A DNA stretch of 48,614 nucleotides from Chara braunii (taxonomy: Eukaryota; Plantae; Charophyceae), in the NCBI GenBank assembly GCA_003427395.1, contig BFEA01000043.1:4514632-4563245 (forward strand). The letters are read 5' to 3'. Shown piece after piece: positions 1-48,614 of this stretch. Under the pieces are notes generated by a model. It was not told the DNA's origin. It searched no databases and saw only the letters and a program-made list of their open reading frames with translations. Made by a program: the position numbers and the translations under genes. Positions within the stretch are counted from its first letter, which is position 1. Each line of letters begins with the position of its first letter.

Positions 1-71
1 TCTCTCTCTCTCTCCCTGCCGCTGTCCAATGCAGATGGATGCGCAAAAACTGACATTCAGAAAGACAGCAA

Positions 72-123
<52 letters not shown>

Positions 124-231
124 AAGAAACAGAAACAGAAGGGAAAACAGGTTGTGGGTGTGACAGCAAAATATGACAAAGCATCTCACACCTTCGTCAG
201 CCATTTTGTCCGATCGCTGTCTGCTCGCCAA

Positions 232-319
232 AGACCACTTTCACAACCACTGCCCTGCCGACTCTCCGAGAACACCAGAAGACCGTTTTCACAACCACTG
301 TCCTGGCCACTCTCCGAGA
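232..319. repeat. ~48-bp tandem duplication (AAGACC..TTTCACAACCACTG.CCTG.C.ACTCTCCGAGA x2; degenerate third copy near 487)
   Basis: Two near-identical units visible directly in the sequence. Confidence 0.7.
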
Positions 320-569
320 GGATCGGTGTATGGCCACCTTGCCACACGTAGCCGAGCGCAGCTGCCCTTCCAAAATACTTCTCCTTCCAAAACACTTTTC
401 TCACCATCACCTCCCTTCCCGCCCTCCTATCATTTAACCTGACGACACATCGGCGACCGGTCTCCGCAATCGCTCTCTGCTCAGCAAAGAGTGCTTTCAC
501 AACCCTTCCCTGCCCAGTGTCCCACAGCGGCGCTATATGGCCGCGTAGGCACACCTCGATGGGTGCAAA

Positions 570-746
570 ACTCTTCTGTCGTCCGCTTCGGTCCTTCCGC
601 CTGCGTCATTTCGCGTTGACGTCACCGCACGTCGCTGACCGTCTTCCCACCCTCACATCCTTTCCACTGCCATCCGCTTCGGTCCTCGCACCTCCGCCCG
701 TTCCCGTCATTTCACGTCACCGCGCGTCGCTCACCGTTTTCCCACC
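570..746. repeat. Diverged GC-rich tandem duplication (TCCGCTTCGGTCCT...CGTCACCGC.CGTCGCT.ACCGT.TTCCCACC x2)
   Basis: Two homologous ~75-bp units about 90 bp apart. Confidence 0.6.
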
Positions 747-1391
747 GTGCCCTCCTTTCCGCTACCTCCTTTGGGACGCGCACGACGATCCAGGTCCGTG
801 ACTGCCTCCTCATTGCCCTATGTGCCGGCATTTCTCCGGCCCTCGTCCCGCACTGAGCCACTCGGTTTCTGTCGGTCCCCATGCGAGGACCGCTGTTGGC
901 TTTAGTAGTATAAGGACAAAAGAAGACAGGCGGAGCGCGTCATAAAATTTACGTAGATGCCGGGATATCTGCTGCAAATCAGGTCTAGCGTCTCACAGCC
1001 TCACTCACACACTGGTCAGGGCCAGAAGGTTGAACTTCAAGACAGTTCAGGGCCATTAGAAAAACACCCTTTGACTACACCATCTCATCCAAACGCCCCC
1101 TGTCCTCTTGGCCAACCACTCTGTCGAAAAGCAGTGATTTTGAGACTTGAGTGTTATCCACAGGCCCAGCTTTCTGAAGCCTGTTGAGGAGTGTAACCAT
1201 CCATGGCTTAAAAAATTCAAAACCTTGAGCGCAAGCAGTGAATCAATGCCAGGGATCTTTACTTGAATATAGATTATGGTTCTGTTGCCCAGAAAGGAGG
1301 AGAAGAAAGCTCTCGGTTTGCACATCTGATGATGGGAAGAAAACTCTCTGTTTGCTCATCTGTGAGATCGGGATGAGCTGAGGTCTCCGCC

Positions 1392-1393
<2 letters not shown>

Positions 1394-1447
<54 letters not shown>

Positions 1448-1481
1448 CTCGCTCTTGCTCTGTGTGTGTGTGTGTGTGTGT
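1394..1481. repeat. Compound (CT)n/(TG)n microsatellite. Representative of others at ~78-115, 3038-3101, 12597-12660, 13245-13303, 15238-15620, 16725-16812, 35272-35846 and 48541-48614
   Basis: Simple repeats, several flanking N-gaps. Confidence 0.95.
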
Positions 1482-3035
1482 GGCAACAAGGGCACACAAC
1501 GATGTGCGTGTGGAGAACTGCCACCTGCCCAGGGTAGCCTGCGCATTCGAATTTGAATGGCCAGTGTACACTAGGTGGGCGGTTGATCTCTGAGAAAACA
1601 TCGGCGGCCTTCATTGTTTTTAGTGCGCAGCCTGGGACTATAGGCCGGTCGGAGGGGGGCTACGGGGTCAATGCATGCTGCTTTGGCATTTTGCGCTTGG
1701 TGGCCCAGTGACCCGTTGGGCGAGCAGCCTGGCCAAGCGACCCAGGTGGATTCCCGGCAGGTCTGAGCCATCCTGCGCTGCCCGGATGGTAGCCCAAATC
1801 ATAATCGGTTTATCAACTTTATCTTTAACAGTTATGAGTTTTAACTTTTCCTTCAACTTTTCACCTTTCTTTGTTTTTCAATGGAAGTTACAATTTTTTT
1901 GAGAAAACTTCGAAAAGCTTCGCCATATGTCATCTTACCTGACTTTGGAGACCTCTGTTTGATGTCGTTTGCTTTGCTGTGTCCCTAGACTCCCTACCCT
2001 TTTTTCTATACTCTACCATTTTTTGAATCGTGAAATCATGAATGAAAAACTGCACCGAAATACGGAGTCCACTCAGCCGATGCTGCTGCGCCTCATTTTG
2101 TTGTCTTCTGACGAACAAAACAGGGCGTTGTGGTCCTCGGACTCGTGCCTCCATTCTATTGACGGCAGTTGCGCCTTCTTTAGTTCCTGTTATCTGCCGA
2201 ATTGGCATTTAGCTCCTCTTTTCTTTTCTCAATTAAATCACCCTTCCTTTTCTCTGACCGCCCAGGTTACTACAGGGCCTTCAATGTCTCAGGTGCTCCA
2301 TTCGATGACCAATCCCACAGCCACAGTTCACTCTATCATCCGCGGAAAGTGGACCAAGCACAGAGGCTGGTCAAGAAAAGGGAGAGGTGGTTTATACTAA
2401 CCATAGTTCTGTAAGCCAGTCCTGTTCCACATGTTGAACTGTCTGAAAAAAGCTTTGGAACCCCTTGTCTTCGAGTTTTTCGGTACTTTTTCCTTTTGGG
2501 GGGTTATTTTTGGAAAGTTGCTCCGGCCTACTGGCCGGGACTGGCATCTGCTGGATGCTGGGTCCATCATCCCCTATACCAAGAGTGAGTAGATGATGAT
2601 GGAGAAATGCACAGAGGGAGAGNNNNNNNNNNNNNNNNNNNNNNNNNNNNNNNNNNNNNNNNNNNNNNNNNNNNNNNNNNNNNNNNNNNNNNNNNNNNNN
2701 NNNNNNNNNNNNNNNNNNNNNNNNNNNNNNNNNNNNNNNNNNNNNNNNNNNNNNNNNNNNNNNNNNNNNNNNNNNNNNNNNNNNNNNNNNNNNNNNNNNN
2801 NNNNNNNNNNNNNNNNNNNNNNNNNNNNNNNNNNNNNNNNNNNNNNNNNNNNNNNNNNNNNNNNNNNNNNNNNNNNNNNNNNNNNNNNNNNNNNNNNNNN
2901 NNNNNNNNNNNNNNNNNNNNNNNNNNNNNNNNNNNNNNNNNNNNNNNNNNNNNNNNNNNNNNNNNNNNNNNNNNNNNNNNNNNATGGAAAAAGCAAGGGA
3001 CTCCGCGTGAGGGCACGTGAGAATGGATGGGAAGA

Positions 3036-3105
<70 letters not shown>

Positions 3106-3245
3106 CATGGTACCGCAAGGGTTGCAGGCATAGAAAAGAGGACAGGCAGGGAAGAGCTTTATCTTAGAAATTGTGCACAGCTCTACATTGTTGCAGCTAC
3201 CTTCTTACTTGGCGGCCATTCTTTGGTGTTGCTGTCTTGCTGCAG

Positions 3246-4316
3246 GCTGCCGTCTCCTTCCTTGTGTCGTCAATGCGCCGCTTTCGGCAGACTGTGCTAC
3301 GCAATGGACGGAGAACAAGGGATCCGGATGCTTTCACACCCGTTGAACGGCGTCTTCCCCCTCATCCCCCACCAGCTTCAGCTCCGGATGAAGGTTCTTC
3401 TTTCATGGTTGGCATATCTGGTCCAGAACAGAGGGCAGCGCAGGTTTCCTCTTTTCCGGAACGTGGGGCTGTGATTGACCGTGGACACACTGAGTTTATT
3501 ATTGAAGATGCCCGGGAAGGACATGTTGGTTCCCGCACAAATGGCGTCTCTCATCCGTTTTGGCGACAGGTACTTCATCATACTGCAAGACACGCCGAGC
3601 TCCCATCGTATGCAGGCTATGGAAATGAGAGTAGTTCTCATGATGTTCGAAGTGAGAGCTCAGTGGGCACCATTGGTTCTGGCACGAACCACCTCTCCCA
3701 CCCATTCTTGCCACAGGTGCTCCATCATGCCCCAAGGCATGCAGAGCACCCATCCTATGCAGAGGTTGGATATGAGGGGAGTTCTTTAGGTGTTGGGAGC
3801 GAGAGCCCAGTGCGCACATTGGTAGATCATTCAACACACAGAGACAGTGACGTAGATGACGAGCGAGAGCGCAGTGTGGCGAGCAGCATCTTAGCTGATC
3901 AAGCCTGGGCCTACCAACGATCGTCCATTTCAGAAGGCCAAGCGTGCCGTTCCCGAAGACAGACCACAGAAACTAGTGCTCCCCATGTGCATGTACTGCT
4001 CTCGGGACCTGAAGGGAATGTTCTCCGGGAAGGGAACAGCCAGCAGGTCTTGTGGGCAGAAGGTGTAACCGCCGGTGATGGCTTACGAGATCGGGCACAA
4101 GATAGAGTGCCAATTAGGGCACACGGGGAGCTCGCGGGTCCGCATGGATGGCCTCATAACGGGGCAGCCGCGTCATATGGTGTGTTGTGTTCACACCAGC
4201 CGGGTATCGAAAGAGTATCGGGAAGGGACGAGGACTCAACGATTGTTGAGCTGTTTGTAGATTCTCGACGCTATCAGGATAACGTCGTTTTGACGGGAGC
4301 CAACCGGCTGCCATGA
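3246..4316 (+). CDS. Large coding exon of an unknown protein with a 2x49-aa His-rich internal repeat; probably part of a decayed multi-exon gene or transposon gene
   Basis: 381-codon open frame (3171-4316). Acceptor-like TTGCTGCAG ends at 3245 and the first ATG is at 3273. The repeat copies (3525 and 3672, period 147 bp) differ at 15 synonymous codons. Downstream in-frame sequence has stops and a GTGAG donor near 4580. Confidence 0.55.
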   Translation, partial: AAVSFLVSSMRRFRQTVLRNGRRTRDPDAFTPVERRLPPHPPPASAPDEGSSFMVGISGPEQRAAQVSSFPERGAVIDRGHTEFIIEDAREGHVGSRTNGVSHPFWRQVLHHTARHAELPSYAGYGNESSSHDVRSESSVGTIGSGTNHLSHPFLPQVLHHAPRHAEHPSYAEVGYEGSSLGVGSESPVRTLVDHSTHRDSDVDDERERSVASSILADQAWAYQRSSISEGQACRSRRQTTETSAPHVHVLLSGPEGNVLREGNSQQVLWAEGVTAGDGLRDRAQDRVPIRAHGELAGPHGWPHNGAAASYGVLCSHQPGIERVSGRDEDSTIVELFVDSRRYQDNVVLTGANRLP

Positions 4317-5971
4317 GGGGTACAGCTGACAGACTTCAGCATTCTGTGGTCAGAGTTGACCCTTTCTGGTCGACATCAACGTTTTCTAGTCATCAGGCAG
4401 CTGTGAAGATGTAGTCTAGTAGAATGAAGGGGCTCTTCTGTTGGGCGGCATCCCTTCTTCTTCTGTTCTGCAGTTGCGGAGGTGGTTGCCGTGCACCCAT
4501 CCACCATGCATGTAGTTTGCTGGAGCTTCTATGGCTAGAAGCTCGGTACGACAAACGATAACCAGAGTTAAAATGGGAGGTGAGGTGGAGTGTGTGCTTT
4601 GCGACAGAGGTGAGGTCCATTCTCTTCATCTGCTGTCATGGTATTGCGAATGTTGCTTTCTCTCATTCGGATGATCCAGAACCACTGTTTCGTGGAGGTG
4701 GTCTTGTGAGGCACGCGCATGGCAACAGTTTGAAAGTAGTAGAAACAAATAGGAAGGAAGGAAATGCAGGGGTGCTTGCTTTCACATGTGCAAGTATGCC
4801 CTCATAGCAAACTATCACCTGAGTGAAGCTGGGAGTCAGACGGAGTGTGCTTGTTTGCCGAGGTGAGGGTGCATTGGCTTCATCTACTGCGATGATGTTG
4901 AGATGCTTGATGTGAAGGTGGCACAACTTAACAAACGGCTTGAAACTTAGAAAAGAATGAAGGGTTGCTTGCATTGGCTCATGCAAGGTTTTACCCTCGT
5001 AGCAAAAACTTTGCAGTCTTGTGAGGCTGTGAAGGCGGAAAAAAACTGAACAGAACGCTGTTCTGTGGAGCTCTTGAAAGGTCGCAGAGGCGGCAAAACT
5101 TCTGAACCGCTAGAAGGGAATGATGGGAAGCTTTCTTTTGCTTATGCGGCTTGACCCTTGTAGCAGATGTGGGCTCATGTGGTAGGCGCAACATCCTTCT
5201 GAATTATGATTTTGTCTGCGCCGGGAATTTTTTTTTTCGGGCGGGGGCGGGGGCGGGGGGGCGGGATCGATATGTGCTTTCAATGTGCACTTTCCTTTCG
5301 CCTCTTTGCGATGCGATCTGGCTAAGCACATCTGGAATCATGTTTCCCGGCAAGGTCCTTCCAGAACTATGCCTTGATGGATGCAGGGAATCCGACCATG
5401 CCCTTTTCGTTACCTGCCTCTGGGGCTGGACCACCTGGGCAGGTTTTAGCAGATGGATTCTGATGGAAGGAAAAAACTGTTGCTGCGCCCAGATATGTTA
5501 TCCCATGGAGCAGCTGAAAATCTGGAGGCCCCGTGGCGACCACGCTGGTCACGAACACGGGGTGGTGGTTTAAAGATTACAAGGAGTGGGATTTTGCGAC
5601 AAAAGGCCTAGACGTAGTCCAGCACGGCACGGGGAAACTTGGGGTGCTCGTTGTCTTCAAATTGGAGCGGTGAGCAGGTAAGTTCTTTCTCATAGTAGGC
5701 ACACTGCGTGGAGAATCGGCTACAGACATGGGATATCATTTTGAAATAGTATGGATGAATTTCAGACCAGAATAAGGTCTTTTGACCTGAGAGCGTACAC
5801 GCGTGAGAGCTTTCCTGGGTGTATCTGGTCGCCGCTTAGCCAGATTACGGGTATCTGGTCGTCAATCGGACTCGATCTTCTCGATGTGCGGTCCGGAACG
5901 TAGCATCCGGACAAGTGGAAAAAGGCCCCAGGTAGTCGAGCCCTTCATGAAGTTGTAGCAGTCGTCATCGT

Positions 5972-6478
5972 GGACATCGAGTTTCGGTAAATTTAGGTTT
6001 TGACCGCGACGACCAGTCCTTAGACTCCTTATTGAACGTGACCGCAGTAGCACGCATGCAAAACTCAGTTCCAGAAGGTTATGCCCTCTGCTTATGCGAT
6101 CCTCATAATGCCCCATCTTGAAGTCATGGCAGTTATGGGACATTGAGTTTTCGTAAATTTTAGGTTCTGATGTCATCGACAGCCAGTTCTTAATGAACGT
6201 GGCTGCAATAGCATGCAAAATTCATTGAGTTTTCGTAAGTTAGGTTCTGATGGCAACGACAGCCAGTTCTCAATGAACGTGGCTGCAATAGCATATGACT
6301 TATTCATTGAGCATGGAGAAGTTAGGTCTTGATGTCATCGATAGCCAGTTCTCAATGAACGTGGCTGCAGTAGCATGCAAAATTCATTGCGTTTTCGTAA
6401 GTTAGGTTCTGATTGCAACGACAGCCAGTTCTCAATGAGCATGGCTGCAAAGCCTGCAATAGCATGCAAATCTCAGTT
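5972..6478. repeat. ~80-bp tandem array: 4 good copies starting 6141, 6223, 6305 and 6385, plus a degenerate copy at ~5974
   Basis: Unit CATTGAGTTTTCGTAAGTTAGGTTCTGATGGCAACGACAGCCAGTTCTCAATGAACGTGGCTGCAATAGCATGCAAAATT. Confidence 0.9.
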
Positions 6479-6689
6479 GGAAGAGAGGCCCCCTGTGAGT
6501 TTTCCCTGCTTGTGCGATCCTCATAGCAGCAAGCAAGTTACGTTTCGGAGGGATGTGAAGGGATCACTAGGTCGTCCTTTGCGACGCAGCTTTTTGGGAA
6601 TTGGATGTTCAGAGAGAAGGCCGGTGTGCTCGAGGATGAGAGACCATACTAATCGTTGAATTGACCGGCCACAGGTAATTTGGAATCAT

Positions 6690-6778
6690 TTTATTCTGGT
6701 CATTTGATGTATCTGGATTCGAACTCGGGTCTGATTCATATTTCAACAGTCCGTGTGTGTACCAACTGAGCTAGGCCC
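6690..6778 (-). mobile_element. tRNA-derived SINE head / tRNA pseudogene (Asn-like)
   Basis: Minus strand reads GGGCCTAGCTCAGTTGGTA (A box)...CTGTTGA...GAGTTCGAATCC (B box); homologous copy at 15927-16038. Confidence 0.65.
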
Positions 6779-7983
6779 GTTGGACCTTACTCATATTTGG
6801 GCTTTCCTAGATGTATCCGACCGCAATTACGGTTGGACCTGGATGTATCTGATGGCAATTACATCCGGAAATCGGTCGACGAAGTCCTAGCGTGAGTATG
6901 ACCGGAACTGTGCGAATCGAAAAATGGTCCTTGCAAGGAATTGGAAGAAGCAGTGCCCTCGAGTGTTTGGGTGAAGTATTGTGCTTCTCTTGTCACGGAC
7001 CGGTTCTGTATGTGACCGAAGGAGAAACAAACGCAGGGCTTTTGTATCTCTATCATCCTCCCTCTAACAGAACATAGGCTTATCTCATCTGTATCTGACC
7101 TCACAATTGGCCTCCTAAGTGCTGGCACGATGACACTGAGCTTATAATTAGTCGCAGCATAGGATAGCCAGCTTGCGCGTTCGTTCATTAGAATGTGCTT
7201 GTGCCCTAGCTTGCCACAGCCCTGGAGCATTGGGACCAGGCATCCTCCTCTCAGAGGTCATTTGCGCATTTGCCCTGGCACTTCCCAAGCATTTTGCCGT
7301 GTGGCCTCGAAGTACCGTGAGTGACTGACCTGACCGACCAACTAGTAATGTGCTTGTTATGTATCGGGGCCTGCAATGGCTAATGGGCTGGCTTATTTAT
7401 GGAAGGCATTCTCCAGAGAGGTCTTTGAAAGTGAAATCTGCAAGGAGCCTGTTGTGCGATCCGTCTCCTCCTCATTGTCTTGCGAATTCAACTTCAGACA
7501 TTTTGCATTCAGGAACCCTGGTACGGAATTACCGATACTTATGGCCTCGCTCCACTACACAACACTCCACATGCATTTGGACGCTTTGTGGACCAGGTGC
7601 ATTCGGACAAGTCCAACATTGTGAATGTATCAGGTCCAGAAAGTGTCCGAATTCATATACAGTGCCGTGTATTCGAAGAAGGCCCTCAGCTTGTGTTTCC
7701 GCTGCATTCTTCATCGTTGACAAATTTTCGCCATCGGTTCTGCAATGGTCCGGCGAGCAATCGGAAGGTCTGCATTTGTTCGCCTCCAAGCCCCCCTGGT
7801 GGGCTTCCGTCAGGGTGGTTCTAACTTGTAAGGGTGTGAGCACAACTGTACTTTCTTGAATGTATCTGACAGCAATCAAGGGCATATTCCGTCGACAAGT
7901 TGGTGGACTGTGTTCGCTCAAAGAAATATCTCATGCATTAGGTTCTACTGTCTTACAGATATATTCAGAGCTCTGGCACGTGT

Positions 7984-8310
7984 CCGATGAGGCGAAGGGT
8001 ATGATGGGCTCAAAACTCCCGTAACCTTCGATGCTTAGGGTCGGCTGGTAAGTTACGGGTTCAGATCGCCTAGTCATTGCCTAATCGATGAGGCGAAGGT
8101 TATGGGTTATGGGAGGTTTGAACCCACAACCTATAAGAGTGTGGTCACACATCGATTAGGCAACTATGACATGGGTTCAAATTCCGACGGAGTTTTGAAC
8201 CCATAACCTATAAGAGTGTGGTCGCGCATCGATTAGGCAATGGCATGGGTTCAAACTCCGACTGCACATCGATTAGGCGAAAGTTATGGGTCCAGATCTC
8301 GCCTAGCGAA
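7984..8310. repeat. Complex direct/inverted repeat block (77-bp units at 8117 and 8194 bounded by TTTGAACCCA/TGGGTTCAAA; CATCGATTAGGC in both orientations)
   Basis: Direct inspection. Confidence 0.8.
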
Positions 8311-9489
8311 GGAGTTCTACCTCAGGTGTTAATAGTGTTTGTCAGGAGCACCGAGCAGGAATGTCAAACGCTATGAGGGGGTTGCTTGTATAAAAAGGGC
8401 ATACGCATACTCGCACTCGGAGTTTTTCCACTTCTCTGTGGACTTGATTGCGGTCAGGTGCATCCAGGCGGGTTAGGAAAAGCGGGCACATACATCGAGG
8501 AAAATCCTATTGTGAGTATGCCCTAAGCCAAGAAGGTTTGGGGCGCCGCAAGGGAGAGTACAATGGAATGAGGAGAGGGATGGATATCCAACCAGTGGTG
8601 TTGGTACACACAGAGCACATTACGGGCTCACTCTGCTACAAAAAAACGTTCTACATGTCTCTGGATCTGCTATTGGTCCCAGTACATGCAAAATGTTGGA
8701 TCAGGCCAAATGTATCTGGCTGACTTGTGAGTCCCACATTCATCTTGAATGATGAGGAGTGGAGCNNNNNNNNNNNNNNNNNNNNNNNNNNNNNNNNNNN
8801 NNNNNNNNNNNNNNNNNNNNNNNNNNNNNNATCAGGCCAAATGTATCTGGCTGACTTGTGAGTCCCACATTCATCTTGAATGATGAGGAGTGGAGCAGAG
8901 GATCTGCAATGAGCAGAGTACAATGGAACCAGGAGAGAGATGGATGCCCAAGCACCGGTGGCGCATTCAGCACATAGGGCTTCGCTCCACTAGTCAACGT
9001 CCAACAAGGATCTGTACTGGCTCCTAGACCAGATACGTCTTGACTGATCCAACATTTCAAACATATCGGACCTCTTACAGGTCCATATACATGTAGTATG
9101 CTGTGCAGTGGAGCGAGGTCCATAGTCACGTGAACATTTGAGAGTTCTTTTTCGTCTATTTGGCGAGTCATTTGCTGTTGCGAGGAACTGGCAATAACAT
9201 CCAGCAGGCCATCTGTAGTGAATGGCTGCCGAGAATGGTGAAGGCGTAAATTACAAGGCCAGTCCATAAAGGAAACACTTCGGTTCTAGATTGAATCTGG
9301 ACGGGTGATCGTGCAGAACAGAACGAAGAAGCTCCTGACACTGGAAAGAGAATCTCCGTAGGAGGAGTACAGGTTTGAGTAGTTTCCACACTCTTCTGTG
9401 TGGCGAGATGCGTGGCTGATACAGGGGGTGTCTTTGGAGGGTGTTCAAGTGTCAATCTGACATATCGATATCGACTTCTTGCCCGGGAC

Positions 9490-10150
9490 TTGCGAAGGCT
9501 CGATGACGATGATTTCTGATTTCCCACCGGTCAAGCATCAAGGGACAGAGAGAGTCGCTTCTTGAAAGCTTTTATGTATGTTCGTTTTAAAATCTTGCAG
9601 CGCAGCACCGTTTCGAATAGTCGGTGGCGATGATCTCCCGTTCAATCATCAAGGACAAAGACGGACTTGACTCGGAAGACGATCACTTCGCCGCACAGTA
9701 CTCTTTTCAACTTGCACGGAACTCGCGAATAGTTGGTGGCGATGATGGCTCGTTCAATCATGGAGGACAAAGACGGTCTTGACTCGGTACGCAATCGTGG
9801 AGAGAGTCTCTTCTTGAAAGCGTTTATGTATGTTTGTGTTAATCTTGCAGCACAGCGCCATTTCAAATAGTTGGTGGCGATGATTTCCCGTTCGATGATC
9901 GAGGACAAAGACGGCCTTGACTCCGAAGACGATCGCTTTGCAGCACAGCACTCTTTTCAACTTGCACCGCACTTGCGAATAGTTGGTGGCGATGATTCCC
10001 CGTTCGATCACGGAGAAGGACAAAGGCGGTCTCGAATTGGAATGCAATCGATTTCCTTGCGATAATCTTTGCATGCTGTTTTGACTTCTCGCCCGCGACT
10101 CGCAAAGAGTTGGCGACGACGATTTGCTGCTCGATCATCGAGGACAACGA
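9490..10150. repeat. Higher-order tandem repeat: ~60-bp core (AATAGTTGGTGGCGATGAT...GGACAAAGACGG) alternating with two spacer types, ~250-bp dimer period
   Basis: Cores near 9616, 9727, 9865 and 9977, degenerate near 9495 and 10105; the spacer at ~9548 matches the one at ~9800. Confidence 0.85.
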
Positions 10151-11049
10151 GGGCCCAGATTTGCCGCAGGGGAAACAGTCCAGGGATCAGCAGGAGGAGT
10201 TTTGAGTCATTTTGTGACTCTGCACGACGACACTTCTGCAGCTTGCAGTGAAGGCTGCAGAAGCGTGAATAAGTGCCGCGTGGCACAGTTATGGGTTGCG
10301 CATTTCCAAGTCGGCGCTGGGAATTGTCGCCCCCCCCCACATTACACATTTACTACCTCCAGTACTACCAGCTAGGTGATGTATATGAGCTAATTGAATT
10401 ATTGAACCTACTTCCCTCTCTCCTGTGTGGCTCACATCTATTCTTTGTTACATAGTACTAACCGTCGGAATTTGATTTCACAACTGAACCGTGGTAATTT
10501 AATTTTATTACAACTTTTAGTCGCACTCTACAGAGACAGTTGCATTTGGCAATTGATGTCTCACAAATGTTTTAAGCCACCCGTACCTACCGCATTTTTC
10601 ATACCCCCCAGGTTCGAATGAATTTGGACTGGAGGGGCAGGCTGATTCGGCTACCGTGTTTACGGTAGCCCCAACCGGTAGGTACTGGTCGTTTAACAGT
10701 TTGAACTGGCGGTTCGAACCGTCGTATTCCTTTCAGCGGTTGCGAGGGCTGCTGTTGTCCTCATCTCAGATGTGTCAGACTGCTCTTCGATTTGTGCAGT
10801 GTTTTTAAATCATCAGCCTGTTTCGTATTTTTTATGACGACTATGTCGTTTGTAATTTTTTATTTTTTTTTGTCCTTGTTGAATTGTTTTTTAAACTTTT
10901 TCAAACTTTTTATGCTCGCCAGTTCGTTACCAGGCGTAACCTTTTTTTTTTTTTTTTTTTTTTTTTTGAAAGACCCCTTACTTGATTCACTGCAGGCGTA
11001 ACTTGATTCACTGCAGGTACGAGATATCACGCGTTCCTAATGCGACCGA

Positions 11050-11794
11050 TGATGTCAGAAAGGTCGCAGGCTCTTGGGGAAGACGTTGCAGGCTGATGTC
11101 AGAGATGTCACAGACTTCTGTTGCAGAAGGTCATTCGGTGCTGTCACACAAATAATTGATGTCTCACAGTGACACAGACTTATTTCATGTGTGGTGTATA
11201 GGTATTGCAGCCGTCTGAGTGTTATTCGATGCCAAAAAGAGTGCCACATGCTGTTGTCACAGTGTCACAGAGTCACAGACCACTGGCTCTGCTTCCACAC
11301 GTTGTAAACTGATATCTGTCACATACGTCACAGACTGCTCTCGCAGTTATTGCAGACTGATGTCACAGATGTCACACATTGCTGACAGAGATGTGGCACT
11401 TCGCTGACTTTTGTCACAGATATTGCACAACAGGCTATATGGATTTGGGGGTTAGTGAGGTGACGTTATAAGAGGGTTCAGGCCCTTTTCAGGGGTTTTC
11501 CTGGGATTAATGCGAAAAGCAGCACGCTACGATGTTTATGACGGGAGAGTGACGTCATAGATATTGCAGATTGTTGTCACAGAGAATGAGGACTGATGTC
11601 ACAGACATTACGGTGGTGCATCCTGTCTCTCAGAATGTACAGCGTAGCAATATGCTTGAACAATCACTGTCAGCCCCCAAACCGAAAGTTTTGGGGTACC
11701 GACGCATTAGACGAGCCTTCTGCATGCGGGTACATAACTCCACGCGACGGTCGCAAATTGAGGGTATTGATGCTTTAACACATTGAAGTCGGGT

Positions 11795-11832
<38 letters not shown>

Positions 11833-12591
11833 TTCTTTCCACAGTTGAAAACAGAAGTGGCTCGAATCAATGTATAGCGGATGTGGCTGCAGAGTACTAC
11901 CCTATTGGTTAATCGGTGCTGTCATTTTCGGCGAATTTTTCACCGAAACTGCCATATTTCCTGAATTTTTCTTTTTTTCCTTGTTTGGGCCTTCCATTAA
12001 CCATCTCTCCACACACTCCTCACTAGGTGGATGCTACCCTGCTACCCCCCTTTGCAACATCAACCTGATCAGGGTTGCTACCCAGGTGGATGCTCCTGAT
12101 TAGGGTTACCCCAATGGAACTGTTAGTTAGAAACAGATCAGGAGTTCGAATCTCGACGTAACCAGGTGGATGCTACCCTGCTACCCCCATCTGCAACATC
12201 AAAGTGCCTTCTGTCAAACACACAAAGTAGCGTTTATGCACGCGGAACGAGTGCGGATCTTACCAAAGAAGCTGGACTGAATCCCAAATTGATTGTCGAA
12301 ACTCTTAGCGCTGTTTGATCAGCACTTGTAATTAAGACCTGTGCCCTGTCTTCTTCTCTTCTCGCATATTTCGAAAGCGCTGTCACATGTGTAACGATTG
12401 CCATAGATGTCACATATGTCTCGGACTGCTGTCGCATTCCTGTTGTCAGAATGTTGCGGAGAGTCTGAGAGAGGCGAAGAGGGATACCATCGATCACGTT
12501 TATCGCATTGCCGTGGAGTCGAGCATGTCACAGATCTCGCAGACTGCTGTTAAAGTTTTCGGAGACGGTGCAGACAACAGATGGATTGCAG

Positions 12592-12663
<72 letters not shown>

Positions 12664-12835
12664 CAGTGGCGTGGAGCCGAGGATGTCACAGATCTGGCAG
12701 ACTGCGATTCAAGTTGTCGGAGACGGTGCACACAGCGGATGGATTGCACCACACAGGTATGTGTGTGCAGTCTGGAGTCTTTGGAGAGAAGCTGTAATAT
12801 TCTGGTCAGACTGTCACAGACTGTCACAGACCGCT
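11050..12835. repeat. Region dense in the (GA)TGTCACAGA motif (two blocks, ~11050-11640 and ~12380-12835)
   Basis: About twenty exact or near copies of TGTCACAGA with variable spacing. Confidence 0.7.
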
Positions 12836-12898
12836 TCTGTGGGAAAGACAATGTATGCAGAATGCTGCTTAGAGCCTTACAGGCTGATTGAAGTATTG

Positions 12899-13010
12899 TT
12901 GGCAGAGTGAAGACAGGGACATGAGTGAGGTTATATGCAGAAATTGGCAGAGTGAAGACAGCTGGAATGAAGAACGAGTCTGCAAATTGGCAGAGTGAAG
13001 ACAGGGATAT
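12899..13010. repeat. Three copies of TTGGCAGAGTGAAGACAG at ~44-bp period (minisatellite)
   Basis: Direct inspection; spacers 1 and 3 are related. Confidence 0.8.
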
Positions 13011-13242
13011 GCGTGTGAAGTGTTTTCCTACAGAGCATTGAAATTTGAATTTTGAAAATGAGATTTTTTTTTTTCTTTCCCCTGACCAAATCAGAAACAT
13101 CCTGCCCAGTGTCGACTCACAAAAGAGCTTTGACTTTAAAGACGTGTTCCTAAATTGTTCACGCGACTGTCGAGGACTCGTCCTCTGTGTTCTCCGTGCT
13201 CTGTGGAAGTGTCAAATGATGCATGATCTTTAATAGGAGGCT

Positions 13243-13303
<61 letters not shown>

Positions 13304-14320
13304 NNNNNNNNNNNNNNNNNNNNNNNNNNNNNNNNNNNNNNNNNNNNNNNNNNNNNNNNNNNNNNNNNNNNNNNNNNNNNNNNNNNNNNNNNNNNNNNNN
13401 NNNNNNNNNNNNNNNNNNNNNNNNNNNCCTATCAGTCAAAAAACATCCCGGGCAGACTGTCGATGAGTTGGTGAGAGTACGATGAAACAGTCTGGCACAG
13501 TCATGCTCCTTTTGTGGAGTTGTGTATCGCAACCATGACAAGGCACACACAATTCACACAAGAAGAAATAAAAGAGAAACCACAAAACAAGCCAAAGTAA
13601 GGCAAGTGCAAGAGAAGAAAGAAGTGCTCAATGAACCGGCGGCAATCCAACGGTTTTAGTATGTATCACGTTGTCGTCTATAGAAGATTTTTAAGGTAAA
13701 GCTGCTTGAATTCAGTATCTAGATAATAAGTACCTTAAGAGTCAAATGCAAGCACCGGCGGCTCAATTCTTAAGGGGATGACAGTTTACGACACTCACAC
13801 TGGTGTGCACTTGACACACGGCGGGGCCACCTGTGCAGCATTTGCACAACTAGCAGCCACTTTGAATACAAGCACGGCTGATCAGCCGCCGGCGCTTGCG
13901 TTTGACTCCCCCACTTCTAATCCACCTCGCCCTGATCGCCGCCTCACTCCAACTGACATTTAATTCACCCTCTGATTTGCCCCCTAGTGGAGATTATCTC
14001 CCTCAGGAACGCATGCCAGACCCAATGGAGGTAATACAGCCAGAGGGGTTTGACGGGGACTCTCAAGACTGGGATGAACCTCCCCCCGCGCATGCGATCT
14101 GTGGAATCAAATGATCTGATGGTGCAACAGTGAGGCCACTGTGCGGACTATGCCATTCATGTGTGCATCATTGCTTACGATCGCAACCCCTATACTGTTT
14201 GTGATTTTGCGGACATTGTCCGCTCGATGTAAGTGAAGCACCGTGCTGTGGACCCAGACGATGACAGTCCTGCGGCTTGCATGAACACAGAAGTACGGTC
14301 TATTGTTATGGCATTTATGA

Positions 14321-14587
14321 GAACTAGGGAAGATGATTGCAACTCCAGCGGGATAATGGCCGTAGGAGGCACTCGCACCCTATGGGAACTAGGGAAGATG
14401 ATTGCAACTCCAGCGGGATAATGGCGGTAGGAGGCACTCGCACCCGATGGGAACTAGGGAAGATGATTCCAACTCCAGCGGGATAATGGCGGTAGGATGC
14501 TCCACAGAATTACATTCCAGACATGGACCGGAATGTTCGGTTGGACATCTTGCACCCTGTGGGATAATGGCGGTAGGAGGCACTCGT
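14321..14587. repeat. ~65-bp tandem repeat (GAACTAGGGAAGATGATTGCAACTCCAGCGGGATAATGGC.GTAGGAGGCACTCGCACC), ~2.7 copies plus a partial copy at 14561
   Basis: Direct inspection. Confidence 0.9.
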
Positions 14588-14929
14588 CGGGAAATATTAC
14601 CTCTTAGGCTATTACTATCGCCAAGTGGCGGAATCGCACGCGGTCTGACCGGTTATACCACCGAATTAGACCAACACCGACCGGCCTGCCACCCGCCGCT
14701 CACCAACCCCCTGGCACCAGTCCCCAAACCTACCCGGAAGCCCTCTAAGCCATCCGCCCACACATCCCCCAACCCGCAAGGCCCCAGTTATGTGTGTGTG
14801 CAGGGGCGAGGTCCCATTAGCAGTCGGATAGGAGTGTGGACGATCCAGTGTGACACTGAGTGGCAGCGGCCTGACAGGTTCATTACGAATTTCTGGGCTG
14901 AGAAAACAGGAGAGGCAAAAAAAAAAAAA

Positions 14930-15230
14930 GGGAAAATTTTTGAAATGCCCCTGAAGTTTGCGTTTATTTGCGGCGTGCCCCTGTGAAGGCCGACTTACCC
15001 TGTTATGCCCCTCGGGCCTCTGAACTTTTCCGCAGGCCCCTGTCAGCACGGGGCGTAACTTTCCGATATGCCCTTACTGGGCCGCTGGTTGCATTTCGTC
15101 GGTCCATCCTTGAAATGCCCTCACGAGGGGCACACATCTTTCTGTGATGCCCTTGAGAAGTGGCGGCTGTACTTCTAATTCGAAAATGGTAGGTATTTCA
15201 CGCGTCTTCTTGGCGCCATCACCGGTGCAC

Positions 15231-15237
<7 letters not shown>
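14930..15237 (+). mobile_element. Left arm of a Mutator-like foldback/MITE related to 34989-36141
   Basis: Begins GGGAAAATTT after poly-A, has periodic GCCCCT motifs, and aligns with 34989-35270; the other end is not found (gap). Confidence 0.6.
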
Positions 15238-15273
<36 letters not shown>

Positions 15274-15582
15274 NNNNNNNNNNNNNNNNNNNNNNNNNNN
15301 NNNNNNNNNNNNNNNNNNNNNNNNNNNNNNNNNNNNNNNNNNNNNNNNNNNNNNNNNNNNNNNNNNNNNNNNNNNNNNNNNNNNNNNNNNNNNNNNNNNN
15401 NNNNNNNNNNNNNNNNNNNNNNNNNNNNNNNNNNNNNNNNNNNNNNNNNNNNNNNNNNNNNNNNNNNNNNNNNNNNNNNNNNNNNNNNNNNNNNNNNNNN
15501 NNNNNNNNNNNNNNNNNNNNNNNNNNNNNNNNNNNNNNNNNNNNNNNNNNNNNNNNNNNNNNNNNNNNNNNNNNNNNNNNNN

Positions 15583-15623
<41 letters not shown>

Positions 15624-15926
15624 ACAGCGACTGGCCACTCAGATGATGCTCGGTTGCTCTGCCACCGGCTGTCCCCTGGCCGGTGTCCCCCATTGGGGGT
15701 TCCCCGAAGGCAATAAATAAAGGCCACCCTGGGCTAAAAAGGCCACCCGATGTCCGATCAGACGCAATATTGAATTTACCTGGGCTGGTTAGTCCGATGA
15801 TAATACCTCAAGGCCATTTCATATCATCACTGGACTGGCCGGGCCCTGGCAATTTGGCTCGGTCCCTCTGCCACCGGCGATGATAATACCTCAAGGCCAT
15901 TCAATTTAATATCATTTTATTGAAAT

Positions 15927-16038
15927 TTATTCTGTTTGTCAGACTTTGTCTGAAGGTATCTGGATTGGATTCGAACTCGAGTCTGTATTTCAACAGTTCA
16001 GGGAGGTGTCAGGGAGGTGTACCAACTGAGCTAGCCCC
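15927..16038 (-). mobile_element. tRNA-derived SINE head (second copy)
   Basis: Minus strand GGGGCTAGCTCAGTTGGTA...CTGTTGAAATACAGACTCGAGTTCGAATCC; has an internal 11-bp duplication. Confidence 0.65.
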
Positions 16039-16230
16039 ATTGCTAATGCCCGGGCGCTCCATCTGTGGATCAAACAGATTAAACCTCATCAAACGTGTTT
16101 TATCCCCAATTTCTGACCACATACGTTCTAAACAAGAAAAGCACGTTAGCACGCCCCGTCCTTTGGAGCTTGCCCACCAACTGGACTGCGATGGCTGGGT
16201 GGCGCCTCATGATGCCAATGCCGTGTCGCC

Positions 16231-16303
<73 letters not shown>

Positions 16304-17417
16304 GGTGCACAGTGCAAATCCGATTTGGGAAAAGGAGGCCTGGGGCAAGGTCCCACTTGCGCAATTTATGAGATTTCGGCCGTTGATCTTTGTTTGCTAT
16401 CTACAGTCAGTATCTCTTAAAACTCGTGCAAGTGGGACCTTGCCCCTGGGAGCAGCTGTGGTTTAACTCTGTTTACTGGTCCTCTGATCTTTTTTTTTTT
16501 TTTACGGATCCTCTGATCAAACTCAACACTTTGAATAGCCGGGAGACGGTTTTTCAGGACGCTGCTGGGAGACAGTTTTTGGGACCGTGGACCCAGTTCT
16601 TGGGAGACAGTCTCCATCGGGTACAATGGTGATATCCCTGGAGTTCTTTCATAGAATACAGCCTTGGTCAATCGGCCCTGTTCTTTTGATTAAAACAAAA
16701 AGAAACAAAAAAAAACTTAAAGATTCTTCTTCTTCTTCCTCCTCCTCCTCCTTCCTCCTCTTCTTCTTCTTCTTCTTCTTCTTCTTCTTCTTCTTCCTCT
16801 TCCTCCTCCTCTGACACTTCCAACGAAGGGGGCCCTGCCAACAAGGCAGGGCGCTTTCCACGGACAGCTGACATTTGCAACGAGGCAGGGCCACTCTCAC
16901 ATGTACTCAAGATTCTGTATCCAGCTGCTTTTATGTCCAAAAGAGTTGTTAACGTTTTTGCTTCTTTTTTTTCTTTTTTTTTTTTTTTTCCGTACAGCTC
17001 AACCGTGTTTGCTGAGGGCCGTAACGTCAGTTGGGAGGTCAATCAAAATTTGTTTTTCTAGAGTTCCAAAAGCGCATATTCTCACTTGTGCCTAAGCTTC
17101 TGTATCCAGCTGCTTTCAAGTCCAAAAAAAAATAAAAAAATAGAAAAAGTGTGCTTTCCGGGGGCCTGGTTGCCATGGTGGGGGGCATGGTAGGTTTGCA
17201 ATTCCCATTGCCAGTTTAAAAAAAAAAAAAAAAGTGTGCTTTGCCGGGGGGTGGTTGGCAAGGGGGGGGGCTACTTCGATGATAAGTGAAGAGTTTGTTG
17301 TGTGGATGATGGACGTCAAGACGAGAGGGGGGAAAAAAAAGAGAGAAAAAAAAAAGAGAGATAAAAAGAGGAAAAAAAAGAGGTGCATCTGTGAAAAGCG
17401 TGCCAGCCTTAACCCAG

Positions 17418-17583
17418 GGCCGAGGTGCCACTAGCAAAAAGGATAGGATCGAGCTCCTGAATCTGGATGTGTTTTAAGCAGAGATGCAGAACAGCAGTTC
17501 AATCTCGATTTCCTGAACATCTCCATAAACTCGTCCAGATTCAGGCATTCGATCTGATCCTCTTTGCTAGTGGGACCACGCCC
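17418..17583. mobile_element. Harbinger/Tourist-like foldback MITE with a CAG target-site duplication
   Basis: ~65-bp imperfect TIRs (GGCCGAGGTGCCACTAGCAAAAAGGAT... / ...ATCCTCTTTGCTAGTGGGACCACGCCC); CAG on both sides. Confidence 0.7.
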
Positions 17584-18235
17584 CAGTTTTTACTGACGTA
17601 AAAGCATTGCCAACATCTGTGTGCCAGTGTGTGGGTTTCCCACAGAAATAAATAAATTAATTAATAAGAAATAAAGAGAAAGCCCTTCTCTAAGGCNNNN
17701 NNNNNNNNNNNNNNNNNNNNNNNNNNNNNNNNNNNNNNNNNNNNNNNNNNNNNNNNNNNNNNNNNNNNNNNNNNNNNNNNNNNNNNNNNNNNNNNNNNNN
17801 NNNNNNNNNNNNNNNNNNNNNNNNNNNNNNNNNNNNNNNNNNNNNNNNNNNNNNNNNNNNNNNNNNNNNNNNNNNNNNNNNNNNNNNNNNNNNNNNNNNN
17901 NNNNNNNNNNNNNNNNNNNNNNNNNNNNNNNNNNNNNNNNNNNNNNNNNNNNNNNNNNNNNNNNNNNNNNNNNNNNNNNNNNNNNNNNNNNNNNNNNNNN
18001 NNNNNNNNNNNNNNNNNNNNNNNNNNNNNNNNNNNNNNNNNNNNNNNNNNNNNNNNNNNNNNNNNNNNNNNNNNNNNNNNNNNNNNNNNNNNNNNNNNNN
18101 NNNNNNNNNNNNNNNNNNNNNNNNNNNNNNNNNNNNNNNNNNNNNNNNNNNNNNNNNNNNNNNNNNNNNNNNNNNNNNNNNNNNNNNNNNNNNNNNNNNN
18201 NNNNNNNNNNNNNNNNNNNNNNNNNNNNNNNNNNN

Positions 18236-18441
18236 NTTTTTTTTGACCTGGGGAGAGGCACCATCTATTGGTGGGGAGCATCACACCTGCTGGGAAATGG
18301 GCCCAGCGTCCCATATACAGATTGAATTTGATGCCTGCCAGCATTGATTACCCCGACCTCCAGGGGATTGACTGAGCAGGAAGCAGGGAAGGGGGGGACC
18401 TCTTCACCTTGGAACCGGCGCCAGATACCTATTGCTACACA
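18236..18441 (-). mobile_element. 5'-truncated LINE 3' end, near-identical to 22291-22482
   Basis: ~200-bp match to the 3' UTR of the minus-strand LINE; poly-T at the left end. Confidence 0.85.
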
Positions 18442-18639
18442 CTAGTTCTTCACCCCCCCCAATGAAAAAGGAAAAAGGAAAAGAAAAAGAAAAAGGAGTT
18501 CAGTGTATGTGGTCGGACTGGGGGCGACCGGGTTTTTTTTTGGGGGGGGGGGGAGGAATGGCCATTAACTCAGTGGGCAGAGCACCAGTTGGAAATGCGC
18601 GTTGTGGTCAAAACTGGGCAGCTGTACGTACGGACTCCA

Positions 18640-20470
18640 GTGTGCATGACCACTCGCACACCTTCCTCGGGTTGGCGCGTGGTAAGAAAAAAAGAAAAAA
18701 AAGAAAAGAAAAAAGGACTAGACACTGCCTGTACCACCCAAGGGGTTCAGTCCATAGTTGTCGTATGCTGGGTTTTAAGCTTGGAGAGCTCTGCCTGATG
18801 TTTCTCAGTCCATGGGCTGTGCTGATGATTATTGTTCATGCACTTGTCTCCCAGTCTAGTACAGCGCACAAGCAGACCTAGTTGTCATTGTACGGTCTGA
18901 GCTAGGGGCTGCATAGAAGAGGTTGGGGGTCTGAATCTGATCAGGCCAGGCAGAGCATATGTGCAAAGAGATAGTTGGGATGCAGGCAGGGATATTGTTG
19001 TGAGATCGATCACGTGAGTTGGTTAGTACGCGGCTCCGGCCTTGCAGAAAGTTTTTGTCACCACAAGGGAAACTCGGAGGTGCCGTGCGGTCTGGGGAGC
19101 CGTTGGAAAAAAAAATTGGTGCCTCTGGTTTCATGCTGACAACCACGGGCCTATGTGTGGTGTACTGGTGCTTTAAGGCCTTGTTTTCCGGGGGGCAGGG
19201 CCGTACGTGGGATGATAGGGGGGAGCTGTTAGTAGGGGGATTAGATAGGAGAGTCCCAGGGGGATAAACTAGAATAAGGCCCAGTCGATGGTAGACATGA
19301 GAGGGACGGATGGTAATCTAGTACGTACCATTGACTGATACCAGCCAGTGCTGTTCTGGACAAGGACTCTGGGGGGTTGGTCTTGCAGTAGGGGCTGTCT
19401 TAGGGATAGATAATGATGGGATAGCCTGCTTCCGACGTTGACAAATAGCCCAGGGCAGGGCTAGTTGATGATGGAGGAAAGGGTGATGGATGGTGGCCTA
19501 GTACGTACTGATGCTGCTCTGGATGATGACAACCTACAATATAGTGGCTGGAGGGTCTAGTTGATGACCGAGGCAAGGGGACGGATGGTGGCCGTAGACC
19601 CGCCAATGATGGAGGCTGTAACCAACAGCGATCAGAATAACAACAGTACGACCACAACAATGTGACCAGAGACGGGTCTAGGGGGACGTCTATAGGTAAG
19701 GGGAAGAGGAGGAGGGGAGAGGGGGGAGAGGGGATGGTGGTTGCCGTACATCTACTGATAATAGGTTGGAACCTCTAGGTTGCATTTACAATAGCAGTGG
19801 TACATACAATGAACAAGTCGACAAGATACGAGCAGAACAAGGAATAAAAATGGCTTGGGGGACAGTTATGGGTCCACCTATGGGACTTGAAGAAGAACGT
19901 CTACGCCTAGCGCTCGATGTTCCCATACGACAGGGTGATGGTCCTGAGTGCTGGTCACACTGAGGTAGGATAGTAGGGATAGAGGGTGCGCGAGGAGTAT
20001 GGACGCGAGGATGGGTTGGAAGGTAGCCTCACCTCGTCAGGACAACCATTGCCTGGCCTGGCAGCTGCCAGCAATCACCGTGTGTCTGGTCCTTGGCCTC
20101 CTCAACACCCTGGGCTTCAAAAAAAAAAAAAAAAAAAAAAAAAGACAGGGTTTGTGTGACTGTGCTTCAATCAGGGCTGAGCTGGGTAGGCCCTGCTCAG
20201 CCCTCGTGCCTACAACCACTGTCTGGTCAGGTCATTCCTGTGTCGATGATGGGTGGGTGATAATCCTCAGCGGTAAACACTGAGGTGGGATTGTGGGAGA
20301 GCAGAAGGGAGTCAGTCTCATAAGGAATAGGGACCTCTATATATAGGCCATCTCCCATCTCTCAAATGGCCGCCTACCGAAGGTGACTGTCATATGTCTA
20401 TAGCATGATAGCATGATTAGCATCCAACCTTCACAACAACCTGGGCTTAAAAAAAAAAAAAAAAGGGTTG
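18640..20470. repeat. Unclassified repeat with internal tandem duplications; 18715-18945 is homologous to 28105-28325
   Basis: Shared ACCACCCAAGGG..TTCA.TCCAT and CTAGTTGTCATTGTA motifs; repeated GGATGGTGGCC and CTGGGCTT(A)n units. Confidence 0.5.
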
Positions 20471-20564
20471 CAACTTTGAAGTCTGAAGAAGATTCATGCC
20501 AGATGTTTTTGGGAAATCTTTTGTTTTTTTAACTTTTTTTGTTAAACAAATTAAAGCTTTTGTA

Positions 20565-20812
20565 TTAAACCACCAGTACTTGGCCCAGCTATCGGCCATG
20601 GAAAAAAAAAAAGAGTAGAAATGTTTCTAGTCGGTTGAATTTGGGCGCTCCTGTAGTGGCCTGTACGTTTCCTAAACCCGTGGCTTGTTAAAAAAAAGAG
20701 TAGAAGTGTTTCTAGTCGGATGAATTTGGGCGCTCCTGTAGTGGCCTGTACGTTTCCTAAGCCCGTGGCTTGTTAACGGGCCGCACGACTTTAGGAAGTA
20801 CTGGTGGTTTGA
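20565..20812. mobile_element. TTAA-flanked MITE (TIR ACCACCAGTACTT) with an internal ~85-bp duplication
   Basis: TTAAACCACCAGTACTT...AAGTACTGGTGGTTTGA; homologous to 32894-33051 and 33762-33919. Confidence 0.85.
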
Positions 20813-21162
20813 TAAGACTGGAAAATGGTTCCAGTGTTCCTTACATGTGTTACACACATCACCCTGCCCCTTGTTATTGTCAAGGGCCCCAGATTCAGTG
20901 CCATTGATTACGTCCTGAAAAAGGAAGGACGTTATACCGCTCCACCTCTGTTCCGTAGACTACCGTCTTCACCCGAATTGAAAGCCTGGTCATTCTAGCT
21001 GCACTTGGAAAAACTTTCAGTCCGCATGATGTGATAATGTCCGGGTGTTCTGTTCGGGGGAAGATGGTGGTCTCATCTCTGGCTATAGCCACCCTCCCTC
21101 TTCTTTCAGTTCCAATCACCATAGTTCAATTCTTAGTCCAAACACGAAAGGATACCCTTCTC

Positions 21163-21249
21163 TTTTTTTTTTCTTTTTTTTTTTTGGGACAAAGAGCTCC
21201 AATCTATTCGTGGGGAGCAACACGTGCTGGGAACCGGGCCCAGCGTCCC
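21163..21249 (-). mobile_element. 87-bp LINE 3'-end retro-insertion with poly-A tail and 17-bp TSD
   Basis: GAAAGGATACCCTTCTC (21146-21162) and GAAAGAATACCCTTCTC (21250-21266) flank poly-T plus the conserved 3' motif. Confidence 0.85.
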
Positions 21250-21914
21250 GAAAGAATACCCTTCTCGCTTACACGTTGCATTGACATTGGATGAAAATAT
21301 TTTTTACTCATTTTTTCAGAATTTCAATTTAAAAAAAATCTTCGGTGAAAAATTCGAAAAAAAAAAGTATGTTGTACAATATTGCAATGCAAACAACTTT
21401 TGCTTGAGGGTCTTGGTGAAATTCCAAACCAAATTTGAGATAAAAATAGAAACAATGGCGGTACTACAGGCTTTCGAAAAGTTATACCCTGAGGACTGCT
21501 GGCCAAAGTGGACCCTATCTGGGTTCTCCCTCTCAGCCCACTGTTGCAGGCTACTGGGATGAGCAATTGAACCGCCAGTTCACCGGAAGCAGAGTACTGC
21601 TCTTGCCGGTTGACTTGACCAGAGCATTTTGATTCTGGCTTGGGCTGGTAGCCTGGTAGTGGCAGGCCAGTTTGAAAATGAGCAGCTGCTGGCTAGCGAG
21701 CCTTGGAAGGTATCTTCGTCGCGCATGTGAACTCATGGCTTTACACCAGACTGCCTTGTGGGGGGGGGAGGGGGAACAATTGAGACCAGACTGCCGGGGG
21801 GCAACTTTCCCCCCTCCCAATATAATCTGCCACCTAAAGGCTCCCCCTCATAAGAAAATATGTTCTCCTCCCTCATGGAGGCAGTGTGTTGACAATTCAC
21901 TGTCTATCCAAAAC

Positions 21915-22198
21915 TTTTTTTTTGTTTTTTTTTCGTTCTTCTTTTTGGGGAACAAGGCTCCAATCTATTGGTGGGGAGCAGCACGTGCTGGGAACCGGGC
22001 CCAGCGTCCCATATGGAAATTTACATAGACTTTGAAAATTGAGACACGGGGGCCATTACCCGGCCTTGTCTAAGAAAAATTGGAGCGACTTAGGAAATTA
22101 CTAGGACAAACTTCAGAAATAGACAAACTTCAGAAAAAGACTCAGGAAGCCCCCATCAGTCCTCTTTACCTCACTCCGGCAAGACTTACTGCGGCAAT
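21915..22198 (-). mobile_element. 5'-truncated LINE 3' end with probable TSD TGTCTATC(C)AAAAC
   Basis: Poly-T, conserved 3' motif at 21956-22013, flanking repeats at 21901-21914 and 22199-22211. Confidence 0.7.
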
Positions 22199-22211
22199 TG
22201 TCTATCAAAAC

Positions 22212-25200
22212 TTTTTTTTTTTTTTTTTTTTTTTTTTAAACACNCCCCCACCAGTGTTAGTGGTGCTGATAAGAGCAGACACCACTAGCACCTGGGGAGA
22301 GGCTCCATCTATTGGTGGGGAGCATCACCTGCTGGGAAACAGGCCCAGCGTCCCATATACAGATCGAATTTAATTCCTGCCAGCATTGATTACCCTGGCC
22401 TCCAGGGGATTGACTGAGCAGGAGGCAGGGAAGGGGGGGACCTCTTCACCTTGGAACCGGCGCCAGATACCTATTGCTACACACAAGTTCCTCCCTCCCC
22501 CCTCGAGCCCCAGTCCTTTTTGTTGCTGGAAACCGGGTCGAGTGTCCCTTTGAATACGTCTTTTCTTACAGAAGGGTCAGCTGAGAAAGCAGGATTCCGA
22601 AACCAGGAGGAAAAGGACTGATTCTACTATTGCCACCGTGGCTAAAAGCTGATTCTTCCCTCCCCACCGTGGCTCAAAGCTGATTCTTTCCTCCCTCCTC
22701 TGCCCGCGCACTCTTGCACCCAGCCCTCGTTGAGCCATCGCTGTTCTGTCACGTCGATCCGCTGACCCGCTTACTCTGCTCCGTACCATTGCATGTCCAC
22801 CATTGCAAGCTGATGAGGCGGAAAGGGGTCGGGGAAGTCTGAGGGTGGTCACAGTGGGACTCGTTGGTCCATATTGGTCCATTCTTTGAAGCCTATGTTG
22901 TAGTCCCTTCTGAACTGTTCCCGTTCCTGCCCCTGCGTTTGCCCCTGTGTTTCTCCTCTCTCCCATTGGATGTGTGCGATCCAGCCCCCCTGTTCGCTTC
23001 CCAGCCAGTCCCTTGAGAATTGTTTGATTGCTTGTGTGATGTCTTTTTTTGCGTGGAGCCTGTCCAGTTGGCTTTTAACTTTTTGCCACCGCGTAAGGAG
23101 TTCTTGATTGATAAATGGTCTGATCATGTCCGTCACTTCCTCCCCTTCTGCTCGAACCCCTTCCATGGAAAGTATGCAGCGTTTTCTCCATAGTGCCCAG
23201 ATAATGGCTCTCCTTCCTATTTTAAACATGTTGTTCTCGAAGTCGCTGCCTGAGGGGAGGTCCATGCTTCACAGAGCAGCGCCCTCCAATCCCATGGCCA
23301 GGTGGAATCAGTTTCAAGCAGGCTCCATATCCTGTCCCACCGTCGCCATGTTAGCACCGCCCCCGGGCACAGCAGGAAGATATGTTTTATGGTTTCAGGG
23401 ATCTTTCGAGACGGGAAGGCTGTGTGGCAGGATTTACACCATGGCAGTGCCAAGCCTTTCTGTTCTAGATACGTGCGGTCTACCAGCCAGTTGTTAGTGG
23501 GAAGGCAGCGGTGCCCTATCTGCCATTGCAGGGAAGCGAACTTTGTCGGTTTAACTCTCGTGGTTGTAAACCATCGGATGGGGCGAAGGGTTCCTTGTCC
23601 CACATTCAGATGGGTCGGCCAGCGGGCCCTCACGATCTCTTTGAAGTTCACCCTTGGGCGCAGCAGCCGGTATGTGTGCTTCACGGACAGGCTGAGCAGC
23701 TGCTTATCTGAAATTTGTGGCGACCTATGTACTGGCTTCCAATGCGACTCCCCCGGGTCGAACGGCAGGTCTACGAGCGGGGTTTTCGGGCGAAACACTA
23801 TCCATTCATCTTTCTGCATCAACACCCGGAGCTTGTATAATTCCTTGTTTTTGCACCACTTCAGCTCCTCCGGGGTATGCTTAGAGAGGACATTATCCTT
23901 ATTCTTGTGGAAGAGGCTGATCTGAGACTCATCGGACCGTACCTCTACTACCTTACCCACACTCTCCTTGTCCCCCAGGATAGCCACCCTGTCCCATTGT
24001 GTCAATCGCGGTCCCTGCTCAGAATGCGCGCCCAATTGAGGGGGGTCGCAAAAATCAATTCTTCCAGGTTTCGTTCGACATCGTGACAGTACCTCATCGT
24101 GGCTCTCAGTTGCGAAGACGTTTTCCAGTTTTTTTTTGTTGGGTCCCATATATCCTTAATTATAACTATACCCTTTCTAACCCAGCTGCTCCACGGAGAG
24201 TCCGAGCTGCGGTACACCCTCCCATGCCTATCCGTGATGTTCCTATTGCCGAGGAGGGGTTGGCGCATCACCTCTTCCCAGGTGTTTGGCGAGGTTTTCT
24301 CTGGCAGCGGCAGCTGGCGCCAAGTCTTTAGAACACGGGGCCAGAAGTCATCTCTAGTCAGGTCCCTCCTTGCTTCATCTCGGCTCGAGATCCTGGCAGA
24401 CCAGGGCCGTCGCGGTATGGACCAGTAATGGTCTTCTATCCAGATCAGAGGGTGTACCCCCCGTGGTGCCTGCGGGGCTAACCTGGCAATATGTTCCAGC
24501 GCCAGGGAAAGCCATGGGAGATCTGGCGTGAACACCATTCTTCTCACCCACTGAGCAGTGCCGTCACTTGGATATCTGGGTCCAAAATTCCCAAGCCCCC
24601 TTTATCTTTAGGCTGGATAACTGACGACCATGCCACCCGACTGATGACATTCGGAAGCCCGCTGTTACCTCTCCACAACAGAGCAGTTATCTGCCGTTTA
24701 AGGGATTTAACCGCTTCTTTACTGAGGGCCTAGATTGCAGATTTGTACCATAGAGCAGCCAGTACTGTGTTGTTAATTGCCAATGCCCTACCTATTAGAG
24801 ATGTGTGCTTGTCGTTCCACTGGGTTAATTTTTCCAGCGCCGGTTTGAGGATCCAGTTGTCGTTGGAAGCAGGTCTTCCCAACGCTGTCAAGACGATTCC
24901 CAACACTGTAACCGAAGCCTCTTGCGGTAGCCACTTAACCTGTGGTAACTCTGGGGGTCGCACCCCTTGATGGTAGATCCACCACCCCAGTGTTTTGTTG
25001 CCCCAATTTATAATCATGTCAGAGACCGCCGTAAACCGCTCTAGCAGTCGCCTAATCTCTTCCATGTTCTCGAGGGTGGCGTCCATCAGTATAGGCAGGT
25101 CATCCGCGAACATCGAACAGACCGGGATTGCTTCCTCTGGGATGGCGGAGATTTGCAGTTTGGTAAGATCCTTGTTGGCCCGGAGGTTTGCAGCCAACGC

Positions 25201-25430
25201 CTCCATCACAATTATGAAGAGGAAAGGGGTCATCGGGTCCCCTTGTCGGACCGATCGTTGCAGCGAGATCACCGGTGCTAGGCGGCCGTTTATCTGGACA
25301 GTCATGGTAGCATTGAAGTGCAGAATCTCAATCCGACGCCGAAAAGACGGGCCAATGTTCATTTTTTCCATACATTTATCTAAGAAAAGTCAGTCCACGT
25401 GATCGTATGCTTTTTCAAAATCAATAAAAG
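22212..25430 (-). mobile_element. 5'-truncated, decayed L1/Tx1-like non-LTR retrotransposon (ORF2: RT, CCHC zinc finger, 3' UTR, poly-A)
   Basis: FIDFEKAYDHV near 25425, SVRQGDPMTPFLF, MFADD, CKSC...ETIKHIFLLCP; frameshifted pieces 24730-25371, 24002-24547, 23217-24149 and 22849-23265; poly-T at 22212-22237. Confidence 0.95.
24730..25371 (-). pseudogene. LINE reverse transcriptase core fragment
   Basis: RQGDP and FADD motifs. Confidence 0.93.
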
Positions 25431-25456
25431 TTTCGGTTGTTTCGAGAAACAGCTGG

Positions 25457-25591
25457 TTAAACGGTCGGTACCCCAAGGGGTCTTAGGCCCCCTCTGGGAA
25501 GGCTCTGATTCAAATGCATATGGACCCACGCGGCACACAGATTCAGCCACCGCGTTAACGGCCTAAAAACGTGGAAGTATTGGTGGTTTAA
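25457..25591. mobile_element. Older TTAA-family MITE; a second member starts at the shared TTAA (25588-25591)
   Basis: Ends AAGTATTGGTGGTTTAA; reverse-complement homolog of the outer element at 32861-33138. Confidence 0.65.
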
Positions 25592-25720
25592 ACTGCCAGT
25601 ACACAGCGCCGGCTTTGCTGAAAAATAAACTCGTAGCCTAAGAAAATTTTGGAGGCTCGGCCTACCAGACCACGATGGCTGGCGGCGCCAACCAAAAAGA
25701 AAAAAAAGTGCGCCGCTGAT

Positions 25721-25814
25721 GGTGCAGGAGACCCACTTAATGGATCTCCTGAAGCACCACAAGGCACGGTGCAGGAGACTCACTTAATGGATTTACCAGA
25801 GCACCACAGGGCAC
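25721..25814. repeat. 47-bp tandem duplication
   Basis: GGTGCAGGAGAC.CACTTAATGGAT.T.C...AGCACCACA.GGCAC x2. Confidence 0.85.
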
Positions 25815-25929
25815 ATAAATAGGCCTGGCCCTTTCAAATTTATCAAGCCTATGCCCCGAGTCTTGGGCGGGCGGTGACAATATGGGTCCCCCCCAAGTTG
25901 CGAATAGAAATACTTAATTCGGGGTGCTG

Positions 25930-28900
25930 GGTATGTTGGAATTGTAAGTGGTATGCATTGGCTCCCTCTATGCCCCTAACTTTGCCCCCAAGAGAAAAGA
26001 GTTCCTAGAGAAAGTTAAGGTTGTCCCCCCCCCGACATCCTAGTAATTCTAGCTGGGGATTATAATATCGCGTCGGACAGATGGATGGACCGAGGAGAGT
26101 CCAACTCTCTACTTCATATAGAGTAGAGGAGGACGAAAGGATGGTGGGGGACATGTGTGCCTTGCTCTCACTATTTGATATTTATAGGGTCATTTACCCC
26201 ACCAAAAGAGATTTCACTTGTGTCAAACGCAATGACCCGGTTAGACCGTCCAAGTCTCGGATGGACTAGATCTTGGCCTCGGAGGAGTTGGCGGGTGGGC
26301 TAATAGTGTATGCACTACTGCCGATGAACCCATACCCTGGTTTGGACCGCAGGATGTGTATGGCTGTTGGGAGCTTCCGCAAGCGGGCGGACCAAGGGGC
26401 CAGCTACTGTAAGCTCAACACTTCCTTGCTTCGTTTGAGGTCCTTCCAGAGGTACCTACGACAGGCATAGGACTACGGAAGGACTGCCGTCCACAATCGG
26501 ACTCATATCACGTGGTTTAACAATGGGTTATTCATTCTGGCCAAAAAGAGTAACGAATTTTCCAAACTCCTAGCCGCCCAGTGGCATCGGCAGGAAGTTA
26601 CGATCATGCAGAACCTTCTGGACATTCAACAACAGGAAATTCACAAGGGCAGGAGCAACAGGTTCTCGAGTTTTGACCCCGAGTATAATAACGTTGGCAG
26701 GGTGCAAAAATACGTGCGAGATTATCCAAATGTTCAACGCAAGGGATCATGGATTCTCATTTTGTTGGCATGGCCAAAGTGCGGGTCAAACGGACCACGA
26801 TTGGGGCACTCCACAACCTCGGGGCGGGGAAGTCGGCCCCGGTCGTGACCATGGCCAGATACACCAAGATCACACATGACTTTTATAAGAACCTTTTTTC
26901 CTCGCATATTGATAGATCCGACGGGGCATCCCATAATCTGCAAATCGAGGAGTTTCTAGAACCGGTAGATAAGGCATTATGGCCCGAATAGCAAGAGTCC
27001 CTTGAGGCCCCACTCTCCAAGAAGGAGATATGGATTGCCCTTCTGCAAATGGAGGAGGAGAAGGCACCCGGGATTGATGGCTTTCCTGAGGTGTTTTGGG
27101 AAGCCACCTGGGACTTTCTGAGGTTTGGCGCATTGGAGAGAGGGAGAGACGGTGGGTCAGGGGATATTGACCCTTTACAAAAAGGGGATAAAACTTGCGG
27201 TTGTTTATAAAATGTTGTCAAAAGTTTTTGCCAATTGGATGATCGCGGTAATGGAAGACATGAATCATCCATCCCAAACCGGGTTCATGCAGAATATAAA
27301 AATGCAAGAGAATATCCTTTTTAGCACATGAGGTACTTCGACTTGTTGGATAAAAGTTTGGAGAAAATGAATTTCGGGCCAAATTCTAGGCGGTGGATAT
27401 GGATCCTCCATCAAAATGCAACTACCTGTGTTCAAATTAACGGGTGTCTAGCGCTGCCCGTACGGTTGGAGCAGTCAGTTCACCAGGGGGATCAAATTGC
27501 CCCTTTTTATTCTTGGTTGTTATGGAGGCATTGACCACCAAACTCCAGGCAAACAATAATATTACTAGGATTACAATTAGATAAATTACGGAGGAGACTA
27601 TCCGTATCTGTTTCCAGTTTGCAGATGACCTCCCAATAATGGTAGAGGCTATACACCACAACATGGAGGTGATCCGAATAATGATGGAAAAGTTTGCAAG
27701 GGTCTTTGACATGATAGTTAATTGGGGGAGCAAGACACATGGGGGGGGGGGGGGGGGGGGGGGGCGGCGGGCGGTTGAGCTGCCATGTGTTGCATGGATG
27801 CCATTAGGGAATCCGTTGAGAATCTTAGGAGTATCCATGATAGCAATGGGGTGCCCACTGACCAGTGATGAATGGATTAGCTCCCCGGCCCCGCAAAAAG
27901 TTTACTGACTGGAGAAACAAGCACACCTCCTTGTTTGGTAGGGTGCTGGTAATTAATAATGTGGTTAGGGCACCGGTCGTCAATGCACATTGTGGTATGA
28001 GGTTGTAGATTCAAAACTACGTACCTCTGCGTAGAGACACCGGCGGTGCTTACATAACGCATGGTACCTTGCATACCCCTTTGGGCTGATGCAGGTAAGC
28101 TATTACAGACACTGCATGCGCACCACCCAAGGGTTCATCCATGGTGTTGTATGTTCGGTCTATACTATGGTTGGTTTGCTTGTTGTTTTTCGTCCATGAT
28201 TGTTCTAGTAATTGTGCAGTTGTTTCTCTATCTTGTACAGAGCATCAACTAGTTGTCATTGTAGTTCATAGGTTTAAGCCGAGGATTCTATGGAAGAGGT
28301 TGACGGTTCAAAAGTGGATCATATTGAAGTAAGCGATATACCGAGTGTTGTTGTCTACCCTCGTTGTCCATGGTCACGGGTATCTTGGTTTAATGGAACG
28401 AGCTCCGGGTATTCGCCCTAGGTTCAGTTGTGGCTGGCATCACTGTTACCTTAGTACGGGCGTGTCAAGGTGCCGAAACAGGCTCCAGGTATGAACTCGG
28501 GATTCAATTGAGGTTGGCATAAGAGTTACCTTAGTATGGACTTGTCAGCGTACTGGAACGGGCTTTAGGTGTGGGATTTGGGGGGTCCAGCCGTGGTTGT
28601 TATAGCAGTTACCTTTGTGCAGACTTATCGGGGCACCGAAACAGGTACTGGCTAGACAGTTCTAGTAGTGTGGCAGGCATAACTGTCATCTTAGTACAGA
28701 CTTCAAGGTACCGGAACGGACTCCATGTATTGGTCCAGGGTCCAAAGTAGTGTGGATAGCGTAGCCGTCGCCCTAGTACTGGCTAAGATCCTACAAGGGA
28801 ACGGAGGATCTTCATCTCTCAGTCTCATACTACAACTGGCCTAGTAAAAAAACCTCTACAAAAAATGTGGTTTTCGCATCCTTGTGGTACAAGTCTTTGT

Positions 28901-31177
28901 TGTGGCTGCTGAGTAAGGTGGCACTGAGGAGGCTTAGGAGAAGAGCAGCGGCTTTACTATAGAGGCAAGATTGCGAGAACAGCAAGGCAATTAGCCGGGT
29001 GGCATGGGATTTGATTATCCAGCTCAAAGTTGGGGGGGGAGCTTGGGGATAATAGACCTTGCCACGCAAGTCCAAGCATTGCGTCTGCAATTGGCAAAAA
29101 AAACTGATTTCTGCACCCCAAAGCCCCTGGAGTGTCATAGCCTTAGAGCATCTGGCGCGTCTGGCCCCAACCACCCCCCGGGAGGTGCACCCACTGACCT
29201 GGTTGGATGATCGCTTATGAGAAGTTTTGCGCAAGCTCCCACGAAAAAGAGGTGAGGGAGACAGCGGTGACCAGCTAACAGACAACTTTTGGCCATCTCT
29301 GCTGGACTGTTGGTGCAGGCACCAACTCCTTGATAGACCTCACCCTGATCAATGGGAGGAGATCAATCGTCAGCCAGTATTCGGTAATTGGTGGTTGATG
29401 GATCTAAGGGGTTGTACCATGTCAATTTCAACCCCGCCTTGGTGGAGCTGGGTCAAGCGTGGGGTCCTTAGAATAGGGGACCTCTGGGACAAGCAGAGAC
29501 GAGACTGGAAAACGGCGGATCAGTTGTGGGGTACCATTCGTCACTGCCACCATGTGGGGAACATTTGGACAACCTGATCGAAGTCGTCCCGCTTGCGTGG
29601 TATTAAGTCCTTAAGTAGGGCCCCACCCTGAAGGAAGGAGATTGGGTGGCAAGCAGGGAAGTTCCACCATGGATAGGTTGGATCCACGTGGTTGACCAAT
29701 GAATAGTCCTAGTCGGGCATTATACTGCTATCAGCTTAGGTGCCCTTTAGGGGAGCAGGGCCCCCTTCGTATGGATGGATAGGGCGATAGTGTATCGGGT
29801 TTGGGTCACGGAGGAGTGATGGGAGAAGGTGTTTTTCCAGCCACAATGGACTGTTCACGTGCTGGCCTTGGGCCCGATAGAACGGACATGGAAGCTCCCC
29901 CAGAGGAGGGGAGGCCCCGCTGCCGGCCACAGTAGTCTTTACAAGCTGTTGGTTAAATCCGCTTATAGAATGCTTAGACCCAAATGTCACTTGAGGGATG
30001 TGACTAACGATTGATGGGTCAAGCATCTCAACATAGACTGTCTCTCTTCACACCGATCGTTGGTTTAAGGATCAGAAATCTAAACCTTCAAAACTTACCT
30101 CCTTACAGTTGCAGATAGCACACTGCTGTCTGCTGACAAATGATTGGCTGGTGGACCACACCAATCTTGAGCAAAAAGGCCCGGGGCTGCCGTGGTGACA
30201 GCGATGCCTGCACCTGTTCCCCTCTCGCAAGTAGGCGGAGACAATCGAGCACATCTTTATGCAGTGCCCAATTGCCCAGTTCACATGGAGGTGGTGGGAC
30301 CGCATCTGGCGGAAGATGGTGATCAACATCCCCTGACCTTGGTCATGGCGGGCTCTTCTGGCTGGTTATTGGCCCTTGGAAGGGGAAACCACGGCCTTTG
30401 TGGGGAACATGTACAGGCTCAGAAGGAGGGCGGTGATGTGGGCACTCTGGTGGCAGAGGTGTATCCTTTCCCTGGAGAAGGTGAGGATAGAGAGGGCGGA
30501 GATCGCAGAGCAGATCCAACAGCAAGTACAGCTGGAACTCACACAGAGATGATTGGATACAACATCCCAATTAGACCGTTTCACAGCATTCTGCACAGAT
30601 TGGCTGGGAGGGGAAAGGGAAGGGTGGATAGCGAGGGTAGAATGGAGTGGAAATAGGGTAGATGGACAAACAAAAAAGAGGGTAGATGGACAACAGGATT
30701 TCGAAAGAGAATGAGGGACTAGTGTTCAACGACTGGATACACGTGGAACCCTCGTTCCCGCTGTGCCCACCCTCGGATTTCCCAGACCCCTTCCCCCCCC
30801 ATGCCCTCTCCCTGGCAGAAATCCTGATATACCACATGCACCCATAGATGGGGCCCTTTCCTGGTGCCCCCCAAGGAGGACTTCAGTGGGGGCCTGGTAC
30901 GTACAAGCCTTAGCTACTCTTTCTCTTCATTTCCTTTATCTGCTGCTCAGTTAACCCCCCAGCTCCCTGGGGCTGTTCAATGCGGGTCAATATTCTCAAA
31001 CATACTCAATTTGGACACTGGACCCAGTTTCCAGCAGGTGCAGATACCCACTAATAGAGTGGAGCACCCAGAGCAGCTACTAGGAGAGGCCGCCCGTATC
31101 ATCCTCCCAGGTAGCGGGCTCTTGGTTCCCCCTCCCCTCCTCCCCCTCCTCCGCCCCCCCCCAAAAAAAAAAAAAAA
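25930..31177 (+). mobile_element. Heavily decayed L1/Tx1-like LINE ORF2 (APE endonuclease, RT, zinc finger, 3' UTR, poly-A), related to the minus-strand copy
   Basis: SLYAPN, ILAGDYN, KSRMD, KLNTSLL (APE); KAPGIDGFP, HPSQTGF, SVHQGDQ, FADDL (RT); ETIEHIFMQCP; poly-A at 31163-31177; many stops and frameshifts. Confidence 0.92.
27967..28863. mobile_element. ~900-bp insertion in the LINE RT with 9-bp TSD AATGTGGTT; contains diverged ~80-bp tandem units (28380-28790)
   Basis: TSD at 27958-27966 and 28864-28872; removing the insert restores GRVLVINNVVFASLWYKS, matching GRALAINNTVLAALWYKS of the sister LINE. Confidence 0.85.
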
Positions 31178-31754
31178 GTTCTAATTCAGGCAGAATAATT
31201 TCACTGAACATTTGGTCAGAAAAGCTTGGCGCGCAGTAAGGGGCCTGCAGGTCCAGGTGTACTGGGTTTAACTCGGAAACTGCGTTTTGGATGTACTGTC
31301 CTGCCTGCCGGGGGTCCAATACATCAATCATGCGAAAACTGTCAGGTTCGCCAGAAAAGGGTCTCACCTACTGCCATTTGAGCAGCCACACAGAGGTGAA
31401 GGCGAGATCTTATCACTCACTCCATATGTGATAATGTCTGTACCCCTCTGTCACACACATCAGTTTGACCACATCTTGCTCCACATTTTTCTTTAGTTGT
31501 CCCCTTCATTCCAATTAGCATTTGAAGTTTGAGCCCGTGTTCTGTTTATGAACAGTTACATGTGCGTACCATTCAGCCACATGGGCTGGGCGCTGCTTCG
31601 TTGTTTGACGTGTATCGAGTTGTCGACTTGTCAGCACGTCGAATGATATGGCCGGGCCTGCCTTTGCTGTGTCCTAATGTCGAATGATAAACGTATGGTC
31701 GGTGCCCCCACAATGCCCACCTAAAAATAGATGGTATCCAAACAAGCAAGGTAC

Positions 31755-32130
31755 CATTTGGGAGGTCCCACAGGAGAAGTTCCAAAATGAGGTCCCACAG
31801 GCGAAGTCCCACAGATGAGGTCCCACAGAGGAAGCCCTAGAGAGGGTAATTGGTGAGACGGCGGAGAAATCTGGGATACATGACACAATTTTCTCTGCAA
31901 ATCTTGGGAGTAAAAGAAGTCGACCGGATCTCCGAGGTGAGATATATGTCTCTTTTTGTCGACACATAGATATAGCCGCGGATCTGCACAGGCAAGGTTT
32001 CACCACTTAGGTCCCACCGGCGAGTTCCCACTGAGTAGATCTCTCAGGTGAGGTTGATCACTGGTTTTGCTACATAGCTATACACACGAATCTGCAGCGG
32101 CAAGACCCCAGAGCAAGGTCTCACAGGTCA
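31755..32130. repeat. Cluster of GGTCCCACAG motifs and short duplications
   Basis: Four tandem GTCCCACAG at 31765-31828, plus variants near 32010 and 32117. Confidence 0.6.
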
Positions 32131-32860
32131 TAAACCTCGGACAAGATGTGAAGTGCCCTCCGAACCATGTGAAATAGTTGCCCATTGCACGGCTCGCTAA
32201 CTCCTACTTGCGTTGAGTGCTCTTACCTATTTGGCGGGCTTTCACAGGATCAAGTGACCGGTTTCCCCCGTGGACTTCCACGCAACCTCACGACACGAAG
32301 TGGGCGATGCTGAAGGCCTGACTTTAGTGAGTCAACACAAGAAACACGAGACATTCGATCTCGGACTCAAAGTATCACATGAAACCACAGGTTTGCCGGG
32401 TCGCAAGGTAATAAGGCATTTTGCAGGTAAAGTGTTCAAAGCAGGCTAAGCCTTGTGCTCTGAACATATTAGCATGGAATAACGCGAACTATCGGCAAAC
32501 GAATATATTGGCCCTGGCAACGATGAAGAGCGCAGCAAAATGCGTTACGCAATGTGAATTGCAGAAAAGAAAGAAAAAAAAAGACAAAAAAAAAAACGAA
32601 AACGAAAACAAAAAGGCATTTTGTAGGCATGCTGTGGGATATGGTGGGCAAGGTCAGCTAGTAGCACCTATCCAAGAGGATCTAGGACAGGCATGACGTG
32701 TCTACGCTTCATGGTTTGTGGCATGATGTTGTTCGGAATCGCACAGCATAAGCCCGCAGTTCCTCGTGCACGTTAACAGTCACCCATGGGTCCTGAGGTA
32801 TGCTAAGATTCAAAGAAAAGGGGTCACACCACCGCCTGAATGGGGCATTCTACAAGTCAG

Positions 32861-33138
32861 TTAAACCACCAGCACCTACCGCGTTCTTAGGCATTAAACC
32901 ACCAGTACTTCCTAGAGTCGTGCCCGTTAACGCACCACGATTTCAGGAAACGTACGGGCTACTACAGGAACGCCCAAATTCATCCGACTAGAAATGTTTC
33001 TACTCTATTTTTGTCTGCGGCCGATAGCTGGGCCAAGTACTGGTGGTTTAACGCCGTGGATGAATCGGCAGACTGCGCGGGTCTGTATTCATTTGTGTCA
33101 GAGGGGGACTAAGAACCCGGCATGTACTGGTGGTTTAG
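32861..33138. mobile_element. Outer TTAA-family MITE hosting a nested younger MITE
   Basis: TIRs ACCACCAGCACCTACCGCGTTCTTAG / CTAAGAACCCGGCATGTACTGGTGGT. Confidence 0.7.
32894..33051. mobile_element. 150-bp MITE with perfect 13-bp TIRs and TTAA TSD (piggyBac- or Kolobok-like target)
   Basis: TTAA-ACCACCAGTACTT...AAGTACTGGTGGT-TTAA. Confidence 0.9.
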
Positions 33139-33761
33139 ACCACCGTAGCTGGACGATTTGCAGCATCAGTTTACTTTGTATTGCAAACATAGGCCCTCGG
33201 TTCCTCGTGCATGCACACCAAGCGTCACATACGGGTCTTGGGGCACGCTACAAGTCAACAATGGGGTCACTGCCATGCGGAACGGGCACACTACTAGTCG
33301 GTTGAACCACCAGTATTGAAGCACACCGCCGTTTCAGCACCCGTACTTAGGCCTTTGGGTTGAGTGGAAGTTCTTCAAAATGCTCGGCAAATGGATTGAA
33401 AATCTGATGCGAAGTACCGATGGGCATAGCGCAGTTAGAACACCCATAAACTGCTTATTTACAGACCCGAGATCGAATCAAGATGGGTGTAGACGAATCA
33501 AATTTGTGAATTACCTGGGGCTGGTCAGTTCGAGAGGGATATCTCAAGGCCGTCGCCCTTTTTTTTTTTCTTTCTTTCTTTTCTTTTCTTTTCTTTTCAT
33601 CGAAGAATAAGTAAAGAAGTCCTAGTGTAAGCATGCGCTGAGACGTATTGGGGAAACTATGCGGGAGTCATTAATCTGATTGGGATTCTGAACTGATGCA
33701 AATTGTGGGGGTGCCCTTGATTAATCTTGGAAATGTTGGTCCAGCCTGCAGGCGTGGCAGT

Positions 33762-33919
33762 TTAAACCACCAGTACTTGGCCCAGCTATCAACCGTGGAA
33801 AAAAATAGAGCAGAAACGATCCGAGTCGGATGAATTTGGGCGCTCCTGTAGTGGCCCGTACATTTCCTAAAATTGTGGCGCGTTAATGGGCACGACTCTA
33901 GGAAGTACTGGTGGTTTAA
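33762..33919. mobile_element. 150-bp TTAA MITE, inverted relative to the 32894 copy
   Basis: Same perfect TIRs and TTAA flanks. Confidence 0.9.
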
Positions 33920-34848
33920 GAGGCATTCTGATCAAATTCCAGATGGCACAGAGAATTGTCAGATCGAACAGTGTCAGATCGAGGACAGTCAGATCAGACG
34001 GTTGTCGCTGAGAGAGGCCCCAGTCCCCGCTCTTTCCCTCAGGAGATTTATATCGGCGCTGTTCCTCACCTCTCACCCTTGTTTGGGTTCTCAGCCCTGT
34101 GTAAATCACATAGCCGAAGGACATCGCCTGGGAAGACTTGCATGCTGCCTTTCACTTGGGTATATGCGGTCTGGTGGTGCCGGTCTCCCACAATCGGTTA
34201 TGACTCCGGGCCTCTGGTCCCTTAGTTGGGGCTGTTACCTACTCATGATCCTGCCTTGGCGGCTCATCTGACGGTGCGAGGACATTGGACTTTTCTTGTA
34301 CCTTCAAGGCTGCTGATAGGCACCCCCAGTATGAGAGAAAATTACTCACCCACCCTTTATCCCTTTACTAGAGGGAAAGGACTGCAACTAACCCAGGAGA
34401 CTTTGTGCCCAGAGACCTTAACTGAGCACAAGGAGGAGCTGCTGAGGGGGGTCCACAAGCGGACTATGATTAAGAACTCCCGACAGACTTGAGAGCTACA
34501 ATGCTTCAGAAACATGGAACAACGACAGTCCTGAACCGCTATGCTGAATGGAAGTGAGAAACAATAAATGCCAACTGCAGTGTCAAACTTGGACTCGATC
34601 GAGAAGCTCGACTTTTTGAGAAAGAAAAAAAAACACGGACTTGTCGTGATTCTGAACTGCTGCAAGATTGCAGCATGAGAGTTTCTGGAGAGAAGCACCA
34701 ACTATGCTCTGAACCAGGACAAGAAAGGAATGCTATTCTCTTGGAGCACGGGCCCGTTACATCTGCTAGAATATAGTCTTTACAGGTTGGTCCTGCAAGC
34801 TGTTGACATTTCAAATACTCGTCTGCCTAAACAATCCATTCAAAATGT

Positions 34849-34988
34849 TATGGGACGCTGGACCCGTTTTCCAGCAGGTGCTGCTCCCCACCAATAGATG
34901 GAGCCTCCCCGACGGTGCTAGTGGTGTCTGCTCTTACCAGCACCCCTTGCATCGAATCGGGTTGTTTTGATTAAAAAAAAAAAAAAAA
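34849..34988 (+). mobile_element. LINE 3'-end fragment with poly-A tail (tail continues at 36142-36163)
   Basis: Reverse complement of 22262-22357; conserved stem-loop motif. Confidence 0.8.
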
Positions 34989-35273
34989 GGGGAAATTTGT
35001 CTGGCGCCCCTGTAATTTCCATTATTTTGTGTCGCGCCCCTCCGACGGCCCACTTACCCTGTCGTGCCCCTGGGGCCTTTAACTTTCCTGCATGCCCCTG
35101 TCAGCAAGGGGCGCAACTTTCCGCAGTGCCCTTACTGGACGGCCAGTCTCATTTCTCCGGTCCCTGTGCGATACGCCCTCATGAGTGGCATACATCTTTC
35201 CGCCATGCCCTCGCCCCGGAAATTCGGTGTCGAAGCACGTGGTTTTTATGGCGCTGCCGCAAAAAATGACCGT

Positions 35274-35331
<58 letters not shown>

Positions 35332-35802
35332 NNNNNNNNNNNNNNNNNNNNNNNNNNNNNNNNNNNNNNNNNNNNNNNNNNNNNNNNNNNNNNNNNNNNN
35401 NNNNNNNNNNNNNNNNNNNNNNNNNNNNNNNNNNNNNNNNNNNNNNNNNNNNNNNNNNNNNNNNNNNNNNNNNNNNNNNNNNNNNNNNNNNNNNNNNNNN
35501 NNNNNNNNNNNNNNNNNNNNNNNNNNNNNNNNNNNNNNNNNNNNNNNNNNNNNNNNNNNNNNNNNNNNNNNNNNNNNNNNNNNNNNNNNNNNNNNNNNNN
35601 NNNNNNNNNNNNNNNNNNNNNNNNNNNNNNNNNNNNNNNNNNNNNNNNNNNNNNNNNNNNNNNNNNNNNNNNNNNNNNNNNNNNNNNNNNNNNNNNNNNN
35701 NNNNNNNNNNNNNNNNNNNNNNNNNNNNNNNNNNNNNNNNNNNNNNNNNNNNNNNNNNNNNNNNNNNNNNNNNNNNNNNNNNNNNNNNNNNNNNNNNNNN
35801 NN

Positions 35803-35849
<47 letters not shown>

Positions 35850-36141
35850 GAAGTGGCCGCCATGCTTGCAGCCATAGAGGTGCGCTGAAAACCTGCACCC
35901 TACCGATAGGGGCATATGGAAAATTTTGGCGCTGGTACTCACTGGCTATCCGGTAGGGGCATACTGCAAATTTGGAATGGGTACCGGTAGGGGCATAACA
36001 AAAATATTTCAGGCCCAGCCGATGCCAGGGTTTTATGGGAAATTTGAATCGTGGTCAGAGGGGCACGACAGGGTAAGTGGGCCGTCAGAGGGGCACAACA
36101 CAAAATAATGGAAATTAGAGGGGCGCCAGACAAATTTTCCC
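34989..36141. mobile_element. Mutator-like non-autonomous element with ~85-bp TIRs, inserted in a poly-A tract
   Basis: GGGGAAATTTGTCTGGCGCCCCT...CTGTCGTGCCCCT matches the reverse complement of 36059-36141; A-tracts on both sides; internal microsatellite and gap. Confidence 0.85.
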
Positions 36142-36169
36142 AAAAAAAAAAAAAAAAAAAAAACAATAT

Positions 36170-37150
36170 TTGACATTAGCAAGATTGGAGGAGCACAATG
36201 CTCAAACAATTACCAATAACGTTCCTTTTTTTTCTTTTTTTCTTCTTTTTTTTTAATGAAAAAGTTCAAAAAGCCTTTGGAGAAAACTGACCCGTTACGG
36301 CGCTCGGCTGCAACAGGATTGGGAAATGCAATCCTCTCGAGACAAGTACCTATTGCCTTGCTGAACTGCGTCAAAATCAGGAGGTGCGATTCTTCGAGGA
36401 CACTGACACAGTGCACTATCTGGCTGCAACAAGATAGGAGAATGTAATGCACCAGAGATAAGTGCCGATTAAACCACCAGTACATTTTCCCACTATTTTT
36501 CAGAGATGCGGCACGTTAACGGCCACAACTTTGGGGGCGGGCTGCTGTTGATAAACTTTTCATTGGCGGCCGTTGTCGTGTTTTGGGCCTCCGAAAGTTG
36601 CAGTGGGGGGCCCGCAGCCGATATATGGGAAACATAAGGGTGGTTTAAGTTCTCAAACAAAGTCAGGATCGAGAAGTATAATTTTTTTTCAGTACACTTT
36701 GACACCTTACTCTATTTCAGTGCAACAGGCTGGAATGCTCCGGAGATAATTGCCAGTCAAGTTTTCGGAACTGAGTCGGAATCGAGAATTGAGAACTACA
36801 AAATGTTCTCCCAAACTTACCCCGTTATGCTATTTGGCTGCAACAGGATTTGACACAAGTACCAATTGCCTCGCTGAACTGATTTAGAATCAAGAAGTGT
36901 AATTACTTGAGAACGCTGACCTGTCATGTTATTTGACAGTACAGGGATTGACGAACGCAATGTTCCGAAGACAAGTACCTCGCTGAAGTGTACATTCTGG
37001 CGATCATTGACCCGTGACTGCCAGGCTATTCAACTCCAATGGGATTGAAGAATGCAATGTTCCGGAGAGTCATCGGAGACCAGTACCAATTACCTTGCCA
37101 ACCTGAGTCAGAATCAAGAAGTGTATTTTTTTCGAGAACACTGACCCGCC
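36170..37150. repeat. Diverged ~115-bp tandem satellite (GGCTGCAACAGGATT...GACAAGTACC.ATTGCCT.GCTGAACTG...AATCAAGAAGTG), interrupted by a MITE
   Basis: Recurring motifs near 36306, 36422, 36721, 36836, 36940 and 37040. Confidence 0.7.
36469..36648. mobile_element. Diverged TTAA-family MITE
   Basis: TTAAACCACCAGTACATTTTCCCA...TGGGAAACATAAGGGTGGTTTAA. Confidence 0.7.
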
Positions 37151-38528
37151 TTGATGTTAGATCGCTAAAGGGTCAAGACATGCATTTCTTTTATGAAAAG
37201 TGTGACGCGCAACCTCACCCCAGCACGACTTCCTGATCAGAGTGGGAGTGGGCCCGGAAGTGTGAAAAAGGGGGTGTGCCAAGGATTTTAGGAAAGCCGG
37301 GTGGAATCACAGGTCGGAACTGGGATCTCCTGTGTCAAGGTTCCAAGGACCAAAATGCAAAGAGGTGCAGACGGACAGGAGACTTTCTCAGCTCGTGGCT
37401 TCCATGGCCAGGTACTAAGGACAGCCGGGTTTGGTGTTTAAGGTGGGTCCGTATGCGGTTAAATGGTGATAGGAGAGAATAAGATAGCGGGGAGGGAACT
37501 CAGCTTCTATGATGACGAGCCCGGGCTCAGCGAAAACCTGAAACGTTTGCGTGTTGGGGTATTGCGGGATCTGGGTGATGCAGCCTATGGCTTGCCGTAT
37601 ATCCCACTCGCATACACACTCATCTCCCGTCTGCTGCAGGAAGTCGGGGAGCCTCGATCGCAATCGATGAGAGAAAATATACGCTTCCCCGATATTCCAG
37701 GTACTCGTGGTCCCTCAAGCAATCACAATCTGTTACTCAGAAACGGACACTGAATTCCAACCAACGAATTCACCTTAATGCAATCATGTTCCTACCCATG
37801 CAGAAGTATACCAATCAGTACAGCCCCGGGCGTGAGTGCCTTGCGTACACAGGACGCCGAGGACGGGCTGATTTACTGGCCAACTGTAACGTATACATGT
37901 GGCCCAAGATCCATTCGTAACGCAACTCGAGGCGGCCAACTTCTCTATTTCCCTTCAATACCCGCATTCCCCAATCATTCCATCTCCAGACATAAACGGG
38001 AATTATGCACGCAAAAATTGGACGATCCAACCGCAATCATCACTTGTGACATCATCCATAAAAGAAAGAAATACGAGAGAACTCCGCAGAAAGGAGTAAG
38101 TCATACAATCGTACAAAAAATCCAAAATTACAAAGGCAAAAATGGCAGAAGCCGAAACCAAAATTCTTAGAAGGCAAGGAGAGAAGTTCACACACACCCC
38201 AGCGCGTTGTACGCTCTCACCACTTCACCATCCTCCTCCTTACTCCGATGCAGACAGTCCGTTGCCTTGGACCTACCAACAACCCAGAGTTGCCATCCTG
38301 CTTAGCCCGAGTATGCACGCCGGGTTCGCCCGTGCCCTGCAGTCCGTCATCGCCACACGTCAACCCCGCACACTCACCACGAGCTCGTCGGATCACCCAA
38401 CCCTGAACTCACCTCCATATATGCCTATACTCGTTAGTCGATCCTCTCGACCGCACTAACTCCACAAGTTTAGATTAGAGAGCGATTTTGTCGAGCTTGT
38501 GAAATTTATATCAATTAGCATTTGTGTG

Positions 38529-38895
38529 AAACTACTATGGTACCATGGCTTATGCTAATGCTTAGAGTGCAAGTAGTGATCTGCACCGACACTTATCGGC
38601 CTGACCCAAACGTCTTCGTGCAGACATTACCCTAACTCTAATGTTGAGGACGACTCGGGCACATGTGGGATCCATGCATATGTAGTCATCCCCCATCTGC
38701 ACCTCATCCCACAAAATCTATGGGCAGTGAACCTCCCTTCCACCAGGATGCGACATTCCGCTCTCCCCTATCCTAAGCATGATGCCTTCCTACCTAGGTT
38801 CCCCAAGAATCCACAATCCCAACGAATTCCCCCAATGAGAATTCTGACAGACCACAGCCTGGATGAAGCACCACCCGCAGGCATAGTGAGATGCC
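38529..38895. repeat. 367-bp direct repeat, copy 1 (candidate 3' pseudo-LTR)
   Basis: Ungapped match to 46339-46705 with 9 mismatches by manual count. Confidence 0.95.
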
Positions 38896-39952
38896 AACAC
38901 GGAGGGTCGCCACGCATCTTGAGAGCTTCCGCCGACCGATTCGTAAAACTAGAGGCGTGTCGAGATCGATTGGAGGAAGCACCAACCTCAACTTGGCAAC
39001 CTCCCAGCCACCGGGACAAAGCAGCTTACGCAGATAGCATTCGCCCTACCCACAACAGACCATCAACGCTAACCATACTAAGCGCAACACCCCCAGCGCC
39101 AAGGATTAATCGGGCCACGTGTAAAACAAAGCAACACCCATGCCGCGAGCAGGAATCACAAATGAAAAGGAGATGAGAGCAAAGCCCATACCCGCAATAA
39201 GGAATGTAGAAAGGGCGAGTGCAGAGCCGATAGCGCAGGGCCAAATGAGGGAAGCAGCGGCAGACGGGGGCAACGCCTGCGCAGGGCAGGTCGTCTAGTG
39301 GGGACCACGCATCCATGCAAAGTCCATAGCAAGCGGGCAAATACCAACCCCAAGTGCGAGCGAAAGAGCAAAAAGGAGGGGACATGCCAACGAGAGGGAA
39401 CATGTAAGAAAGAGAAAGGATCTGCGGCAGATATCCATAGCGGCAGCCCGGCTAGGCAATCAGAATGCAAGAAGAGGCTACAGCTCGCCGAACCCTCCGT
39501 ATCCCTACGCTTTGCACCACCCAGGAGTTGCCGACATCGAATAGTTGCAGCGAACGATAGACGAGTAGAACATCACCGTCTGCGTATCCAAGAAGGCGAG
39601 GAAGGAAAAATATGCCTAGCAGATCACGCAAAAGGACCCAAGTAGATGGGCAATGGCGAGAAGCTCCATATCTTCAAATCCTCCGTCCGCAAAAAGGTCA
39701 CTGTCGATCGTTCAACAACTCTGGTGACGATGCGAGAAGTTCCTACAGCAATCAGATAGACACCACAGCATACGGCAAAAGACATCCACAACGTAGAGAC
39801 CGGGGAAAACACGGAGGGGTTAAATCATACACATGAGGGGAGAGAGATGATGATGGGCGTGGGGAGCGAATAGGGGGCCAGGGAGTAAAAAAAAAGGTCC
39901 CAATTCGATAACGCGGCTCATTGAATGCCGACGTGGGGTAAGTGGGTAGTGG

Positions 39953-40012
39953 ATCTCGCCCTTAAGTACTTTTCACCGGTTTCCACAAACACCGGATCTT
40001 CAGAGAACAAAG
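39953..40012 (-). ncRNA. Type I hammerhead ribozyme (PLE-type, palindromic short stem III)
   Basis: Minus strand UUUGUUCU-CUGAAGA-U-CCGGU-loop-ACCGG-U-GAAA-AGUACU-UA/AGGGCGAG: intact core, stem II, palindromic stem III, and stem I with G-U pairs. Confidence 0.8.
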
Positions 40013-41303
40013 CAACTTCCACAACGTATCGAAAGGGACAGGAATACTAGCGGGGGACATGAATACTAGCGGGCAATGCCCATATTCCGTCAAGACGAAG
40101 AATGTTGCAGACAGCCAGGGAGAGAGGTCAGCCACCGACATTCCACGCAACCGGAGACAGCCATGCTATGTCCATTTGATCACCTGGCAAGAGACATCCA
40201 TACGGAACGAGGGAGGGGGTTGGGGGTGGGTGGTGGGTTCAATTATGGGGAGTTATAGAATTACGGTGATAGCTGCCATGGCCAAGATACGGCGCTTGTC
40301 CTCCACAAAACACGTCGCTGCTCAAGCCGACGAGCGCAGGCCTCCAAGGGTCAGCGCGGAGTTCACCTACGCGTGGTGATAAGAATGCGGTGGTTGATGG
40401 CGATAGTGTGGGGCGTAGTAATGTTGGTTACGCAGCGACAGCTCTCCACCACTCAAGGAGCCAAACAGCGGTCGCACCCTCTCGTGAAGGCGGCTATCAA
40501 GCGCGGGGAGCAGCCCCAAGGCACAGGCTCAGGCACCCCAGTCGGAGCGTGACGGCAGGGCCCTACGTGTGACAATCCAAAAGCCCAGTCGCGCAGCATA
40601 GGAATGGTAGCGTTGTGCTTGCGAACGCCAAGCTATGATGTGCGAGCTACGAATACTCCAAAGGGAGGCGCGTCATCACCGAGGAATGAGCGCAACCCTT
40701 CGGAGGTACAGGCAACCCTACGCATCAAATTGAGCGAGTTGGGTTACTCACTTGCGTCGTATATATTCAAAAAGAGTTCCCGCCCACCAATACGAATGTC
40801 CAGGGTGGGGAATGGGTGTCGGTCGTCCAACAGTTGGCGCCAAGGTCGGTTCTCAAAATCAAAAGGGAAGGCCGGCAGTGTGAGGGGAGCCCCTGGCCTA
40901 CCAAGGCTGCAGGGATTTTCTGTGTCAATTTGGGGCGAGGATTATCAGCGCCCCAGTCCAGGCCAAGGAAGGAGGGGGGGCCAGCTGCGTGAGCGGGCCA
41001 CTATGGCTTACAAAGGTGGTAGGGACTACCTCTAGGCGTTTGGAGGCGGGAATTATCGGGACCATGGGTGAAAAAAGGAGAGGGGGGGGGGGTGGCCGCC
41101 TGAAGGGGTACAATGTTTCAATCGAGGGTGACCAAGTGCAGACCCCAACAATGTAACCATGCATATTCAGACCCTTGCATGTGTGTGTGTGTGTGTGTGT
41201 GTGTGGCCCACCCCATCCCCGCCAGGAGGTAGGCCTGCTAACTTGAAGGCAGGTAACAGGTACCTGCCTTAGGCAGGGTACCTGCTAGCTACCATAGCAG
41301 CCC

Positions 41304-43548
41304 TTAATGGTTAGGGCATACCATGACACACAGACATGGATACACACATTGGGGGTAGGAAGAGAGGTTGAGTAGGATAGGGGATCTTACAGAGAAGGCT
41401 CTCCTCGTGTCTCTGCAGCAAACTCTGGGTGCCTTAAAATCCCGAGGGGAGTTAAGGACTCTATGGACACAGGCAATGCACCTGCTAGGCTTAAAGCCAT
41501 CATCAACCATGTAAGAGACCACACACAAAATCTCTTGTGCTGCCAGGTGCGGATCGGAATGACCAGAATAATGGCAACATGAGACAGTATGATATTCAAA
41601 GATTGCTGGACAGGCCTGTTCGACGCGTATTTAACATACCTAACGACCGGGAAGTCGAGAGCGCACGTTTTATCAAACTTTGTAGTCACAAAACTTCCCT
41701 CAGTTCCAGAGGTGACAATGATATCTGCGTTGAGGAACTGAGCTTTGGACCCGTATACTTCACCTGTTGGGGAGGTAGTGAATACGTCCGTCTGGTTCTT
41801 GATGTCAATCAGGTGACGGGGGTACAGAGAAAACAGGCCCTCGCTATCCTGGTCTGGGGAAGACTGCAAGAATCTCAGGATCGATGGATTGTTAAGCACG
41901 TGCAGATCGTCGATATACTTGAAGCAATGCTCGAATAGTGGCAGGAAGTGAAAAACCCTGCGCTCTACAAGTTTCATGATGAGACTGTACTCATATTTGA
42001 AGAAGTACACAGTGCACCAGGCAGGGGAACAAGGCAATCCCATAGGGATGTTGAGGATCTGTCTCCATATTTTCCCACCCAGAGATGTGAAACAGTGTCC
42101 AACCAGCCACTGCGTGATCATGGTGACCAATTGTGAGTCCACCCAAAATCGTTCAGGGGTAGGTTCCTGGTATGGGGATCGGTCCCAAGAGCATTTGAAA
42201 TGGTTGTCCTTACCGTGCTTACATCTGATCACGGAGCCCATATGTTCCTTAGCAGCAAATTTGAAGGTCGTTTTGACAAAGAATGATGTGGCAGCAACAA
42301 GGCTATCCTCTGATTCATCGATAGGGATAGTCTCGAAACAACGGGTAATATCAGCAGAAAAAAACAAGAAGACCTTCCCCGGCAAATTGTAGCAATAATC
42401 TTGCACAGAGTCAATAACCCACCATAAGGTGGTACCAACACCATGAAAACTTCGGAGATCGTCCGCAATTTCCTTACAATTAGCCATCACCGAAGGGGTA
42501 AAGAATTTCAGCAGGGAATCACATAGGCAGGCAATCAGAGTAAGGAAGGAAAACCAGGCGTTAGTCAACCATCTGAACGTTTGCTTGTGATGTTTGTACA
42601 GCGCCATTAGGTATGGAATCCTCGCATCCCCAATGGACAGCCACGGGAGGAATCAGACAGGGACATAGACGCTTCCCCTAAAAAAAATTTAGAGGTGGAA
42701 TTGACAGATTCAAAATCCTGGTTGGAGAGGCGTTCCAGAGCCAGCTTCCTCACAAGGTGGAGGCAAACAAACGAAAAGGTGTTGGCAGACTTGTCCGTGC
42801 CCGCGATATATAGTCGCTTAGACAGAAAATCAAGTTCAGTCTTCACCATATGTAACCTCAAATCACATGGCGGTTCTTTGTAAAATCTCGATTCAAAGAA
42901 ACCTACTAGTGTTTTGAGCTTGTAAGAAAGGAAATCATGCGCTCTGGATCGCATGCCTTCCGTAATCTACATCCTGGAAGAGAGAAATTATACCAGCGTC
43001 TGCCATGCTTTGAGGAATTCATGGAAGGCTTTCCCCGGGTTTCTGGGTCGCGAGGGGATGTGGTTCAGACCATTGCATAAGAGGCCGCACAACTTACGTA
43101 TGGAGGCTATGCAAGGATAAAGGGACAAAACATGAGATGATGGGGAAACAAAATGTTGGGCCATTTCTCGAGTACAGAAGTGATGGAATGGAGCAAAATG
43201 CTTTGTCATGCAAAAACAAGTGTCGCACTTAGAGCAAGATTGCACCCAATCATCCAAGTCAAAGTCGTCGAACACCCGAACGGGTTTGTAAAGAATAGAC
43301 TCCAGGGAGCACAAATAACTCCAACCAATGACAACTTTCGACAAGAGGACCAAAGCATCCGGAGGAAAGAATAAATCAATTGTCTCCTCAAGGATAGATC
43401 TGAATCGCACAAACTCCATAATGCGGCTTGTGTATGTAATATGTACAAAGAAGCTCTTTTTCTCTGATGTCTCATTCTTCAACCGTTTATTCCTCCCCGC
43501 CAGGTCACGGGTCATAGTGTCTCCAGCCTCCTGTACACAACATAGCAA
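41304..43548 (-). pseudogene. Penelope-like reverse transcriptase (Naiad/Chlamys-like), frameshifted into pieces 42988-43548, 42607-42954, 41387-42607 and 41304-41528
   Basis: CFC...SHV, GLNHIP, DKSANTFSFVC, YKHHKQTFRW, SADITRCFETIP, QILNIPMGLPCSP, KYIDDLHVLNN, LYP, QFLNADI, KFDK, SNRP. Confidence 0.9.
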
Positions 43549-43857
43549 GTAGGTCGATTATATTACACAGTATAGACCCCCTGAAGTAAGGTATACAGGC
43601 CCTGAGCGACACGCGCCACAGGTCGCAATCCCGCAACCAAAATCCTGTACAAGGAAAGATCAAACCAACCAAATATCAGACCTACACCGCAAGTGCTTAG
43701 CACGAGGCAACCAAGACGCAGAACGAACAACTAAACTATTCGCAGCCCTGAGTATACAAGCAGAGGACAAAAACCTGTTATTCAGTCAGACACCCAGCTC
43801 GGACATCCTCAAGGGTCATGAGACCGAGAGGGTCTCTCTGTTGGCGAAAAAAAATCT

Positions 43858-45483
43858 TCAGCCGATAAACAACATTCCCTTTGAGGTCGTCAGCCCACGA
43901 CAGTCCTTTCCTCTCACTTTGCTTGAGACAGAGGGGGCCCCGTCGGCCTGCGAGGTAACTGTGGAAACAGGCGGGGACGCTTCATACTTCACCGCATCCT
44001 GCTCACGCCCAGGAGGAAACAGCTGCTGCTGAACGGGGCTTGCCACGTAGAACTCCAAAGTGGTCTGCTGACCCTTCCTCACCTTTTTAGTGGAGGAGGA
44101 CGCCTCCTCGTGGTCCTTCCTCTTTTTGCCACCAGCCCGAACGTAGCGCGAAGGGAGGATCAATTTGGCCATTGTCTTCGGAAACTTGTGCAGCATGACA
44201 GCAAGGTCGTTGAGGATATTCTGGGGGGTCCTAGACGGGTCCGTGATAACACTGTATGCCATGGAGACCATGGTATCTCTCATATGAGTGAAGACCACGG
44301 AGGCGAGCACAGGGGCCCGCCCAGTTGTCTTGGCCAAGGCCCTGAAAGCCCTGGCGCGGGACCTGAGGGTGGGGGCATTTGGGAAGAGGTAATGAAGGTC
44401 AGAGAGGAGGTACCAAAACACATGGTCGAACCGTATGATGTTCTTCCCGCAATCACCTTCCCTAGAGGAATACATTGCCACTTGATGAAGGGGCGCCCTA
44501 CGTTCCAAATAGGCTTGAGTTCGGCCATCGCAGTCTGGATCCTAGGGCCCATAAAACCTCTGACCGCCAACATACATGGGGAGGCTACGCACTTGGTGGG
44601 ATCAAAATCTCCCACAATGGGCAACTTCATATTATCCGGAGTCAATGGATGGTCACCCCTAATTAGCTCAGTGTTCTCCATGAGAGTCTTCTCGTTACAC
44701 TTCTTCATCTCATCCTCAGAGAGGGAGGCGAGGAAGCGGTACGAGTCTGCACTAATCGGGGCAACGTAATTAAAGGTGAGGAGGTCCCACAGCTTGTCAT
44801 TTACCTCCCTCGACTGTGCCTCAATCCATCTACTGGGTGCAATAGGGAGGAACGCATTCCGGGTGAACTTGTTCACCTACGCTTTGTGATTGCTCGCAAT
44901 GACCTTAGCCCTCTCCTTCCTATTATCTGCTAGAAGCTTAGCATGAAATTCCCTCTCGGCTTCAGTAAGGGATTTGGGGTCGATACCGTCCTCACCATCC
45001 GAATCTGACACATCAGCAAGGACGGAGAGGTCCTTCTGGATCAGGCCCGTATCTCCATAAGTCCACAAACACCTTTTCTTTCATAGCTATGCCATCACGG
45101 ATACACATCTCCACCAACTCATCCTCGCCTGCAATGTTACCAGCCTGTGTGACCAAGAACCTCGTGAGATCAAGAAACACAGGTCTATCATTGACAAACG
45201 TCCACAACAAATCGCCCCACTGATCAAAAGACAAAATTGTGATGAGCGGGAGTTTGGGACAAGGGTCGCCTACAGAGTGGATTCTAACGAATTCCAGGAC
45301 TTTCTTAGAGGCGAGTGAGATCAGAGCCTCCGTCGGGCGAGAAGGGGCAGGGAAGTCACCCAGCCATGCCAAATCATCGGCGAGAAGATCCGTGTACCAT
45401 CCGTTGTCAGAAAACGAAGGTACCTGCCACATGTGAAGCACAGATCTCACATTAGCCACATGGTCCCCAAGCACCAAATGCAA
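43858..45483 (-). pseudogene. Unknown accessory ORF (~540 aa when joined) upstream of the PLE RT
   Basis: Four overlapping or abutting protein-like frames (45013-45483, 44877-45068, 44280-44876, 43858-44508); two are in frame across a single TAG; basic NLS-like GGKKRKD...KKVRK. Confidence 0.6.
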
Positions 45484-46338
45484 GCATTAAAACGCATGAG
45501 AGGAGAGCAATCCCGAATTAACAAGCATACAAACCCAAACAGCCAACGCGATTAGCAAAGGAACATGGAACCCAAGTCGGTGCAAAACATGAGGTAGACC
45601 ACAACATGACGACAGGGAGTCAGACCCCGTCGACAGCAAAAAGGAGAAAGCATCCCCTGTGTGTGTCTTATCACGATACAATACTGCCGCGATCACAATC
45701 GCGGCATGTTGCGTCAATAATTCATGCGGGGAGCGCCGATAGACAGGTCAAGGTCCATATGTCACGAAACCCAGGCGACTAGGCATCCCATAAGATGACG
45801 GGGATCTACAGCTCCTAGAATTTGAAAAAAAACAGGGCTTGCCACGTAGCAAAAACCTCGAGGAAAAGCGGCGAGTGAAGCACCACACCACCCATAGAGC
45901 AATAATCTTGTCAAGTACATCCGGTATGATCGTTACAACAGGAAAAAGAGGTACCCAGCCATACTTTCGGCACGGTGTATTTATCTGGCAACTGCTCCAT
46001 AAATTCACAAAATGCCTTGCCCTGAGAACAGTCATGCACTGGTCCTAGTGAGCACAAGCCACCATCTCTTGTCATAAACATGTCGTCATTTGCAAAAAGC
46101 ACAAGTAAACAAATAACCAATCAAGTAAGTAAACAAGTAAGGCTCAGCGTGCCATCCACATCAGGCATGGGTGCGAGAGTTTTGAGCATGTACATCAGTG
46201 GGGTAGCAGCAAACATCACAGCCAAGTAATAGCACCGAAAAGTGCCGTTCTGAGCCATTGCAGACATGTCCCTGTAAAGGAGCCTACTAGGATCGGAAAA
46301 CTTGACCCAACATCAACGAGCACCACATCATCATTCCT

Positions 46339-46705
46339 AAACTACTATGGTACCATGGCTTATGCTAATGCTTAGAGTGCAAGTAGTGATCTGCACCGAC
46401 GCTTATCGGCCTGACCCAAACGTCTTTCTGCAGACATTACCCTAACTCTAATGTTGAGGACGACTCGGGCACATGTGGGATCCATGCATATGTAGTCATC
46501 CCCCATCTGCGCCTCATCCCACAAAATCTATGGACAGTGAACCTCCCTTCCACCAAGATGCGATATTCCGCTCTCCCCTATCCTAAGCATGATGCCTTCC
46601 TACCTAGGCTCCCCAAGAATCCACAATCCCAACGAATTCCCCCAATGAGAATTCTGACGGACCACAGCCTGGATGAAGCACCACCCGCAGGCATAGTGAG
46701 ATGCC
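46339..46705. repeat. 367-bp direct repeat, copy 2 (candidate 5' pseudo-LTR)
   Basis: Match to 38529-38895. Confidence 0.95.
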
Positions 46706-47323
46706 TATGGGATGAGAAGTACCCAATACCTATCCCATACTAACACCCAGTGTGTGTGTAGGATTTCCCCCCCCCAAGATGAGTCCTACTATAGTCTAAG
46801 TTCGCTTTGTGTGGGCTCTCGTACAAGCGCCATAGTGACGGAAAACATACTGGTTGTACCCAGGCTTGACCATGGCAACCCCACGGACTAGTACATATTG
46901 ACGAGACTGACATATTGGAGGGTTCAAGTGGGCACGTGGAGGTATCGACGATTTCGACAGTTTTTTGGTTATCGACATTCTAGGCAGTAAACCCTCCCCT
47001 CTGCATCATTTCAATCTCAGTAGGTGCCCTGAAGAACACACGGTTTCAGATCCCGGTGCGTAAAGGCAATCTGCTAATGATTGTCTCAGAGGACAACCCC
47101 TGAGGATGCAGGCTCAATCTGTATCGCCCCAGCTCTAGTCGAGACGACACACTAACCTGCAGTCACTGCCCGCACCTTGCCACATACGTTTTCTATGACA
47201 CAAACGACCCCTCGACCTTTCCGGTCAGGGCGCTCTCTAATAATTTTAACTTCCCTAGCAAACGTTGAAACCACATGCGCATATGCTAAATAAATTTAGG
47301 GGAAACTACGTGGGAGTCAACCA

Positions 47324-47468
47324 AATGGGTTATAATTGCACTGTGGGCCAAGATACAGTTTCAAATTGCAGTTCGGACAATGTATACAACCCAACTTTCT
47401 AGCCAGGTAGGGTGCCCGAGTGCAATTGCAAACTGTATTTTAGCCCATTGTGCAACTATAACTCATTC
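47324..47468. mobile_element. Foldback MITE-like inverted repeat (~55-bp arms)
   Basis: AATGGGTTATAATTGCACTGTGGGCCAAGATACAGTTT matches the reverse complement of AAACTGTATTTTAGCCCATTGTGCAACTATAACTCATT. Confidence 0.7.
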
Positions 47469-48296
47469 TTGTGAATTTATTAACCTAGTCACCTTAGTCG
47501 GGGCCAAGGCGCTTGCCACACGAACAAAGTTGACGCGTCAGCGCCTCTTTCGGCCACTGAGGCCACACCCTATGTGATCTTCACAAACCCGAGCAAATAC
47601 GCTTGTAAGGGTATTTGCTCCAACACAGTTTTGCCTGGATGGATATCCAGGGAACCGGTGCCCCGAGTAGCATCTACATGCATGTTGTGACTGTGTAAAA
47701 ATGGCTGGGAAATGCACTGCCTTCTTCCGCCGAATTCAACGTGCGGTCATTCTAGTTGTGTTTAGACTGAAAGATACCCGAAATTCAGCTATAATGACAA
47801 TACGTTGTATTCGGGGGAAGACTGTAGGGGGATTGGCGTCCAAGATGGCAGTTCTGCACCCGTGGGATGAGGACACCATGGAATCGTGGATGAAAGGAGC
47901 ACAACCTTCTTCGGCACCTACCTCGCGTGCAAGCCACATGAGGCGTCAACAGCCCAGCCGAAGCACGTGCTGTCCCCGAAAATTTTTCCCTCAATATGTC
48001 ACTTCTCTTAGGGACTGGTTCCAAACAGTCTCACTGTCCATATGCCCGCATTCTTACAGCGTCCTCACACAGTGGGCCTCGCCTGAGCGCTCAGTAAATG
48101 TGGAAAATAAGAATGTATCTCCCCCCGAAAAGTGGGCAGCTACACCGCCATTGTTTTTGTCTTTTTTTTTTTTTTTTTTTTGAACTGTGAATAGTTGAAA
48201 TCACAGTTGTGGTCGAGGCCGTGGGTCTGGTCCCATTCCTCCCATAACAGCCGAGGTGTGGTTTTTGTCCTTCTTCACTTTCCTTTTTTTTTTTTT

Positions 48297-48537
48297 GGAT
48301 AATTTGCGAAATACACCTATAAGTTGAGGTATGTACCAAAATGCCCCTAAAAGATCTAGGTATACCTGAATGGCCTTTTGGGCCGATTTCTTTGCGTTTC
48401 GCCCCTGTCAGGCCCATGTGTAAATTTGCAATCTGGACCGCGTTTTGGGGGCCTAGCCTGCACCCTGTTTTACCCGGTTTGCCCTTCATAACGGGTTGGC
48501 AACTTTGCGCAATACCCAGGCCCGTCGGCGAGGTTCC

Positions 48538-48540
<3 letters not shown>
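48297..48540 (+). mobile_element. Probable left arm of another Mutator-like element
   Basis: Starts GGATAATTTGCGAAATACACC after poly-T, has periodic GCCCCT-like motifs, and runs into a microsatellite like the other two; partner TIR would lie outside the window. Confidence 0.45.

Positions 48541-48614
<74 letters not shown>

What the first reader, a model, noticed from the sequence alone, without database searches (positions are those of the whole stretch)
38529..46705. Multi-ORF, apparently endonuclease-less Penelope-like retroelement with a ribozyme and long terminal direct repeats
Seen: on the minus strand the order is repeat, unknown ~540-aa ORF, PLE RT, ~2.4 kb containing a hammerhead and coding-like patches, repeat. 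No GIY-YIG motif is recognisable on either side of the RT; the thumb ends near 41304. Known: canonical Penelope and Naiad/Chlamys elements are compact and encode GIY-YIG, whereas EN-deficient PLEs with extra ORFs (Athena/Terminons, Coprina) are typically telomere-associated. No telomeric repeat is seen here. Inference: this may be a poorly described giant EN-less lineage that inserts internally, with the accessory ORF supplying a missing function.
Basis: partly seen in the sequence, partly recalled or inferred. Interest (0 to 1): 0.85.

Follow-up and report, generated by a model that had tools for sequence, protein, structure and literature searches.

The report
Decayed endonuclease-less Penelope-like retroelement (PLE-X type)
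This is a real but dead 7.8-kb copy of an endonuclease-lacking Penelope-like retrotransposon of the "PLE-X" type, which was described in 2021 from the alga Chara braunii and from spike mosses, so the kind is known even though how it inserts without a nuclease is not.

Summary
On the minus strand there are two 367-bp direct repeats (97.5% identical). Between them lie a ~540-aa upstream reading frame, a telomerase-like reverse transcriptase (RT), and a 2.8-kb non-coding tail with a hammerhead ribozyme. I found no GIY-YIG nuclease and no telomeric repeats.

This is not an undescribed lineage. The RT nests inside a clade of Chara braunii elements, next to the Selaginella elements that sit in 28S rDNA. 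The upstream frame is the conserved "N-terminal extension with a CxCX1-8C motif". Together with the CxC motif, the hammerhead and the lack of a nuclease, these are the features that Craig et al. 2021 (PMC8557442) give for "PLE-X" Chlamys-type elements, which they report as genome-wide in C. braunii.

The repeats are pseudo-LTRs, left by a 5'-truncated tandem copy. The flanks carry (CA)n and G-runs. This copy is broken by several frameshifts and stops, and poly(A) RNA reads gave no sign of expression.

The upstream protein shows no nuclease signature, and its structure model was too poor to search with.

New details: a conserved ~30-bp hairpin, G-tract and (CA)n directly after the RT stop, and a conserved ORF1 stop.

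The scan's earlier notes on this element come from this same window.

The parts
46706..46775 (-). Upstream flank. G9 (46775-46767), (AC)5 (46759-50), then a 44-nt unmatched 'tail' before the repeat.
   Evidence: Read. G-run confirmed. Chlamys elements are reported to target (CA)n and (C)n and to carry 30-40-bp tails.
46339..46705 (-). Upstream pseudo-LTR: the last 367 bp of a 5'-truncated tandem copy.
   Evidence: 97.5% identical to 38529-38895. Relatives have repeats of 683, 1293 and 1442 bp, and one includes RT sequence.
45487..46338 (-). 5' untranslated region of the full-length unit.
   Evidence: No Pfam hit in any frame. Only a 74-nt patch (45671-45598) is shared with L003.
43858..45486 (-). 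ORF1, also called the N-terminal extension (~540 aa). Probable ATG at 45432. Broken by two frame changes (near 45080-45016 and 44541-44283) and one in-frame stop (44879-44877). The CxCX7C zinc-knuckle region is at 44510-44440, and its first Cys is replaced here. Stop at 43860-43858.
   Evidence: Collinear with P0027 and with P0174/5/6/8, 47-75% identity. Homologous to the N-terminus of Selaginella PLE-X proteins P0155 and P0023. Weak Zn_ribbon_GRF_2 hits in relatives.
43516..43857 (-). Spacer between ORF1 and the RT frame. About 340 nt here, against 20-110 nt in C. braunii loci. It ends in a YAG and then the conserved ATG at 43515.
41304..43557 (-). PLE reverse transcriptase (~750 aa) in four pieces. 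CxC motif at 43236-43210, GLNHIP at 43071-43054, DK motif at 42798-42781, motif A at 42352-42323, motif B at 42061-42023, motif C (YIDDL) at 41917-41903, thumb to 41307, stop at 41306-41304. Broken by in-frame stops at 42990-42967 and by frame changes near 42652-42610 and 41630-41390.
   Evidence: 953 homologues, the best from C. braunii and Selaginella. Weak RVT_1 hit. The only PDB matches of the profile are TERTs, E about 0.7-1. Tree. Motif coordinates.
41180..41321 (-). Conserved 3'-UTR module directly after the RT stop: a ~30-bp hairpin, a G-rich tract, then (CA)13 (41205-41180).
   Evidence: 77-86% identical across five loci whose coding DNA is 64-71% identical. RNAalifold gives 34 pairs, 6 with compensatory changes. 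Highest contig depth of the element.
39946..40018 (-). Type I hammerhead ribozyme. Core CUGAAGA / GAAA, 5-bp helix II, palindromic short helix III (AAGUACUU), helix I up to 8 bp. Predicted cleavage between 39963 and 39962.
38896..39945 (-). Variable 3' untranslated region between the hammerhead and the terminal repeat.
   Evidence: No Pfam or tblastn signal. Not conserved between families.
38529..38895 (-). 3' terminal 367 bp of the element, the downstream copy of the pseudo-LTR.
38523..38528 (-). 3' flank CACACA. It is either the other half of a (CA)n target or a templated tail.
   Evidence: The L003 relative ends in (CA)6 at both unit ends, and L004 has a G25 run 28 bp past its 3' end.

Best explanation
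The region is one decayed insertion of an endonuclease-deficient Penelope-like retrotransposon. It belongs to the Chlamys-related 'PLE-X' type known from Chara braunii and Selaginella.

The full unit is 7,810 bp (46338 to 38529, minus strand). It consists of a 5' UTR, ORF1 (the CxCX1-8C 'N-terminal extension'), a TERT-like RT with an N-terminal CxC motif and a long insertion between motifs A and B, and a 2.8-kb 3' UTR. The 3' UTR holds two conserved RNA islands: a hairpin/G-tract/(CA)n module and a dimer-type hammerhead.

The upstream 367-bp repeat is the 3' end of a severely 5'-truncated tandem copy, that is a pseudo-LTR and not a true LTR.

Inferred mechanism, not shown here: copying by target-primed reverse transcription that uses pre-existing 3'-OH ends and not a self-made nick. 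These ends probably lie at (CA/TG)n or homopolymer microsatellites. The hammerhead would process multimeric transcripts.

This copy is inactive. It has at least four frame changes and several stops, the upstream repeat has no hammerhead, and no RNA reads were found.
For: Anatomy and repeats.

Homology: the best homologues of the RT are C. braunii and Selaginella moellendorffii proteins. The Selaginella relative lies inside 28S rDNA, as published for PLE-X.

Linkage of ORF1 and RT: ORF1 plus RT are collinear in P0027 and in loci L001-L005. ORF1 carries the CxCX7C motif and is homologous to the Selaginella N-terminal extension.

Phylogeny: the window RT groups with L003 and L004 (97/94), then L005 (100/99), and all Chara rows form one clade (96/95).

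No nuclease: no GIY-YIG in any frame here and none in intact relatives. Among 51 long homologues only P0135 has one, N-terminal and reaching Pfam's gathering score of 22.6, so the model can detect it in this superfamily.

Hammerhead: the core is invariant in window, L003, L004 and L005. The two L007 copies, found independently by the covariance model (E 5e-7 and 2e-5), each carry one core change. On six copies 84.8% of cells pair, six pairs change on both sides, and 1 of 500 shuffles reaches the covariation score. Helix III stays palindromic (AAGUACUU versus AAACGUUU).

Pseudo-LTRs: variable length, and in L003 the upstream copy includes RT sequence.

Flanks: (CA)n and G-runs. No telomeric repeats.

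Literature: PMC8557442 section 9.
Against: I could not compare the sequence with the published PLE-X consensus library, because the supplement is not held. The family-level identity is therefore inferred from features and from the closest proteins.

The organism is coded, so 'Chara braunii' is an inference from the nearest homologues and from a 2018 DNA study.

Rfam's hammerhead models do not score this motif. In this subgroup positions 10.1/11.1 are U/U and not the usual G-C.

The hammerhead lies outside the 367-bp repeat and 1.4 kb from the 3' end, so it does not define the unit's ends here.

The link to TERT in PDB is weak (E about 0.7-1).

Nothing shown here bears on how the element integrates.
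Confidence: 0.85

Rival explanations
1. It is an ordinary EN+ Chlamys element, and only this decayed copy has lost its N-terminal GIY-YIG domain through deletion or mutation.
For: The copy is heavily mutated. EN+ relatives with an N-terminal GIY-YIG exist among the homologues (P0135).
Against: Intact or better-preserved relatives (P0027, P0003, P0006, P0174-P0178) also lack GIY-YIG. ORF1 and the RT N-terminus are collinear with them without a gap where a ~70-100-aa nuclease could have been.
Confidence: 0.03
2. It is a composite. A PLE body is joined to an unrelated repeat or nested element that makes up the 2.8-kb 3' part, so the terminal repeats and the hammerhead do not belong to the PLE.
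For: Most of the 3' region is not conserved between families. The hammerhead is outside the terminal repeat. Elsewhere in this genome the scan noted hammerheads in dispersed repeats.
Against: The hairpin module and the hammerhead island occur in the same order downstream of the RT in L003 and L004. A hammerhead also accompanies PLE-X ORF1 in L005 and L007. The 367-bp repeat brackets exactly one unit, and the published PLE-X description includes hammerheads.
Confidence: 0.05
3. It is a two-gene PLE lineage distinct from published PLE-X. ORF1 would be a separately translated accessory protein and not an N-terminal extension joined by splicing.
For: The ORF1 stop position is conserved between this copy, P0174 and P0178. 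ORF1 is a stand-alone uninterrupted ORF in L003 and L005. A conserved ATG-led motif (M-T/A-R-D-P/L) starts the RT frame in the window, L002 and L004 and, with Cys for Arg, in L003.
Against: The L001 and L005 families lack that ATG. Instead they have a GT...CAG intron-like spacer, and the gene model P0027 fuses the two parts. ORF1 is homologous to the Selaginella extension that Craig et al. infer to be joined by an intron. No RNA reads were available to decide. Either way the element would still be the published type.
Confidence: 0.07

Closest known systems
PLE-X families of the Chlamys group (PLE-X1_sTam and the unnamed C. braunii families; Craig, Yushenova, Rodriguez & Arkhipova 2021, PMC8557442)
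   Same: No GIY-YIG. A CxC motif before the RT. An N-terminal extension/ORF1 with CxCX1-8C. A hammerhead. Pseudo-LTR from tandem insertion. Internal, non-telomeric location. The nearest homologues are from Chara and Selaginella.
   Different: Protein identity to the annotated C. braunii proteins is only 37-75%, and RT identity to the fetched C. braunii loci is 51-61%, so it may be another family of the type. The Selaginella members target 28S rDNA, whereas this copy sits next to (CA)n and G-runs. I could not compare it with the published consensus sequences.
EN+ Chlamys and Naiad elements (N-terminal GIY-YIG PLEs)
   Same: RT with CxC linker motif, DK motif and a long insertion between motifs A and B (IFD-like). 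Pseudo-LTRs. A bias for (CA)n/(C)n targets. Length within 3.3-8.2 kb.
   Different: There is no GIY-YIG nuclease. Most Chlamys and Naiad elements lack canonical hammerheads, and this one has one.
Athena and Coprina (EN-deficient, telomere-associated PLEs; Terminons)
   Same: Endonuclease-deficient PLE with a hammerhead and extra coding capacity.
   Different: No telomeric or reverse-complement telomeric repeats in 48.6 kb. The element is internal. These elements are not reported to have a CxC motif. No labelled Athena or Coprina sequence was available, so their distance from this RT was not tested.
PLE-type hammerheads (Cervera & de la Pena 2014, PMC4209133)
   Same: Type I topology. A short palindromic helix III, which implies dimeric action. 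An extra nucleotide after position 9.
   Different: The usual G10.1-C11.1 pair is U/U in window, L003 and L004, G/U in L005, and canonical G-C only in L007. The motif lies 1.4 kb inside the 3' UTR and not in this copy's terminal repeat. It is below every Rfam hammerhead threshold.

Membership tests
Penelope-like elements (PLE) | TERT-related RT with PLE N-terminal motifs (DKG/DK) and core motifs 1-7 plus thumb | tested here: met
   DK motif at 42798-42781. Motifs A, B and C intact. 953 homologues, including proteins of the published Chara and Selaginella PLE groups. The only PDB hits of the RT profile are TERTs, but they are weak, E 0.7-1.
Penelope-like elements (PLE) | Partial tandem insertion that gives pseudo-LTRs of variable length | tested here: met
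   367 bp here; 683, 1293 and 1442 bp in L004, L001 and L003. The upstream copy in L003 includes RT sequence.
Penelope-like elements (PLE) | Hammerhead ribozyme motif | tested here: met
   Descriptor hit unique in the window. Conserved, with covariation, in six copies. Not recognised by Rfam.
Canonical EN+ PLEs and EN+ Naiad/Chlamys | GIY-YIG endonuclease, C-terminal or N-terminal | tested here: not met
   No PF01541 hit in any minus-strand stretch of 50 aa or more at E up to 1-10, nor in intact relatives. Positive control: P0135 scores 22.7 bits.
Naiad/Chlamys clade | CxC (zf-CDGSH-like) motif N-terminal to the RT | tested here: met
   CSKCDTCFC at 43236-43210. This region aligns with P0027 residues 467-654.
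Naiad/Chlamys clade | Insertion-in-fingers-like stretch between RT motifs A and B | tested here: inconclusive
   There are about 87 residues between the end of motif A and the start of motif B, and the TERT alignment spans this region. It was not compared with a labelled IFD alignment.
PLE-X (EN-minus Chlamys subgroup) | Unique N-terminal extension with a conserved CxCX1-8C motif | tested here: met
   ORF1 aligns with C. braunii proteins that carry KCxCx7C and with the Selaginella proteins P0155 and P0023. In this copy the first Cys is replaced by Trp and a frame change follows.
PLE-X (EN-minus Chlamys subgroup) | RT groups with the Chara and Selaginella PLE-X sequences | tested here: met
   The window nests in an all-Chara clade (96/95). 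The Selaginella rDNA element is a neighbouring lineage. The tree has no labelled reference PLE clades, so placement within PLEs as a whole was not tested.
PLE-X (EN-minus Chlamys subgroup) | Identity to a curated consensus (Repbase, or Supplementary file S1 of PMC8557442) | not testable with these tools
   No supplementary files are held for this paper.
Athena/Coprina (telomeric EN-minus PLEs) | Reverse-complement telomeric repeats next to the hammerhead, and a telomeric location | tested here: not met
   No (TTTAGGG)n, (TTAGGG)n or (TTTTAGGG)n, two or more units, on either strand of the window.
LTR retrotransposons / DIRS | True LTRs with integrase, tyrosine recombinase, RNase H or protease | tested here: not met
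   No such Pfam domains in any stretch. Repeat length varies between relatives.

The most novel reading that the evidence does not exclude
The conserved module right after the RT stop (a ~30-bp hairpin, a G-tract and (CA)n), together with the ORF1 zinc-knuckle (weakly GRF-zinc-ribbon-like), could be the missing integration device of these nuclease-less elements. The RNA's (CA)n would anneal to exposed (TG)n single-stranded 3' ends at microsatellites. ORF1 would hold the single-stranded DNA. This would be a microsatellite analogue of the way Athena and Coprina prime on telomeric overhangs. If true, it would answer the question that Craig et al. left open: how PLE-X inserts genome-wide without an endonuclease.
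Probability: 0.12. Interest if true: 0.65.

Novelty: new member of a known kind. Interest (0 to 1): 0.3.

Why it matters
As a find it is mostly ordinary. It is one dead copy of a retrotransposon type already described in the group of algae from which all its closest homologues come.

Its value is as a worked example of PLE-X anatomy. PLE-X matters because it spreads through chromosomes without any recognisable nuclease, and because PLE RTs are the closest relatives of telomerase.

Three details seen here give concrete handles for testing how such elements are translated, processed and primed:
- two small RNA islands conserved in an otherwise free-drifting 3' UTR
- a conserved ORF1 stop followed by a conserved restart or acceptor site
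- flanks with (CA)n and G-runs

Tried and rejected
- **Rfam.** I scanned the window at gathering threshold, the 10-kb region at E up to 10, L001 at E up to 1 and L002-L006 at gathering threshold. No hammerhead family was reported. The motif was found only with my own descriptor and covariance model.
- **Structure of ORF1.** AlphaFold2 on full-length P0175 with 12 sequences gave pLDDT 42. The conserved core with 19 sequences gave pLDDT 50. Foldseek against PDB gave nothing at E up to 0.001. VIA-align wide gave a best Z of 4.4, which is helical noise. The ESM Atlas gave no usable hit. A profile search of PDB sequences gave nothing. ORF1's fold and activity therefore stay unknown, and this is not evidence against a function.
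- **RNA evidence.** Three oligo-dT RNA runs of the same species label were sampled at 6-13% and laid on 39900-45899. They gave two partial reads in total and no splice junctions. Expression and the ORF1-RT splice question could not be tested. DNA contigs confirmed the sequence and showed extra depth at the conserved islands.
- **Same-family copies through protein databases.** None is above 62% identity for the RT, so I collected no same-family copies and built no consensus.
- **P0180** (ORF1-like N-terminus plus a strong RVT_1 hit). Its gene model spans 9.4 kb with introns and is probably chimeric. I did not pursue it.
- **The 'coding-like patches' in 41300-38900.** No support.
- **Broken frames.** They were always searched piece by piece. 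In the tree script, stops in the fetched loci were read as X.

Full report
**What is there**

On the minus strand the region is bounded by two direct repeats, 46705-46339 and 38895-38529. They are 367 bp long and 97.5% identical, and no further copy of the element lies in the window.

Between the repeats, stop-free stretches on the minus strand fall into two groups.
- An upstream group of four pieces: 45486-45016, 45080-44880, 44876-44283 and 44541-43861, with the stop at 43860-43858.
- A downstream group of four pieces: 43557-42991, 42966-42610, 42652-41390 and 41630-41307, with the stop at 41306-41304.

So neither 'ORF' is open in this copy. Each is interrupted by two frame changes and at least one in-frame stop. 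The remaining 2.8 kb down to 38529 has no Pfam hit and no translated similarity to related loci.

**The RT and its relatives**

The 406-aa ORF gives only a weak RVT_1 match. An exhaustive HMMER search found 953 relatives. The best are hypothetical proteins of Chara braunii. Next come a cluster of Selaginella moellendorffii proteins and unnamed proteins from environmental contigs.

A profile of the RT core hits only telomerase RTs in PDB, weakly (E 0.7-1). That alignment spans the long stretch between motifs A and B. The Selaginella relative P0155/P0009 lies inside a 28S rRNA gene.

In a maximum-likelihood tree the window's RT groups with the RTs of C. braunii loci L003 and L004 (97/94), then L005 (100/99). 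All Chara rows form one clade (96/95), and Selaginella is a neighbouring lineage.

The N-terminal part of the RT frame carries a CxC motif (CSKCDTCFC, 43236-43210), GLNHIP and a DK motif. Motifs A, B and C (YIDDL) are intact.

**The upstream frame**

All four pieces are collinear with the first 477 residues of the C. braunii protein P0027, whose remainder is the RT. They are also collinear with four stand-alone C. braunii proteins of 527-567 aa, at 47-75% identity. In L003 and L005 this frame is a single uninterrupted ORF of 546 and 531 codons.

The conserved core reads IWNVGRPYLKCxCx7C...WxDHxxWYLL. It recurs in more distant C. braunii proteins that continue into the RT, and in the N-terminus of the Selaginella proteins.

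In this copy the first Cys of the knuckle is Trp, and a frame change follows. Pfam gives only weak GRF-like zinc-ribbon matches in relatives, E 0.006-0.06.

**No nuclease**

No GIY-YIG hit appears in any minus-strand stretch of 50 aa or more. None appears in intact relatives either.

Of 51 long homologues only P0135 has the domain. It is N-terminal, at residues 164-204, and scores 22.7 bits against a cut-off of 22.6. This shows that the model can detect the domain in this superfamily.

In the C. braunii loci the RT frame starts 20-110 nt after the ORF1 stop. That leaves no room for a lost nuclease domain.

**The hammerhead**

Rfam reports none. Read directly, 40003-39955 is CUGAAGA, then a 5-bp helix II, then GAAA, then the palindrome AAGUACUU, then A, with a helix I of up to 8 bp. 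A descriptor with these constraints finds exactly this one site in both strands of the window and none in 30 shuffles.

The site is one of only two islands conserved in the 3' UTRs of related loci. It aligns with L003, L004 and L005. In those copies the core is invariant and helix II changes in a compensatory way.

A covariance model built from these four found two further copies in L007 that had not been used to build it (E 5e-7 and 2e-5). In them helix II is almost wholly exchanged, and helix III is a different palindrome, AAACGUUU. Each L007 copy carries one change in the CUGANGA core, which fits decayed copies.

On the six copies 84.8% of cells pair, six pairs change on both sides, and 1 of 500 shuffles reaches the covariation score. 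Slid controls pair at 34-61%.

A short palindromic helix III is the signature of PLE hammerheads thought to act as dimers (PMC4209133). One deviation: in this subgroup positions 10.1/11.1 are U/U and not G-C.

**Ends and flanks**

Related C. braunii units have terminal repeats of 683, 1293 and 1442 bp. In L003 the upstream copy also contains RT sequence. The repeats are therefore the 3' parts of 5'-truncated tandem copies, that is pseudo-LTRs.

Here the upstream copy kept only 367 bp. That is why the hammerhead, 1.4 kb from the 3' end, is not duplicated.

On the minus strand the upstream flank reads G9, then (AC)5, then 44 unmatched bases, then the repeat. The 3' end is followed by CACACA. L003's unit ends in (CA)6, and L004 has a G25 run 28 bp past its end. 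No telomeric repeat occurs in the window.

**Comparison with the literature**

Craig et al. 2021 (PMC8557442) describe three Chlamys types in C. braunii. The third, 'PLE-X', is shared with spike mosses. Its features are:
- canonical hammerheads
- the CxC motif
- no GIY-YIG
- genome-wide distribution in C. braunii
- 28S-specific insertion in Selaginella

Chlamys elements are given as 3.3-8.2 kb, with (CA)n and (C)n target bias and 30-40-bp tails. Every one of these features was found here. The authors state that it 'remains to be seen' how the group integrates without an endonuclease.

The finding is thus a member of a described kind and not a new lineage. Whether it equals one of their curated families could not be checked. 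The organism name is coded in the read tool.

**State of this copy**

The repeats differ by 2.5%, and both reading frames are broken. Three poly(A) RNA runs of the same species label, partly sampled, gave two partial reads over 6 kb and no junctions. DNA contigs of a 2018 study reproduce the sequence. They show extra depth at the hairpin module (87 against about 13), at the hammerhead (61) and at part of ORF1 (55). This fits these being the parts shared with other copies at 90% identity or more.

**New details**

1. Directly after the RT stop lies a ~110-nt block, 77-86% identical across five loci whose coding DNA is 64-71% identical. It folds into a ~30-bp hairpin with six compensatory pairs and is followed by a G-tract and (CA)n. 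In L001 the pseudo-LTR begins in that (CA)n.
2. The ORF1 stop position is conserved. It is followed by a YAG and, in the window, L002, L003 and L004, by a conserved ATG-led motif. L001 and L005 instead have a GT...CAG spacer. Two ORFs or a short intron both remain possible.

**What failed**

Two structure predictions of ORF1 were of low confidence. Fold, atlas and PDB-profile searches gave nothing. No claim about ORF1's activity can be made.

Noticed in passing
window 41180-41321 (minus); L001 16230-16338, L003 13880-13986, L004 14715-14823, L005 13860-13958: A conserved ~30-bp hairpin, a G-rich tract and (CA)n lie directly after the RT stop. This block is better conserved than the coding sequence across PLE-X families, and six of its pairs show compensatory changes. 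The published account of PLE-X read here does not mention it.
   Followed up: partly
window 43858-43515 (minus); L001-L005 junctions: The ORF1 stop is conserved. The RT frame resumes 20-110 nt later in C. braunii loci but about 340 nt later here. A conserved YAG and then an ATG-led motif follow in one subgroup, and a GT...CAG spacer in another.
   Followed up: partly
window 40035-40073: A 19-nt unit (GGGACAGGAATACTAGCGG on the plus strand) is repeated 2.1 times, 95% matched, immediately upstream of the hammerhead on the minus strand.
   Followed up: no
window 23217-25371 (minus): Fragments of a LINE-like retrotransposon: zf-RVT at E 3e-4 and RVT_1 at E 5e-7. The surroundings of the element are rich in transposable elements.
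   Followed up: no
L007 (C. braunii BFEA01000459.1), 4087-4158 and 10482-10552: Two further hammerheads of the same family, with canonical G10.1-C11.1 and a different palindromic helix III. They lie in the locus of P0180, whose gene model joins an ORF1-like N-terminus to a strong LINE-type RVT_1 domain and is probably chimeric.
   Followed up: partly
L003 16839 and L004 16408: In two different families a repeated segment starts about 250 nt downstream of the hammerhead cleavage site (253 and 250 nt). A 37-nt island 92% identical between the two loci lies just beyond. This may mark a boundary of unknown meaning.
   Followed up: no
L002 11375-11480 and 13347-13451; L004 3459-3510 and 3582-3694: Matches to U6 snRNA (three, one of them partial) and U2 snRNA (one) lie within a few kb of PLE-X copies in C. 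braunii loci.
   Followed up: no
proteins P0007, P0010, P0011, P0013, P0020, P0024, P0185-P0195: Many proteins of 640-780 aa from short environmental contigs (3-7 kb) are related to this RT at 30-36% identity and form their own clades. They are PLE-like elements of unidentified hosts.
   Followed up: no
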